Under the pieces are notes generated by a model. It ran no database searches. It was given only the letters and a program-made list of their open reading frames with translations, and was not told where the DNA came from. The position numbers and the translations under genes were made by a program. A DNA stretch of 64,000 bases from Candidatus Latescibacterota bacterium (GTDB taxonomy: Bacteria; Latescibacterota; UBA2968): assembly GCA_965207885.1 (NCBI GenBank), contig OZ242311.1, positions 4,384,001 through 4,448,000 on the forward strand. The letters are read 5' to 3'. Shown piece after piece: positions 1-64,000 of the stretch; position 1 is the stretch's first letter; each line of letters starts with the position of its first letter.

Positions 1-1
1 T

Positions 2-1318
2 CCAAATGATTTTTCAAAATCAGAACTCTGGATACGGCGCAATCGGGCGGCGACCGATCAGTTCGAGCCGGGTTCGACCTTTAAGGTTGTGGCATTTGCC
101 GCCGCGCTCGAAGCCGGTTTGGTCGAGCCAGAAGATAAAATCTTCTGTGAAAATGGCAGAATGCGTATTGCTGGCGGCAAAATACTTCGAGACTCACATC
201 CCGAAGGCTGGCTGACCGTGCGAGAGGTGATGGAAGAATCGAGCAATATTGGCACGGCTAAAATTGCACGTAAAGTGAAAAAAGGTCCCTTGTATCGCCA
301 GATGCGCTTGTTTGGCTTTGGTGCCAAAACAGGGGCGGATTTGCCGGGCGAAGTCGGCGGTCAACTTCGCCATCCAGATAAATGGTCGGCACGATCATTG
401 GAAACCCTTTCCATTGGGCAAGAGATCGCCGTGACAGCCCTTCAGGTCGCCGCTGCTTATAGCGCGATTGCCAATGGGGGACGCTTAATGAAGCCGCGTA
501 TTTTTTTAAGAGCTTCTCGCAAAGATTCCACAACGGATGAAGGATCGCCCAGACCCATTCGACGGGTAATATCGCTCGAAACAGCGCGCACTCTTACCAG
601 TTTCCTCGAAGGCGTTGTCAGTCACGGCACCGGTAAAAATGCGCGCATATCCGGATATCGGGTCGCGGGAAAAACAGGGACAGCGCAACAAGTGAAAGAG
701 GGACAACCCGGATACGATCCCAATCGCTATGTTCCGTCTTTTGTGGGTTTTTTGCCCGTTGAACGCCCCGAACTACTGTGCCTGGTAGCCATAGATAGTC
801 CCAAAAGGATCCATTGGGCAAGTCTGGTTGCTGCACCCGTTTTTAGTAGCATTATAAAGCGAATTTTAAGCCTGCGGCAAACCCCTCTGCGCCATAGCGC
901 GCCCCTGATTGAAGAACAGCCACCTCCGCCTCCTCGCGCCGACATTCATCTGGTGGGCCTTTCGCGAAAAGCTGCAACAGATGCTCTGAAACGTCTGGGA
1001 ATGACCTATCAAATTGCGAGCGAAGGAGACCGCGTTGTTGGACAGCATATCGACATTGAGGAAAATAATGTCTCGTTGTTTTTGGCTTCCGCGCCAATCA
1101 CCATCCCCGATCACCGCACAGAGACCAAAGGTTCTGAATCGCTTTACATGCCCGATGTGCGCGGAGCACCCGTGCGGCAGGCGGTTGCCCAATTGACACA
1201 GTTGGGGTTCCAGATCAAAATTTCGGGTAGTGGACGAGTAATCGCACAATCGCCCGAACCGGGTGTAGCCGTAAAACCGGGAACATTATGCACGGTCGAA
1301 TGCAAACGAGAAAGTTGA
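2..1318 (+). CDS. ftsI: Penicillin-binding protein FtsI/PBP3 (5'-partial) with C-terminal PASTA domain(s)
   Basis: Frame open from window start: FEPGSTFK (SxxK), SSN (SxN), KTG motifs; C-terminal MPDVRG...VIAQSP PASTA signature; directly upstream of murE. Confidence 0.93.
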   Translation, partial: PNDFSKSELWIRRNRAATDQFEPGSTFKVVAFAAALEAGLVEPEDKIFCENGRMRIAGGKILRDSHPEGWLTVREVMEESSNIGTAKIARKVKKGPLYRQMRLFGFGAKTGADLPGEVGGQLRHPDKWSARSLETLSIGQEIAVTALQVAAAYSAIANGGRLMKPRIFLRASRKDSTTDEGSPRPIRRVISLETARTLTSFLEGVVSHGTGKNARISGYRVAGKTGTAQQVKEGQPGYDPNRYVPSFVGFLPVERPELLCLVAIDSPKRIHWASLVAAPVFSSIIKRILSLRQTPLRHSAPLIEEQPPPPPRADIHLVGLSRKAATDALKRLGMTYQIASEGDRVVGQHIDIEENNVSLFLASAPITIPDHRTETKGSESLYMPDVRGAPVRQAVAQLTQLGFQIKISGSGRVIAQSPEPGVAVKPGTLCTVECKRES

Positions 1319-1321
1319 GAT

Positions 1322-2776
1322 ATGCGTCTGCGAGAACTGCTATCCGACGTGCCAAATGTCGTGAGGATGCGTGGAAATAATCCCGATATCGGGGGTATTG
1401 CAACCCATTCGGGGCGCGTCAAAGAAGGCGATGTATTTGTCGCACTCAGTGGCGATGGCAGCATTCCAGATCGACATCCATTTATTTTTCAGGCGGTTCA
1501 GGCAGGTGCTCGAGCCGTTGTTGCCGAACGCGATGTCGATGTAGGGGATAAGGCTTTTGTTCAAACGACCAACACGCACCGTGCACTTGCACATATTGCC
1601 CGTCGTTTTTACAACAGACCGTGTGAACAGTTGAAAATGATCGGTGTTACGGGCACCAATGGCAAAACATCGACCGTTTATCTCATCCGCGCGGTGCTCG
1701 AAATGGCTGGTCTCGCACCGGGTTTGATTGGAACCATTGAACACGACCTCGGCACAACACGCGAAATATCGCACAATTCTACACCACAGGCACACGACTT
1801 ACACCGCATGTTTCGCGTAATGGTCGATGCAGGATGCCGGTCAGCCGCGATGGAAGTGACCTCACACGGACTGGCGCAAAACCGCGTGTTGGGCATTGAT
1901 TATGAAGTCGCGGTATTTACTAACCTGACGCGCGATCATCTGGATTATCACAATACGCCTGACGCCTATTTGGCCGCCAAGGCACGGCTCTTTGACAATC
2001 TCAAACCAGATGCTTATGCAGTCGTCAATACAGACGATGCGGCATCAAAAATATTGATAAAAAAATGTTCGGCACACTTGTTGAACTATGGCCGCGCAGA
2101 AGATGCGACAGTGCGCATCTTAGAGGGTAGCACTTCGCAGGACGGTACGCGGCTTTGCTTGCAAACGCCGCACGGTCAGATGGACCTGAAACTCGCACTT
2201 CAGGGCGATTTTCAGTTGTATAATGTCACTGCGGCTGTCACTACTGGCCTCGCATTGAAGATCGAACCTGATATCATCGCAGATGCTTTGCGCGACATTC
2301 GGATTCCAGGTCGTTTTGAAGGCATTGATTGCGGGCAAAATTTTGGGGTATTTGTCGATTATGCACACGCGCCAGATGGACTAAAAAATGTGCTACAAAC
2401 CGCGCGCGCATTTGCCCGAGGGCAACTGATTTGCGTATTTGGATGCGGCGGGGACCGCGATAAGGGCAAGCGACCTGTGATGGGCGGCCTATCTGCACGG
2501 TTGGCCGATCTATCTGTAGTGACATCAGACAATCCTCGCACCGAAGACCCCGATGCCATCATTGCCGATATTTTGCCCGGTCTGGGGGATGCCCCACACA
2601 TCGTTGAATCCAATCGCCGACGGGCAATAGAAAAGGCCATTGCAAAAGCGCGAGCGGGCGACCTCGTGCTCATTGCGGGCAAAGGACATGAAAATTATCA
2701 GGAAATCAATGGGATTAAAACCCCTTTTGACGATCGGGAAGTTGCACGGGAAATACTCAAGTGCAAAGTGGGGTGA
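1322..2776 (+). CDS. murE: UDP-N-acetylmuramoyl-L-alanyl-D-glutamate--2,6-diaminopimelate ligase
   Basis: GVTGTNGKTS P-loop, TNLTRDHLDYH, VDYAH, FGCGGDRD, SDNPR (meso-DAP-type motif), AGKGHE. Confidence 0.97.
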   Translation: MRLRELLSDVPNVVRMRGNNPDIGGIATHSGRVKEGDVFVALSGDGSIPDRHPFIFQAVQAGARAVVAERDVDVGDKAFVQTTNTHRALAHIARRFYNRPCEQLKMIGVTGTNGKTSTVYLIRAVLEMAGLAPGLIGTIEHDLGTTREISHNSTPQAHDLHRMFRVMVDAGCRSAAMEVTSHGLAQNRVLGIDYEVAVFTNLTRDHLDYHNTPDAYLAAKARLFDNLKPDAYAVVNTDDAASKILIKKCSAHLLNYGRAEDATVRILEGSTSQDGTRLCLQTPHGQMDLKLALQGDFQLYNVTAAVTTGLALKIEPDIIADALRDIRIPGRFEGIDCGQNFGVFVDYAHAPDGLKNVLQTARAFARGQLICVFGCGGDRDKGKRPVMGGLSARLADLSVVTSDNPRTEDPDAIIADILPGLGDAPHIVESNRRRAIEKAIAKARAGDLVLIAGKGHENYQEINGIKTPFDDREVAREILKCKVG

Positions 2777-4152
2777 TGGGTTATATGGAAGGACTAACGC
2801 TATCAGATGTAATTGAATCAACCCGAGGCCACTGGACCGGAAGGAATGAGCCCTCCGCTATTGTACCAACAGGGGTCAGTATTGATACGCGGACACTCAA
2901 ACCAGGCGAAATTTTCTTTGCATTGCCCGGCGAAAAGGTCGATGGTCACCAATTTTTGGACGCTGCATTTGATAGGGGAGCCTGTGCTGCAGTGGTTATC
3001 AGATCTGGTGCTCGAGAATCGCGGCAAGCACTGATCGCCGTCGATGCACCAGATTTAGCCCTGGGTGATCTGGCGCGGTTTTATCGCAGGCGTTTCGACA
3101 TTCCCGTTATTGGCATTACGGGTAGCAGTGGCAAAACCACCACTAAAGATATGGTCGCTGCTGTTTTGAGCACTCGGTATCGGGTTTTGGCTACACAGGG
3201 AAATCTCAATAACAGACTGGGAGTGCCGCTCACCTTATTCAAATTGTCAGCCCATTGCGATGTCGCAGTTATTGAAATGGGCATTAGCGAACGCGGCGGG
3301 ATGCGCTATCTGTGCGAAATTGCGCAACCAACCATCGGCATGATAACCAATATCGGACCAGCACATATCGAGTTTTTCGGCTCTGTAGAGGGTGTGGCAA
3401 AAGCCAAAGGGGAACTTCTGGAATATCTAGACGAGTCTTCTATGACTATCTTGAATCTCGATGACCTGTTTTTGTCCAAGGAGCGAGCAAAAGTTAAGGG
3501 GAGACTCCTGGGCATTGGCATCGAGCAGATATGTCAGTTTCGTGGGGAGGGACTCAAACTGGATCAGAAGGGCTTTGGTCATTTCTCTCTACAGGGCCAT
3601 TCTTTTCACCTATCAATTCCGGGCAAGCACAATGTGTATAACGCGCTGATGGCCGCAACGGCAGGTTGGGCTCTCGATGTGCCCCTACAAGATGCGGCAA
3701 GAGCACTTGAAAATTTTACGCTGACCAAATTGAGAAGTCAGGTACTGGAACACAATGGGATCCGCATGATCAACGACACGTACAACGCCAACCCCGCGTC
3801 GATGCGGGCAGCCCTTGAGACCCTATCGCAAATTGAGGTGGATGGTCGTCGGATTGCAGTAGTAGGCGATATGCGGGAATTAGGAGCAATGACCTACGAC
3901 GCACATCGGGAATTGGGGCGCGAAGTGGGCAATCGGCAAATTGACGCACTTTTCGCGCTGGGCGACCTGGCGCCAGTCGTCGTTGAAGGGGGACGCGAAG
4001 CAGGCATAGATCAGGCGTGGGCTTATGCAGATCGGGATGCGTTAACCGGGGCATTGCAGACTTATTTGAAACCCGGAGATTTGATGCTCATCAAGGGATC
4101 GCGCAGCATTGCAATGGAAAGAATAGTTACAGCATTGGGGTTTGAAATGTAG
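2776..4152 (+). CDS. murF: UDP-N-acetylmuramoyl-tripeptide--D-alanyl-D-alanine ligase
   Basis: ITGSSGKTTTKD, GNLNN, NDTYNANP, GDMRELG, KGSR motifs; TGATG overlap with murE stop (alternative ATG 2785). Confidence 0.96.
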   Translation: MGYMEGLTLSDVIESTRGHWTGRNEPSAIVPTGVSIDTRTLKPGEIFFALPGEKVDGHQFLDAAFDRGACAAVVIRSGARESRQALIAVDAPDLALGDLARFYRRRFDIPVIGITGSSGKTTTKDMVAAVLSTRYRVLATQGNLNNRLGVPLTLFKLSAHCDVAVIEMGISERGGMRYLCEIAQPTIGMITNIGPAHIEFFGSVEGVAKAKGELLEYLDESSMTILNLDDLFLSKERAKVKGRLLGIGIEQICQFRGEGLKLDQKGFGHFSLQGHSFHLSIPGKHNVYNALMAATAGWALDVPLQDAARALENFTLTKLRSQVLEHNGIRMINDTYNANPASMRAALETLSQIEVDGRRIAVVGDMRELGAMTYDAHRELGREVGNRQIDALFALGDLAPVVVEGGREAGIDQAWAYADRDALTGALQTYLKPGDLMLIKGSRSIAMERIVTALGFEM

Positions 4153-4165
4153 GACGAGGGGACCC

Positions 4166-4186
4166 CCCTCACCTCTTACTTCTCAA
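4166..4186. repeat. Degenerate heptamer tandem repeat (CCCTCAC CTCTTAC TTCTCAA)
   Basis: 7-bp periodicity in the murF-ftsW spacer; resembles reverse complement of the repeat at 11101-11130. Confidence 0.4.
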
Positions 4187-4195
4187 CCTTATTTT

Positions 4196-5401
4196 ATGAC
4201 ACTGACAAACGAACAAAGATATGATCGAACCTGGATTCTGTTGCTGCTCATTGTGGTTATGCTGGTGGGCTTTGGTACAGTGATAGTGTATAGTGCCAGT
4301 TCTGGATTGGCACAACTGCGATTTGACAACAGCAATTTTTTTCTCAACCGCTGGGTCATTCGCATGGCCATCAGTTTGGTTGTGATGGTTCTGCTGATTC
4401 ACATAGACTATCGCGTCTGGCGCAAACAGGCGCGTTTGATGCTGGCGATAGCTTTTGCTTTTTTGCTCGTGGTGCTCATCCTTAAGCTATTTGGCATTGG
4501 CGGGGTGCGAGGTGCATATCGCTGGATACCATTGCCAGGTGGGCAATTTCAACCTGCCGACATGATGCGCATAGTTCTGGTGCTTTACCTGGCCGATTCC
4601 CTGACGCGCCGCCAGGATGTAATTGAAAATTTCAAATCGGGCTTTTTACCCCATGGCGTGGTAATCGGCACGGCAATGGTGATGATTTTGATACAACCCG
4701 ATTTGGGTACAGCGATGGCAATTGGGTTGGCCTGTGCCTTGATGCTCTATCTGGGCGGGGTGCGACTGCGACACCTCATGGCGACTTTCGCAGGTCTTTT
4801 ACCCGTTCTGTATGTGATTGTTTTTGTTTTTGGGTATCGCCGCGAGCGCGTAATGACGTTTATATTTCCCAGCGACGATGTGCAAAATACGGGCTATCAG
4901 ATCGCGCAATCCCTTCTCGCCCTGGGCAGTGGTGGATTTTGGGGCACGGGCCTGGGACAGGGCCAGCAAAAATATTTCTTTTTGCCTGAGCCTCATACCG
5001 ATTTTGTATTTAGCATTGTGGGTGAAGAGCTCGGTTTGTGGGGCACCCTGCTCGTTTTAATTTTATTTTTAATTTTTGGGAGGTGCGGATTTCGCATTGC
5101 CCGCATAGCCCCCGATACCTTTGGTTTTCTATTCGCTTCTGGCATTACTATTTCGATCCTGATTTATGCTCTGATCAATATGGGTGTAGCTACCGGATTG
5201 CTGCCTGTCACGGGACTTCCCCTTCCCTTTATCAGCTACGGTGGTTCATCCTTGATGTTTACACTCTCCGCGACAGGTGTGCTCATTGGCATTGGACGGG
5301 CGAGTACTCGACACAGAACCCGTCACTCACCTGCTACATCGCAAACCGTTCCCCGGCACGCGATGTATAAACGGCATCACCTCATCATTCCCCGACGTTG
5401 A
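4196..5401 (+). CDS. ftsW: SEDS family peptidoglycan polymerase FtsW
   Basis: Multi-TM protein with RW, FQP, QPDLGT, GYQ, LPEPHTDF, GEELG, PFISYGGSS motifs. Confidence 0.96.
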   Translation: MTLTNEQRYDRTWILLLLIVVMLVGFGTVIVYSASSGLAQLRFDNSNFFLNRWVIRMAISLVVMVLLIHIDYRVWRKQARLMLAIAFAFLLVVLILKLFGIGGVRGAYRWIPLPGGQFQPADMMRIVLVLYLADSLTRRQDVIENFKSGFLPHGVVIGTAMVMILIQPDLGTAMAIGLACALMLYLGGVRLRHLMATFAGLLPVLYVIVFVFGYRRERVMTFIFPSDDVQNTGYQIAQSLLALGSGGFWGTGLGQGQQKYFFLPEPHTDFVFSIVGEELGLWGTLLVLILFLIFGRCGFRIARIAPDTFGFLFASGITISILIYALINMGVATGLLPVTGLPLPFISYGGSSLMFTLSATGVLIGIGRASTRHRTRHSPATSQTVPRHAMYKRHHLIIPRR

Positions 5402-6774
5402 ACGATTTCAAAATGGTCTCATTCGACGCTGGAACCCGAGTGCATTTTATCGGCATTGGCGGCATAAGCATGAGCGCGCTGGCTGAATTGCTCGCAGCAC
5501 GCGGATGCCTCATTTCGGGTTCTGACCGACAGGATTCACCGCTTATCCGGCGTTTGGTCCAACTCGGCATCCCCGTGCGAATTGGACATGCGCGCGGTGC
5601 CATTGCTGGAGCCGACTGCGTCGTTTACACATCGGCGACGGATTCTGAGAATCCCGAAAGAAAAGCCGCGCGTGAAAAAGGCATTCCCCTATTGCGCCGC
5701 GCTGAATTGCTCGGTCAACTTGTGAATCCACATCCCTCGATATGCGTGGCGGGGACACACGGCAAGACCACCACAACGGCAATGATCACGACCATGCTCA
5801 TCGCCGCTGGCCATGACCCTACTGCTCTTATAGGGGGTGTGATTTCTGGCTGGAAAACCGCGTTGCACATTGGCAATGGCGCGCACTGGGTAGTAGAAGC
5901 CGATGAATACGATCGCTCTTTTTTGACATTAAAACCCAAAATTGCCGTGGTGACTGCGCTGGAAGCCGATCACCTCGACTGCTACGAAGATATGAACGAC
6001 ATTCGCGTGACTTTTGAACAATTTGTCAATGCCCTGCCCAACGATGGCTGCGCAGTGTTGTGTGCCGACTCTCCCGATATACGCATGCTCAATCTCGATA
6101 GGCGATACAAAAAAATGACCTTCGGTTTGACAGACGGCGACCTTCGCGCAACAAGCATTGAACAAGACGGTTTTGGGATGGCTTTTGACGTGTTTAAAAA
6201 GAATACGCGGTTGGGGCGTGCGCGCCTTCAAGTGCCGGGCAGACACAATGTGACTAATGCTCTATCAGCACTTGGAGTTGGCGTGTATGTCGGCCTCAAT
6301 TGGGAAGAAATCTGTAGTGGTATCGAAGCATTTCGAGGTGTACATCGCCGGTTTGAAATGCTCGGCGAAGCGCGGGGTATCGCGGTGGTTGATGATTACG
6401 CCCATCACCCCACAGAAATTGCTGCCACACTTCAGGCTGTGCGGGCGGGATGGCGTGGCCGCCTTGTAGTCGCTTTTCAACCGCATTTGTACACCCGGAC
6501 ACGCGATTTTGCACGCGATTTTGCCCGAGTGTTACAACGGGCCGATCGCGTGTGGATCACCGATATTTATCCCGCACGAGAAGAACCCATTGCGGGCGTT
6601 GACGGGAAGTGGCTTGCCGATCAGATTTCCGGCGCAAATTACGCACCTGCGCTAAATGATTTAAAAGTGGCATTATTAAACGACTTGCGTGCTGGAGATC
6701 TTCTACTGGTTATGGGTGCTGGAGATATTGAAACAGTTGCCCGCGATATTTACCAAATGCTTAGAGAAATATAA
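5398..6774 (+). CDS. murC: UDP-N-acetylmuramate--L-alanine ligase
   Basis: HFIGIGGISMS, AGTHGKTTTT, EADEYD, DDYAHHPTEI, FQPH motifs; start TTG 5398 or ATG 5413. Confidence 0.97.
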   Translation: MNDFKMVSFDAGTRVHFIGIGGISMSALAELLAARGCLISGSDRQDSPLIRRLVQLGIPVRIGHARGAIAGADCVVYTSATDSENPERKAAREKGIPLLRRAELLGQLVNPHPSICVAGTHGKTTTTAMITTMLIAAGHDPTALIGGVISGWKTALHIGNGAHWVVEADEYDRSFLTLKPKIAVVTALEADHLDCYEDMNDIRVTFEQFVNALPNDGCAVLCADSPDIRMLNLDRRYKKMTFGLTDGDLRATSIEQDGFGMAFDVFKKNTRLGRARLQVPGRHNVTNALSALGVGVYVGLNWEEICSGIEAFRGVHRRFEMLGEARGIAVVDDYAHHPTEIAATLQAVRAGWRGRLVVAFQPHLYTRTRDFARDFARVLQRADRVWITDIYPAREEPIAGVDGKWLADQISGANYAPALNDLKVALLNDLRAGDLLLVMGAGDIETVARDIYQMLREI

Positions 6775-6778
6775 GGCA

Positions 6779-7696
6779 ATGTACGATGCAAGACGCAATT
6801 TGCTCGCGAGAGAGATTCAACGCCAATGCCGGGGAAAGCTCAAGCGTGATGAATCTCTCGCCAAACACACGACATTTGGGTTGGGTGGTACAGCAGACCT
6901 CTTTTTTTCCCCGGCCGATCTCAGCGATTTGGCCATTGCTGTACCCCTGATCAAAGATGCCGGCCTTCCGATTTTTCCGCTGGGTGGGGGAACGAATACT
7001 CTCGTGCGCGACAGCGGATTCCACGGACTGGTCATTTCACTGACAACGGGCGCACGACGTATTGAGATTGGGGATGATGAAGGCGTCATACAGGCCGGTG
7101 CAAGCACGCAGGTGGTATCTCGACAATGCCAGCGGGCAGGCAAAACAGGATTGGAATTTGGGTGTGGAATCCCCGGCACCATCGGCGGTGCAATATGGGG
7201 CAATGCCGGCGCCTGGGGCGGTGAAACGATGGATCGGGTGAACTGGTTGCGCGGTGTCGATCTCAGAACGAGTCGGGAAATTTACCTCAAGCAATCCGAC
7301 ATTTCTTTTGGATATCGACACACAAACTTGCCTACTGATCTGCTCATTGTCGAAGCCGGGTTCCGACTTGCAGAAGGCGATCCCAAAACCATTGCCGCCG
7401 AGATGAATCGCATGCTGGCAGAGCGCAAGAGCACGCAACCGCTGTCAAACCGCAGTTCAGGGTGCATTTTTAAGAATCCACCAAGTCATTCTGCGGGAGC
7501 GCTCATCGATAGTGCCGGATGTAAAGGGATGTCGATAGGTGCAGTGAAAGTTTCGGATGTACACGCCAATTTTATGGTCAACCTCGGTGGGCATTCCACC
7601 GAAGATGTACTCGCGCTGATTGCGCGGGTTCAAAAGCGCGTTTTTCAGGTTCACAAAATTGAATTGGAGACAGAAGTAAGGATATTGGGTGAATAA
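6779..7696 (+). CDS. murB: UDP-N-acetylenolpyruvoylglucosamine reductase
   Basis: LGGGTN, GIPGTIGGA, NAGAWG, FGYR, GCIFKNP, HANF, LETEV motifs. Confidence 0.96.
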   Translation: MYDARRNLLAREIQRQCRGKLKRDESLAKHTTFGLGGTADLFFSPADLSDLAIAVPLIKDAGLPIFPLGGGTNTLVRDSGFHGLVISLTTGARRIEIGDDEGVIQAGASTQVVSRQCQRAGKTGLEFGCGIPGTIGGAIWGNAGAWGGETMDRVNWLRGVDLRTSREIYLKQSDISFGYRHTNLPTDLLIVEAGFRLAEGDPKTIAAEMNRMLAERKSTQPLSNRSSGCIFKNPPSHSAGALIDSAGCKGMSIGAVKVSDVHANFMVNLGGHSTEDVLALIARVQKRVFQVHKIELETEVRILGE

Positions 7697-7719
7697 TGAT
7701 CTTTTCTCAGGAGGGTTTT

Positions 7720-8535
7720 ATGTCTGAGTATAAACCAATCTATATCTCTCACAGGTCTAAAAATATACAGGACGCGGTGAACACGACCCTGAACACAACG
7801 CCTGCGCCGCAGAAACGTCCGCGAAAATTCGCGCGCTGGGTAATTGTTATGACACTGATGAGCCTGCTGGGTGTGGGCATCCAAAATGCCTATTCATCGC
7901 TAACAGATTCAGATTTCTTTCTCATGACACATATTCGGGTCCTCGGTAACTCCCTGATGTCTGAAACTGAAATCTTAGCTCTTTCGCAATTGCAGGTGGG
8001 CACAAATCTCTTTGCCTGTGATATAACATCTGTAACAGAACGTGTGGCACAACACCCGATGGTCAAAAAAGTGTTGCTACACAGAGAACCACCGGAAACG
8101 CTGGTCATTAGCATTGAGGAACGCCAGCCTGTTGGACTGTTGAACACGCCCAATGGTTTGATGGGGCTGGATGAGTCTGGCAAAATTTTCCCCCTGTCCC
8201 CTGCGGCGCAGGTGGATTTGCCCATTCTGACGGGTATTGATTTGCAACGAGATAAGGATGGCTCCTGGGCAAGTGCTCTGGCGAAATTTGTGACGGCATT
8301 GCAAATCCGCACACCGGCGTTTTGGCGTGAAATTTCAGAAATTTGCACGGACAATCCCCATTCTGCTACGGTTTATCTGGTGGCTGATGATCTGGCCCTC
8401 AGAATGCGTTTAGAAAACCCCGAAAAGCAGATTCGGAATTTCCGGGCCTACACCCAGGCCTCATCTGGACTTGGTACAGACCTCGCGTATATTGACCTGC
8501 GCTATCGGGATCAAGTAATCGTGGGAAGGCGGTAG
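7720..8535 (+). CDS. ftsQ: Cell division protein FtsQ/DivIB
   Basis: Single TM, POTRA-like region (P..L.I.IEER), C-terminal YIDLRY; position between murB and ftsA; SD AGGAGG before ATG 7720. Confidence 0.9.
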   Translation: MSEYKPIYISHRSKNIQDAVNTTLNTTPAPQKRPRKFARWVIVMTLMSLLGVGIQNAYSSLTDSDFFLMTHIRVLGNSLMSETEILALSQLQVGTNLFACDITSVTERVAQHPMVKKVLLHREPPETLVISIEERQPVGLLNTPNGLMGLDESGKIFPLSPAAQVDLPILTGIDLQRDKDGSWASALAKFVTALQIRTPAFWREISEICTDNPHSATVYLVADDLALRMRLENPEKQIRNFRAYTQASSGLGTDLAYIDLRYRDQVIVGRR

Positions 8536-8545
8536 TAGTTCATTA

Positions 8546-9784
8546 GTGAAAGGGACCCACACGATGGATCGGATTGTTGGACTCGATATTGGCTCCACCA
8601 AGATCTGTGCTGTTGTAGCTGAAGTAGATGACGATGGTACGCTCAAAATCACGGGATTGGGCAGCAGTCCCTCCCAGGGCCTCAAGCGCGGTGTGGTGAT
8701 CAATGTGGAAAAGACCGTGCAATCTATCCGCACAGCTATAGAAGAAGCGCAGGAAATGTCGGGCACGCGCATCGGTGCTGTTTATGCGGGCATTGCGGGA
8801 GATCATATTCGCAGCGTGAATACGCGAGCGGTTGTGGCCGTTTCGGGACCGGACAACGAGATTACGGCCAATGATGAAGAACGTGCGATTGAAGCAGCCA
8901 AAGCGGTATCTATTCCCATGGATCGAGAAATTGTTCATGTGCTGCCGCAGGCTTTTGTAGTTGACGATCAGCCCGGTATTAAAGACCCCATAGGCATGTC
9001 GGGTGTGAGACTCGAAGTCGATGTGCATATTGTAACCGGCGCAGTAACTTCAGCGCAGAATATCTGCAAAAGTATCCGTCGTGCAGGTGTAGAGGTGGTG
9101 GATCTGGTGCTTGAACCCATTGCTTCGAGTTATGCTGTATTGACACCTGACGAAGAGGAAATGGGCGTGGCACTGGTCGATGTAGGAGGTGGCACGACCG
9201 ATCTCGCGGTGTTTTACGATGGTGCTATTCGCCATACAGCCGTTGTGGGATTGGGGGGAGCAAATGTGACAAACGATATGGCTATTGGTTTGCGCACGCC
9301 CTGGAAACAAGCCGAAGACATGAAACGAGAAAGCGGCTGTGCATTGCAATCACTGGTCAAGCCCAACGATATGATCGAAGTGCCGGGTGTTGCCGGAAGA
9401 CCTTCTCGCAAGGTGTCCCGGACAAAAATGGCCGCGATTATTGAGGCGCGCATGGAAGAAATTTTTGGACATATAAATCAGGAGATTCGCCGCACCGACT
9501 ATGCCGACTTACTGGGGGCGGGCATCGTACTCACAGGTGGGGGTTCAATGCTCCAGGGTTGTGCTGAACTGGCCAAAGAAATTTTTGACTCACCCGTGAC
9601 TATTGGCAAACCTCGAGGGATAACGGGACGAGCCAATGCCGTGAGCGAACCGCTCTATGCCACCGCTGTTGGGCTGGTACAATTTGGGCTATTTCACCAA
9701 AATGGCAATTTTATATCCGATGACGGCGTTTTTCACAATTCAATTTTTGGTCGTATGAAAAACTGGATTCGGGATTTTTTTTAA
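8546..9784 (+). CDS. ftsA: Cell division protein FtsA
   Basis: GLDIGSTKI, VDVGGGTTD, VLTGGG, YATAVG motifs; C-terminal amphipathic helix; alternative ATG 8564. Confidence 0.97.
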   Translation: MKGTHTMDRIVGLDIGSTKICAVVAEVDDDGTLKITGLGSSPSQGLKRGVVINVEKTVQSIRTAIEEAQEMSGTRIGAVYAGIAGDHIRSVNTRAVVAVSGPDNEITANDEERAIEAAKAVSIPMDREIVHVLPQAFVVDDQPGIKDPIGMSGVRLEVDVHIVTGAVTSAQNICKSIRRAGVEVVDLVLEPIASSYAVLTPDEEEMGVALVDVGGGTTDLAVFYDGAIRHTAVVGLGGANVTNDMAIGLRTPWKQAEDMKRESGCALQSLVKPNDMIEVPGVAGRPSRKVSRTKMAAIIEARMEEIFGHINQEIRRTDYADLLGAGIVLTGGGSMLQGCAELAKEIFDSPVTIGKPRGITGRANAVSEPLYATAVGLVQFGLFHQNGNFISDDGVFHNSIFGRMKNWIRDFF

Positions 9785-9863
9785 GGATCTTCAATCTCCA
9801 CTAAATTTGTGTCTAATCGTTAATAGTCAATCAATTTCTAATGTATTTAAACAGGGGGTTCTC

Positions 9864-11096
9864 ATGGTAACTTTTTCTATTGTCGACGCCGATAGCCAGG
9901 CCAAAATTCGGGTCGTAGGCGTTGGGGGATCAGGTGGTAATGCGATCAATCGCATGATTGAGTCGGGATTGCAGGGCGTTGAGTTTATCGCCATCAACAC
10001 CGACGAACAAGATCTCGAACTTTCACAGGCGCCTAATTGCATTCAAATTGGGCGCAATATCACAAAGGGGTTGGGCGCGGGTGCCAATCCCGAAATTGGT
10101 GCAGAGGCCATTGAAGAAAATCGCGACGAGGTGGCCGAGGCATTGGCTGAGTCCGATATGGTTTTTGTGACCGCTGGCATGGGTGGCGGCACGGGCACGG
10201 GTGCAGCGCCCACCGTCGCCGAAATTGCTCGCGAGGTAGGCGCGCTCACTGTAGGCATTGTGAGCCTGCCTTTTAGAATGGAAGGCATGCCGCGCATGCG
10301 CAATGCCCAAGCGGGTATTGATTCCCTGAAAAGAGCCGCGGATACAGTGATTATTATCCCCAATCAGCGACTTTTGGAAATCAGTTCAGAAGATACAACA
10401 CTGACAGAGGCATTTCTCATCGCCGATGATATTTTGTTGCAGGCCACGCGGGGTATTTCCGATTTGATCACCATACCCGGCGAAGTGAATCTCGACTTTA
10501 ATGACGTGCGTACGGTAATGCAAGCCGGCGGCGATGCACTGATGGGTACAGCCGAAGCTTCTGGCGAAAATCGGGCGATTACAGCAGCCGAAAAAGCATT
10601 GAATAGCCCATTGCTCGACAATGTATCTGTTGCGGGTGCTCAGGGGGTGCTGGTTAATATTTCCGCCAGCAGCGAACTGAAGCTGTTTGAAATGGATAAA
10701 GCTGTGAATCTCATAACCGATGCCGTGGGCCACGAAGCCAATATTATATGGGGTACGGTACTCGATGATAACCTCGGGGACGAAATGCGCGTCACAGTTA
10801 TTGCCACGGGCTTTAATACTGGATCACCACCGAAGCCCAATGCAAACATTTCTTACTCAAAATTCACACCCGAGCCTACTGTTAGCACAGATATTCCAGC
10901 CTTTATACGCAAAATTGAATCTGAGAATACTGAGCTTGATACAGAGGAAGTACCCGAGGAAAAACTCGAGGAAAAATTCGAGGAAAAACTCGAGGAAAAA
11001 CCCGAAGAAAAACCCGAAGAAAAACCCAAAATCGACACCATATCTCTAAACGATCTACAATACCCTACATTTCTTCGCAGACAAAAGGAAGGATAA
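9864..11096 (+). CDS. ftsZ: Cell division protein FtsZ
   Basis: GVGGSGGNA, tubulin signature GGGTGTG, NLDFND T7 loop, VTVIATG. Confidence 0.98.
   Translation: MVTFSIVDADSQAKIRVVGVGGSGGNAINRMIESGLQGVEFIAINTDEQDLELSQAPNCIQIGRNITKGLGAGANPEIGAEAIEENRDEVAEALAESDMVFVTAGMGGGTGTGAAPTVAEIAREVGALTVGIVSLPFRMEGMPRMRNAQAGIDSLKRAADTVIIIPNQRLLEISSEDTTLTEAFLIADDILLQATRGISDLITIPGEVNLDFNDVRTVMQAGGDALMGTAEASGENRAITAAEKALNSPLLDNVSVAGAQGVLVNISASSELKLFEMDKAVNLITDAVGHEANIIWGTVLDDNLGDEMRVTVIATGFNTGSPPKPNANISYSKFTPEPTVSTDIPAFIRKIESENTELDTEEVPEEKLEEKFEEKLEEKPEEKPEEKPKIDTISLNDLQYPTFLRRQKEG
10953..11027 (+). repeat. 12-bp tandem repeat x6 encoding the EEK(L/F/P) acidic linker of FtsZ
   Basis: (C/T)(C/T)CGA(G/A)GAAAAA repeated six times in frame. 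Confidence 0.9.
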
Positions 11097-11100
11097 AATA

Positions 11101-11130
11101 AGACGTGAGACGTAAGACGCAAGACGTAAG
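11101..11130 (+). repeat. Heptamer tandem repeat AGACG(T/C)(A/G) x4
   Basis: AGACGTG AGACGTA AGACGCA AGACGTA AG just after the ftsZ stop. Confidence 0.8.
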
Positions 11131-12025
11131 CTCCCCCTTGCGTCTCCCCCAACAACAGGCATATCTCTACGCAATATCTGCCGTCTTTCTGTGGTCAATG
11201 GCGGCCACGGCATTTAAGTTATCGCTACGCGTTTTAGATCCTATCCAACTTTTGTTCTACGCTGTACTTGCGTCGTCCATTGTTCTGGGCCTGATTTTAA
11301 TGGTTCAGGGCAAATGGTCGGCGGTTTTTTTGTGTACGCGACGGCAGTATTTGCAATCCCTCGGATTGGGGTTGCTCAATCCATGTGCCTACTATCTGGT
11401 ATTGCTTCGCGCTTATGACCTGCTGCCCGCTCAGGAAGCACAACCACTGAATTACACCTGGGCAATTGCCTTGGCCCTGTTGTCCATTCCCCTTTTAAAA
11501 CAAAAACTGACCCTTTGGGATGTGATCGGCGGGACTGTGAGTTATGCGGGGGTATTTGTGATTTCTACTCGGGGCGATATAATGGGATTTCGATTTTCCA
11601 ATCCCCTGGGAGTGGGACTGGCTCTTTTCAGCAGTTTCTTGTGGGCACTGTACTGGATCTTCAACAAACGGGATACACGTGACCCGGTTGTGGGAATGTT
11701 TTTGAATTTTGTTTTTGCATTGCCTTTTGTTCTGACAATCTGCATTGCATTTTCAGATATGCGGGTCAATATACAGGGGTTAGGCGGCGCTATTTACGTC
11801 GGCTTATTTGAAATGGGCATAACATTTGTCCTGTGGTTGTCGGCGATGAAGCTTACTGATCACACGGCGCGAATCGGAAATTTGATTTTTTTGTCCCCAT
11901 TCTTATCCCTCGTCTTTATCCACTTTTTGGTAGGAGAAGACATATTTCCCTCCACTTATGTCGGACTGACGTTGATCATCGCGGGCTTGATTGTACAACA
12001 AAAAAAGCCCCAGAGCGTTGCTTGA
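11105..12025 (+). CDS. EamA/DMT family transporter
   Basis: About 10 hydrophobic TM segments in two EamA-like repeats; true start uncertain (GTG 11105 lies in the heptamer repeat; TTG 11138 is in frame). Confidence 0.85.
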   Translation: MRRKTQDVSSPLRLPQQQAYLYAISAVFLWSMAATAFKLSLRVLDPIQLLFYAVLASSIVLGLILMVQGKWSAVFLCTRRQYLQSLGLGLLNPCAYYLVLLRAYDLLPAQEAQPLNYTWAIALALLSIPLLKQKLTLWDVIGGTVSYAGVFVISTRGDIMGFRFSNPLGVGLALFSSFLWALYWIFNKRDTRDPVVGMFLNFVFALPFVLTICIAFSDMRVNIQGLGGAIYVGLFEMGITFVLWLSAMKLTDHTARIGNLIFLSPFLSLVFIHFLVGEDIFPSTYVGLTLIIAGLIVQQKKPQSVA

Positions 12026-12095
12026 ACCGCTTTACACGCTACGCATTTGACATTAGTTTAATCCGATTCCACAAATAATTGATCAAGGAGGGTTT

Positions 12096-13637
12096 ATGTC
12101 CCAACGTCCGAATATCCTGATTTTGCACAGTGACGAACACAGTTTTCGCTTTTTGTCCGCGCGCAGCCGCGAGCGGGGTGGTGAACCCTGTCACACGCCC
12201 ACATTGGACGGTTTGATCGCACAAGGCGTCAATTTTGACGCGGCCTATTGTCAAATGCCGCTGTGTACACCAAGCCGTATTTCGATGCTTACAGGGCGGC
12301 ACGCCCATCGGTGTGGCGCATGGACCAATGGATCGATTTTAGATCCCGATTTGCCCACTTTTGGCAGTCATTTTCAGGCCAATGGGTATGAAACAGCGGT
12401 CGTGGGCAAAACGCATTTGGGCGGATCTTTGCAACACGCCGGATTTGGCGCGCGGCCCTATGGCGACTTCGGTGGTCCCTGTTCCCATCAACCCGACCCA
12501 TTGCACAAAACAGGAGATGGTTTGCGGACGCGCACGGTCAATGCGGGAATCAGCGAGGTACCCGAATCGCTCTTACAAGAAAATATGATCGCACGCGAAT
12601 CGCTTGCGTGGCTGCGCGAACATCGCCATGCCAATCCCGATAAGCCGTGGCTGGTCTATACGTCATTTAGCCGCCCGCACTTCCCACTAACCGCGCCGAA
12701 GCGATTTTTTGACCGTTATTATCCCGAAGGGGTAACACCACCCTGGGTGCGCCGCACCGGCGATAGTGCCGACCATCCGATGACAGTAGGAGCGATCAGG
12801 GGATTTCGTACCGAAGAGATCGCCGAAGATGAAATGATGAAAGCGCGCGCAGCTTATTTTGCAGCAGTCGATTTTTTAGACGAAATTCTGGGCGATTTTC
12901 TGGCCTTACTCAACCGCGATGGATTTTTGGATAACACAGTCATTGTATATACATCCGATCACGGAGAACTGGTGGGCGAACACGGAATATGGTGGAAAAA
13001 TACCTGGCACGAAGCAGCCGCTCACGTGCCTTTCATCTTTTCGCTTCCCGAACACCGCAACGGTAGCCTGAACTCGCGAGAAATACGCACACCCGTAAGC
13101 CTCGCCGACCTCTTCCCCACACTTTGTGGATTGGCGGGTCTAAATTGTCCAGATGGAGTGGATGGTGTGGATTTGACAGATAGATTAAAAGGAGAAACGA
13201 GTGCCGCACGCAATAACCGCGCAGGCGTGATTACCGAATCACTAAATCCGCGCTGGGGCAAAGGCTCAGAGTTTCGGATGATACGCTCCAAAAAGTATAA
13301 ATATATCGCATTTCGAGACTGTGAAGACCTCGCCTTTGATATGGAAACCGATCCCGACGAGCAACGCAATTTGCTAAAACATGATCCCGACAATACCGAC
13401 TTAAAAGCGTTGCGAGAAGCGGTACTGGATGGATTTGACTTTGACGAAGTGGAAGCCCTCCGCGAAAAGCAGACTGCTGAATTACGCGCAAAATATCCAG
13501 CGCGTGTAAAAATGCAAACCCCCAATCAAATTCTGCGAGGCGACGGCAAATTGGTCGAAGTCGATACACCTCTATACGCCCCCAAAGTGATCAGCGACGA
13601 TCTCTCACGAGACTTTGACGATTATCCCGCTCGGTAG
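12096..13637 (+). CDS. Formylglycine-dependent sulfatase (choline-sulfatase-like)
   Basis: PNILILHSDEH, CTPSR (CxPxR), GKTH, PHFP, SDHGE motifs; SD AAGGAGG. Confidence 0.9.
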   Translation: MSQRPNILILHSDEHSFRFLSARSRERGGEPCHTPTLDGLIAQGVNFDAAYCQMPLCTPSRISMLTGRHAHRCGAWTNGSILDPDLPTFGSHFQANGYETAVVGKTHLGGSLQHAGFGARPYGDFGGPCSHQPDPLHKTGDGLRTRTVNAGISEVPESLLQENMIARESLAWLREHRHANPDKPWLVYTSFSRPHFPLTAPKRFFDRYYPEGVTPPWVRRTGDSADHPMTVGAIRGFRTEEIAEDEMMKARAAYFAAVDFLDEILGDFLALLNRDGFLDNTVIVYTSDHGELVGEHGIWWKNTWHEAAAHVPFIFSLPEHRNGSLNSREIRTPVSLADLFPTLCGLAGLNCPDGVDGVDLTDRLKGETSAARNNRAGVITESLNPRWGKGSEFRMIRSKKYKYIAFRDCEDLAFDMETDPDEQRNLLKHDPDNTDLKALREAVLDGFDFDEVEALREKQTAELRAKYPARVKMQTPNQILRGDGKLVEVDTPLYAPKVISDDLSRDFDDYPAR

Positions 13638-13647
13638 GCGTTCAACT

Positions 13648-14208
13648 TTATGGAGGTTGCAATAACAACTTTTTCTCACAAACAGACACATCGCCCAAAT
13701 CACAAGAAATGGTGGCGAACCACTTACCTGTTGCTGTGCGGTTTATCGTGCAAGCTTTGGGTATGCCCTCAAGGAGTCTGTGTTGCACAATTCTAAGACA
13801 TCCGATCTTTCCCAAACGGAGACCTTTTTCATCCAGACGGCAACCATTGGAAAATTGTGGGTAGGTGATGGAATCATAGCGGCTTTGGCCCTTGTATCTG
13901 GGAAAACCCGCTTTTTCGCCTTTCTGCTTGGCGCGGCGAAAAAACGCCTTGAATGCAAGGTCAACCCTCGTTGCCACCTGTTGCAACACCTGGCTATGCA
14001 CTTGCTTAAACTCAGGGCGTTGTTGCTTCATCATAGGCAGGATTTTTATCTGGTCATAGCAGGACAAAGATTGTTTTTCGCGTTCCCAGGCCTGCACCCT
14101 TGCACAGACCAGTTGGTTATACAACAATCGGCATTCTTCAATGTGCGCCAGCAGGATTTTCTCTTGCTTTTTCGTAGGACGCAGTCTGTATTTGAAAGCC
14201 TTAAGCAT
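13648..14208 (-). pseudogene. tnpB: Truncated IS200/IS605-family TnpB (N-terminal HTH/REC part only)
   Basis: MLKAFKYRLRPT...R.LYN, VHSQVLQ, AFKAFF, GFPRYK, TGKWF motifs; ORF ends at 186 aa before the RuvC-I GID motif, no zinc finger. Confidence 0.88.
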
Positions 14209-14420
14209 AATAAAAATATATACTTAATAGCCATTTTGTCAAGTAAAATGGTGGATGAATCATTGAGATTCATCCACCCCAATAACGCCTTGTGCGTTAT
14301 CCCCTAACTGAAGTCATCCCATAAGCCTGTCCCTGCAAAAGCAGGGATTCTAAGTCCTTTGCCATGCGACCCAACGCTAAACCTGTTGGATTTTACGAAC
14401 TTGTTAGATAAGAGCCATTG
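14209..14420. mobile_element. Probable IS200/IS605 left-end remnant with hairpins
   Basis: Hairpin GGTGGATGAAT(C)-loop-(G)ATTCATCCACC (~14250-14278), plus ATAACGC/GCGTTAT and TCCCTGC-AAAA-GCAGGGA, immediately upstream of tnpB. Confidence 0.5.
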
Positions 14421-14443
14421 CGAGGATATTCACTATTCTCATT

Positions 14444-15151
14444 TTATTTTTTCTTTGAGGCTTGATCTGCCTGTATAAGCAAGTGCTCGAAGATGCGATC
14501 GAAGGTCGTATTAGGCATTTTTTCGGGATGAAATTGCACACCGATAATGCGACCATCTGGCGTTTCGATACCCTCTATGACTCGATCTTCACTGCGGGCA
14601 CTTATATTGAGTTCTCCGCCAATCGTCTCGAGTCCTTGCAGGTGAAAGCTATTGGTCGTACATTCGGTCTCGCCCAGAATAGACGAGAGATGGGAATTGG
14701 GATCGAGCGAGACCGCGTGATAAACGGGATCTTCGGTGCGCCCGGGTGAATGCGGATCGACATCGCATTGTATTTGAATATCGGCATAGATTGTGCCGCC
14801 AAATTGAGCATTGATAAATTGCATGCCATAGCAGATGCCCAAAACGGGCATCTGTTTTTTTTCCGCGTATTCAAAAGCGCGAATATCATTTTCATAGCGC
14901 GTGAGCGCAACCGCGGGCAGGTCTTTGGGCAGCTTGCCAACCAGACCTTGCGTAATACCGGGGCCGCCAGTAATAATCAGGCCATTGAGCAGGGCAAACA
15001 GTGGCGCGAGCGTTTCCTGTTCCTCTGTCATAGGCAGAATAAGAGGACAACCACCCGCGCGTTCTACCGCAATCACATACTCGTGATTTAGCGATTGCTG
15101 TTTACTCTTTGAAAGAAAGCTGGTCGTAATACCGATTATCGGACGTGACAT
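14444..15151 (-). CDS. Gamma-glutamyl-gamma-aminobutyrate hydrolase family (peptidase C26, class I glutamine amidotransferase fold)
   Basis: RPIIGIT, GLIITGG, LGICYGMQ, NSFHLQ, GVQFHPE catalytic triad motifs. Confidence 0.9.
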   Translation of the reverse strand: MSRPIIGITTSFLSKSKQQSLNHEYVIAVERAGGCPLILPMTEEQETLAPLFALLNGLIITGGPGITQGLVGKLPKDLPAVALTRYENDIRAFEYAEKKQMPVLGICYGMQFINAQFGGTIYADIQIQCDVDPHSPGRTEDPVYHAVSLDPNSHLSSILGETECTTNSFHLQGLETIGGELNISARSEDRVIEGIETPDGRIIGVQFHPEKMPNTTFDRIFEHLLIQADQASKKK

Positions 15152-15262
15152 TTTAAAAATTGGATAGAATTGACAGTGCTTTTTACTTGATGAATGCACA
15201 AATATGTGACATCATGGAATGAAGAACAAGGTTAAAATAAAGAACTTGAACAGGAGGCGAAA

Positions 15263-16003
15263 ATGGACGCTGGAGACAGAGCGGCTGTTGAAGCCGCATG
15301 GAAGAACGGCGTAGGCGTCTTGCACAACTTGCTCTCACAAGATGAGCTGGATGCAATCCGCCGGGAGTTAGAACACGCGTACTTGGATATGGATATGGGA
15401 CCGGGAGAGCCCGGCAGCCGGGACAGTCTGCGCAATGAACCGCTATTAAATTATCCCGCTCTGGGCAGCTTATTTTCCCATCCTCGCATTTTGGGAATCG
15501 TCTCGGCAATCCTGGATGAGCCACGCCCTTTTCTATTGCAAATGAAAACCAACCGGTACACGCCAGAACACAAAGGCGTAGGGCGACACTCAGACGGCAG
15601 CCCAACGGAACTCGCCGCGGCCTTTCAGTGGGTGTCAACCATGATTTACCTGGACGATATCGATGTCAACTCCGGGGCATTGACCTACGTTCCAGGCACG
15701 CATCTGTACCATTTTGCATCCGCGTGTGACCCGAGCCGGATACTCCCTACAAAAGAAGATATTCAGGCAGGTGACTATCTTCCAATCGACTTGAAAGCAG
15801 GCAGCGTCGTCTTTCGCGTACCAGAGGTCTGGCACGGCGTAGTGCCCATCCATCGGTTGCGGCGATATATCACCGGTTTGTACACATCTCGCAAAAAGGG
15901 AAATACGCCGATCAAAGAGCGGATACAGGGGGTCCGGAAAAGCCGCAAGCAAATCCCGGAGACATCCATACCCAAACACGTTAGAGAATACTGGCAGTAT
16001 TGA
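15263..16003 (+). CDS. Phytanoyl-CoA dioxygenase (PhyH) family Fe(II)/2-oxoglutarate dioxygenase
   Basis: HxD (RHSDG), IYLDD...GAL.YVPGTH, distal WHG, RR; SD AGGAGG. Confidence 0.85.
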   Translation: MDAGDRAAVEAAWKNGVGVLHNLLSQDELDAIRRELEHAYLDMDMGPGEPGSRDSLRNEPLLNYPALGSLFSHPRILGIVSAILDEPRPFLLQMKTNRYTPEHKGVGRHSDGSPTELAAAFQWVSTMIYLDDIDVNSGALTYVPGTHLYHFASACDPSRILPTKEDIQAGDYLPIDLKAGSVVFRVPEVWHGVVPIHRLRRYITGLYTSRKKGNTPIKERIQGVRKSRKQIPETSIPKHVREYWQY

Positions 16004-16011
16004 TCAGTGGA

Positions 16012-17604
16012 TCAATCCAAAAAGCGATCCAGCACATTCTTTGTAATCGCCGAAATCGACTCATCCACCGGAAGAGAACTGGGATAATTGATCGACCCCA
16101 CCGAAAACACCTCTCCCCCGCTCTCGGTGCGGTGATACACGATCTCCGCGCCTCCCTCATCGGGGTTTAAGCCTTTGGCCAGCAGTTGTGCGTTTTTTGG
16201 CGAACTCCCTGTCATCTTATCCGTTTCGTGTCCAGATGCACCGCCCGGACACCGCATATGCAGACACTTCTCTCCAAAAATATCTCCCGTCTTCAGGCCC
16301 GTCCCTTCAAAGAAATCGTGCGTCCCATCCACCACCCGATAAGGTGCGCCAGTCATAATACCCGTCTCCGAACAGGTTACACCCAGCAGATTCGCCTCTG
16401 ACTCGTGAAACAGATGAAATCGACTCTCCAATCCCAACTTCTGTAGATGGCTAAACCCTCCGCCTTTATCTCCATTTCGCACCACCATCGTATATTCATC
16501 TGTAAACACCACCTCGCAATTCAGACCATTTCCTCCCAGATACATCAGCTTGCCGCCCCGCTCAAACACCCAGGACTTCAACTTGTAGTACATATCCGCA
16601 GACCAATACTCCGGATGCGTGCTGATGATTAATACCCGGTAATCGTCCAAATTCAATACCCCGGAATGGAACTGCATCTCCGCATAAAAATCGTATCCAT
16701 ATCCCTCCCGCTCCAACCACCCCAGCAACCGCCACTCCGCCGGGGCTACATGGCAGTTGGACCGCCCCTCAATCGGATCGGTAATCCGCTCCTCCTCTGC
16801 AATAAAATTGATCGGCTCAGGCCGGTCGAACGACAGCGGTGCATATTCCTTTGAAGTAAAAAGCAAATGTCTCGGGTCCGTATATCTCTTGAGATCCATT
16901 CGCGCATTCACGGTGGGCCTGGGCGGAAATTTCTCCGCGAGGATATAATTGCTGCGCCCCCCAAAATTATTATAGGCATTCCAATTTATATTCGACGCCA
17001 GCACTGCAACGTCGGCACTCGGCTTTGCCGGTGCGACAATCCACGGAAACGGAAAAAACACACCTGATTCCGTCTTGGCGTGCAGATAATACAATCCCGA
17101 CCGCTCGGGTGCTGTTATATATTGCTTGTGTGTCGGGCTGGTATAACCCTGTGCATTCCATTGAATACCGGTCTGCGTATAATCCCCATCCGGCGTAATT
17201 TGCATCGTCGCCCGGGGGCCGTGTTCATCGTACCATCCAATTGGACGCACCAACTCTTTATGCCACCCATACCGCCACAGAGACAGCTTGTACGCCTCCA
17301 CCGCGTGTACCCTGAACTCTGACGGCTGCCCGGACTGTACCCACTTTGGCCACATATATCCCAGCAACCCATCGGTCAACAGCCGGAACTGATAGGGAGC
17401 CTTAGTCGGTATCTCAAGCGGTACTGTCTTAAAGCCATAACCCGGCTTGTAAAGTGTCACTCTATACTTGCCAGAAGACAAACCCGCATAAACCGCTCCG
17501 GTCGCTCGCGAACGCGCCTCAAATGACCCCGCCTCGCCTTCAAACTCCAGCAGCACCTCTGGCACTGCCACATATCGTTCATCGCTCACATATCCAATCA
17601 GCAT
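16012..17604 (-). CDS. N,N-dimethylformamidase large (beta) subunit-like protein with N-terminal carboxypeptidase-regulatory-like domain
   Basis: W.AYNNFGGRS, STHPEYWS, LMYLGGN, GHETD, VFSVGSI motifs typical of the DMFase beta family. Confidence 0.75.
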   Translation of the reverse strand: MLIGYVSDERYVAVPEVLLEFEGEAGSFEARSRATGAVYAGLSSGKYRVTLYKPGYGFKTVPLEIPTKAPYQFRLLTDGLLGYMWPKWVQSGQPSEFRVHAVEAYKLSLWRYGWHKELVRPIGWYDEHGPRATMQITPDGDYTQTGIQWNAQGYTSPTHKQYITAPERSGLYYLHAKTESGVFFPFPWIVAPAKPSADVAVLASNINWNAYNNFGGRSNYILAEKFPPRPTVNARMDLKRYTDPRHLLFTSKEYAPLSFDRPEPINFIAEEERITDPIEGRSNCHVAPAEWRLLGWLEREGYGYDFYAEMQFHSGVLNLDDYRVLIISTHPEYWSADMYYKLKSWVFERGGKLMYLGGNGLNCEVVFTDEYTMVVRNGDKGGGFSHLQKLGLESRFHLFHESEANLLGVTCSETGIMTGAPYRVVDGTHDFFEGTGLKTGDIFGEKCLHMRCPGGASGHETDKMTGSSPKNAQLLAKGLNPDEGGAEIVYHRTESGGEVFSVGSINYPSSLPVDESISAITKNVLDRFLD

Positions 17605-17616
17605 ATTGTTCCCTTT

Positions 17617-18636
17617 TTACGCCAGAATGGTCAGACTTCGATCTTCGAGCGGTAATTCCATCTTCTCTCCACCGCGACGATGCGATTCTCGCAACGCAAT
17701 GGCAATTTCCAGCGCTTCTCGTCCAAACTCTCCCGGACAAAGCGGCTCTGTGCCCTCATTTAGATTCTCGACAAGTCCTTCAATAGCGGCCTGTTGTGAA
17801 CTGCGAGGTCTTTTGGGATTGGGAAATTGTCGTCGAATCGGTTCTCTGGTCTCGTGATGCCTGGTCCACATCTCAAAATCTGCGTGTTCATTCCGGGCAC
17901 TTATCCATCCATCGCTTCCCACAAAGTCAATATTCAACCATCCTCCGGTACTCAGAAATCCGCGGATGCCATTCTCGTATCGAATCATCCCTGTTCCTGA
18001 AAGATCGCTGTCGCCGCGGGCCTCTTCATCACTATTCATATTCCCAAATACCCACCTGGCAGGTGCCCCGGCAAAAAGACGAAACAGAGCCAGCGTATGG
18101 CTGTGACCGCGTGAGAGCCGCCAGCCATAATTGCAGACCATCGAAGAGAAATTCCCAATCATGCCGCTTCGGATTGAATTTAGACATGCGTGGAACCACG
18201 GACTCCAATTTTTGTGACAGGCAATAGCGAGCATAACCCCATTCTTCCGACACACATCGATCATCGCGTCTGCTTCCGCCAGACTACGGCATATCGGCTT
18301 GGTTGCATAAATCGCCTTAACACCAGCCTCCGCCACCCCTGTGACGACCTCTGCGCGTTCCTCTACCCGTGTCGTCACACTGACGATATCTGGCTTCTCT
18401 TTGGCGATCATCTTGCGGTAATCGGTATAAAGTGCCGTTACGCCCCATCGACTTTTGAAATCGTCCAGTTGCTCCACGTAAAGATCCGAAGCTGCAATCA
18501 GATCAATCCCCTTCGCTTCGATCATCGCGGGCGCGTGTGCCCAGGGATATCGAAACTGGGGCCTATTTACGTGCTCATCATCAATAGTACTGCCGATCCG
18601 CCCACATCCAATAACAGCTCCCCGATAAGATCCCAT
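17617..18636 (-). CDS. Gfo/Idh/MocA family oxidoreductase
   Basis: AVIGCGRIG Rossmann motif, PDIVSV, TKP (variant of EKP). Confidence 0.88.
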   Translation of the reverse strand: MGSYRGAVIGCGRIGSTIDDEHVNRPQFRYPWAHAPAMIEAKGIDLIAASDLYVEQLDDFKSRWGVTALYTDYRKMIAKEKPDIVSVTTRVEERAEVVTGVAEAGVKAIYATKPICRSLAEADAMIDVCRKNGVMLAIACHKNWSPWFHACLNSIRSGMIGNFSSMVCNYGWRLSRGHSHTLALFRLFAGAPARWVFGNMNSDEEARGDSDLSGTGMIRYENGIRGFLSTGGWLNIDFVGSDGWISARNEHADFEMWTRHHETREPIRRQFPNPKRPRSSQQAAIEGLVENLNEGTEPLCPGEFGREALEIAIALRESHRRGGEKMELPLEDRSLTILA

Positions 18637-18656
18637 GTTGTGCTCCTTCCATCACG

Positions 18657-20729
18657 TCAATCCCCCACGCGCTCAAAATAGAAAAACCGCCCATCGTACG
18701 TCCCTAAAAACAAGCCGTCTCCCCACACACAGGGAGGTGCTGTAATTGGTGACCCGAACGCCGCACGCCCCCGGCATTCACCGGAAGCGGCATCCAAAGC
18801 GTACAAACACCCATCACATCCACAAATTAGAAGACAATCCTCAAAATGGACTGGCGCGGCTAAAATGCTCTGCACGCCTCTGCGATAGGGCACCATATCC
18901 AGCAGATCGCCTCCCGTCTGGAACCGCCACAGTAGCGCCCCGGAATTGAAATCAAAACAAAGGGCTTCTCCCTCCGGTGTGGTGGCGTAGATCAAGCCAT
19001 CCCGCACGAGCAGTCCGGTCGGGTAACTGGACGGGAGAATCGGCTTGTCCCACACAACCTCTCCCGAAATTGCCCGTAACGCGGTTAAATGCGACGAGTC
19101 TCCCCCACTTACCAGCAGGTCTCCGGACACAACCGGCGTTGGATATGGATACTCAACCCCTATCTGCTGTTCCCACACCACATCCCCGCTTTGCCTGTCC
19201 AATGCCATCAGCCCCCGCCGCGGCACGAGCAGGAGAAGCAGGTCCTCATAAACCTGGGGACTTGCGTAGCACGACCAGTTATCGCTGTCTTCAAAAGGTA
19301 CATACCACTGCTGCTCTCCCGTTTTGAGATCAAAAGCCGCGTAACCGGCCTTCGCCCCTGTGTACAACGTCCCCTCTGCAATAACCGGAGACGTGTAAAT
19401 CCAACGGTCGGGATACCCGGGCAGATTCGCATGCCACAGCAGGCGGCCCGACGCCTGCTCCAGCGCATGAACCCGCCCGGTAACTGACACAGCCACGCAG
19501 ATGCCATCATCTACAGCCACGCTATTTTTCACCGTCGCATCTGTGCGTGCATGCCACACCAGATCTCCGCTACCCACCTCAATACAACAGACCCCGTTGC
19601 GGGCGGGATAACCCTCGTCCCGCAGGCTCAACAGCATCTGATCTCCCGCCTGCACGGGTGCTGCCCGGTGCAATCCCCCCGGAAGTTGTTGCTCCCAGCG
19701 CAGGTGCAACCCCATTTCGTCGAAAGAAATCTCCACCGGCGTATCCCCGGAAGGCAGCGAGACGCCAGTGGGTTTGTGCGCGCAGAGTTCCACTTCCGCC
19801 CCCTCTTCTCCGAACCGCGCGACGCGGTAGCCCCTCGGCGATGTATCGATTCCGCCAAAACAGAACGCCGGAGTTGCGGCCACAACCATCTCTTTGTAAG
19901 AGAACACCTTGCTGGAATGCCAGTGCCCGTGCAGTACCAGGCGGACATTATATCGGCTCAACGCCTCCAAAAATGAAATCGGCGGAGGCGTGTGAACCAC
20001 CACCACGATCTCCCGGTCCACAGGCTGTAGTGCCAAATCCGCCCAGAACCACACCTCCTTTCGCTCCTGGTCTGCAAGCGAAAAAAACGACTGCTCATTG
20101 GGATAAAACGCAAAATGGCGTCCCCCCCAATCAAAGCTATAATACAAGGGACCGAGCACCGCTTCGAAATTCCGGGTAAACGTATTGTCCGCTGAGCCCC
20201 CCTCGTGGCGCTCCTCGTTTCCGTCGTGCCCGCCGAACAGCGGGAAAACCGGCGTTGAAACCGTCTCCTGTGCCTCGCGGAAACGGGACAACTCGGCAAG
20301 CTCTCCCCTGTTCGTGAGATCTCCGCTCACCACAATCAGATCCGGACCGGCTTCCCGGACAAGTCGCTGTAGTGCCTCGGCGAGAACCTCTCCGGACGTC
20401 AGCATATCCCCTTCCGTCACAACGTGTGTATCGGTAATCTGCACAAGCGCAAACTGCCGCACAGCCCGCTCAGGTGCAGACTCAAGTCCAAAATCCACCC
20501 CATCTTGCGCGTCGATCCAGTTCCGTGTAGAAGAGTAAAACTCCGATGTCGCTCGAAAACCATCCGGAACAGTCACAAATACGAACCGGTGTACACCCGG
20601 TTCCACCTCAAGCGCGTACCGGCCCTCCTCGTCCGTCTGCACAATCTGCTCCCCATTGGAAACCAAAACGCCGCCCAGACCGCGTCCAGACGGTTCATCC
20701 ATCACCCTGCCTCGAATTTCAATCGTCAT
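18657..20729 (-). CDS. Calcineurin-like metallophosphoesterase fused to PQQ/BamB-like beta-propeller
   Basis: DTH, GD, GGHD, GHWH metallophosphoesterase motifs; repeated ALD..SG...W propeller motifs in the C-terminal half. Confidence 0.85.
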   Translation of the reverse strand: MTIEIRGRVMDEPSGRGLGGVLVSNGEQIVQTDEEGRYALEVEPGVHRFVFVTVPDGFRATSEFYSSTRNWIDAQDGVDFGLESAPERAVRQFALVQITDTHVVTEGDMLTSGEVLAEALQRLVREAGPDLIVVSGDLTNRGELAELSRFREAQETVSTPVFPLFGGHDGNEERHEGGSADNTFTRNFEAVLGPLYYSFDWGGRHFAFYPNEQSFFSLADQERKEVWFWADLALQPVDREIVVVVHTPPPISFLEALSRYNVRLVLHGHWHSSKVFSYKEMVVAATPAFCFGGIDTSPRGYRVARFGEEGAEVELCAHKPTGVSLPSGDTPVEISFDEMGLHLRWEQQLPGGLHRAAPVQAGDQMLLSLRDEGYPARNGVCCIEVGSGDLVWHARTDATVKNSVAVDDGICVAVSVTGRVHALEQASGRLLWHANLPGYPDRWIYTSPVIAEGTLYTGAKAGYAAFDLKTGEQQWYVPFEDSDNWSCYASPQVYEDLLLLLVPRRGLMALDRQSGDVVWEQQIGVEYPYPTPVVSGDLLVSGGDSSHLTALRAISGEVVWDKPILPSSYPTGLLVRDGLIYATTPEGEALCFDFNSGALLWRFQTGGDLLDMVPYRRGVQSILAAPVHFEDCLLICGCDGCLYALDAASGECRGRAAFGSPITAPPCVWGDGLFLGTYDGRFFYFERVGD

Positions 20730-20868
20730 AGCGCACCTCTTTGTTGTCAGTTATAGGCAAAATACAATATTCACACCCTGAGGCAAAACAAACAATGATT
20801 GCCTGCCATATAAAGATTGTGCATAATAGAATTGGAATCCAACGTGTAACCCCCACAAAGGAAGGAAA

Positions 20869-22458
20869 ATGAGTGATAGACCAAATATTCTGTGGTTATC
20901 CTTAGAAGACACAAGCCCGAGATTTGGGTGTTATGGCGATAAAGTAGCGCGCACGCCAAATCTCGACAAACTGGCGTCCGAGGGATGCCGGTACCCCAAT
21001 GCATTTTCAACAGCGGGCGTATGCGCGCCGAGTCGCTCGGCAATTATCACGGGCATGTATCAAACAGCAATAGGCTCGCAGCACATGCGCACGCGCCACA
21101 CCAATGCACACGCGCCGCAAATGCCCACGCCCTACGACGCAGTACCACCGCATTATGTCAAATGTTTTCCAGAATATTTGCGAATGGCCGGGTATTACTG
21201 TACAAACAACACAAAAACCGACTATCAATTTGCCCCGCCAATTACTGCATGGGATGAATTGAGCGCGCAAGCCCACTGGCGCAACCGTCCCGATGGCACG
21301 CCCTTCTTTGCGGTATTTAATCGCACAGTAACGCACGAAAGCGGCATGTGGCCCGAGAAACGCCCAGAAGTAGAAACCGATCCAGATTCAGTCACACTAC
21401 CGCCTTATATCCCCAACACACCCAAAGCGCGGCTGGCATTGGCGCGGCATTACGATAACATCGCCGACAACGATGCATGGGTTGGCGAAATGTTGCAGCA
21501 ATTGGAAGACGATGGATTGGCAGACAACACAATTGTATTCATCTGGAGCGATCACGGCGAAGGACTGCCCCGGGCCAAACGCTGGCCCTATGATGCGGGC
21601 ATTCGCATACCGTGCATCGTGCGCTGGCCGGGCGAATTGGAACCCGGCAGCGTCAATGAGCGATTGGTCAGCATGATCGATCTGGGTCCAACCGTACTAT
21701 CACTCGCCGGTGTACAAATCCCAACCCATCTCCAGGGCCAACCCTTTGTGGGACCACAGGAAAAAGACCGGGATTACATATTTGCAACGCGGGATCGTTA
21801 CGATGAATCTTATGACATGATGCGCGCCGTGCGGGATAAGCGATTCAAATACATTCGAAACTACATGACGGAAAACCCGTATTTATTGTGGATCCCCTAT
21901 CGCAATCGGCATCCCGCATTGCAGGAAATGTGGCGGCTCCATCTCGCGGGCGAATTGGAAGGTGTGCAAAATGTGATGTTTCAAAAACGCCCCGTAGAAG
22001 AATTATACGACACGGAAAACGATCCATTTGAAACAAACAATCTCGCAGACGACCCCGCACACGCCGAAACATTGAACCGCTTGTGCGGGGCACTGGACGA
22101 CTGGCGCGAAAAATACGACGTATGGGGCGATGTGCCCGAAGATCAGATGGTATTTCGCATGTGGCAAGGCACAGAGCAGCCGCAAACCGAATTACCGGTT
22201 TTTGTACCAATATGTGAAGAAAGCCCTGGACGAGAGGCCGCGCCCGAAGGCGGAACCTTTAAGGGACCGATAATCGTACAATTTTACTGCGGCACACAGG
22301 GCGCGTCAATGGCGTATCAACTCGCGGGCGATGAACACTGGCGATTGTACACCGGACCCATTCCCCTGCTAAAAGGCGAAACCACCATTCGCGCTAAAGC
22401 CATTCGGATTGGATACAAAGAGAGTGAGGAAATGGAAGCGACATTTATCGTGACCTGA
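20869..22458 (+). CDS. Sulfatase with C-terminal FN3-associated-like domain
   Basis: PNILW, CAPSR, KTDY, SDHG, EELYD motifs; C-terminal LYTGPI...IRAKAIR.G. Confidence 0.9.
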   Translation: MSDRPNILWLSLEDTSPRFGCYGDKVARTPNLDKLASEGCRYPNAFSTAGVCAPSRSAIITGMYQTAIGSQHMRTRHTNAHAPQMPTPYDAVPPHYVKCFPEYLRMAGYYCTNNTKTDYQFAPPITAWDELSAQAHWRNRPDGTPFFAVFNRTVTHESGMWPEKRPEVETDPDSVTLPPYIPNTPKARLALARHYDNIADNDAWVGEMLQQLEDDGLADNTIVFIWSDHGEGLPRAKRWPYDAGIRIPCIVRWPGELEPGSVNERLVSMIDLGPTVLSLAGVQIPTHLQGQPFVGPQEKDRDYIFATRDRYDESYDMMRAVRDKRFKYIRNYMTENPYLLWIPYRNRHPALQEMWRLHLAGELEGVQNVMFQKRPVEELYDTENDPFETNNLADDPAHAETLNRLCGALDDWREKYDVWGDVPEDQMVFRMWQGTEQPQTELPVFVPICEESPGREAAPEGGTFKGPIIVQFYCGTQGASMAYQLAGDEHWRLYTGPIPLLKGETTIRAKAIRIGYKESEEMEATFIVT

Positions 22459-22477
22459 TCGTGAAAGGAAGGGTTTG

Positions 22478-22849
22478 ATGGCTGAGACAGAACAGACATA
22501 TTCGGTGACCTCAGGTACAGCCAAGATCGTTTACATTCTATATTTAGCCGAGCTTGTTGTCGGTATCACGGGCCTGATTGGCGTTATTATGGCTTATGTG
22601 AATCGGTCGAATGCACCTGAGTGGTTGGCTTCGCACTATCGGTTTCAAATTCGCACGTTCTGGATCTGTTTGTTGTACCTGACTCTGTTGTGGGGAATAG
22701 CAGTAGTGCTGCTGTTACCAATCGTGTTTGTCGTAGCGGTAATAGTGATAATGGTTTTGCCAGTCTGGTGGATCATTCGGTGTGCAAAGGGTTTGAAATA
22801 TTTGTCACGCGAAGAGGCGTATCCAGATCCCGTGAGTTGGTTTCTCTAA
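22478..22849 (+). CDS. Small membrane protein (DUF4870-like)
   Basis: IGVIMAYV...SHYRFQIRTFW, R..KG motif, 3 TM segments. Confidence 0.75.
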   Translation: MAETEQTYSVTSGTAKIVYILYLAELVVGITGLIGVIMAYVNRSNAPEWLASHYRFQIRTFWICLLYLTLLWGIAVVLLLPIVFVVAVIVIMVLPVWWIIRCAKGLKYLSREEAYPDPVSWFL

Positions 22850-22881
22850 AACGCTGATACAGGAGGTACATAGTGCGCAGG

Positions 22882-23610
22882 ATGCAAATACTGAATAACA
22901 GCATTTCAGCACATGCTTTACTGCTCTTATTGATGGGTCTGGCGGTGATCTCTACATCGCATGCACAAGACCTCATGGAGCGATTGCGAGAACGTATGGT
23001 AAGGACACAAATTGAAAACCGAGGAATTAAAGCCCCCGCTGTCCTGGAAGCGATGCGAAAAGTGGAACGCCACCAGTTTGTACCCGAGTCTTATGCTTCA
23101 CGAGCGTACGGTGATCATCCATTACCCATCGGCGAGGGACAGACCATTTCTCAACCGTATATTGTCGCGCTGATGACCGAAGTGTTGAATTTGAAGGAAT
23201 CGGATAAAGTGCTGGAAATCGGAACGGGTTCGGGATATCAGGCGGCGATTCTGGGCGAATTGTGTGACAGCATCTACACCATAGAAATAGTAGAAGTACT
23301 GGGCAAGCGCGCCGCAAACTTGCTCAACACATTGGGATATGAGAATATCGAAGTGAAAGTTGGCGATGGGTACAAAGGATGGCCAGAACACGCGCCTTTT
23401 GATGCGATTATCGTGACGTGTTCGCCAACGCAAATTCCCCAACCCCTTCAAGATCAACTCGCCGAAGGTGGGCGCATGGTAATTCCGGTTGGAAAACGCG
23501 ACGCACAAGAACTCGTGCTATTGACCAAGCAGGAAGGCAAATTGCAACAAAATCACATTATACCTGTCAGATTCGTGCCAATGGTAGATTCCACTGGAGC
23601 GACGTATTAG
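22882..23610 (+). CDS. pcm: Protein-L-isoaspartate O-methyltransferase
   Basis: PLPIGEGQTISQPY, LEIGTGSGYQAA, APFDAI, VRFVPM; hydrophobic N-terminal extension; start 22873 (GTG) or 22882. Confidence 0.95.
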   Translation: MQILNNSISAHALLLLLMGLAVISTSHAQDLMERLRERMVRTQIENRGIKAPAVLEAMRKVERHQFVPESYASRAYGDHPLPIGEGQTISQPYIVALMTEVLNLKESDKVLEIGTGSGYQAAILGELCDSIYTIEIVEVLGKRAANLLNTLGYENIEVKVGDGYKGWPEHAPFDAIIVTCSPTQIPQPLQDQLAEGGRMVIPVGKRDAQELVLLTKQEGKLQQNHIIPVRFVPMVDSTGATY

Positions 23611-23619
23611 ACTCACCCC

Positions 23620-24480
23620 TCACCTATCAATCCACTTATACGCAGCTTTTGAATTCTTCCAGAAGAACTTCTCCATCGCTTCCGGTCCCTTATTCTCAAT
23701 ATAATGGGTGACAATACTGAGCACCGTCTCATAGGGTGCTGCGCGTTCGCACACGAGCCAATTGCTGCCATAGACCAGGCGGTCTTCACCAAAAGCATGC
23801 CATAACACATCGAGCGTAGGCACATAATAAGCTGGATCGTCGGGGGCGGGTTGTTGTGCTGCGCGTTCAACCATGCCAGACACCTTGCAATACACATTGG
23901 AGTATTTAGCAATGGTCTGAATACCCTGCACCCATTCGGGATCGGGTGCTTCACCCGTCACTTCCACATGTGCAACATGGTCAATAACAATGCGCAGATC
24001 GGGAATTTGCTCGGCAATAACAGCATTGATGGGCAACTGTTTGCTATTCGTCATCAAATCGAGCTGCAAATCGCGGTCAGCCAATTTTTGGAGTTGTGGC
24101 ATAAGAGCATCTTGATCTTCCAAACTACCCCTCTGAAGTCCCAGACGAATCCCGCGATAGAGCGGATTGGCTGAAAAGAGATCGAGATTCTTCTCAAAAT
24201 CTTCGGTCTGGGGATCCAGACGACCCACAAACCCGACAATACAGGGATTGTCTGCTGCGAGATCCAAAATCCACTGATTGTCTTCAACGAGCTGGCTGGC
24301 TTCAACCACAACCGTCCCAGCCACACCCATCTTTTCAGTGCGTTCAACAAAGTGGTGCGGCAAAACGGGGCGATAGAGCAATGCATTGTCTTCGGGCGGC
24401 CAAGGAACGCCACCGGGTCGGGTTGTATCGTAAAAATGAACATGCGTATCAATAATCATGGACATATCCTTTCCGGTCAA
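23620..24480 (-). CDS. Amidohydrolase_2 family (sugar-lactonase-like)
   Basis: IIDTHVH, VIDH, CKVSG, FG.DR..YGSNW; true start probably one of the ATGs 15-21 nt downstream. Confidence 0.85.
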   Translation of the reverse strand: MTGKDMSMIIDTHVHFYDTTRPGGVPWPPEDNALLYRPVLPHHFVERTEKMGVAGTVVVEASQLVEDNQWILDLAADNPCIVGFVGRLDPQTEDFEKNLDLFSANPLYRGIRLGLQRGSLEDQDALMPQLQKLADRDLQLDLMTNSKQLPINAVIAEQIPDLRIVIDHVAHVEVTGEAPDPEWVQGIQTIAKYSNVYCKVSGMVERAAQQPAPDDPAYYVPTLDVLWHAFGEDRLVYGSNWLVCERAAPYETVLSIVTHYIENKGPEAMEKFFWKNSKAAYKWIDR

Positions 24481-24482
24481 GA

Positions 24483-25355
24483 TTATTTAATTCCCGCCAT
24501 TTTCCTCAACACTTCGACAATGGCGGAATTGTCCTGTTCTGCAAGACCGAGCGCAACGCCCGTGCGCAAAAGTTGGGCGTGAAGCCCGGTTACGGGCAAT
24601 GGCGTTTCCGTACGCGCGCCGAGGTCAAGAATGAGTTCCACATCTTTTAAGTGCTGATCCAATGCAGCCTGAGTGGTAAAATCTCCGGTGATCATTTTTT
24701 CGCCTTTAATATCCATCACGCGAGAATACGCGCCACCCATCTTAAAAACATCAAGCAAAACATCGATATCTACCCCCGTTTTTTGTGCGAGAACAAGCCC
24801 CTCGGCCAATACGAGACGGTTGAGACCGAGCACGAGATTGACAATGAGTTTGGCTTCCGCACCTTTGCCCGAAGGCCCCATGTGAAAGGTCCTGAGCGAG
24901 AAGGCTTCAAAAATATCTGTACACAATTCAAAGACGGGTAAAGTACCGCCGACCATCACGAGAACATCTGATTCGCGCACCTGCTTGCTGGATCCGAGAA
25001 TAGTCGCATCGAGAAAGCGAATACTCCTGCTTTCAAGGCGTTTGGCAAGCGCAGTTGACATCTGCGGATCGGCTGTAGTAGTATCCACAATAATTGCGCC
25101 GGGAGATACCGCAGACAAAACGCCCCTCGCACCTGTAACCACATCGTTGACAACATAAGAGTCGGGAAGCGAAAGAACGATTCGACGCGCTTTATCGGCG
25201 ACATCGGCTGGCGATTTGCAGGGCGTAAAACCGTCGCCTTCATGTGCTTTTATTTTTTCGGAATCAATATCATACCCCGCAATTTCTAAACCTTTGTCGC
25301 GAAAGCGTTCAACAAGTGCGGACCCGACGAGTCCAAGTCCGATAAGACCGAGCAT
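24483..25355 (-). CDS. NAD(P)-dependent 3-hydroxyisobutyrate/tartronate-semialdehyde dehydrogenase family
   Basis: GLIGLGLVG, FLDA, G.GA.AKL..N, KD motifs; SD AGGAGG. Confidence 0.88.
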   Translation of the reverse strand: MLGLIGLGLVGSALVERFRDKGLEIAGYDIDSEKIKAHEGDGFTPCKSPADVADKARRIVLSLPDSYVVNDVVTGARGVLSAVSPGAIIVDTTTADPQMSTALAKRLESRSIRFLDATILGSSKQVRESDVLVMVGGTLPVFELCTDIFEAFSLRTFHMGPSGKGAEAKLIVNLVLGLNRLVLAEGLVLAQKTGVDIDVLLDVFKMGGAYSRVMDIKGEKMITGDFTTQAALDQHLKDVELILDLGARTETPLPVTGLHAQLLRTGVALGLAEQDNSAIVEVLRKMAGIK

Positions 25356-25557
25356 GAGACCTCCTGTAAAAAAATAATAAACCGTATCGCGCACGGCTTA
25401 AAAATATGTCAAATCTTAAAACAAACAGCACCAGTACTTCAAAAATACTGTACAATCAGATTCTTGCCAAACAAGAAAATAGTGTTGAATCCATGCGGGC
25501 ATTGTTTATCTTAAGATCATACAAGATGCGTGAAACCAATCAAAACAGGAGCTATAG

Positions 25558-26310
25558 ATGAGTTTAGAACCCATTCAAACACAGGATATAAAACGCCCAT
25601 CCAGGTCATTAATTGATGCGTTATCACATATTGGCAGTGCCACAGCAAGTGGAGAATTATTTAAGCTGGGCATCCGCAATGCCCAAATTTTGGGGCCCCT
25701 TCCCCGAACGCCGGGCAAATCAATTTGTGGCCCGGCACTGACGCTACAATTTATGCCCAAACGAGAAGATCTGCATTCATCGGGAGAATATCAAGGGCCG
25801 GAAAGACAATTGCATCGCCATGTGCTATATCACACACAACCGGGCGATGTGGTTGTAGTCGATGCTCGGGGCGACATGAGCAGTGGCGTTTTTGGCGAGA
25901 TGATGCTGACCTATTTTTCCGGCCAGGGCGGTCAAGGTGCAATTGTCGATGGTTGTATTCGCGATTTTCCCCACGCCAGGGAATTAAACCTCGGCTTATG
26001 GCTTAAAGGAACAACGCCCAATTTTCACGCGCAAACCAATATTTTCCCCCACGCCGTGAATGTCCCGATAGCGTGTGGTGACACACTTGTAATGCCCGGC
26101 GATATTATTATTGCCGACGACGACGGCGCCGTGGTAGTACCGATTAAACTCGCGCCTGAATTGGCAGAAAAAGCGACCGAACACGCCGAATGGGAAGTCT
26201 TTAGCCGAATGAAACTCGCCGAAGGCGGCGACCTGCGGAAATATTATCCACTGACAGATGAAGCGCGTGTAGAATATGAAGCGTGGCAAAAGGAACAAGG
26301 AGAGGCGTAA
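25558..26310 (+). CDS. RraA-like / 4-hydroxy-4-methyl-2-oxoglutarate aldolase family
   Basis: GPALT, PGDVVVVD, FGE, VDGCIRD, PGD.I.ADDDGAVVVP motifs. Confidence 0.85.
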   Translation: MSLEPIQTQDIKRPSRSLIDALSHIGSATASGELFKLGIRNAQILGPLPRTPGKSICGPALTLQFMPKREDLHSSGEYQGPERQLHRHVLYHTQPGDVVVVDARGDMSSGVFGEMMLTYFSGQGGQGAIVDGCIRDFPHARELNLGLWLKGTTPNFHAQTNIFPHAVNVPIACGDTLVMPGDIIIADDDGAVVVPIKLAPELAEKATEHAEWEVFSRMKLAEGGDLRKYYPLTDEARVEYEAWQKEQGEA

Positions 26311-26338
26311 GACGTAAGTGGTCAGACAGTGTGGCGCT

Positions 26339-27277
26339 TTACGCCTGCGCGTGTCTGGCCGCGCCTAAAATCCCCGCGTCATCGCCCAATTCAGCAGAAA
26401 CAATCTGCACATGTTCTTTTACACCAACAGTACCGCGATCCCAAAAAGTTCGCATCGCCGGATCAAAAATCCAATCACCCGCCTGTGCCAATCCGCCTGT
26501 TAGTGCAACGCGATCCACATTCAGTACATTCACCAGACTCACCAGCCCCACACCGAGGAAAAACCCCGTCTCCTCAAACATCTGCATTGCAAAATCATCA
26601 CCTGTCTCTGCCGCTTCAAAAATAACCTGTGTGGTCAAACCCCCGGCTTTCAGAGACGTCTCCGGCTTTTCCCCTTCAAGTCTTTCCAGCGTGCGGCGCA
26701 CCATGGCCGTGGCCGATGCATACATCTCCAAACATCCAAAATTACCACACGGACAGCGCGGTCCATTGTGATCCACTGTAATATGCCCCACCTCGGCCGC
26801 ATTGCCATTAAACCCGTGCATAACCCGTCCCTCGCTAATCCATCCACCGCCAACTCCCGTGCCCAGAGTCACGCACAAAAAGTGATCAACACCTCGACCA
26901 GCTCCCAGCCATTGCTCGCCATAAGCCGCTAAATTTGCATCATTATCCACCACCACGCCCAGACCGAGCAATGCCTCCAGGCGATCCTTTAACCGCACAC
27001 CGTGCATACACTGCAAATTCTCGGGCGATATGATCACGCCCTCAAACGGATCTAATGGACCGGGCGCACCAACCCCTACCCCCTGTACTTCTGCCAGTGA
27101 AATCCCACCATCTCGCGCAGCCGCACGCGCACATTCGGCAATGCCATATATCACACCCTCAGCACCCAGATGCAATCGCGTCGGTCCCCGCGCCCTACCT
27201 ACAATCTCCCCAGACGCTGTCACAAGCCCCGCGCGCGTATTGGTGCCCCCTAAATCTATGCCAATCGTCAAACTCAT
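26339..27277 (-). CDS. glk: ROK family sugar kinase (glucokinase)
   Basis: GIDLGGT, NDAN, TLGTGVGGG, E.GH...C.CG..GCLE zinc motif. Confidence 0.88.
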   Translation of the reverse strand: MSLTIGIDLGGTNTRAGLVTASGEIVGRARGPTRLHLGAEGVIYGIAECARAAARDGGISLAEVQGVGVGAPGPLDPFEGVIISPENLQCMHGVRLKDRLEALLGLGVVVDNDANLAAYGEQWLGAGRGVDHFLCVTLGTGVGGGWISEGRVMHGFNGNAAEVGHITVDHNGPRCPCGNFGCLEMYASATAMVRRTLERLEGEKPETSLKAGGLTTQVIFEAAETGDDFAMQMFEETGFFLGVGLVSLVNVLNVDRVALTGGLAQAGDWIFDPAMRTFWDRGTVGVKEHVQIVSAELGDDAGILGAARHAQA

Positions 27278-27915
27278 TTTTCCACTCGCGCCTGCGCCAC
27301 AGCATCTACAAAAGATTTTGCCGTTGCCGTCAAAGATGCCCAGTCTTTATTATCCACAGCCACCTTATCGACCATCGCACTGCCAGCCCCCACAGCCACC
27401 GCGCCATTTTTGATAAACTCGGGCGTTGTATTGGCATCCACCCCACCCGTGGGCATGAGCTTCACCTGTGGCAAAGGACCCAGAATATCCTTAAAATAAG
27501 ACGGTCCCCCCACGCCAGCGGGAAACACCTTGACCACATCGGATCCCGCCTGCCAAGCCGTCAAAATTTCTGTAGGCGTAAACCCTGCGGGCATCACGGC
27601 CTTGCCATACCGCTTGCTCATCTCAATCACCGCCGTATTCAAAATGGGACTCACCACATATTCTGCGCCGGATAGAATTGCTGCCCGCGCCGTCTCTGGA
27701 TCGAGCACAGACCCCACCCCAATAATCGTATCTGCCATCTTTGCCGACGCTTCTTCAATCACCTTCAGCGCCCCCGGCACCGTCATCGTCACCTCAATCG
27801 CCACCACACCGCCTTCGCGCAACGCTTTTGACACATCCATCAACTGCGACGGATTATCTGCCCGCAATACAGCGACCACACCGCAGTCAATAATGCGATC
27901 CACAGTACTAGCCAT
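27274..27915 (-). CDS. eda: 2-dehydro-3-deoxy-phosphogluconate / KHG aldolase
   Basis: VAVLR, IEVT, VSP, TPTE, VKVFPA, PTGGV motifs. Confidence 0.92.
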   Translation of the reverse strand: MASTVDRIIDCGVVAVLRADNPSQLMDVSKALREGGVVAIEVTMTVPGALKVIEEASAKMADTIIGVGSVLDPETARAAILSGAEYVVSPILNTAVIEMSKRYGKAVMPAGFTPTEILTAWQAGSDVVKVFPAGVGGPSYFKDILGPLPQVKLMPTGGVDANTTPEFIKNGAVAVGAGSAMVDKVAVDNKDWASLTATAKSFVDAVAQARVEK

Positions 27916-27989
27916 TTTCCTCTCCCAAAAATTAACCTCTCTCCAAAATAGAGAGAGGCGTTGTGTTATTGGCACATTCATCTCGGATT

Positions 27990-29033
27990 CTATCGTCTAA
28001 TCCGCGCACTCTCACCCTTCATCGCACTCTCGGCTTCCGCGCGCGTAGCCCAGTTCACATCCCCCGGGAACGTATGTGCCAGAGCCGAATAAGCCCCTGC
28101 AAAATCCACAATATCCTGAGCTGGCTCGCCCTCGAGCACCCCGGCAATAATACCCGCTGAAAAATTATCGCCACCACCCACGCGATCCACCATCTCTAAA
28201 TTTTCGTAAATGCGCGACAAATAAAACTCACTGCCATCGTAAAGCAGCGTGCGCCAGTCATTTAGCAACCCTGTCTTCGCAACGCGCAGGGTTGTACCCA
28301 CAAGTGTCACATTTGGATATTGCGATATGGCCTTCCGCGCGACATCTTTATAGCTTTCGGGATCAAGCGCATCGTAATCGCCCGACGTGCCTTCGGCTTT
28401 GAGTCCCATCGTCTTTTCAAAATCTTCTTCATTGCCGATAAGCACCTGCACATGCGGAATACACTTTGCAATCGTCTCCTGCGCTTGTTCTGCACTCCAC
28501 AATTTAGATCTGAAATTGAGATCAAAACTCGTAGTCACACCTGCATCGCGGGCTGCTACCAGTGCCTCTACTGTAGCCTCTGCCGCACCTTCGGACAACG
28601 CGGGTGTAATCCCACTGACGTGAAACCACTTGCTCCCTTCAAAAATAGATGCCCAATCCACCATCCCCGGCTCGATATTCATAATCGCGGTGTGGCCTCT
28701 GTCATACGTCACGGCACTCGCACGCGGTCCCACACCCACCTCCATATGATAAAACCCATTGCGCTCGAGACCCACACCATCAAAATCCGTCCACAAAATA
28801 TTGGACATATCCACCCCGTGCTCGCGCCCCTTGTTGCGAATAATCCAACCCGTCCAATTATCGACCAGGCGGGACACCCACGCCGCCTTCAAACCCAAAT
28901 GCGCGCAACCGACCGCGACATTGTATTCTCCCCCACCGATCTCGACATCGAGTTTACTCGCATTCTCCAATCGGCGGTATTCTGGCGAAGACAACCGAAT
29001 CATCGCCTCGCCAAAAGTCACCACATCGTACAT
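27990..29033 (-). CDS. kdgK: 2-dehydro-3-deoxygluconokinase (PfkB family)
   Basis: VTFGEAMIRL, GGGEYNVA, WFH.SGITPAL, DLNFR.KLW, DRVGGGD; adjacent to eda. Confidence 0.9.
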   Translation of the reverse strand: MYDVVTFGEAMIRLSSPEYRRLENASKLDVEIGGGEYNVAVGCAHLGLKAAWVSRLVDNWTGWIIRNKGREHGVDMSNILWTDFDGVGLERNGFYHMEVGVGPRASAVTYDRGHTAIMNIEPGMVDWASIFEGSKWFHVSGITPALSEGAAEATVEALVAARDAGVTTSFDLNFRSKLWSAEQAQETIAKCIPHVQVLIGNEEDFEKTMGLKAEGTSGDYDALDPESYKDVARKAISQYPNVTLVGTTLRVAKTGLLNDWRTLLYDGSEFYLSRIYENLEMVDRVGGGDNFSAGIIAGVLEGEPAQDIVDFAGAYSALAHTFPGDVNWATRAEAESAMKGESARIRR

Positions 29034-29061
29034 ATAGTCCTCCCTAAAAATTAGCAGTCAG

Positions 29062-29748
29062 CTACTCATCCGATCCGCCCAAAAAACCCGCCATCCACAA
29101 CAAGCGCAACAACTCCAAAATCGCCACCAGTGCTGATGCGACATAAGTCAGCGCGGCGGCATTCAAAACCTTGCGCGAAGCGGGGATCTCATCAGGCGTC
29201 AAATATCCGCCATCTGCCAGAATCTGAATAGCCCGACTACTCGCATTAAATTCAACTGGCAGGGTGACAATACTGAAAACCACAGCAGCCGAAAAGAACA
29301 CAATGCCCAAAAAAATGAGTTCAAACCAGCTAAAAAGAAATCCGGCAATAAGAAAAACCCATGCCATCTTCGATCCAATATTTGCAACTGGGACCAAACT
29401 CGTCCGAAGAGACAAAGGAACATAGCCCTGCGCGTGTTGAAACGCATGCCCAGCTTCGTGAGCAGCCACGCCAATCGCAGCTAAGGAGCGATTTCCGTAC
29501 ACACTTTCCGATAGACGCAACATGCGATCTCTCGGATCGTAGTGATCTGTCAAATGCCCTTGTACAGGCTCCACGCCCACGGGCAAACCGCCTCGACGCA
29601 AAATATCTCGCGCGACCTGATCCGCAGTCGCACCGCTTTGCGCAACAAAATCATCGTATTTGCGAAACGTTCTTTTTACCTTGAATTGCGCCCACAGCGT
29701 AATCGCTATTCCCACAAACATCACCATCAAACCTTCCAGCATGACCAT
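29062..29748 (-). CDS. Putative neutral zinc metallopeptidase (YugP/Zn_peptidase_2 family)
   Basis: LTDHYDP, VAAHEAGHA.Q (HExxH), TLPVEFNAS.RA, L.AAALTYV. Confidence 0.9.
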   Translation of the reverse strand: MVMLEGLMVMFVGIAITLWAQFKVKRTFRKYDDFVAQSGATADQVARDILRRGGLPVGVEPVQGHLTDHYDPRDRMLRLSESVYGNRSLAAIGVAAHEAGHAFQHAQGYVPLSLRTSLVPVANIGSKMAWVFLIAGFLFSWFELIFLGIVFFSAAVVFSIVTLPVEFNASSRAIQILADGGYLTPDEIPASRKVLNAAALTYVASALVAILELLRLLWMAGFLGGSDE

Positions 29749-29763
29749 TTCCTCCTGAATCGA

Positions 29764-30699
29764 TTAACCAAATCTCTCCCCGACCTCAATGCGATATCCC
29801 CGCACAAAATCAGCACCGGACATGCGCTTTTTACCTGCTGGTTGCACCTCGTCCAGCGCGAGAACTCCCTCGCCCGTTCCCACGACAAGTCCGCGTTTCC
29901 CATCTGCACCAATCACGATGCCCGCTTCTCCCATCCCCGTGTCAACTTTTGCCCGGTGAACCTTCAGCAATTTGTTGCGCCAGAGTGTAAACGCCCCCGG
30001 AAAAGGATTGGTTCCCCGAATGAGATTGCGAATATCTCCAGCACCTTTTGACCAGTCAATTTCCCCATCTTCTTTCTCTAATTTTGGAGCGCGACTCACC
30101 CCTGCATCCGTCTGCGGCACGGCAATAACAGAACCATCTGCCATGCCATCAATAGCCCGAATGAGCAACTCAGCGCCCATCACCTTCAACCGTTCATACA
30201 GTTCGCCCGCCGTCTCATCGTCCCCAATCGCCATCTTTTGTTGAATTAAAATATCGCCGGCATCCACGCGCGGCGATAGTCGAAAAATGGTCACACCCGT
30301 CTCGGTCTCACCATTCATAATAGCCCATTGAATAGGCGCTGCTCCGCGGTATTTGGGCAACAGAGAGGGATGGACATTCACAGACCCCAATTTGGGAATC
30401 GCCAGCACAGAACGCGGCAAAATCAGAAAAGCCACCACCACAAGTAAATCTGGTTCCAGAGCCTGCAACTGCGCGTAAAAATTCTCATCTCTGAGCGACT
30501 CGGGCTGCAGAACCGGCACATCCAACCCCAGCGACACAACCGCAGCCTTCACATCGGTTGGTTGCATCTGCTGACCCCGACCACGTGGCCTGTCTGGTCG
30601 TGTCACCACGCCCACAAGATCATGACCGCTTTGAGCCACGCTCACAAGCGACGGCACCGCAAAATCGGGCGTGCCCATAAACACTACCCTCATCGCCAA
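29764..30699 (-). CDS. fmt: Methionyl-tRNA formyltransferase
   Basis: FMGTPDFA, PDRP.GRG, NVHPSLLPKYRGAAPIQ, ETGVT, DAG. Confidence 0.96.
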   Translation of the reverse strand: MAMRVVFMGTPDFAVPSLVSVAQSGHDLVGVVTRPDRPRGRGQQMQPTDVKAAVVSLGLDVPVLQPESLRDENFYAQLQALEPDLLVVVAFLILPRSVLAIPKLGSVNVHPSLLPKYRGAAPIQWAIMNGETETGVTIFRLSPRVDAGDILIQQKMAIGDDETAGELYERLKVMGAELLIRAIDGMADGSVIAVPQTDAGVSRAPKLEKEDGEIDWSKGAGDIRNLIRGTNPFPGAFTLWRNKLLKVHRAKVDTGMGEAGIVIGADGKRGLVVGTGEGVLALDEVQPAGKKRMSGADFVRGYRIEVGERFG

Positions 30700-30713
30700 A
30701 TTTCACCTTTCTA

Positions 30714-32340
<1,627 letters not shown>

Positions 32341-32342
32341 TC

Positions 32343-32371
32343 AATATAACATCCCGTCTCTTATGCGTCAA
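32343..32371 (-). promoter_or_regulatory. Sigma70-like promoter for tgt-yajC-fmt operon
   Basis: TTGACG-17bp-TATATT with TGn extended -10 on minus strand. Confidence 0.65.
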
Positions 32372-32386
32372 GGATGGGTGGTCCTC

Positions 32387-33631
32387 TCACTCCTCACTTC
32401 CCACTTCTTTCACCGCTTCTTCAGCCAGCACAAATACAAACCCCTGTTCTGTCAATTCGGGTAACATGCGTTGCAGTGCATGTAGTGTATTGGGTTTTGC
32501 ATGCCCAATACCTATCACAGTGCCTTCATGCCGTGCGTGTGCAGCGAGCCTGTATAGTCGCTTGACCACCGCGTCCTCATCTTCGACGATATCCAAAAAC
32601 ATCGCATTGCGACCACCTGGAATACCCATATCCCGTGCAATTGCATAAGCCACTGATTCAGGTGACGTGACACTGTCTATAAAAAAGAAATTCCATCGTT
32701 TTACGACCCGCAACACCGATTTCATCGCTTCAAAATTTTGTGTTAAGCGAGACCCCATGTGATTATTCATCCCCTTTGCATGGGGCACAGATGAGAGAGC
32801 ATTCTGAGTCAACTCCGCGATCTTTTCCGGCGCGTAATCCAAAAAAATCGCATTGGGACCTGGATCGCGCGCTGGATAGCCTATCGGCTCCATAGGCAAA
32901 TGAACCATCACGCCGTGATTTTTCTCAATCGCCTGTTGCGCTATCCAGGCCGTATGCTTCTCGCCGGGAAAAATGGAAAACGTAATCGGCTGTGGCAACT
33001 CACAAAAAGACAGAATCAAATTCTGATCCTGATATCCAAAATCATCGATCACAATGGCAATGCGCCCCGCAAGTCGCTCGAGTTCTTCACTCTGCTCGAT
33101 CCTGAACAAATTGGTCTGCTTATCATTCAACCCCACGCGAAGCCACAACTTATTACCCTGTCGGTCTTCGCTACCTTCAATTACCGCCCCACCCAATTGA
33201 TGCGCCAGATGGGTCAAAGACAGATTGCAAAGAGCCAGCGGCAAAGCATCGGGCACTTTCGACTGCACTTCCCAACGCAAATGGGGATCCCCATCTTTGG
33301 ACAAACGCACCTCCACAATCACTTCAGGAGGAACGCCCAGACCGATCAACACATCTTTTGCCCGCACAACCATCGTATCGGCAAATGCGACAATATCCTC
33401 TGGACCGGCTTTCCATCTGGTTGTCTCTTCGACGGGAAGTGCATATTCGACCGACTGTGGTCGCCAAAAATACGACTTTAGTAGCCAAAAATACGATCGC
33501 GGTAGCCAAAAATAGGTGGCCAATCCACCAGCGATCAGAATTATTATAACACAGGGCACAACCCATAACCGACGAGATCGCCGCTTGCGAGCCATTTCCA
33601 ATGGTCTTTTTTCGGACAAACGTTTCGCCAT
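32387..33631 (-). CDS. Divergent polysaccharide deacetylase (YibQ-like) with N-terminal membrane anchor
   Basis: IAIVIDDFGY, HLPMEP, GMNNHMGS, FFIDS.T, IGIGH motifs. Confidence 0.9.
   Translation of the reverse strand: MAKRLSEKRPLEMARKRRSRRLWVVPCVIIILIAGGLATYFWLPRSYFWLLKSYFWRPQSVEYALPVEETTRWKAGPEDIVAFADTMVVRAKDVLIGLGVPPEVIVEVRLSKDGDPHLRWEVQSKVPDALPLALCNLSLTHLAHQLGGAVIEGSEDRQGNKLWLRVGLNDKQTNLFRIEQSEELERLAGRIAIVIDDFGYQDQNLILSFCELPQPITFSIFPGEKHTAWIAQQAIEKNHGVMVHLPMEPIGYPARDPGPNAIFLDYAPEKIAELTQNALSSVPHAKGMNNHMGSRLTQNFEAMKSVLRVVKRWNFFFIDSVTSPESVAYAIARDMGIPGGRNAMFLDIVEDEDAVVKRLYRLAAHARHEGTVIGIGHAKPNTLHALQRMLPELTEQGFVFVLAEEAVKEVGSEE
33463..33515. repeat. 21-bp tandem repeat (x2.5) encoding YFWLPRS/YFWLLKS/YFWRPQS
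   Basis: GCCAAAAATA core at 33463, 33484 and 33505. Confidence 0.8.
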
Positions 33632-33640
33632 TTTGCAGAC

Positions 33641-34627
33641 TCAATAAATCTGAATCGGATCGGGAATAAAACACAATACAAAAATAGCCAGCGACGCGTA
33701 CCCAATCCATCGCCGGGCGGGATCCAGTTCAACATCGGGATTTACAGGCGGCGGATGATGCCGCCCCATCAGCGCAGCCAAACCCAACCACACCAACCAA
33801 CCAACCCAGCGGGAATCATACCAGGCCCTGAACACGGATTGTGCATCCCACCAGTGGTAAGGCGGTGCCAATAACCACATCAGAGCTAATCCCACCATTG
33901 TCGCCCGAGAAATTAACCGGTGCTTCTTGCCAAAAATCGCATAGACAATATGCCCGCCATCAAACTGTCCCATCGGCAACAAATTTAACACCGTCACAAA
34001 CAACCCCAACCAGCCAGCAAAAGCCACCGGATGCAACATTATCGTGTAGCCCTCAGGCAGATCGCCAATAACCCAGTTGCCCAACCAGCCCGACAACAGG
34101 GAATGACCCAGCGCGAGTGTCCCTGCTGACACATCCCGAGCTTCCACAATTTTCGACATATGCAGACCAGCACTCCACGCAATCACCGACATCACAAATC
34201 CGGCAATAGGTCCGGACGCGCCAATATCGATAAGCGCCCGTCGGTTCGGAATTTGAGATCGCAATTTGATCACTGCGCCCAGGGTGCCTATAAACGATGG
34301 AAAGGGAATAAAATAGGGCAATGACGCGCGCACGCCCCAGCGGCGCGAAGTCACATAATGCCCCATCTCGTGTACGACCAAAATAATCAGCAATGTCGTG
34401 GAAAATGGCAAGCCATAGACCAGATAACGCGGATCAATCAAAATGCGCCAGTCATCGATCACGGGCATAGAGGCCAATTGTGGCGACATGAACATACCCG
34501 CTACCGTCGTCGTGTACGCAGTTGCCAAAAATAGCCCAACATGCAATCTCAAATTCTCCTGCGTCCTGGGCAAGGCTGTCTGCGTGGGAAAATACCGATT
34601 ACCATTCAAATCGTCTGACACAATCAC
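33641..34627 (-). CDS. Site-2 protease (M50) family membrane metalloprotease
   Basis: HEMGH, PYFIP, GTLGAVI, GP.AG, NLLP.GQ.DGGH. Confidence 0.92.
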   Translation of the reverse strand: MIVSDDLNGNRYFPTQTALPRTQENLRLHVGLFLATAYTTTVAGMFMSPQLASMPVIDDWRILIDPRYLVYGLPFSTTLLIILVVHEMGHYVTSRRWGVRASLPYFIPFPSFIGTLGAVIKLRSQIPNRRALIDIGASGPIAGFVMSVIAWSAGLHMSKIVEARDVSAGTLALGHSLLSGWLGNWVIGDLPEGYTIMLHPVAFAGWLGLFVTVLNLLPMGQFDGGHIVYAIFGKKHRLISRATMVGLALMWLLAPPYHWWDAQSVFRAWYDSRWVGWLVWLGLAALMGRHHPPPVNPDVELDPARRWIGYASLAIFVLCFIPDPIQIY

Positions 34628-34639
34628 TCCTTATCCTTT

Positions 34640-35524
34640 TCACCTTATCCCCACAGCAATGCGATGCGAATCGCCCAACCCCTGTGATGCAGGCACAAAA
34701 GCGTAATCCACCCTCCAGTTGCGCCGTGTAATACCCATTCCAAACGACAACATGCGCGTATCGTGCCCGGTTTGAATCCCACCGCGCAAAAACAACCTGC
34801 CCATCACCCCGTATTCCAAACCAAAATTAGCACCTCTATTGCCCACCGCTGGCAGGCGAAAATCGGCTGTTGCTATCCACGTGTGCCAGAACCACGCCGC
34901 CCCCACGCGAAACACCCGGGGCAAAGGGGTGCGCACCCGGTCTAACTGCGTCATTCTTCCCCAATTTCGATACGCCGCCCCCAGCATCAAGTTCTCAGAC
35001 AGACGATACAATACGCCCCCATCCGCGCTCATCCCCCACGCACTCTCTGGCCCGATATTTTCATGCAATGCCCGAACCGAAAACCCCACATAAATTCGCT
35101 GCCCTATCTTCTGTGCATAAGATAGCCCTGCATTGAGATCGTAAATACTAAACGTGCCCGCAGGTGTTGCAGTCGGAGCCCGTCGCGCTTCCAATCCTCC
35201 AGCTCCATAAACGCCTAAACTCAGCGCAAGCCCCCGTCTATCATTGCCATAAGCCCAGCCGCCATACCCCTGCTTGATCCCCTGAAACGATCGGTGGTGC
35301 GCCAGAATAAAATGTTTGCCCTGCATAGCCGCCACACCTGCCGGATTCCAAAACGCAGCAGTCTGCTCGCCCACCACAGCGGTCTGCGCCTCACCCATCG
35401 CAGCAGCACGCGCACCAACTCCCTCACGCAGCAGCACAAAACCGGCCTTGTGTGCCGAAGTACTGGCCTCAGCGGAAAATAGGCAACATGTCGCAATAAA
35501 AATGCCAAAAATAATGCGCTTCAC
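34640..35524 (-). CDS. PorV/PorQ-like outer-membrane beta-barrel protein
   Basis: Signal peptide, GARA.AMGEA, FWNPAG, alternating beta-strands, DYAF, LG.SHR; SD AGGAGG before GTG 35524. Confidence 0.75.
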   Translation of the reverse strand: MKRIIFGIFIATCCLFSAEASTSAHKAGFVLLREGVGARAAAMGEAQTAVVGEQTAAFWNPAGVAAMQGKHFILAHHRSFQGIKQGYGGWAYGNDRRGLALSLGVYGAGGLEARRAPTATPAGTFSIYDLNAGLSYAQKIGQRIYVGFSVRALHENIGPESAWGMSADGGVLYRLSENLMLGAAYRNWGRMTQLDRVRTPLPRVFRVGAAWFWHTWIATADFRLPAVGNRGANFGLEYGVMGRLFLRGGIQTGHDTRMLSFGMGITRRNWRVDYAFVPASQGLGDSHRIAVGIR

Positions 35525-35570
35525 AAAAACCTCCTGCATACAAATGCTCCAAAACCCAGTGCATTTTACA

Positions 35571-35599
35571 AGATTAAGCAAACGGACAAAATGTGTCAA
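35571..35599 (-). promoter_or_regulatory. Sigma70-like promoter (towards PorV-like gene)
   Basis: TTGACA-17bp-TAATCT on minus strand. Confidence 0.55.
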
Positions 35600-35636
35600 C
35601 CGCCCATTCGTAAAATAGACCATCTCAAGCGCGCAA

Positions 35637-35665
35637 TTGACAATATCCATTCTCCTGTTTACATT
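35637..35665 (+). promoter_or_regulatory. Sigma70-like promoter (towards slyD-polA)
   Basis: TTGACA-17bp-TACATT. Confidence 0.65.
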
Positions 35666-35691
35666 GTTCAGACGCTCATAAGGGAGGCATT

Positions 35692-36126
35692 ATGGCACAA
35701 GCAGAAACAGGCGACCGCGTCTTGATTTATTACAAGGGAATCCTGGAAGACGGAACCATAGCCGAAGGCACACCAGAGAATGAACCATTTGAATTTACAG
35801 TGGGAGACGAATCTGTAAAAGACATATTCACGCGTCTTGTAAACGGATTAGAAGAAGGCGATTCCCGCACGGTGATCCTATCTCCAGAAGATGCGTTTGG
35901 CCCCTATAATCCCGACTTTGTTATCGAAGTTGCGCGATCGAAATTTTCTCCCGATGCACTTCTCGAAAAAGGAATGCGTATGGAAGTACAGTCCGACCCC
36001 ACAGGTACACCCGTCGAAGTGTCCGTGAAAGACATAACATCCCAAACCGTGACATTAGACGGCAACCATCCCTTTGCGGGAGAAGAAATTACCATGACGA
36101 TTCAATTGTTAGAGATAGTAGTATGA
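35692..36126 (+). CDS. slyD: FKBP-type peptidyl-prolyl isomerase (SlyD/FkpB-like, no His-rich tail)
   Basis: GD.V...Y.G.LEDG, PEDAFG, D.NHP.AG motif. Confidence 0.85.
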   Translation: MAQAETGDRVLIYYKGILEDGTIAEGTPENEPFEFTVGDESVKDIFTRLVNGLEEGDSRTVILSPEDAFGPYNPDFVIEVARSKFSPDALLEKGMRMEVQSDPTGTPVEVSVKDITSQTVTLDGNHPFAGEEITMTIQLLEIVV

Positions 36127-36147
36127 CCGTTACAATAAGGTAAAAAC

Positions 36148-36669
36148 ATGTGGCGTCAATTGGGAATCATCGCGATTGGTATCGCGCTATCTGCGTGTGG
36201 ACCCGATGTTCAATTGGTAAAAGATGGACACGAAGAATACTATGTGTATTGGGATGACGCCCACAAAAGGTATTTCAGACATGGGTTATACCAGTCATTT
36301 TACGAAAGTGGTCGCCAGCGTTCGGTTGGCAAATACGAACAAGACATAAAAGTGGGCGTTTGGACACACTGGTATGAAAACGGACAAAAACAGGGAGAAA
36401 TGGACTGGGTAGATGGCAAGCCCGAAGGCGTAGTGACAGAATGGTACAAAAACGGACAGCAAAAAAACATGGGGACGTGGGAAAACGGTGGGCGACATGG
36501 TCTCTCGACCTGGTGGTATGCAAACGGAAAAAAAGAAAAAGAAGTGAATTACATAGAAGGAGAACCCGACGGAATCTGGACATATTGGGACTCGACGGGT
36601 GTCATAACAAAAAAGCAGTATTGGGATCGCGGTGCATTTTTGCGGGTTGAAGAGGAAATGAAACGCTGA
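36148..36669 (+). CDS. MORN-variant repeat lipoprotein (YwqK-like)
   Basis: Lipobox LSAC; repeated WY.NG.K..(E)G units. Confidence 0.8.
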   Translation: MWRQLGIIAIGIALSACGPDVQLVKDGHEEYYVYWDDAHKRYFRHGLYQSFYESGRQRSVGKYEQDIKVGVWTHWYENGQKQGEMDWVDGKPEGVVTEWYKNGQQKNMGTWENGGRHGLSTWWYANGKKEKEVNYIEGEPDGIWTYWDSTGVITKKQYWDRGAFLRVEEEMKR

Positions 36670-36680
36670 AAGGATCAGAA

Positions 36681-39446
36681 ATGGCAGACAAAACCCTGTA
36701 TTTATTAGACGGCATGGCACTGGTCTATCGAGGACATTTTGCGCTGATACGCAGTCCGAGGATGACGTCAAAAGGACTGAACACCTCGTCGTTATTCGTT
36801 TTTGCCAATACCCTATTGGATATTTTGGGCAACACAAAGCCCTCGCATTTGGCCGTAGTCTTCGACACGCCAGAGCCGACGTTTCGGGACGAGATATACA
36901 AAGAATACAAGGCACAACGGGAAAAAATGCCCGAAGACATAAGTGGCGCGCTGCCCTACATCGACCAAATGTGTGAAGCGTTCAACGTGCCCGTCATCCG
37001 CAAACCGGGTTATGAAGCCGACGACGTAATCGGCACACTGGCAAAAGAGGCTGAAAAATTCGGGTTTACAACATATATGGTAACCCCCGATAAAGACTAC
37101 GCACAACTCGTCTCAAACAAAACATTCATCAGCAAACCCGGACGCACGGGCGACGGCGCTGAGATCCTGGGCGTTCCAGAGATACTGGAACAATGGGAAA
37201 TTGAGCGCGTAGATCAGGTAATCGACATGCTGGGGCTAATGGGCGATTCGAGTGATAATGTGCCGGGCGTACCGGGCATAGGGCCAAAAACTGCACAAAA
37301 ATTAATCGCGCAGTACGACAGTGTGGAGGGATTGCTCGATCACGTCGATGAATTGAAAGGCAAACAAAAAGAAAATGTAGAGACATATAGAGAACAGGCA
37401 TTGTTATCAAAGGAACTGGTCACCATCCACCTCAACGTACCGTTGGACTTTGGGCTGAATGATCTCGCAGTGAAAGAACGAGACGAACAAAAATTGAAAA
37501 CCCTGTTCGCAGAATTGGAATTCAGCACACTGGGCAAACGGCTATTTGGAAATGATTTTAATATAGATCAGCAACAAATCTCGCTCTTCGGCGATGAAAC
37601 AGCGCTGGAAGGCGTATCAGCACACAAAACCATAGCGGATGTCGAACACACATATCACCTCGTGGATACCCCGGAAAAGCGCGCAGCATTGATCGAAAAA
37701 TTGGCACAGCAAAAGGCGTTTTGTTTTGATACAGAAACAACGGGACTAAACCCGAGAACGTGTGAAATGCTCGGTATCGCCTTTTCATTTCAACCGCACA
37801 CGGGATATTACGTACCAATGCCAGAAGACCCGGATAAAAATAAGGCCGTATTGGAAGAATTCCGCGGAATTTTGGAAAATCCGGACACCGAGAAAATCGG
37901 ACACAATCTCAAATTTGACCTCGCCGTATTATTGTGGCAAGGCATCAGAGTTCAGGGACTGGCTTTTGATACCATGCTCGCCGCTTATGTGACCGCACCC
38001 GAAATGCGTCGCGGCATGGATGCTCTATCGCTGGCATTATTGGGTTATGAACCCATTAAAATTGAGTCTTTAATCGGCGAAAAAGAAAAGGGCAAAGAAC
38101 AAAAAACCCTGCGCGAAGTCCCCCTGGACAAAGTAGCAGAATACGCAGCCGAAGATGCGGACATCACCTTGCAACTGTCCGAAGCTCTACGCCCCAAAAT
38201 CAAAGAAATGGGACAAACGCGCGTATTTGAAGACATAGAATGCCCGCTGGTATCTGTACTGGCGCAAATGGAATACGAAGGCATTCGCATGGAAGCATCT
38301 GTAATCGAAGCACTTTCGGAAGACCTGCAGGATGAATTAGTCGCCATCCGACAGCGCATTTACGACCTGGCTGGTGAAACATTTAATTTAAACTCCCCCA
38401 AGCAATTGGGCGATATCCTATTTGAAAAATTGAAACTCGATCCCAATGCGCGGCGCACAGCTAAGACAAAGCAATATCAAACAGGGGAATCAATTTTGCA
38501 GCGGTTGGCTTATAAACACGAAATAGTAGAACAAATTTTGGAATATCGAACATATTCAAAACTGAAATCCACCTATCTGGATATGTTGCCGGGCGCGGTA
38601 TTTAAGAGTACCGGACACATCCACACGCACTACGAGCAGGCCGTCACTGCCACCGGACGGTTGCAATCGCACGGACCAAATCTGCAAAATATTCCCATTC
38701 GCACGGAAAAGGGGCGCGAAATTCGCAAAGCCTTTGTACCTCGCAATGAAAATTACACCCTCTTGTCAGCAGACTATTCGCAGATAGAATTGCGCGTAGC
38801 GGCTGAACTGAGTCGCGATGAGGAGATGCACAGAGCATTTCGGGAAGGGCTGGATATCCATGCGGCAACCGCAATGAAAATTTACGGATTGGACGAACGC
38901 GATGTAACCGACGACATGCGCCGGCAGGCAAAAACTGTAAACTTTGGCATTATTTATGGAATTTCTGCCTTTGGCCTGGCGCAACGCCTGAATATTCCGA
39001 GATTTGAAGCCGGTAATTTAATCGAGCAATATTTTGAGCAATTTCCCGGCGCAAAAAAGTACATGGATGACACCATTGACTTTGCGCGAGAACACGGATA
39101 TGTGGAAACCATGACGGGACGCAGGCGATATCTGCGGGATATCCACTCGCGCAATGCCACCACGCGCAAAAGTGCCGAGCGCAACGCAATCAACTCGCGG
39201 ATTCAGGGCACAGCGGCCGACATGATTAAAATTGCGATGCGCCGCGTCCAGGATGCCTTGTTTGAACGGGACTTAAAAACGCGCATGCTGCTACAAGTAC
39301 ACGACGAACTCGTCTTTGACATGCACAAAGACGAAGCCGATATCGCGATGCCCCTAATCGAAGACGCCATGAAGAATGCCCTGCCAATGTCCGTGCCAAT
39401 TGTCGTGGAAATGGGCATGGGAAATACCTGGCTGGAAGCGCATTAA
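36681..39446 (+). CDS. polA: DNA polymerase I
   Basis: 5'-3' exonuclease (EADD, D.SDN.PGV.GIG.KTA), 3'-5' exonuclease FDTET, motifs DYSQIELR, AKTVNFG, QVHDE. Confidence 0.98.
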   Translation: MADKTLYLLDGMALVYRGHFALIRSPRMTSKGLNTSSLFVFANTLLDILGNTKPSHLAVVFDTPEPTFRDEIYKEYKAQREKMPEDISGALPYIDQMCEAFNVPVIRKPGYEADDVIGTLAKEAEKFGFTTYMVTPDKDYAQLVSNKTFISKPGRTGDGAEILGVPEILEQWEIERVDQVIDMLGLMGDSSDNVPGVPGIGPKTAQKLIAQYDSVEGLLDHVDELKGKQKENVETYREQALLSKELVTIHLNVPLDFGLNDLAVKERDEQKLKTLFAELEFSTLGKRLFGNDFNIDQQQISLFGDETALEGVSAHKTIADVEHTYHLVDTPEKRAALIEKLAQQKAFCFDTETTGLNPRTCEMLGIAFSFQPHTGYYVPMPEDPDKNKAVLEEFRGILENPDTEKIGHNLKFDLAVLLWQGIRVQGLAFDTMLAAYVTAPEMRRGMDALSLALLGYEPIKIESLIGEKEKGKEQKTLREVPLDKVAEYAAEDADITLQLSEALRPKIKEMGQTRVFEDIECPLVSVLAQMEYEGIRMEASVIEALSEDLQDELVAIRQRIYDLAGETFNLNSPKQLGDILFEKLKLDPNARRTAKTKQYQTGESILQRLAYKHEIVEQILEYRTYSKLKSTYLDMLPGAVFKSTGHIHTHYEQAVTATGRLQSHGPNLQNIPIRTEKGREIRKAFVPRNENYTLLSADYSQIELRVAAELSRDEEMHRAFREGLDIHAATAMKIYGLDERDVTDDMRRQAKTVNFGIIYGISAFGLAQRLNIPRFEAGNLIEQYFEQFPGAKKYMDDTIDFAREHGYVETMTGRRRYLRDIHSRNATTRKSAERNAINSRIQGTAADMIKIAMRRVQDALFERDLKTRMLLQVHDELVFDMHKDEADIAMPLIEDAMKNALPMSVPIVVEMGMGNTWLEAH

Positions 39447-39460
39447 AAGATGGAAAACAC

Positions 39461-40030
39461 ATGTTCAACTGGCTCAAAAAACTATTCGCCCCTCCTGTCG
39501 AACACCTGCCGCAACTCGAAATGTTTCGCGACCACCTCAATAACCTGCCCGAAATTCAGCAAATTACCGGTTATGCCACACGTACCTATCGTTCGGGTGA
39601 CGAAGCCGCCTGGTGTCGCATCATGGAAGGCAATGTAGGCAGCAACTGGACAACGGAGAAATGCCGAGCACAATTGATTCGCGATCCCCGCTTCCAGACA
39701 GAGAACCTCTTTTTCATCACCCACAACGACGACCCTATAGCCAGTGCGTGTGCCTGGAAAACACCCGGCCAATCGCCGGAAACAGGTGAAGTTCACATGG
39801 TCGCCGCGCACGCAGACCACCGCGGCAAAGGACTCGGGCATTTGCTCAACGCCCTCGTCCTCCATCGCTTAAAAGATCTGGGCTATCAAAAAGCACATCT
39901 CAAAACCGATGACTGGCGCCTACCGGCTATCAAAACCTACCTCGACGCGGGCTTCCAGCCCCTCAACACCCACGAAAGCCACCCCGAACGCTGGGAAGCC
40001 ATCTTCGCCCAGCTAAAAATTAAAAAATAA
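39461..40030 (+). CDS. GNAT family N-acetyltransferase
   Basis: V....RGKGLG acetyl-CoA motif, R.PAI.TY...GF. Confidence 0.85.
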   Translation: MFNWLKKLFAPPVEHLPQLEMFRDHLNNLPEIQQITGYATRTYRSGDEAAWCRIMEGNVGSNWTTEKCRAQLIRDPRFQTENLFFITHNDDPIASACAWKTPGQSPETGEVHMVAAHADHRGKGLGHLLNALVLHRLKDLGYQKAHLKTDDWRLPAIKTYLDAGFQPLNTHESHPERWEAIFAQLKIKK

Positions 40031-40035
40031 CCTCC

Positions 40036-41034
40036 TCACCCCATCAACGCATTATACCCCATCCCCATCACCTCCTTGACGTGTTCCAGTGTGCGTTGCC
40101 CTTCAATACGCGCCCTCGAACCGCCCAGATTCAAAATATCGCGCACCAGATCGGACTGTTCTTCAAAACCCTTGCGACGTATCCGAAACGGCGTCATAAA
40201 ATCATTCAGCACATCTGCCAACGCGCCTTTACACGTCGTACAGCCAACCGAACCACTGCGGCAGTCCCTTGCCACCTGCTCGGCATTCTCTTCATCAAAC
40301 ACCTCTCGATAGTGAAATGCCGAACACACACCGGGATTTCCCGGATCAGTTGCCCGCACCCGCCCCGGATCGGTAACCATATTCATCACCTTTGCCCGCA
40401 CAGACGTTTCTCTATCCGACAAATCAATAGCATTGCCGTAGCTCTTCCCCATCTTACTCTGACCATCTGTGCCCTTCAAGCGCGTGCCATAAACGCCATC
40501 GGGAATGGGAAACACCTCGCCATAAATCCGATTAAATCGCGCAGCCACTTCCTGCGCCAGTTCAATATGGGGTCTTTGATCTGGCCCCACCGGCACATAT
40601 CGCGGACGAAAAAGCAAAATATCCGCCGCCTGAGACACCGGATATCCCACAAACCCGTAAGGCACCCGATTCCCCAACCCCATCTTACCCATCTCTTCCT
40701 TAACCGTTGGATTCCGCAACAAACGCGGCAACGTCACCAAATTGGAAAAAATCATGGTTAACTCTGCCAGTTGCGGCACCTGTGATTGCAAAAAACAAAC
40801 GCTTTTTTTGGGATCAAATCCCGCCGCCAGATAATCCAGCACCATTTCTCTGACGTGATGCTCCAGATCTTCTGTCCGATCCCGATGCGTCGTCAGCGCC
40901 TGATAATCGGCAATCATAAAAAAACACTGAAACTCATCCTGCATCTCAAACCGATTCTTCAACGACCCGACATAATGCCCCAAATGCATTTTACCCGTCG
41001 GGCGATCACCTGTTAAAACAATTGTGCGACTCAT
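40036..41034 (-). CDS. trpS: Tryptophan--tRNA ligase
   Basis: TGDRPTG..HLGH (HIGH), YPVSQAADI, VPVG.DQ, KMGKS (KMSKS variant); SD AAGGA. Confidence 0.96.
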   Translation of the reverse strand: MSRTIVLTGDRPTGKMHLGHYVGSLKNRFEMQDEFQCFFMIADYQALTTHRDRTEDLEHHVREMVLDYLAAGFDPKKSVCFLQSQVPQLAELTMIFSNLVTLPRLLRNPTVKEEMGKMGLGNRVPYGFVGYPVSQAADILLFRPRYVPVGPDQRPHIELAQEVAARFNRIYGEVFPIPDGVYGTRLKGTDGQSKMGKSYGNAIDLSDRETSVRAKVMNMVTDPGRVRATDPGNPGVCSAFHYREVFDEENAEQVARDCRSGSVGCTTCKGALADVLNDFMTPFRIRRKGFEEQSDLVRDILNLGGSRARIEGQRTLEHVKEVMGMGYNALMG

Positions 41035-41225
41035 GTCTGTTCCTTTCTTTGAACTATTAAAAATCCATAATTTCCAAAAAAAAAGCGCGCCACCTTCCGG
41101 TAGCGCGCGGTGCAAGCAAACAAAGATCGCCAGATATCCGGTGGTGGACATACATCTCCCATTGCGCCTGTCCACCACCAGCGTCTGCCAACATTAAACA
41201 GCTCTGTCATCGCACTCAAAAACAT
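41031..41225 (-). CDS. Putative trpS leader peptide 2 (RRWWW), stop overlapping trpS start (ATGA)
   Basis: Three consecutive TGG codons (41172-41180) inside one arm of an 11-bp perfect inverted repeat; start 41225 or 41210. Confidence 0.65.
   Translation of the reverse strand: MFLSAMTELFNVGRRWWWTGAMGDVCPPPDIWRSLFACTARYRKVARFFFGNYGFLIVQRKEQT
41076..41108 (-). terminator. Intrinsic terminator/attenuator 2 of trpS leader
   Basis: GCGCGCUACC-GGAA-GGUGGCGCGC followed by U9. Confidence 0.85.
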
Positions 41226-41239
41226 CGCATACCTACTAC

Positions 41240-41272
41240 AAAAAAAACCGCCGTCAAAAAGCCGACGGCGGT
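41240..41272 (-). terminator. Intrinsic terminator/attenuator 1 of trpS leader
   Basis: ACCGCCGUC(GG)-loop-(UU)GACGGCGGU followed by a U run. Confidence 0.85.
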
Positions 41273-41303
41273 CAATTCAGAATTCTCAAATAAATACAAT
41301 CCG

Positions 41304-41414
41304 TCAGCAAACCCACACAGCGGCACGCCACCAACCACGGACGGTTTCAGACACACGGGGAGCCAGCACCCTATCGGGCGTCGCATCAGTCAAAATGTGA
41401 TCGCGCATAATCAT
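41304..41414 (-). CDS. Putative trpS leader peptide 1 (36 aa, ...RGWWRAAVWVC)
   Basis: SD GGGAG 6 nt before ATG; tandem Trp codons near C-terminus; stop lies in a segment complementary to the terminator 5' arm. Confidence 0.7.
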   Translation of the reverse strand: MIMRDHILTDATPDRVLAPRVSETVRGWWRAAVWVC

Positions 41415-41442
41415 AACAAACTCCCGTGAAATATCGCCAATG

Positions 41443-41471
41443 AAAATAACGACTTCCACACCTCGTGTCAA
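41443..41471 (-). promoter_or_regulatory. Sigma70-like promoter of trpS leader
   Basis: TTGACA-17bp-TATTTT; -35 overlaps the stop codon of the upstream gene. Confidence 0.7.
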
Positions 41472-41488
41472 GCCGTTTGCTCTTCTTT
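41443..41488. repeat. Direct repeat copy A (gene 3' end plus promoter)
   Basis: GTCAAGCCGTTTG(C)TCTTCTTT matches 44961-44982 at 21/22 nt; similarity extends over the promoter. Confidence 0.8.
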
Positions 41489-42952
41489 CCGCACAAACCG
41501 GAACGAGTACAGCTTTGCCGACCGCATCACGACGCGAAGCCGCAGCGGTCCTCGATCCGTGGGGATCCGGCGGCCAGCCCCCTGCCACGACACGCCTGCC
41601 TTGATTGCATTGGCGACAATCGTCTCGCACGTCTTCAGCGTGTAGCCTTCCACGGGGCGCCCCTCTTCGTCCTGCAGTTCGACCAGCAACCAGCCGCCCC
41701 CGCCACAATCCACATTCAATTCGAGCGCCTGGCCGTCGAACGCCAGCGGCGGTGTCACAAACTCTCCGCCAGAGAGAGACGCATCCGCCGAGATAAAACC
41801 ATCCCGCCTCAGGATCGCCCGGAACAGACCGGTGTTCCAACCGTCGCGCACCTCATCATTGTGCCGACTTCCCCTCCCCGAATAGTAGATCCACATCTCG
41901 GTCTCGGTAAGCACGGGCCAGACATTGGCCATCACCATACCACCCGATGGTCCCCCATCCAGCCCCCGGCGGATAAACGGCTCCCGGTCTCCCTGACGCG
42001 ACCATATGATCCCGTCACGGCTCGTGAGGAGCCGGACATCCATTGTGGCCGGGAAATCAGAGGCTTCCCAGTGGTAGTAAGCGGCGGGCATCATAAAGTA
42101 CGCATCATCCGCCTCGGGATGTTTGTAAACCGCGTTCGTGTAGTAGTCAACCTGCGGCCTGTCCATTGACCGGGGAGGCAGAGGGGCTTCCAGGTCCAGC
42201 GCATCTCCCTCCAGAACGATCAGCGTGGGCTGCGACCAGGTCTTAAAGTCGGGCGACGTGATCCGGCCAACGGACCGGTACCGCTTTCCGAGCTTCATTT
42301 CCGCCGCCTCGTCCCGTCGCTGGGTCTCGTGTACCCGCGTATAGCCGACGTAGAGGTCCAGGCTGTCATCCCAGAAAAAAACATTTTGAGTGTCGCACAT
42401 CTGGTTGGGCGGATTCGGCTGGCCCTCATCATACGTCCAATGGATCCCGTCGGGCGAATGCATGGCCCAAAGCCCCGGCAGAACACCGGCCTCGATCTCA
42501 TCATCCCTGGGATAGTACTTCGACCAGAGCCGGTAGCGCGAATCGGCGGGCGCGCGTTCGTCTATATAAACCGTCGCGCCCTGCATACTCTGACGCTCAT
42601 CCAGCGGGGCGACGATGTTGTTGGCGGTGCTACCCTGGAACGTGACGAGGTGCATCTCCGGCTTCTGCCAGGAGACCCCGTCTTCGGACTCCGCATAGCA
42701 GAGACGAACCGCCCCTTCCTGCGGACCTCCCGATTTCATCTGTGCGCCGTACCAGAGCCGGAAGTGCCGCTCCCCTTCCCGGATCACCGTGTTGTACGCC
42801 CCAATCCCGAGCTTCTCCCACGGCTTGTCCGCCCGGAGCACCGGCTCGGGGGACTGCAAAGGCGGATTCATACGGAGATTGACACCAGAGACTCGATCAA
42901 AGAAGCGCGCGTCAATGAAAAGCTGTTTCCGGCTCCCAACCTGGACGGCCAT
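41468..42952 (-). CDS. Hypothetical beta-propeller glycoside-hydrolase-like protein
   Basis: KQLFID, CYAESEDG..W.KP, S.DG..W Asp-box-like repeats, C-terminal LR.DGF...TPP...L.LN...LYSF domain; SD AGGAAGGAG. Confidence 0.65.
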   Translation of the reverse strand: MAVQVGSRKQLFIDARFFDRVSGVNLRMNPPLQSPEPVLRADKPWEKLGIGAYNTVIREGERHFRLWYGAQMKSGGPQEGAVRLCYAESEDGVSWQKPEMHLVTFQGSTANNIVAPLDERQSMQGATVYIDERAPADSRYRLWSKYYPRDDEIEAGVLPGLWAMHSPDGIHWTYDEGQPNPPNQMCDTQNVFFWDDSLDLYVGYTRVHETQRRDEAAEMKLGKRYRSVGRITSPDFKTWSQPTLIVLEGDALDLEAPLPPRSMDRPQVDYYTNAVYKHPEADDAYFMMPAAYYHWEASDFPATMDVRLLTSRDGIIWSRQGDREPFIRRGLDGGPSGGMVMANVWPVLTETEMWIYYSGRGSRHNDEVRDGWNTGLFRAILRRDGFISADASLSGGEFVTPPLAFDGQALELNVDCGGGGWLLVELQDEEGRPVEGYTLKTCETIVANAIKAGVSWQGAGRRIPTDRGPLRLRVVMRSAKLYSFRFVRKEEQTA

Positions 42953-43016
42953 GAGATACTCCTTCCTATTGTCGATGCCAACTACAAAAAGTTTGCCTGA
43001 TCCATCCTGTACATCC

Positions 43017-43964
43017 CTACTCACACGCAAGAGCGGCCAACAAAGCTTTGATATACCCGACTGAGTAGGCGAGCGCATGGGTATTGCCAGCAGGCCCATC
43101 TCCTTCAAGCGTCGGATAGTGATCGGGATTCAGACAGCCGTCGTAACCCACCCGCTTCAGTTCGCGCAGGATCTTGAACATGTTCATGTCCCCATCGTCG
43201 AGCAGGACCTCTTCGAACGCACCGGCAGTTGCAAAGCTCGCCCGTACATTTCGAAAGTGAACCTCGAAGAGACGTCCCTTTCGCCCGTAGTTGTGAATCT
43301 CGTCCAGGACGAGTGGGAGTCCTCCAGCCTCCGCGCGTGTCCCACAACAGTAGAGGTAACCGACACACGGGTTCGGAAAGGCATCGATCACCCGGTGGAA
43401 TCCCAGCCCGCCGAAGAGCGCATCCTGCGTCGGCGGATCGGAGGGATGCATCATCAGTCTGACGCCTGCGGCTTCCGCGACGGGTACGAGCCGTTCGTAA
43501 GCCGCACAGACACGTCCCCACCGCTGCTCCCGCACTGCTATGGCCGGCGGCTCGTCCCCTTCTGCGAGTGACAGACTATCCCCTCGAGCCAGGTATCCGC
43601 CACGGTGCGATGCCCGATAGTGTCCAATCATCCAGGGATCTGTGGAATAGTCGAAGTGCACCCGTCCGAGAGGATAGCCTGCTTCGCCAAGGACCTGGAC
43701 GGACTCGCACGCGACATCGAGCTCTTCCTCAGCCCCATCCTCTTCGTCCATGAACCGCTTCGATAGACCGGGCAAACTGATGCGATTCACCTGCAGACCC
43801 CAGGAATGAACCTGTTTCTTCATTTTCAGTGCCTCGTCCAGATCGAAAACGCCACGGTCATCGGTCGGCAATGGCAGGGCATCAACGCAATCGACGCCCA
43901 GCTGGGTTAGCTGGCGCAACGTCGCGTCGGACGGGTCTTGACACCAGGCAGCTACTTTGATCAT
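43017..43964 (-). CDS. Mannonate dehydratase (UxuA)-like protein
   Basis: LVPVAE.AGV.L..HP.DPP, HFRNV, F.E....DGD..M, PDH.P, AY.VGY motifs. Confidence 0.8.
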   Translation of the reverse strand: MIKVAAWCQDPSDATLRQLTQLGVDCVDALPLPTDDRGVFDLDEALKMKKQVHSWGLQVNRISLPGLSKRFMDEEDGAEEELDVACESVQVLGEAGYPLGRVHFDYSTDPWMIGHYRASHRGGYLARGDSLSLAEGDEPPAIAVREQRWGRVCAAYERLVPVAEAAGVRLMMHPSDPPTQDALFGGLGFHRVIDAFPNPCVGYLYCCGTRAEAGGLPLVLDEIHNYGRKGRLFEVHFRNVRASFATAGAFEEVLLDDGDMNMFKILRELKRVGYDGCLNPDHYPTLEGDGPAGNTHALAYSVGYIKALLAALACE

Positions 43965-44029
43965 GGGGAACCTCCAGGAAAAGAAGATGAACCAGGAACA
44001 GCGAGGAAAAAACGAATGTGGATGAAGCG

Positions 44030-44875
44030 CTACCCTCCTTCTGGATGGCGGCCGCCGAGCAATTGAAGCAGGCGATCGCTGGCAGACACCCGCGCATCTT
44101 CGGGAATGGGCACCCGGTTCATCCATCCAAACCGCCGGAACGCCCAGTCAACCGCGTACTGAGATTGCATCAGGTACCGCGTGCGATCGGACCTGTTCGG
44201 CGCCCCCCGGTGCCAGCACTGCGGATCCTGCACATAGATGTCTCCTGCCTTGCAGAAAACGGATACGGGACCTTGCCCCTCGAACTCTGGATTCTCCTGA
44301 CTGTTCGGATCCTTGCCCGAAAGGTGACTTCCGGGGACGTACTGTGTGGGCCCGTGTTCGATCCGCTCGATATCACTCAGCGCCATTTGCACGGTAATCC
44401 AGAGCACTGGCGGCCGAATCCGGGGATTGTGACGGGGCACACTCTCCGGGACGGGGAAGTGGACCGCACCATCCACGTGCCACCTTTCGATCGCCACGCC
44501 GGACTGGTTTCGCAGCACGTTCTGTCCACAGAACCGGCAATTGGGTCCGACGATCGCCTCAGCGAGGCTCAGGATCGGTTCCCGAAGAAGCATCTCCCTG
44601 AAAATTCCGTCCAGCGCGATCGTGTTTCGCAGGATAAAAGGTTGATCCCCCTCGCCGTGCATTTGCACGTAGCGGCGGTCGTGCAAGCCGAGGTCTTCCT
44701 CTTCCGCAAGCAGGGGATCGTCGAGAAGCGCATCCGTTCGGTCTCGCAGCGCCTGCATTTCACCTGCTTCGAGCACACCGGGGATATGCGCGAAACCGTC
44801 TCTGTGGAATCGGTCGATGATCTCCCGGGTGGTCTCTTCTCCGAAAGGCTCGCCGGATTGGATCGGACTCGACAA
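44030..44875 (-). CDS. Phytanoyl-CoA dioxygenase (PhyH) family protein
   Basis: F.RDGF, WHVD, GPT.YVPGSH, WHRG.PN.SD..R. Confidence 0.88.
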   Translation of the reverse strand: MSSPIQSGEPFGEETTREIIDRFHRDGFAHIPGVLEAGEMQALRDRTDALLDDPLLAEEEDLGLHDRRYVQMHGEGDQPFILRNTIALDGIFREMLLREPILSLAEAIVGPNCRFCGQNVLRNQSGVAIERWHVDGAVHFPVPESVPRHNPRIRPPVLWITVQMALSDIERIEHGPTQYVPGSHLSGKDPNSQENPEFEGQGPVSVFCKAGDIYVQDPQCWHRGAPNRSDRTRYLMQSQYAVDWAFRRFGWMNRVPIPEDARVSASDRLLQLLGGRHPEGG

Positions 44876-44936
44876 TGGAATCCTCCTTGAGATGGTCCGG
44901 AAGGACGTTAGAACACCTCTCTAATGTATCATCAAA

Positions 44937-44982
44937 AAAATAGCGACTCCAAAAACTCACGTCAAGCCGTTTGATCTTCTTT
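44937..44982. repeat. Direct repeat copy B (gene 3' end plus promoter TTGACG-17-TATTTT, minus strand)
   Basis: Aligns without gaps to 41443-41488 at offset 3494. Confidence 0.8.
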
Positions 44983-45384
44983 TTTCTCTACTACGCGCTC
45001 CCCATAAGACAATTCACACGTCCCCGTATCGCACGCCACGCGACCTGAAAGGTGGCGATATCGCGCAATCAGCGCATATCCCGCCCGAAAAACGAGATGC
45101 AAAACCGGCACGCGGTACAACCAGGCAAACAGATGGAAAGGCGGCAGCCTGCGATAGATTTGATACACGGCATCCGCACCCACGTAAATATCCTCTTTTC
45201 CCACCACCAGACGCATACCCGTATTGAAATCCGACGACGCCAGCTTTGGAAAATGGTCTTCAATCCCCTGCGTCTGCCTGGGCAAATAATCAAACTGACT
45301 GCGTTTGTCTTTCTTTTTCATACGGCGAACGCTCCAAATACAAAAACGACATTCGCCATCATATACAACAATCGGTTTTTCCAT
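44962..45384 (-). CDS. DCC1-like thiol-disulfide oxidoreductase (DUF393)
   Basis: YDGECRFC (DGxCxxC), G.DA, Y..IA..R; SD GGAGG. Confidence 0.88.
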   Translation of the reverse strand: MEKPIVVYDGECRFCIWSVRRMKKKDKRSQFDYLPRQTQGIEDHFPKLASSDFNTGMRLVVGKEDIYVGADAVYQIYRRLPPFHLFAWLYRVPVLHLVFRAGYALIARYRHLSGRVACDTGTCELSYGERVVEKKEDQTA

Positions 45385-45403
45385 CACGCCTCCGCGAAAA
45401 AAC

Positions 45404-46594
45404 CTAACTCCTCGGATAAAACACATCCACCAGAGTCTCCACATCATCCCATGCACACAAAAATCGCTCTTCAAATCCGCGATGGATATTGTGCTCAACC
45501 TCTGTCTCGTCGGGCAGCGGGAACACAATCGTCTCTCGATCGGCCTCAATTGACGCATTCACCGCCAGACTCATCTCCTGATCCAACCGCCCCATCGCAG
45601 CACCGTAATCCGGCTCGCGATCTTCTCGAACAGCATTGGCAATACTCAACAACTCATCTGCCACAGCCACTTGCCCTTCACTCAGCGCATAGTTTGCAAA
45701 TGGATTCTCCCACGCAATCGCACCGCCGGGCAACTCATAGCGAATCTCGCGCAACACATTTACCCCATCTACTGTTTCCGTCACGCGCACGGGTTCATAA
45801 GCCACACCCTGTGCGCCGGTTTCCAATTCGTCCTTTGGCACAACATACACATTGCCATCCACAATGCTGCCCGCTGTCCCGTCAATCTCATCCATACCCG
45901 CTTGCTTGCGCCCGAGTGAACGCGCGTGAATCACATTGGAATACACCATCAGCGCGGCCACATCATTATCAAATTCCAAAAAACTCAAACTCCATCTTTC
46001 CAACTCGTGATGCCGCTTCATGCGATCTATATGCGGAATCACGGGCGTTGTATGGCTCAACCCAATCACCTGCCTGGGATTGCCACCGGCCAACACGCGC
46101 AACAAACTCATCCCGTGATACCCACCCTCGTGGCATATCCGATAGATCCGTCCAATCTCTCCGATAACATCTGATACGAGTACCTTCTTCTTTAACCGCT
46201 CAATCGGCGCGCGATAATAATTCTCGGCGACCTCCAGATAAACGCCCGCATCTCGCGCAGCTCGAATCATCATATCTGATGCCGGTCGAGTCATAGCAAT
46301 GGGGGTCTCCACAACCTGATGCACACCTGCTTGCGCCAAAAAACAGCAAATCGCATGGTGTGCCACACCTGGCACTACCACATCGGCAACATCGATATCT
46401 TCATTATCGACCAGGTCCCGCACACTCGTATAAGCCTTTACCCCGTGTTCTGCTGCCAAACTCTGGGCTGTTTCCTCATCCTTATCGCAAATGGCGACAA
46501 AGTCAAAAACATCTGCCAACTGCACAATCACAGGCAAATGCGCCCCTGCGCCGCGCCGCCCGGCACCCACAAGTGCAATTTTGAGACGATCCAT
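45404..46594 (-). CDS. Gfo/Idh/MocA family oxidoreductase
   Basis: KIALVGAG..G, ETP, AENY, GYHG. Confidence 0.85.
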   Translation of the reverse strand: MDRLKIALVGAGRRGAGAHLPVIVQLADVFDFVAICDKDEETAQSLAAEHGVKAYTSVRDLVDNEDIDVADVVVPGVAHHAICCFLAQAGVHQVVETPIAMTRPASDMMIRAARDAGVYLEVAENYYRAPIERLKKKVLVSDVIGEIGRIYRICHEGGYHGMSLLRVLAGGNPRQVIGLSHTTPVIPHIDRMKRHHELERWSLSFLEFDNDVAALMVYSNVIHARSLGRKQAGMDEIDGTAGSIVDGNVYVVPKDELETGAQGVAYEPVRVTETVDGVNVLREIRYELPGGAIAWENPFANYALSEGQVAVADELLSIANAVREDREPDYGAAMGRLDQEMSLAVNASIEADRETIVFPLPDETEVEHNIHRGFEERFLCAWDDVETLVDVFYPRS

Positions 46595-46726
46595 AACATC
46601 CCTCCAATAGAAATGGTGTTTTCGCCATTCTGCCAATGGTCTAACATCAATCTGCTTGCGGAATTTTTATCTTAACCTATCTTTGCGATAAATCAAACAA
46701 TAATCAACACAAAAGAGGAGCAGGTC

Positions 46727-47143
46727 ATGTCGCAAAACAAAACCATTGGGGGTGGGGGCTTTCACCATGTTGCAATTCGCGCCCACGACTTTGAAGCATC
46801 CGTAAAATTTTATACTGAAGCGATGGGATTTCAAAAAAAAATCTCCTGGGGTGAAGGCAAAAGACGCGCCATCATGCTCGACACTGGGGATGGAAATTAC
46901 CTCGAAATTTTCGCCAATGGCACAGATGAACCCAAACCGGAAGGGTCCATCATCCACTTTGCTCTGCGCACCAGCGATTGCGACGCCGCCATTGAACGCG
47001 CCAGAGCAGCCGGGGCCGAAGTCACCATAGAACCCAAAAGCCTCGAAATCCCCAGCGAACCCCACAAAACCCCTGTACGCATCGCCTTTTGCAAAGGTCC
47101 CGACGGCGAAATCATCGAATTTTTTCAAAACGAATTGACTTGA
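46727..47143 (+). CDS. VOC/glyoxalase family protein
   Basis: HHVAI, S..FY...GF, HFAL, GPDGE.IE. Confidence 0.9.
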   Translation: MSQNKTIGGGGFHHVAIRAHDFEASVKFYTEAMGFQKKISWGEGKRRAIMLDTGDGNYLEIFANGTDEPKPEGSIIHFALRTSDCDAAIERARAAGAEVTIEPKSLEIPSEPHKTPVRIAFCKGPDGEIIEFFQNELT

Positions 47144-47231
47144 TCGATTGTCTGAGGAACCTCGCTTTGTCCCCAAACGTCTTACACGGGACATCACAGC
47201 CATTTACACCTGCCGGGGAAAAGGAAAAATC

Positions 47232-47654
47232 ATGAACAAAATTATACCTGTTTTGTGTCTGATATTCGCAATCGCCGCATGCGGTGACGACAATCCTGCC
47301 GATTCGGGCCAACCCGTCGTCAATCAAACATTTAATCTGCCGAGCGGAACAAGTGAAGACTTTAGCTTTACCATTGACACAGATATACAGCAAAACGTCA
47401 TTCTTCAAGGCGAATTTAGCGTTGAAAATGGCAGTGTTCAGATGGCTGTTGTGACCGAATCCGAGTATCAAATCTGGCGAGCAGGGAGCACGCCCACCGT
47501 GATTTATAGCACGGACATAGTATCTGAAGATACCTTTAGCTTTTCCATTGATGACAGTGACACCTACTACATCGTTTTTCTCAACAATGGACCAGATACC
47601 GTAACAGTCAACGCAGAAATTTTCCTGCTCAGTACCGCTGAACAAGAGATTTAG
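47232..47654 (+). CDS. Acidic beta-sandwich lipoprotein, unknown function
   Basis: Lipobox IAAC after hydrophobic signal; TYYIVF.N strand motif. Confidence 0.65.
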   Translation: MNKIIPVLCLIFAIAACGDDNPADSGQPVVNQTFNLPSGTSEDFSFTIDTDIQQNVILQGEFSVENGSVQMAVVTESEYQIWRAGSTPTVIYSTDIVSEDTFSFSIDDSDTYYIVFLNNGPDTVTVNAEIFLLSTAEQEI

Positions 47655-47729
47655 ACTACCCCCAAAAATGCCCGTCTGTGCTTATCAGATATGCGGTGCC
47701 TGAAACGCATATCTATCCCAATTTTCCGA

Positions 47730-47758
47730 TTGACGAGACAAGAAGAACAAGTTATAAT
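47730..47758 (+). promoter_or_regulatory. Sigma70-like promoter of frd operon
   Basis: TTGACG-17bp-TATAAT. Confidence 0.75.
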
Positions 47759-47798
47759 TACTCCTATTCATTATCAATCACAGTTAAACGAGGTATTT

Positions 47799-49505
47799 AT
47801 GAACATCCCCAAACACGATGTGCTCTTAGTAGGTGGAGGGGGTGCAGGCCTGCGTGCTGCAATCGCCGCATCTGAAACATATCAAGGCGCAGATATTGGC
47901 GTAGTCTCCAAAGTCTATCCCATGCGAAGTCACACCGTTTCTGCCGAAGGTGGCACGGCTGCGGTCCTGCGAGAAGACGACAATCTGGATTTGCATGCTT
48001 ATGACACCATCAAAGGCAGCGACTACCTCGGCGATCAGGATGTGGTAGAAGCCTTTGTCAAAGAAGCCGTTGATGAAGTCATCCAATTAGAACACTGGGG
48101 GTGCCCCTGGAGCCGCGACGAAGACGGTCGCGTAAGCGTTCGCGCATTTGGTGGCATGAGTGTTAAACGCACGCTCTATGCCGCCGACAAAACCGGCTTC
48201 CACATGCTGCACGCCCTCTTTCAAACCTCTCTCAAATACGATGCCATTACCCGATACGACGAATGGTTTGTCACCTCTTTACTCGTCGAAGATGGCAGGG
48301 TATGCGGCGTCACGGCTCTCAACATCCGATCCGGCAACATTCACGCCATTGGCGCAAAATCCGTTATTATATGCACGGGTGGCGCGGGCAAAATTTTTCC
48401 ATTTACCACCAATGCCGCCATCAAAAACGGCGACGGAATGGCTCTGGCCTACCGCATTGGCTGTCCTCTAAAAGACCTCGAATTTGTACAATATCACCCC
48501 ACGGGCTTGCCCGGCACGGGAATCTTAATGACCGAAGCCTCGCGCGGCGAAGGCGGCCACCTCGTCAACAGCCAGGGCGAACGCTACCTCAGTGAATATG
48601 TACCCGGCAAAATGGAACTCGGTCCGCGCGACATCTTATCTCGCTCCTTTATTCACGAACAGCACAAGGGCAACGTCTTTGAAGGTCCCGATGGCAGCTA
48701 TGTACACCTCGACCTTCGGCACTTGGGTGAAAAAATCATTGACGAAAGACTGCCCTTCGTACGCGAACTCACCCGCAATTACGTCGGCATTGATCCGGTC
48801 CACGAACCCATTCCCGTGCGTCCGGTCGTCCACTACTGCATGGGCGGTGTGCATACCGACATCGATGGCGCAACACCCATCCCCGGTCTTTATGCCGCAG
48901 GCGAAGCGGCTTGTGTCAGCCTCAATGGAGCCAATCGCCTGGGATCCAACTCACTGAGCGAATGCCTCGTCTTTGGCGCACGCGCAGGCCAGGTAGCCGC
49001 GCAACACGCCACCGACACCGACTTTGCAGATTCGGCCTCAATGGCCAAAATGGCGCAAGACGAACAAAAACGCATTGAAACCCAATTCTTTGGCGACAAC
49101 GGCAAAGAGCGCGTGGCCAATATCCGCGATGACCTCCGCAAAACCATGGAAGAAGGCGCGGGCATCTTCCGAACCGAAGACGCGCTCCAAACCACATGTG
49201 ACACCATTCGCACCCTCAAAGAACGCTATGAAAATATCGGCATAGACGACCACTCGCGCGTCTTCAATACCGAACTCGTCAACGCCCTCGAACTGGGTTA
49301 CATGCTCGACGTCGCCGAAGGGCTCGCACATTCAGCCCTCTTGCGACGCGAATCTCGAGGCTCTCACGCGCGATCAGACTATGAAGAGCGCGACGACGAA
49401 AACTTCCTCAAACACTCTCTGGCTTATCAAACCGAGGGCGACCCCCGCATCGAGTACCTGCCCGTAACACTCACGCGCTGGGAACCCGAAGAACGAACCT
49501 ATTAA
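47799..49505 (+). CDS. frdA: Fumarate reductase/succinate dehydrogenase flavoprotein
   Basis: [16 protein letters not shown] (covalent FAD His), [30 protein letters not shown]. Confidence 0.93.
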
Positions 49506-49515
49506 AGGAAAATTT

Positions 49516-50268
49516 ATGAGCGATCTCAGAACCATAAAAATCACGGTATTGCGCTATCGTCCCGAAGAAGAGGACGAGCCAACCGAACAGACTTACGAAG
49601 TTGAATTTCGCGACGACTGGGTCGTTCTCGACGCGCTCAACCACATCAAAGACCACATCGACGGCACGCTTTCATTCCGCTGGTCTTGTCGGATGGGCGT
49701 ATGCGGCAGTTGCGGCATGATGGTCAATGGCGAACCCAAACTCACCTGTGCCGCGATGTTGCGCGACTATTATCCCAACGAAGTGCGCGTGGACCCCCTG
49801 GTCAACTTCCCCATTGTGCGCGATCTCGTCACTGACATGACCGACTTTATGGACAAACTCAAAGCGGTCAAACCCTGGATCATTCGAGAAGAAGAAAAAC
49901 CCGTATCCGAAGGAGAATATCTCCAGACACCGGATCAGCTCAAAGATTACAAGCAATTCAGCCAGTGCATCAACTGCATGCTCTGTTACGCGGCCTGTCC
50001 AGTCTATGGCCTCGAACACGACTTCGTCGGTCCGGCCGCAATTGCCCTGGGCCACCGCTACAACCTCGATTCCCGAGATGAAGGCAATCAACAGCGTCAA
50101 CACGTCATTGCCAGCAAAGAAGGCATCTGGGAATGCACGTATATCGGTGAATGCTCCGTCGTTTGTCCCAAACACGTCGATCCCGCAGAAGCCATTCAAC
50201 AGACCAAAGTGGCAACCACAACCAACCGCGTCAAATCGCTTGTCATGCCCTGGGGAAAGAAAACATGA
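49516..50268 (+). CDS. frdB: Fumarate reductase iron-sulfur subunit
   Basis: [10 protein letters not shown] (2Fe-2S), [24 protein letters not shown]. Confidence 0.93.
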
Positions 50269-50699
50269 TGCTCGACTCCGAAACGACCAAAACCTATACG
50301 CGCCCCATATCCAAAGCCTGGTGGCTACGCGACCGCGGACATTTTAATCGCAGATATTTCATGTTCTTGCTTCGCGAACTCACAAGCGTATTCGTCGCCC
50401 TGTACGTCGTGCTCTTTATCTACGAAATTTTTCTCCTGACAAAAGGGCCAGACGCACACGCAGCCTTCCGCGAATCCCTGAGTTCAGGTCCCTGGATCGC
50501 ATTTCACGTCATCGCCCTGCTCTTCGCCCTGTACCACAGCTGGACCTGGTTGGGGCTAACGACCAAAATGCAAGCAGCTGGACGTGGCCTCGTCAAAATT
50601 GGCACAAAGACCCTGCCACCCATCTTTATTGCACTGGGGTCTTACGGCGCCTGGATAGTTGCAACAATCGTCATCGCCTACCTATTCCTAACTCTATAG
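50265..50699 (+). CDS. frdC: Fumarate reductase membrane anchor C
   Basis: Y.RP....WW...Y...LRE.T, LYH..TW, 3 TM segments. Confidence 0.85.
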
Positions 50700-50714
50700 A
50701 CCGAGGATATCGCC

Positions 50715-51077
50715 GTGAATTACAAAGAACACAAAAGCGAACCCTTCTGGTGGGGCATGTTCTCGCAAGGCGGTGTTATTGCCGCACTCCTCATACCCAT
50801 CCACATTTTCCTAGGCGGCATCGCCGTACATTTGGGACTTATAGACGCCGACCTCATGTCACATGAACGTCTGACCGGACTGCTCCAAAATCCGTTAGTC
50901 AAACTCTATCTCTGTGTCCTGCTCATCTTCCCCCTCTACCACGCGGCTCACCGAATCCGCTTCACCCTCGCTGAAATCGGATTGCACAGTCTCGCCAAAG
51001 TCCTGCCCTTTCTCTGTTATGGCGGCGCATTGGTAGGCACAGTGGTAGTCCTCTACATCTTGTGGGTATTGCTCTAA
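50715..51077 (+). CDS. frdD: Fumarate reductase membrane anchor D
   Basis: S.EP.WWG.F..GG, H..HR, CYG, 3 TM segments. Confidence 0.85.
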   Translation: MNYKEHKSEPFWWGMFSQGGVIAALLIPIHIFLGGIAVHLGLIDADLMSHERLTGLLQNPLVKLYLCVLLIFPLYHAAHRIRFTLAEIGLHSLAKVLPFLCYGGALVGTVVVLYILWVLL

Positions 51078-51091
51078 GCCATCTCAACAAA

Positions 51092-51141
51092 AAAACAAAA
51101 GCTCGGATGATTCTGAAGAAGTTCATCCGAGCTTTTGTTTT
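51092..51141. terminator. Bidirectional intrinsic terminator between convergent genes
   Basis: AAAACAAAAGCTCGGATGA...TCATCCGAGCTTTTGTTTT inverted repeat. Confidence 0.85.
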
Positions 51142-51159
51142 GCGACAAAAAACCAATTT

Positions 51160-52233
51160 CTATTTTGTCTTCTTTATCCTTCTAACCTTCCTGACCTTTC
51201 TAATGATCCCACCTTGCTCATCACAATCTAATAGAGACTCCAACCGCCCCGCAACGCGCTCTCCCATCTCGATCATCCCGTGATCCCCTGGATGAATCAG
51301 ATCCACCGTCAACCCACCGATATTGCTCAACATTTCTGTTCCCTCAATCAAATGTGCATTTTCGTGGGGACAACCATCCACCGCATCTCGCAACGCTTGC
51401 CTGAAAGCCGCCGTCCTTTCGCGTTCTTCGGCATCGCCACAAAATTCTCTAAAATGCGGATAAATCGTAATACACCCCACGGGCCGGTCGGGATTTGCAC
51501 CTGCAACCGCATTTACCATATACGTCACGCGCTCGGAAAATTCCGACAGAGAAAATCCCGCACCCATCATATTGACCGACAAAGCCAGCGTCGCCACATC
51601 CCAATCGTCGCGCGCGGCAATATAATCTGCCAATTCGCGTTCGCAATAAGCCGATCCCCCCACGCCCAAATTGATCAAATCCGCTCCCAAACGCCACGCC
51701 ACCTGACTCACATAGGTCAAATGCATCGCCGTAGCCGACGCGCCGTGTGTAATCGACGTGCCATAGCTCAAATACCGCCGCTTTGGCAATTCGTCAGCCG
51801 TGGGCGGGCGAAGCCCGTCGCCCTCGATACTGTGATAGTGCAAACTGGTATTTCTCAGGATCAACCGCCATACATTGTGCGAAAAAGGCAAATCCCTCAC
51901 CGCTTCAGATTCAATCGTCTTTAATCTTGCAGGATAAGTCAATTCCAGCGTCCTTGGCTCTTTCCCAATTTGAAAACGCTCTTTCTCTTGAAAAGGGCCA
52001 AAAAACGGAATCACTTCAGCCGATCCGCCCGGGCTGGACAGCGTCACATTGACCTTATTGCCCGCGCTCACAAAACGGATCTCCGACCCCGCCGGACTCA
52101 ACATGCGTTCCTGGGCACCCGCATTCAAACACAACCGCACATCTTCGGGCACACGCTGTACCCGAAGTCCATCTCTCCCCTCAACTTCTCGCAATTCAGC
52201 TACATTGTGAAATTCGACATTGTCGTGAATCAT
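51160..52233 (-). CDS. SGNH/GDSL hydrolase (esterase) family
   Basis: YGTSITHG block I, NLG.GG, SVN, D.IHP block V. Confidence 0.85.
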   Translation of the reverse strand: MIHDNVEFHNVAELREVEGRDGLRVQRVPEDVRLCLNAGAQERMLSPAGSEIRFVSAGNKVNVTLSSPGGSAEVIPFFGPFQEKERFQIGKEPRTLELTYPARLKTIESEAVRDLPFSHNVWRLILRNTSLHYHSIEGDGLRPPTADELPKRRYLSYGTSITHGASATAMHLTYVSQVAWRLGADLINLGVGGSAYCERELADYIAARDDWDVATLALSVNMMGAGFSLSEFSERVTYMVNAVAGANPDRPVGCITIYPHFREFCGDAEERERTAAFRQALRDAVDGCPHENAHLIEGTEMLSNIGGLTVDLIHPGDHGMIEMGERVAGRLESLLDCDEQGGIIRKVRKVRRIKKTK

Positions 52234-52260
52234 AAAAAAACTCCTGTTTTGCGTTAAGAT

Positions 52261-53796
52261 TTACTCTGCCTGAGGGACCAGAACGGCTCCATCGGCTGTT
52301 GTGGCCCGGAAAGCAAACGCCCAGCCGCCGTGATTGGAGCCCCGGTCGTTACTGAGCTTGAGCACGATGGAATTGGCACCTGCCCGAAGCGTCACCGGAA
52401 TGCTCTGGGCTCGAAAGGCGTAGTGGTGACCCAGATCGAAAACCTCATCATTTACGCGCAGAATCAAAGCGTCATCCCAGGCCACACGCAGATTTGCCGT
52501 CATATCTGCAGGTGCATGTAAGACGCAGCGGGCAAGCGCTGCGCCCACATCGGTATTGCCCACACCCGGACCCCAGGGCCGAAACACATGGTTAAAATCG
52601 ACAAAGCCGTGGTGAGCGGCGCGTTTGACCCAACGCGCTACGTCCCGTCCCCGTTGTCGTGAGCCAGCGGTCAACCAGGCCGACTCTTCACCGTGCAAAC
52701 CATCAAACGTCGGTTCTATCTGAAAGGCCGTCTCCGGGGGCAAGGCCGTTTCCATCGCTTGACCATTGTGATTGGCGAAAGGGCCGCATAGCCACCATTC
52801 GCCGCTGGCTGGCAGCGGCAGATCATGGGTCCCGCGCGGCAGTTCGACACCGGGCAGCAGCTGCGACCAATCGGGCATAGCGAAGAACGGTCGCACGGCG
52901 TCCTCCTGGTACCAATAGACGGTAGAGCAGATATCGTTTGCCATACAGCCGAAGCGCATGTGAATCGATTGCTGGAAGGGAAGAGAGTCCTTTTCGAAGA
53001 AGCGGTAGCCCACCAACCGTTGCGCCGGGCGCGCCTGTCCCACATCCTCATGCACATAGTAAGGCATTGCGGCGTAGTGATGGGTTTCGGGTGGATGCAA
53101 GGCTCCCCCGTAGCCAGCCCCAAAGGTATCCTCACCCCCAATACCGCGCAAAAAGGCCGGGTGTTCGCCCTCTCCATCGATGTAGATATTTTCAGCCCCG
53201 CCGTGGCTCCAGCGATCGACATCATCGAGCAACCGCACGCCGTACACAAAGCCCAACAACTCTCCTGGCCCGTCGGCATCCAGCATCAGAAAGTCTTCAC
53301 CGTAGCGCTGGGTCGGCATTTCTCGCCGCCAACGGGCGCAGAAACGTCGCCTCTCACTCAGAGTCTGATTGGGGTAACGGTGCCAATCCACCTGCAGGTA
53401 GGCGCGGTTCTCTTCGGGTCCGGCTTCAAACTCAACCCGTGCGGATCGGGCGAAGGGCATCTGGAAGTAGCAGTTGTAGCCAATCCAGGCCTTGACCGAT
53501 AGGAAGTGGGTATCTATCGGATACCAGCCCTGGCCATGCATAACCCCAAAAAAGTCACCGACGGGCGCCTCAACATAGGGGATCGGCTCATCATCAAAAT
53601 AGATGCGGATAAGCACTTTGCGGCTGGTCATGGGTATGCGCTCTGGCCATGACAGTACGACCCAAAGGTGCTGAATACAGCCTGGCCCATCGAGTTCGGC
53701 ATAGACGGCTTTTTGGTTGGCCGGCAAAGGTCCGGTCATACTGACGCGATCGGGGATACCAACTTCAGGGAGTTGTAAATCCATCACAGACTCCAT
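52261..53796 (-). CDS. DUF2961 / GH172-like glycoside hydrolase
   Basis: GPG.I.H.W, P.VE.P.GDFFG, N.YF.MPF, YIDGE, G.G.ED.F, YRF, S..YWYQ; start GTG/ATG uncertain (53796 or 53784). Confidence 0.8.
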   Translation of the reverse strand: MESVMDLQLPEVGIPDRVSMTGPLPANQKAVYAELDGPGCIQHLWVVLSWPERIPMTSRKVLIRIYFDDEPIPYVEAPVGDFFGVMHGQGWYPIDTHFLSVKAWIGYNCYFQMPFARSARVEFEAGPEENRAYLQVDWHRYPNQTLSERRRFCARWRREMPTQRYGEDFLMLDADGPGELLGFVYGVRLLDDVDRWSHGGAENIYIDGEGEHPAFLRGIGGEDTFGAGYGGALHPPETHHYAAMPYYVHEDVGQARPAQRLVGYRFFEKDSLPFQQSIHMRFGCMANDICSTVYWYQEDAVRPFFAMPDWSQLLPGVELPRGTHDLPLPASGEWWLCGPFANHNGQAMETALPPETAFQIEPTFDGLHGEESAWLTAGSRQRGRDVARWVKRAAHHGFVDFNHVFRPWGPGVGNTDVGAALARCVLHAPADMTANLRVAWDDALILRVNDEVFDLGHHYAFRAQSIPVTLRAGANSIVLKLSNDRGSNHGGWAFAFRATTADGAVLVPQAE

Positions 53797-53805
53797 TCTT
53801 GTTTA

Positions 53806-55806
53806 TCACTTTCGCACCCATGCCTCACCCGAAGATAGATCTCGCCCAAGCGTCCAGGTCTTCTCAAAAGCCTCAACAGTCAATTCAACGCGGTCATCCC
53901 CAGCGCGTAATACATCGGGCAATTCGGCTACAACGCCAGGAACATCTGTCCTGCGATAGGGCACAACCACAGTCAAAAACGCTGTCGGTGACTGCTGGTT
54001 CAGCGCAAAACGAAATGCTTTGCGCGGCACACGCGAACCATAAGTCCATGCAAACCATCCCTCTTCTTCCGCCATAGATACCGCGCAATTTGCACCAGCC
54101 TGCACCAGCACATTTGCATCGTCAAATTGCGTAAAAGCACGCCTTCCCGCCTCGTCAAACACCACATCGCCCGGTGCAAATTGGAAATGCAAATCCAGTT
54201 GACCGGGAACATCGCCAATCGCCTCGTCCAAAAACGCGAAAAATTGTCGATTGACAAACCACACCGAACGGCGGTGAACCAATCCCGGATACGACCCATT
54301 CTCCACGACCAGCACATCGCTATCCGCCCCTTCTGACACCCACAACAAATGCCGCCCATCATCGGACGTATCCCCACCGTCCAATGTCAGAGTCTGATGC
54401 ACTGTCGTCTGCCGGTGCCACGCGCGGCCTTCTGCATCGTGACCATAAGTATAAAAACCCGTATCAGACATCAACCAGCGCCCATAAGCGTACAATTCAA
54501 ACGTCCCATTATCCGGTTGATCGTGACTCGAAATAGCGGGCGGCGAACAATGCAGCGCCATGTGAATCTGATCGGGTCCCCAATCATCGCGCATCACATA
54601 CAAACCAGCCTCTTGAAATGCACGACTCTTTTGCTCGGGCAAAAATTCCCGATCCAGAGTCGCCCGCGCAGCGTATTTGGGATCGCCCAGCAATTCTGTA
54701 GCTTCGACAAGTGAGTCATAAAGTCCCCACTTTGAGCGATCATCCGTCTCATGCAACGCACGCGATCCATCCCCAAACATCGGCGGACCCAGATCGGGCG
54801 ATGCAATCCAGAAAATATAGTCGTGCATCAACCGCACGCGCTCTCGAAACGCCTCTGAAATCTCAATACCGAAGGTATCCATGCGTCCAAAAATTTCCAC
54901 AGCATCCCCCAACACCCCCACATGATACCCAAAAGACCACTCCCGCTGAACGCCATCTGTTGTTGTCTGCGCCAGAAAATTCTCTTCAACCCGCTCCAGT
55001 GCCAATTCCATCCATTCACGCGATTCCGCAAACTCGCGGAACGTATAGGCAATATTGATAAATCCCCGCTGTTCAAACACGGCCTTATTGTGAATCACTC
55101 CCATCGGAATCAGCTTTGTCTTAACCTGATGATCGTACAGACTTGCCAGCAACAGACCGAGGAACTCGGGCGTAAATGCCTCGGCATGAACCAAACTGCG
55201 AAATGCCGAACAGATATTCGTGGCTCGAATACCCGTCTGAATATCCAGCCAGACAAATCCCTTCCAGTGCGTATAAACGGAATGGGTTTTGGTGTGATTT
55301 TCCAGCGGATGTTTTGAAATCCAATCGGTCGTCATCTCCACAAATGTCTGGGCGTATTTCTCATCGCGCGTTGCAGCATAAGCCTGTGCGAGCGGTGCAG
55401 CCCAATAAAAACGGTACACAGCCGCGACCCATTCAATATCGCCGCGGGGATCCCATTCCCAGTCAAAATCATCGCCATAATGCGCCTCTTCATAAGGTCC
55501 CCATTGAATAATGCCCTGACAAATATTATCGGCTGTTTCAAAAGTACCTTCAGGTACTGCACCCACAAAATCGTCTTCCCCAGACGCTTCATCCAGCGGA
55601 TATTTCGCCCGATAATAATCGCGCAAAGCTGCAAGTGTGCCACTTCGATTCCCAGCATCCGCAGCCCGTTCTGCCGCCTCCAAACCCGTCAGATCTAATT
55701 TTTCCAAAATTCGTCCAGGATCAAACGACTCCAAAGGCATCTCGTGATCAATTTGATCCGCGCCTGCTGGATACTCCACTACTGAACTCATAGCCATGCC
55801 TCCCAA
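53806..55806 (-). CDS. Heparinase II/III family polysaccharide lyase-like protein
   Basis: N-terminal alpha-toroid (W...P, NK/NH, DG...E.S..YH), H...D...F...G...D.G..Y, T..H.T, H.R motifs; start among ATGs at 55806/55797/55791. Confidence 0.8.
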   Translation of the reverse strand: MGGMAMSSVVEYPAGADQIDHEMPLESFDPGRILEKLDLTGLEAAERAADAGNRSGTLAALRDYYRAKYPLDEASGEDDFVGAVPEGTFETADNICQGIIQWGPYEEAHYGDDFDWEWDPRGDIEWVAAVYRFYWAAPLAQAYAATRDEKYAQTFVEMTTDWISKHPLENHTKTHSVYTHWKGFVWLDIQTGIRATNICSAFRSLVHAEAFTPEFLGLLLASLYDHQVKTKLIPMGVIHNKAVFEQRGFINIAYTFREFAESREWMELALERVEENFLAQTTTDGVQREWSFGYHVGVLGDAVEIFGRMDTFGIEISEAFRERVRLMHDYIFWIASPDLGPPMFGDGSRALHETDDRSKWGLYDSLVEATELLGDPKYAARATLDREFLPEQKSRAFQEAGLYVMRDDWGPDQIHMALHCSPPAISSHDQPDNGTFELYAYGRWLMSDTGFYTYGHDAEGRAWHRQTTVHQTLTLDGGDTSDDGRHLLWVSEGADSDVLVVENGSYPGLVHRRSVWFVNRQFFAFLDEAIGDVPGQLDLHFQFAPGDVVFDEAGRRAFTQFDDANVLVQAGANCAVSMAEEEGWFAWTYGSRVPRKAFRFALNQQSPTAFLTVVVPYRRTDVPGVVAELPDVLRAGDDRVELTVEAFEKTWTLGRDLSSGEAWVRK

Positions 55807-55845
55807 TTACTTCACATTTTAATAGTCCACACAGGACTCGCCATC

Positions 55846-57906
55846 TTATTTTTCACTTCTAAACGCATGTGCTGGAACGGTGTTATTCAGTATCAACTTT
55901 ATCACCACACTTTGAAGGGGTTGCAATTTCATCGACACACCTTCATCCGTCAACGCGATGCGACCAGAATCCGATCCATCAAAAAATTGGTATGTATCGT
56001 ACGCGGGAACCCGGTCTATACGCAATAGCGAAACATCTGGCAAAAGATGAATTGGACAGACAACCTCTCTAAAAAAACGCGCATCCAGATTATGCGCCAC
56101 CAACAATCCCGAATGCCGGGTATAGCGCGTATAGGCAAAAACGCGGTCTTCAGAGTCGGTATTGCGGTAAAAATAAACATGCCCGGTTTGCAACTCAGGC
56201 CGCTGGCTCACAAACTCGTGCAAAGCCTCATAAGCAGCAACAAGCTGTGAATGGGGTTCTCTATCGGCCCACTCTGGATGCAACAATGTAGATGCCTCAA
56301 AATCAGTACGCGTCTCCTCGCCCCATTCTGAACCCCACTCCAAAGCATACGCCAAATTCACATAATGTGCCGTACCCGCCGTCGCATTGATAAGCGAACA
56401 CTGGATATTGCGCAGCAGTGCCAGCATCCGGGACTGATAGCGATCCCGCCAGATCTTTGTCGCGCGCGGGCTATCGTGATTCTCAAAATAAGCCATCGCC
56501 ACAGTGCGAGGTGCAAACGCGCCAGAAGTGCGCTCTAAAAAATCGGCATACTGATTTCCGTATTCCGCATCCCGATGAAAATCCACCAGCAATGCGTAAA
56601 TCATATCCACCGGAATATCCACTGCCTCACCTAACTCGCATAGCGTTTCGCCCAAAACGAGCGCATCGGGTTTAACCGCATTGATGCGGTTTTTAATCTG
56701 CTTCAAAAATGGCCGATCCACAGTCTGGCTCGCGTCAATACGCACCCCATCCAGATCACAAGTACGCATCCAAAAAGGCGCGATTCCCGACAGATAATTT
56801 TGCAAGGGCCTGTTAAAAGGCAAGTCGAGCAACGCCACATCCGAATAAACCAGCCATGCAATCTGATGAATTTTGGGCTGCCCGTGCTCATCCATCACAT
56901 ACCAATCGGGATATTGTTCAATCAACGGACAATCGCGACTGGTTTGCATCAACACCAGATCGAAAATCACCTGCTTGCCCAGCGCGTGTGCCCGCCGTGT
57001 TAGCGCGCGCAATTCCGCACGCCCAATCAACTGTATCAGCGTATCGCGCCCGACCCAATCAACCAATTCTTTGAATGTGCGAAAATTGTTAAAATCATCG
57101 ACCTTGCGCAATCTCGACAATTGTCGTTCGTGCAATAAAGTCTGCAAATCCAAGTCGGTAATCAACCCATCCGACACCAGCGCGAGAAAATCCACCTCTT
57201 CTGGCGGCGTGACCAGAGCGGGATCAATCCGATAAAAATCCCGCACGGCATAAACACTGCCCAGCGCGCCTTTGCGCACATCCTGTCCCGTATGTAAATC
57301 GCCAAATCCAGGTTCAAAAAAAGGGAGCAAATACACCACATCTGTCTGCATCTCTCCAAGGCGCGATGTCACATCGCAAAATGTACCACTCACAAATTGC
57401 CCATCTGCATCCAGACGCGCGCCAACTTTTCGCACACAGACTTCGGTAATTGAAAGACAACGGCGAACCCGTTCTGGGCTGATCGCGATTACCCCATCTC
57501 GATTCAGTGCAATATCATTGACCGATATCCACGCCTTTGAAGCATCTGACACTGCCTTATCATCAGCCGAAAACTCGACCGTATAGTGAAAAACACCCGT
57601 CTGATCGATCTGTATCACATCCGATTCGAAAATCAGATTATTCCCCGAAAGAACGGGTTGCCTTGATCTATCTACAACGATATGCATAGAAACGTAAAAG
57701 CCTGTACCTGTGCGAAACTCCCCCCGCTCATCTACAAAGCCGCGATCATTCACATCGGTCCACAAACGCGCTTCCACATCGCCTGTGCGACAGGTGGCAA
57801 AATCGATATCCGCAACAAATAACTCAGCTCGAACACGCGCTTCTACCGCACTATCAGGCATCAAAAATGCCCGAGCCATCACTGCATCATATCGAATGCC
57901 ATCCAC
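55846..57906 (-). CDS. Alpha-amylase (GH13)-like glycoside hydrolase
   Basis: VYLLPF, GSVYAVRD, FDLV, GVRIDA (nucleophile), LGET (acid/base), ENHD. Confidence 0.8.
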   Translation of the reverse strand: MDGIRYDAVMARAFLMPDSAVEARVRAELFVADIDFATCRTGDVEARLWTDVNDRGFVDERGEFRTGTGFYVSMHIVVDRSRQPVLSGNNLIFESDVIQIDQTGVFHYTVEFSADDKAVSDASKAWISVNDIALNRDGVIAISPERVRRCLSITEVCVRKVGARLDADGQFVSGTFCDVTSRLGEMQTDVVYLLPFFEPGFGDLHTGQDVRKGALGSVYAVRDFYRIDPALVTPPEEVDFLALVSDGLITDLDLQTLLHERQLSRLRKVDDFNNFRTFKELVDWVGRDTLIQLIGRAELRALTRRAHALGKQVIFDLVLMQTSRDCPLIEQYPDWYVMDEHGQPKIHQIAWLVYSDVALLDLPFNRPLQNYLSGIAPFWMRTCDLDGVRIDASQTVDRPFLKQIKNRINAVKPDALVLGETLCELGEAVDIPVDMIYALLVDFHRDAEYGNQYADFLERTSGAFAPRTVAMAYFENHDSPRATKIWRDRYQSRMLALLRNIQCSLINATAGTAHYVNLAYALEWGSEWGEETRTDFEASTLLHPEWADREPHSQLVAAYEALHEFVSQRPELQTGHVYFYRNTDSEDRVFAYTRYTRHSGLLVAHNLDARFFREVVCPIHLLPDVSLLRIDRVPAYDTYQFFDGSDSGRIALTDEGVSMKLQPLQSVVIKLILNNTVPAHAFRSEK

Positions 57907-58179
57907 TCAACCGTCAGATTACCGGCCCAGACATCCGCATTGTCATACGCCTGCACAGCATATCGCTCGTGCAATTTGTATTTAAATTCCAAACGCTTAT
58001 CCACATACTCTCCCCGTAAAATGTACTCCAGACAATATACGAAAATTTATGGGAAAATCTCAATAAACGCACTGATATGTAATACACATTTAACAGATAA
58101 GAAACGGTAAAGAAATATACACCTAATATATTCAACCGTCAGTTTACGCCACCCCAACTATCTCAGGGAGGAATTCAGT

Positions 58180-58518
58180 ATGAAACTCATCACAGCAGTC
58201 ATCCAGCCCCACAAGCTGGACGATGTGCGCGCAGCACTCGGCGACATCGGCATCCAGGGCATGACCGTCACCGAAGCGCGTGGCTTTGGACGCCAAAGAG
58301 GACACCGAGAAGTCTATCGCGGTGCTGAATACATCGTCGATTTTCTGCCCAAAGCCAAGCTGGAGATCGCCGTCAATGACGATGAAGCTGACCGCGCTAT
58401 TGATGCGATAGAGCATGCAGCCAAAACCGGCAATGTAGGCGATGGAAAGATATTCGTTGCGGATTTGGGACAAGCAGTTCGCATTCGAACGGGCGAAACC
58501 GGGCCCGATGCGCTATAA
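58180..58518 (+). CDS. glnK: P-II nitrogen regulator, copy 1
   Basis: GFGRQRG..EVYRGAEY T-loop with Tyr51, TG..GDGKIFV, RIRTGE; upstream of amt. Confidence 0.96.
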   Translation: MKLITAVIQPHKLDDVRAALGDIGIQGMTVTEARGFGRQRGHREVYRGAEYIVDFLPKAKLEIAVNDDEADRAIDAIEHAAKTGNVGDGKIFVADLGQAVRIRTGETGPDAL

Positions 58519-58543
58519 CACAATCATATCTCAGGAGAATACA

Positions 58544-59872
58544 ATGATTAAACGCCATAAAATCTTTACCCTGCTCATCGGCCTGGCATTGTTGCTCGCC
58601 TTGCCCAACATCGCGCTTGCCGACGCACACGAACCCAACTCAGGCGACACAGCCTGGATGCTTACCTCAACTGCCCTGGTGCTATTTATGACCATCCCCG
58701 GCCTCGCCCTCTTTTACGGCGGCCTCGTACGCACCAAAAATGTTTTGTCTGTTCTCATGCAGTGTTTCGCTCTCACCGCCATCATGACCCTGGTCTGGGT
58801 CATCATCGGCTATAGTCTCGCCTTCAACACCGATGGCATGGAAGGCGGCGTGACCAACATAAACTCCTTTGTCGGCGGTTTAGGCACTATGTTCTTATCC
58901 GGTGTAACCGCCAGCAGCCTGTCTGGCACCATTCCCGAAACAGTTTTCATCACCTTCCAGATGACCTTTGCCATTATCACCCCGGCCCTCATCGTCGGTG
59001 CTTTTGCAGAACGCATGAAATTCTCGGCCATGATTCTGTTCTCGATCCTCTGGTCCATCGTAGTCTATGCGCCTATCTGCCACATGGCCTGGAGCGGCGA
59101 CGGTTCCTTCTTTGGCGACATGGGCGTACTCGACTTTGCAGGTGGTACGGTTGTACACATCAACGCAGGCATCGCAGCACTTGTGGCCTGTATTGTCATT
59201 GGCAAACGCCAGGGCTATCCCGATACACTTATGGCTCCTCACAGCCTGACAATCACCGTTATAGGCGCGTCCATGCTGTGGGTCGGCTGGTTCGGCTTTA
59301 ATGCCGGAAGTGCTGTCGCAGCCGACGGAGCCGCAGGCATGGCCATGCTCGTCACGCAGGTCGCCACTGCATCTGCAACATTGGGTTGGATGGCCGCCGA
59401 ATGGATCAAACTCGGCAAACCCAGTATCCTGGGCGCAGTCACGGGTGCTGTTGCCGGTCTCGTCGCCATCACCCCTGCTTCGGGCAGCGTAGGACCGATG
59501 GGTGCGATAGTCGTTGGTCTGGCATCTGGCGTCCTCTGCTTCTGGGCCGCCACCAGCCTCAAGCGAGCATTGGGTTATGACGACTCCCTCGATGCTTTCG
59601 GCGTTCACGGTATAGGCGGTATTGTGGGTGCGCTCCTTACGGGCATCTTTGCCGCTGAAAGCCTCGGTGGACAAGGACTCAGTGCCGATTCTATCGGCGG
59701 ACAATTCGTCGTACAGCTCATCGGCGTCGTCTTCACCATCGTCTATTGCGGCGTCTTATCCTTCATCTTGCTCAAAATCGTCGATGCCATCGTCGGTTTA
59801 CGGGTCTCACAAGACGAAGAAACCGAAGGACTCGATATCTCGCTCCACGACGAACGCGGCTACAATTATTAA
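58544..59872 (+). CDS. amtB: Ammonium transporter, copy 1
   Basis: PGLALFYGG, FQMTFA, DFAGG.VVH, W.GWFGFNAGS, DD.LD.FGVHG, GLD...H.E. Confidence 0.97.
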   Translation: MIKRHKIFTLLIGLALLLALPNIALADAHEPNSGDTAWMLTSTALVLFMTIPGLALFYGGLVRTKNVLSVLMQCFALTAIMTLVWVIIGYSLAFNTDGMEGGVTNINSFVGGLGTMFLSGVTASSLSGTIPETVFITFQMTFAIITPALIVGAFAERMKFSAMILFSILWSIVVYAPICHMAWSGDGSFFGDMGVLDFAGGTVVHINAGIAALVACIVIGKRQGYPDTLMAPHSLTITVIGASMLWVGWFGFNAGSAVAADGAAGMAMLVTQVATASATLGWMAAEWIKLGKPSILGAVTGAVAGLVAITPASGSVGPMGAIVVGLASGVLCFWAATSLKRALGYDDSLDAFGVHGIGGIVGALLTGIFAAESLGGQGLSADSIGGQFVVQLIGVVFTIVYCGVLSFILLKIVDAIVGLRVSQDEETEGLDISLHDERGYNY

Positions 59873-59903
59873 AACTGTCAGCCAAACCAAACATTTACCC
59901 CAG

Positions 59904-59936
59904 GCGCACTTCTCCACGAAGTGCGCTTTTTTTTTT
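59904..59936 (+). terminator. Intrinsic terminator after amtB copy 1
   Basis: GCGCACTTC-TCCAC-GAAGTGCGC followed by T10. Confidence 0.85.
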
Positions 59937-60030
59937 CTTTGTAATTCAAAAATCGGGTTTTATAATACACGACTTGGAAATGGATCGAAAAGCGATCCCG
60001 ACCACACACCTTATGAAGGAGGAGTACAGT

Positions 60031-60369
60031 ATGAAACTCATCACAGCAGTCATCCAGCCCCACAAGCTGGACGATGTGCGCGCAGCACTCGGCGACATCG
60101 GCATCCAGGGCATGACCGTCACCGAAGCGCGTGGCTTTGGACGCCAAAGAGGACACCGAGAAGTCTATCGCGGTGCTGAATACATCGTCGATTTTCTGCC
60201 CAAAGCCAAGCTGGAGATCGCCGTCAATGACGATGAAGCTGACCGCGCTATTGATGCGATAGAGCATGCAGCCAAAACCGGCAATGTAGGTGATGGGAAG
60301 ATTTTTGTCACAGATTTGGGACAAGCTGTTCGCATTCGAACAGGCGAAACCGGACCCGACGCACTTTAG
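60031..60369 (+). CDS. glnK: P-II nitrogen regulator, copy 2
   Basis: 111/112 aa identical to copy 1; SD AAGGAGGAG. Confidence 0.96.
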   Translation: MKLITAVIQPHKLDDVRAALGDIGIQGMTVTEARGFGRQRGHREVYRGAEYIVDFLPKAKLEIAVNDDEADRAIDAIEHAAKTGNVGDGKIFVTDLGQAVRIRTGETGPDAL

Positions 60370-60405
60370 AACTAAAAAATGAAAAACTCTGGAGGGAACA
60401 CAAAT

Positions 60406-61727
60406 ATGAAACGCCACTTTTACATCTTAGCAAGTCTCATGCTCGTCTTAGGACTGCCAGACCTCGCGCTTGCCGATGGACACGAACTCAACGGCAGCGA
60501 CACAGCCTGGCTACTCACCTCAACTGCGCTGGTGCTATTTATGACCATCCCTGGCCTCGCCCTCTTTTACGGCGGCCTCGTACGCGCCAAAAATGTACTC
60601 TCCGTCCTCATGCAGTGTTTTGCACTCACCGCAATATTGAGCGTCGTCTGGGTCATCATCGGCTATAGCCTCGCCTTCAACACCAATGGCATGACAGCAG
60701 GTACTACCAATTTCAACTCCTTCATCGGTGGTCTGGGCACCGCGTTCTTATCCGGTGTGACAGCCGATAGCCTATCTGGTACAATTCCAGAAACGGTCTT
60801 CATCACCTTTCAAATGACCTTCTTCATCATCACACCTGCGCTCATAGTCGGTGCTTTTGCCGAACGCATGAAATTTTCAGCCGTACTCTTATTCTCTGTA
60901 CTCTGGGCATTCTTGTTTACGCGCCTATCTGCCATATGACCTGGGGTGGTGACGGCTCCTTCTTTGGCGACATGGGCGTGCTCGACTTTGCAGGTGGACT
61001 TGTTGTACACATCAACGCGGGTGTCGCGGCACTCGTCGCGTGTATTGTCATTGGCAAACGTCAGGGCTATCCCGACGCACAAATATTGCCACACAGCCTC
61101 AGCCTTACAGTTGTTGGCGCGTCCATGCTGTGGGTCGGCTGGTTCGGCTTTAATGCCGGAAGTGCTGTCGCAGCCGACGGAGCCGCAGGCATGGCCATGC
61201 TCGTCACACAGATATCTGCTGCAGTCGCCACCTCCACCTGGATGTTTATCGAATGGATCAAAAACGGCAAACCCAGTATTCTGGGTGCAGTTACAGGCAC
61301 CATTGCCGGATTGGGCGCCATTACACCAGCTTCGGGTAGCGTAGGGCCCATAGGAGCAATTGTCATCGGCCTTGCTGCCGGTGCGATTTGCTTTTGGGCA
61401 TCCACCACACTCAAACGCAAATTGGGCTACGACGACTCCCTCGACGTCTTCGGCGTCCACGGCGTGGGCGGCATTATTGGCACCCTGCTATGTGGCATTT
61501 TTGTCGTCAAAAGTTTGGGTGGTCAGGGCTTGGCCGAAGGCATGACCATGGGCAGTCAATTCACCGCGCAACTGATAGCGGTCATTATCACCATCGTCTA
61601 TTGCGGCGTGGTATCCTTCATCCTGCTCAAAATCGTTGACGCCGCCGTTGGCCTGCGCGTCTCGCAAGAAGAAGAAACCGGAGGACTCGATATTGCCCTC
61701 CACGACGAACGCGGCTATAATTATTAA
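60406..61727 (+). pseudogene. amtB: Ammonium transporter, copy 2, split by a 1-nt deletion near 60909 (pseudogene or sequencing error)
   Basis: ORFs 60379-60939 and 60936-61727 together align to amtB copy 1; restoring one A (GCA ATT) rejoins the frame. Confidence 0.85.
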
Positions 61728-61749
61728 TACCCGCTTGACAAAGCGGACT

Positions 61750-61782
61750 AAAAAAAGCGGGCACATTGTACCCGCTTTTTTT
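61750..61782 (+). terminator. Intrinsic terminator after amtB copy 2
   Basis: AAAAAAAGCGGGCAC-ATT-GTACCCGCTTTTTTT hairpin. Confidence 0.8.
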
Positions 61783-61857
61783 ATTGTTGCAATTATTTTC
61801 CAGACACCTTTATTTCTCACCGACAACCGTCATAATCCACCACAGAAAGGAACAAAG

Positions 61858-62817
61858 ATGAAAATTGTTTTACACCCCCCTGTCGATGAAGACCTTTGCC
61901 AACAAGTGCGAGACACGGCTCCCAACGCCGAAGTTGTCATGGCAGATGGCAAAAATGTCATTGAAGCTGTCGCAGATGCCGAAATTATATTTGGAAATTT
62001 TTCGTCTGAAATTGTCAATGCAGCTCCCAATCTCAAATGGATTCAATCCACGAGTGCTGGCATGGACAAAGCACTGATCCCCGAAGTCGCCAACAGCGAC
62101 ATCACACTATGCAATGCCAGCGGCGTCCATGCCGTTCAGGTCGCCGAACACGCCTGGGCACTCACCACCGCCCTCACGCGCGGACTACACGTTTCTTTTC
62201 GCCATCAACTCGACCATGCCTGGACGCGCCCACCACTCGCCGACTTATTGGAAGCCACCATTCTCATCGTCGGATTTGGCGGCATTGGTCAATACTATGC
62301 ACAACTCGCTCAGGGCTATGACGCGCGTCTGATTGCGCTGGATATACAGGGCGGAGACAAACCCGATTACGTCGAAGCGATCTGGGACATGGATCGCCTG
62401 GATGAAGGTCTGCAAATAGCAGATGTCGTATTTATCGCCGTACCGTACACACCCGAAACCGAAAAACTCATCAATGCCCGCACTCTGGGCCTGATGAAAA
62501 ACACCGCCTTTTTGGTCAACACCGCACGCGGTCCCATCGTCGATGAAGCCGCTTTGGCCGAGGGCCTCAAAAACGGCGAAATCGCCGGTGCTGGCCTGGA
62601 CGTGTTTGAAAAAGAACCCCTGTCTCCCGATAGCCCGCTCTGGGACATGGAAAATGCCATTATCACCCCACACGCTGCCGGTGGCTCTCCCAATCGACAC
62701 AACCGAACCATTGGATTCTTCTGCCAAAACCTGAAACGCTACCAGACTGGCGAGCCGCTCTTTAACGAAGTTGACAAATCCCTCGGATATCCAAAACGGG
62801 AACGGCGCGTCACATGA
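61858..62817 (+). CDS. D-2-hydroxyacid dehydrogenase family
   Basis: LKWIQ..SAG, GFGGIG, PYTPET, VN.ARG, AGLDV...EPL, ITPH. Confidence 0.92.
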   Translation: MKIVLHPPVDEDLCQQVRDTAPNAEVVMADGKNVIEAVADAEIIFGNFSSEIVNAAPNLKWIQSTSAGMDKALIPEVANSDITLCNASGVHAVQVAEHAWALTTALTRGLHVSFRHQLDHAWTRPPLADLLEATILIVGFGGIGQYYAQLAQGYDARLIALDIQGGDKPDYVEAIWDMDRLDEGLQIADVVFIAVPYTPETEKLINARTLGLMKNTAFLVNTARGPIVDEAALAEGLKNGEIAGAGLDVFEKEPLSPDSPLWDMENAIITPHAAGGSPNRHNRTIGFFCQNLKRYQTGEPLFNEVDKSLGYPKRERRVT

Positions 62818-64000
62818 AAAAACCCAATATCATCGTCATTCTCGTAGATGACATGGGCTATTCGGATCTCGGTTCTTATGGTGGCGAGATCCGAACGCCC
62901 AATCTGGATCGCCTATCGGCAAATGGTTTGCGATTCACGCAAAGTTACAACTCTGCCCGCTGTTGTCCCTCGCGGGCTTCGCTACTCACAGGGCTTTATT
63001 CCCACCAGGCTGGCATCGCCAATTTTACGGGACCTGACCGAATCGCCGAATGGGGACCGGCCTATTTGGGCAGGCTAAACAACAACTGCGTGACATTGGC
63101 CGAAGTCCTCAAAACCGCAGGCTACAGCACCTATGGCGTTGGAAAATGGCACGTTGGCGATCAAGTTAACCCAACAGACCGGGGATTTGACGAATACTAC
63201 GGATTCATCAAAGGCCACAGCGCACCGCAATGGGATCCGTCTTATTATCATCGCTATCCCGAAACTCGAACGCCCGAACTTTCTTTTGCCGACGATGCAT
63301 ACTACGCAACAGAAGCATTCAATGATTACGCCGTAGAATTTATCGAACAGGCGCAACAAAAAGACAACCCCTGGTTTCTCTATCTCGCCCACTCGGCTCC
63401 GCATTTTCCCTTACATGCCCCGGCAGAAACCCGCGATTCATATCTCGATATATACCGCCGAGGTTGGGATGTATTGCGCCGAGAACGCTACGTGCGCCAG
63501 CAAGAATCTGGCCTGGCAACGGAAAACTGGCAATTCACACCGCGCTCACTTGTCCCCATCGAAGAAAATGATGCCATCGCAAACGGGTACAGCGGCAAAC
63601 AGAATCCCGCGTGGGAGGATCTCTCCCAAGACCGACAGGAAGACCTCGCCTACCGCATGGCGGTCTTTGCCGCCATGATCGAACATATCGATCGCGGCAT
63701 AGGCAGAATCATTGACCGCCTGGAAAAAGCAGGAGAGCTGGACAACACACTCATCCTGTTTACAAGCGACAACGGCGCGTGTTACGAATGGGGACCATTT
63801 GGATTTGACGAACGCAGCAGATTGGGAGTCACCCATCTCCACACAGGTGACGAACTCAAAAAAATCGGCGGGTCGGACACGTATCACTCTGTGGGCAGCG
63901 CGTGGTCGTGCCTGAGCAACACACCGTTGCGCATGTACAAACACTACAACCACGAAGGCGGAAATTGCAGCCCCTTCATCGCCTATTGGCCCGAAGGAAT
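62814..64000 (+). CDS. Arylsulfatase (3'-partial)
   Basis: Translated by hand from ATG 62814 (ATGA overlap): MKKPNIIVILVDDMGYSD...ARCCPSRASLLTG, GKWH, APHFPL, SDNG; runs off window. Confidence 0.88.
   Translation, partial: MKKPNIIVILVDDMGYSDLGSYGGEIRTPNLDRLSANGLRFTQSYNSARCCPSRASLLTGLYSHQAGIANFTGPDRIAEWGPAYLGRLNNNCVTLAEVLKTAGYSTYGVGKWHVGDQVNPTDRGFDEYYGFIKGHSAPQWDPSYYHRYPETRTPELSFADDAYYATEAFNDYAVEFIEQAQQKDNPWFLYLAHSAPHFPLHAPAETRDSYLDIYRRGWDVLRRERYVRQQESGLATENWQFTPRSLVPIEENDAIANGYSGKQNPAWEDLSQDRQEDLAYRMAVFAAMIEHIDRGIGRIIDRLEKAGELDNTLILFTSDNGACYEWGPFGFDERSRLGVTHLHTGDELKKIGGSDTYHSVGSAWSCLSNTPLRMYKHYNHEGGNCSPFIAYWPEG

Follow-up and report, generated by a model that had tools for sequence, protein, structure and literature searches.

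Two tryptophan-rich leader ORFs, each followed by its own terminator, stand in tandem before trpS in an uncultured Latescibacterota bacterium

Introduction

Why should a single tryptophanyl-tRNA synthetase gene be preceded by two tryptophan-rich leader ORFs, one after the other, each with a terminator of its own? To our knowledge, almost all described cases of leader-peptide attenuation, a textbook mechanism, are single units, and they come from few phyla. According to PMC2965389, demonstrations of such systems were limited to Proteobacteria and Actinobacteria until their discovery in Firmicutes. The locus that raises the question belongs to an uncultured Latescibacterota bacterium, and an earlier note on its sequence read it as two unrelated Trp attenuators in series. 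In this paper we study that locus within a stretch of 64,000 nucleotides, which we call the window, and in the corresponding loci of related genomes. We find that the interpretation as tandem Trp attenuators is supported, and we describe the switch that the two modules probably form.

Results

Anatomy of the locus

All elements lie on the minus strand, in the order sigma-70-like promoter, leader ORF 1, terminator T1, leader ORF 2, terminator T2, trpS. Leader ORF 1 and T1 belong to module 1, and leader ORF 2 and T2 to module 2. In each module, region 1 and region 2 denote the two segments whose pairing competes with pairing to the terminator. The features are as follows.

41443..41471, minus strand: sigma-70-like promoter, TTGACA (41471-41466), 17-nt spacer, TATTTT (41448-41443), agreeing with the consensus at 10 of 12 positions
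41421..41425, minus strand: Shine-Dalgarno-like GGGAG, 6 nt 5' of the leader-1 ATG
41304..41414, minus strand: leader ORF 1, 36 codons plus stop, ATG at 41414, TGA at 41306-41304, peptide ending RGWWRAAVWVC*
41340..41344, minus strand: module 1 region 1 (CCGUC), which can pair with GACGG of region 2
41301..41308, minus strand: module 1 region 2, GCUGACGG, holding the leader-1 stop, invariant in 18 of 18 sequences
41240..41273, minus strand: terminator T1, 12-pair stem (41273-41246) and U8 (41247-41240), containing CCGUCGGC, the antiterminator partner of region 2
41031..41225, minus strand: frame of leader ORF 2, 64 aa in the window, ATG at 41225, UGG UGG UGG at 41180-41172 (UGGUGGUGG), CCA CCA CCG (Pro-Pro-Pro) at 41147-41139
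41138..41181, minus strand: module 2 hairpin 1:2, 5' arm CUGGUGGUGGACA (41181-41169, with the Trp codons), 3' arm UGUCCACCACCGG (41150-41138), which is region 2
41076..41108, minus strand: terminator T2, GCGCGCUACC-GGAA-GGUGGCGCGC and U9 (41084-41076), stem at 41108-41085 with 10 pairs, 8 of them G-C, and a GGAA loop
41090..41100, minus strand: CCGGAAGGUGG, the alternative partner of region 2 within T2
40036..41034, minus strand: trpS, ATG at 41034, a full-length class I TrpRS of 332 aa with HLGH and KMGKS motifs

The tandem arrangement of Trp-rich leader ORFs and terminators before trpS is thereby confirmed at these coordinates. The promoter, both leaders, both terminators and the alternative pairings of each module had all been proposed by the earlier note, and all are present where it placed them. 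In module 1, the stop-bearing segment GCUGACGG (41308-41301) pairs with CCGUCGGC (41268-41261) in the 5' arm of T1 over 8 bp. In module 2, CUGGUGGUGGACA pairs with UGUCCACCACCGG, and CCACC-A-CCGG (41147-41138) can instead pair with CCGG-AA-GGUGG (41100-41090), giving 9 bp with a bulge. The start of leader 2 needs amending: of the two positions given, 41225 has an ATG in 18 of 18 sequences, but the relatives do not keep the one at 41210. An internal ATG in the hairpin loop (GGGAGAUGUAUG) was considered as the start of a third ORF and rejected, as the two ATGs differ in frame and neither is present throughout.

The stop codon of an upstream 546-aa ORF (41470-41468) falls within the -35 hexamer. 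In leader 1 the adjacent Trp codons, UGG UGG, occupy 41333-41328, and a third UGG lies at 41315-41313. The frame of leader 2 runs through T2 and ends overlapping the trpS ATG, and its region 2 spells Pro-Pro-Pro; the earlier note had remarked on neither point. In the whole window, trpS is the one Trp-specific gene.

Both modules are conserved among relatives

We compared the window with 17 Latescibacterota relatives (L001-L017), whose TrpRS proteins are 73-99 % identical. Both modules occur in 17 of the 17 relatives, and T1 and T2 are found in all 18 sequences, with folding energies of -17 to -22 kcal/mol and U-runs of 7-9. The earlier note had made its reading depend on conserved Trp codons and stems, and these are kept in every relative.

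Conservation is higher at the elements that the proposed mechanism would use. At the columns singled out by the earlier note, 288 of 303 comparisons with the three relatives L006, L007 and L017 are identical, against 487 of 800 elsewhere in the leader (Fisher p about 1e-34, to be read with the caveat that L007 and L017 are sisters, so that the comparisons are non-independent). Broken down by element, identity to these divergent relatives is 93-100 % for the start codons, the Trp codons, region 2, the arms of the terminators and the U-runs. For the rest of the leader it is 55-66 %, close to the neutral level as judged by the fourfold sites of trpS (65-66 %).

In module 1, the GG of the Shine-Dalgarno sequence and the leader-1 ATG are invariant (18/18). 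The leader contains WW in all 18 sequences and WWW in five, and its third Trp codon is replaced by a stop in three. The stop codon that ends leader 1 lies inside GCUGACGG in 15 of 18 sequences, and 9 nt upstream of it in L003, L005 and L014. In module 2, the Trp codons are in frame in all 18 sequences (WWW in 13, WWS in 5), and region 2 reads as Pro-Pro-Pro in every one. In none of the 18 does a stop codon interrupt this frame ahead of the last U of T2, and in that respect module 2 departs from the classical design. Among the relatives the frame is kept only for about the first 36 codons; a 4-nt indel after codon ~36 shifts it in 11 of the 18. The Shine-Dalgarno sequence of leader 2 is weak in the main clade (AGG, GGA or GAGA) and good only in L006, L007 and L017 (GGAGGA, GAGGA).

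The two modules are, as had been claimed, unrelated to one another: their best local alignment scores 19, compared with 17.2 +/- 2.6 for shuffled sequences. We therefore reject the idea that module 2 is a copy of module 1.

Pairing and folding

All six helices that we counted are paired in 90-100 % of cells. The GCUGACGG:CCGUCGGC antiterminator of module 1 is paired in 100 % of 144 cells and the T1 helix in 99.1 % of 216 (-17 to -20 kcal/mol). The corresponding figures for module 2 are 96.2 % of 234 for hairpin 1:2 (-12 to -24 kcal/mol), 100 % of 162 for the antiterminator and 99.4 % of 180 for T2. The region 1:2 helix of module 1 is paired in 90 % of cells; it is kept in the 15 sequences of the main clade and broken at three of its five pairs in L006, L007 and L017. 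The alignment that had been proposed in search of conserved Trp codons and covarying stems thus bore out conservation but not covariation, which is almost nil, with one compensatory cell in all six helices (in hairpin 1:2 of module 2). Changes on one side that preserve pairing do occur: L007 and L017 have U-A for U-G in the antiterminator, and G-U replaces G-C elsewhere. RNAalifold added nothing decisive; a long-range pairing that it drew between region 2 and the start region of leader 1 is rich in G-U pairs, and we set it aside. Since the relatives are close and covariation is almost nil, it is conservation by itself that carries the structural argument.

The 410-nt leader folds at -148.5 kcal/mol, compared with -126.2 +/- 5.5 for shuffled sequences (z = -4.05; 0 of 100 shuffles as low). 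Antiterminators at -8 to -13 kcal/mol are weaker than terminators at -17 to -22, which is the usual energy order. When the nascent RNA ends before the 3' arm of T1 and a ribosome is placed on the second UGG of leader 1, 17 of 18 sequences form the helix between region 2 and the T1 5' arm. With the ribosome on the leader-1 stop this pairing is impossible, as a consequence of the constraint imposed on the fold. The module-2 antiterminator is thermodynamically weak, and is the minimum free energy (MFE) structure in only two of five sequences tested; because it takes part of the 3' arm of T2, it cannot fully form in advance. In the constrained folding that had been suggested, the module-1 antiterminator appears in nascent RNA, but full-length MFE folds retain both terminators whichever of the tested ribosome positions is imposed (5 sequences for each module). 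Since both terminators persist even with the ribosome masked in, folding at equilibrium cannot show a switch, and any switch would have to be kinetic.

Coding signals in the two leaders

Indels in leader 1 are all multiples of 3 (12, 3 and 3 nt), and those 3' of its stop measure 1-6 nt. At its three codon positions 15, 17 and 18 of 36 columns vary, which gives no codon-position signal, and synonymous variants are not in excess (12 of 45, for an expected fraction of 0.24). The lack of a codon-position signal is expected of a peptide that serves only as a sensor, yet it gives no positive proof of translation. In leader 2, on the other hand, synonymous variants are in excess (13 of 34, for an expected fraction of 0.21; p = 0.016), and the same counts in the other two frames, 5 of 31 and 7 of 34, show none. 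We also considered a TnaC-like arrest peptide and dropped it; the spacing of W, D and P does not fit.

A probable two-step switch

Given this anatomy, we infer that both ORFs are translated, that ribosomes stall on their Trp codons, and that a single transcript carries both modules. That transcript would start about 7 nt past the -10 hexamer, which ends at 41443. With Trp-tRNA(Trp) in good supply, a ribosome would reach the leader-1 stop and, the stop being inside GCUGACGG, would mask region 2 as it terminates; T1 would then form, and RNA polymerase would stop near 41240. When charging is low, the ribosome would stall at UGG UGG, 22-25 nt upstream. Region 1 sits under a ribosome stalled there, so that region 1 would be covered and region 2 free to pair with the 5' arm of T1, and transcription would go on.

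Module 2 would by default sequester its three Trp codons with CCACCACCGG in a 13-bp hairpin, and T2 would form. A ribosome stalled on UGGUGGUGG would free CCACCACCGG, which would compete for the CCGG..GGUGG of T2. Because leader 2 has no stop before T2, we propose that the Pro-Pro-Pro codons of its region 2 may hold an unstalled ribosome, in the role that a stop codon plays in the classical design. For the same reason a closely following ribosome could suppress T2 even when Trp is plentiful.

Since transcripts must escape both terminators, expression would be roughly multiplicative. That is, it would approximate the product of two read-through probabilities, with a very low basal level, a steeper response and, in effect, the logic of an AND gate. 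The pair of modules is thus probably a two-step switch that turns trpS on only when charged tRNA-Trp is low.

Alternative readings of the pair

Depending on where transcription of module 2 begins, the two modules need not act on the same RNA. Only module 2 might regulate trpS, from a promoter missed by our scan, while module 1 formed a separate promoter-to-terminator unit, possibly giving an attenuator-derived small RNA or peptide that acts in trans; such products of a Trp attenuator are reported as rnTrpL and peTrpL of Sinorhizobium. Alternatively, T1 might serve to end upstream transcription, and indeed in the window T1 is the first terminator that follows the 546-aa ORF. Module 1 does have its own promoter and strong terminator, and the spacing from the T1 U-run to the leader-2 ATG varies from 14 to 238 nt through insertions. 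It is only 14 nt, however, in 11 of the 18 sequences. A separate promoter between T1 and trpS had been named as the finding that would make module 1 an independent small gene. Our scan with a sigma-70 consensus, which may not be the consensus of this phylum, found no conserved promoter-like site there: between T2 and trpS it found none in 18 sequences, and between T1 and the leader-2 ATG none in 15, the exceptions being L004, L009 and L006. In L004 and L009 the site ends about 3-4 nt 5' of the ATG, so near that transcripts from it would lack a ribosome-binding site. Ahead of leader 1, by contrast, the same scan (with the same reservation about the consensus) finds a promoter in 16 of 18 sequences and nothing recognisable in L007 and L017. 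L016 retains this promoter although a different gene lies upstream, and the unit from promoter to trpS stays together despite the differing upstream gene in both L016 and L007. A peptide acting in trans is further disfavoured by the lack of any detected amino-acid-level constraint on leader 1. We regard separation of the modules as unlikely, while granting it some real chance of being correct.

Even on a single transcript, module 2 might not be ribosome-mediated as we propose. The UGGUGGUGG/CCACCACC hairpin and T2 could be controlled by a protein or by tRNA-Trp, in the manner of TRAP or a T-box, or the logic could be reversed, with a coupled ribosome translating through T2 and blocking termination when Trp is plentiful. 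The stop-less frame, the weak Shine-Dalgarno sequence of the main clade and the weak antiterminator all speak for this family of readings, as do UGG-containing motifs, found in region 1 and in the 3' arm of T2. Yet the ATG is invariant and the Trp codons are in frame throughout, the synonymous excess is restricted to the frame of leader 2, and the divergent relatives have the better Shine-Dalgarno sequence. The classical logic, moreover, needs just the three-way complementarity that links region 1, region 2 and the T2 arm, and under reversed logic a shortage of Trp would shut down a TrpRS gene. A search of 40700-41800 against Rfam listed 11 matches at E up to 10, and neither a T-box (RF00230) nor another family that would account for module 2 is among them. 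We consider these readings of module 2 improbable. That two ordinary constitutive terminators merely insulate trpS from upstream transcription, behind Trp-rich ORFs that arose fortuitously, is highly improbable, despite the absence of covariation and despite the frequency of TGGTGG in this genome (62 sites, compared with 37.8 expected from shuffles). Constitutive terminators between a conserved promoter and its gene would silence the gene. Of 544 small ORFs in the window (beginning with ATG, 15-80 aa, six frames), 13 contain WW and three WWW, both leaders included; hairpins of at most -14.6 kcal/mol followed by a T-run of at least 7 occur at five sites in the 64 kb. The two leaders lie exactly before two of these five strongest terminators, T1 and T2, and ahead of trpS. 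The other five TGGTGGTGG sites of the window fall inside longer open frames and are read as Val or Gly codons, and conservation covers the Trp codons, the start codons and the stop within region 2 but not the columns beside them. Taking these comparisons together, we favour, with moderate confidence, a single transcript with two independent ribosome-mediated transcription attenuators in series ahead of trpS.

Discussion

Relation to known attenuators

The proposed pair of attenuators may be compared with single Trp attenuators and with other tandem leaders. As in the E. coli trpL type, Trp codons stand side by side in a short ORF, an intrinsic terminator follows, and the antiterminator draws on the 5' arm of that terminator; in module 1 the leader stop also lies in region 2. 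The differences are that the E. coli type controls a biosynthetic operon rather than a tRNA synthetase gene, that two units stand in series here, and that module 2 has no stop before its terminator. The leader is also longer: leader 1 has 36 codons, whereas that of E. coli trpL has 14 residues (PMC4007540). The Rfam model of the Trp leader, RF00513, matches module 1 over its full length at 41241-41339, with 18.8 bits and an E-value of 0.67. Since this score is below the gathering threshold of 41, module 1 is not a member of the family by sequence. Module 2 has no RF00513 match even at a permissive threshold (40700-41800), and at the gathering level nothing in the whole window matches any Rfam family.

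Closer in the gene controlled are the trpS attenuators of Streptomyces. Vecchione and Sello (2010) reportedly dealt with an auxiliary, antibiotic-resistant TrpRS gene of Streptomyces, and in PMC1262725 an attenuator is predicted upstream of S. avermitilis trpS2. Ribosome-mediated Trp attenuation of a TrpRS gene, as proposed here, would be common to both cases, the gene being there described as a second, auxiliary copy. A further likeness is that the window TrpRS is closest to solved TrpRS II chains and that its relatives tolerate loss of a catalytic motif. The Streptomyces attenuators are described as single and belong to another phylum; the present leader has two modules.

Tandem arrangement is itself known from the Salmonella mgtCBR leader, in which, according to PMC3641672, two attenuators, mgtM and mgtP, respond to two different signals. 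There too, one 5' leader holds two short ORFs, each with alternative stem-loops, acting independently and with a combined effect. The mgtCBR leader senses ATP and Pro-tRNA, its stem-loops are unlike intrinsic terminators and its activations are additive, whereas in the present locus Trp codons occur in both ORFs and a canonical terminator follows each of them. The same source puts the reach of the ribosome at 12-15 nt from the P site. Two complete units or terminators also stand in series in one leader in tandem T-boxes (PMC7583486), in tandem riboswitches and in the rimP-leader, which has two terminators one after the other (PMC2965389). These elements, however, either sense tRNA or metabolites directly by RNA or have no assigned signal, and none of them is a pair of leader-peptide sensors. 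The earlier note knew of no described example of the present design, and our search of full-text literature, which covered few subscription journals, likewise found no description of two leader-peptide attenuators for the same amino acid in series; the closest cases are the single Trp attenuators and mgtCBR.

An independent parallel comes from Methylomirabilota. The trpS homologues in L022, L026 and L027, whose TrpRS belongs to the same clade (45-51 % identical), are preceded by a WWW leader ORF followed by hairpins, with a clear U-run terminator in L022 whose loop contains GGAAGG. Unlike the locus studied here, they have one leader ORF only, and it ends WWWP(P/L)(Q/D)*, with its stop 2-3 codons past the Trp run. 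A covariance model of module 2, run on the window and 21 loci from outside Latescibacterota, gave nothing convincing beyond one weak match in L022 (24.8 bits, rough E 0.001); it had no match at the L026 and L027 leaders, and it also matched weakly at window positions 45455-45533 (E 0.24). Homology of the Methylomirabilota leader to module 2 is therefore at most tentative.

The controlled gene

The window TrpRS matches Pfam PF00579 and scores 272.2 bits on TIGR00233, against a cut-off of 176.75. Its best solved relatives, 2a4m and 1yi8, are named 'Tryptophanyl-tRNA synthetase II' (E about 4e-88). It has four cysteines, at 237, 258, 265 and 268.

In 10 of the 17 relatives the gene behind the same leaders encodes a TrpRS with an internal deletion that lacks the KMSKS motif. 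These short forms (248 aa) score 192.7 bits on TIGR00233.

More speculatively, the whole could be a two-stage sensor of a new design, in which stage 1 is a classical Trp attenuator and stage 2, stop-less, relies on an EF-P-dependent polyproline pause over region 2, so that it would sense elongation capacity together with Trp-tRNA charging. The controlled gene would then be no housekeeping synthetase but an accessory TrpRS paralogue induced by starvation or an inhibitor, in which KMSKS has been lost repeatedly (and once HIGH as well) under purifying selection; that is, a Trp-responsive pseudo-synthetase with a non-catalytic role. We doubt that this extended reading holds in full, and offer it as a tentative idea.

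Significance

A clade of an uncultured phylum has retained, one behind the other, two putative Trp sensors that are unrelated in sequence, each with a canonical terminator. Should both of them work, the pair would be a translational counterpart of tandem riboswitches and tandem T-boxes, and its output, as the product of two read-through probabilities, would combine a very tight off state with a sharp threshold. Designers of synthetic circuits would also gain a compact, protein-free part. Leader 2 would provide a natural test of attenuation driven by a leader ORF without a stop. Finally, the gene under control deserves attention in its own right, for in more than half of the relatives what stands behind the same switch is a conserved TrpRS that lacks KMSKS.

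Two tandem modules precede trpS

The earlier note had described a series of features at 41031-41471 on the minus strand, and we found each of them at its place. The presence of two tandem modules upstream of trpS, each consisting of a leader ORF and a terminator, is thus confirmed.

Features of the trpS leader
41471-41466 and 41448-41443, minus strand: promoter-like site, TTGACA and TATTTT 17 nt apart, 10/12 consensus positions
41414 (ATG) to 41306-41304 (UGA), minus strand: leader ORF 1, 36 codons (MIMRDHILTDATPDRVLAPRVSETVRGWWRAAVWVC), GGGAG 6 nt 5' of the ATG
41308-41301, minus strand: module 1 region 2, GCUGACGG, with the leader-1 UGA inside
41273-41246, minus strand: terminator T1, 12-pair stem, with eight U at 41247-41240
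41225, minus strand: start of leader ORF 2, 14 nt past T1; UGG UGG UGG at 41180-41172
41108-41085, minus strand: terminator T2, ten pairs (eight G-C), GGAA loop, with nine U at 41084-41076
41034, minus strand: ATG of trpS

The 410-nt leader folds at -148.5 kcal/mol, compared with -126.2 +/- 5.5 kcal/mol for shuffled sequences (z = -4.05; 0/100 shuffles equal). The -35 hexamer and the stop codon of a 546-aa ORF (41468-43108, minus strand) overlap; the ORF is conserved and has no Pfam or NCBIfam match. This ORF has no terminator of its own ahead of the leader promoter, and so its transcripts would enter leader 1 and T1. On the other side, a GNAT acetyltransferase gene (39461-40036) converges on trpS; the two stop codons are 5 nt apart, and the gap holds no terminator-like site. 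In the main clade of 15 sequences, the leader-2 start is overlapped by a mini-ORF of five codons (ATG CGA TGT TTT TGA, 41216-41230, minus strand), which is missing in the divergent relatives L006, L007 and L017.

The TGGTGG motif is not rare by itself (62 sites versus 37.8 expected), and therefore the case rests on the full configuration before trpS, together with its conservation. Among 544 ATG-initiated ORFs of 15-80 aa in the six frames of the window, 13 contain WW and three WWW, both leaders included; the remaining five TGGTGGTGG sites sit in longer open frames, as Val or Gly codons. Hairpins of at most -14.6 kcal/mol followed by at least seven T are rare, occurring at only five sites in the window, including T1 and T2, which lie 163 nt apart. 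No Trp-specific gene other than trpS was found in the window.

Conservation among relatives

Scanning genomes with the TrpRS protein gave 38 loci: 17 from Latescibacterota MAGs (L001-L017; 73-99 % best-segment identity), and 21 from other phyla or unclassified bacteria (43-51 %). Both modules, as judged by T1, T2, the GCUGACGG motif and the leader-2 start, are present at 17/17 Latescibacterota loci. Counting the window, leader 1 retains WW in 18/18 sequences and has WWW in five; its third Trp codon has become a stop in L003, L005 and L014, and is thus dispensable as a sensor. Leader 2 carries WWW in 13/18 sequences and WWS in 5/18.

We compared the window with L006, L007 and L017, the most divergent relatives, at the columns that the model of the earlier note, applied to the window, picks out: Trp codons and start codons, U-runs, region 2 and the stems of both terminators. 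These columns are identical in 288/303 cases, versus 487/800 for all other leader columns, where L007 and L017 are sisters and so do not provide independent tests. Fourfold-degenerate sites of trpS show 65-66 % identity in the same comparisons, which the figure for the other columns matches. Thus, the remainder of the leader drifts at a roughly neutral rate, while its predicted working parts stay fixed.

Leader 1 has a sigma-70-like promoter in front of it in 16/18 sequences (absent in L007 and L017). The earlier note would have abandoned a single transcript had a separate promoter stood between T1 and trpS; promoter-like sites occur between T1 and the leader-2 ATG in 3/18 sequences (L004, L009, L006), and a sigma-70-type scan found none between T2 and trpS in any of the 18. 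In L016 and L007, which have another upstream gene, the whole stretch from ~20 nt 5' of the -35 hexamer through trpS is intact. Directly upstream of the leader these two loci carry coiled-coil protein genes, four in tandem in L007 (1819-3563) and one in L016 (3037-3555), whose products have repeated KREIAE-type units and a C-terminal hydrophobic helix; NCBIfam matches of the L016 protein are weak and sub-threshold.

The distance from the T1 U-run to the leader-2 ATG is 14 nt in 11/18 sequences, and 40-238 nt in the other seven through insertions. Those in L002, L003, L012, L014 (77-90 nt) and L006 (238 nt) are lineage-specific, and L017 has an insert between T2 and trpS (~3805-3990) that resembles a G-rich tandem repeat. 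Such inserts, which split an otherwise compact leader, are candidate small mobile repeats.

The modules were proposed to be unrelated, and they align no better than shuffled sequences (local score 19 versus 17.2 +/- 2.6). Recent duplication as the source of the second module is ruled out by this lack of detectable similarity.

Alternative pairings and folding

In each module, a leader segment called region 2 can pair with an earlier segment, region 1, or else with a terminator arm as antiterminator.

Pairing across the 18 sequences (cells paired; energy in kcal/mol)
T1: 99.1 % of 216; -17 to -20
Module 1 region 1:2: 90 % of 90
Module 1 antiterminator: 100 % of 144; -10 to -13
Module 2 hairpin 1:2: 96.2 % of 234; -12 to -24
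Module 2 antiterminator: 100 % of 162; -8 to -12
T2: 99.4 % of 180; -17 to -22

The energies rank as expected of attenuators. Of the two properties anticipated for the stems in relatives, conservation holds, with pairing kept, and covariation does not: there is one compensatory cell in total across the six helices. In L007 and L017, a U-G pair of the module-1 antiterminator becomes U-A, a one-sided change that keeps the pairing. Support for the predicted helices is therefore conservation plus pairing-preserving one-sided changes, rather than covariation. The short module-1 region 1:2 helix is retained in the 15 main-clade sequences only.

Under every ribosome mask applied, the terminators persist in equilibrium folds of the full modules, so any switching would need to rely on kinetics, which is how known attenuators work. 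To look at module 1, we folded nascent RNA truncated 5' of the T1 3' arm. Pairing between region 2 and the T1 5' arm forms in 17/18 sequences if a ribosome occupies the second UGG, and in 14/18 if there is none; in these modelled folds a kinetic logic is visible. The reach of the ribosome is given as 12-15 nt from the P site (PMC3641672). The second UGG begins 22 nt ahead of region 2, which would thus be free in the stalled state; by geometry, a ribosome on the leader-1 stop codon would cover it.

Leader 2 has no stop codon ahead of T2

Module 1 shows every structural feature of an attenuator that we examined. Module 2 departs in one: its leader frame runs past the T2 U-run without a stop in 18/18 sequences. 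Stops fall 10-78 nt past the U-run in 16/18; L001 and L003 have none, their leader-2 frame continuing in phase into trpS, and read-through translation from leader 2 would there yield an N-terminally extended TrpRS. A gene-caller product in the protein collection (P0004, 301 aa) is an extended form starting within the leader.

Beyond about codon 36, a 4-nt indel alters the leader-2 frame in 11/18 sequences, which argues against selection on the distal part as coding sequence. The ATG is invariant and the Trp codons are always in frame. Among distinct single-nucleotide variants, 13/34 are synonymous versus an expected fraction of 0.21 (p = 0.016), compared with 5/31 and 7/34 in the other two frames. 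From these patterns, proximal leader 2 looks translated.

Ribosomes pause at polyproline, and region 2 of module 2 (CCACCACCGG) encodes Pro-Pro-Pro in 18/18 sequences, a frame match with a one-in-three likelihood by chance. Such a pause may replace the stop codon and keep region 2 covered by a ribosome that has not stalled. The model is weakest at the module-2 antiterminator, which is the minimum free energy structure in 2/5 sequences tested. Five bases of the T2 3' arm belong to this antiterminator, so that only nucleation (CCGG with CCGG) could occur before the terminator is complete.

Comparative evidence supports the attenuator interpretation, under which the element would act like a serial pair of classical attenuators. 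We regard it as moderately probable that the two modules both sense Trp as attenuators and act on a single transcript.

Comparison with known systems

Single Trp attenuators are classical. Attenuators have been predicted upstream of trpS in Streptomyces (PMC1262725), and leader peptides before tRNA synthetase genes in Deinococcus (PMC4007540). Serial arrangements include tandem riboswitches, tandem T-boxes (PMC7583486) and a rimP-leader with two terminators (PMC2965389). Salmonella mgtCBR has two leader ORFs in one leader, 'a singular example' in its authors' words; as described there, these sense different signals and involve no intrinsic terminators (PMC3641672). Full-text literature searches of incomplete coverage found no two leader-peptide attenuators for one amino acid in series.

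Three Methylomirabilota loci (L022 ~3820-4000, L027 ~3230-3346, L026 ~60-182) have a single leader ORF before a homologous trpS. It ends in WWWP(P/L)(Q/D)* and is followed by GC-rich hairpins, and in L022 also by a clear terminator with a U-run; the module-2 model matches one of the three (L022), weakly. This arrangement has the look of a single Trp attenuator, in a phylum other than that of the window.

Truncated forms of trpS

The TrpRS of the window is full length (HLGH, KMGKS, four Cys) and passes TIGR00233; its closest solved relatives, 2a4m and 1yi8 (E ~4e-88), are named 'Tryptophanyl-tRNA synthetase II'. Behind the same two leaders, trpS encodes only 245-248 aa in 10/17 relatives (L008-L016, locus 4001-4744, where L012 ends at a contig edge; L017, 4001-4735), and 330-332 aa in the others. 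The short forms have lost residues ~196-279 by an in-frame deletion (window 40198-40449), including KMGKS (the KMSKS motif) and the whole set of four Cys. Nine relatives share one junction, and L017 has a different one. In the gene tree, long forms are mixed with short ones, and at least two independent deletions are required. The short forms fall into at least eight 90 %-identity protein clusters, and dN/dS is 0.10 in long-long, short-short and mixed pairs. Two further TrpRS-related proteins are reduced: P0045 (234 aa, on an 8-Mb contig) lacks the HIGH motif too, and P0032 (273 aa) keeps KMGKS and lacks the Cys region alone.

Genomes with a short form must have another TrpRS, and thus the attenuated trpS is likely, if unproven, to be an accessory paralogue. 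The auxiliary TrpRS gene of Streptomyces is reportedly under ribosome-mediated attenuation, and would offer a parallel if the attenuated trpS is accessory.
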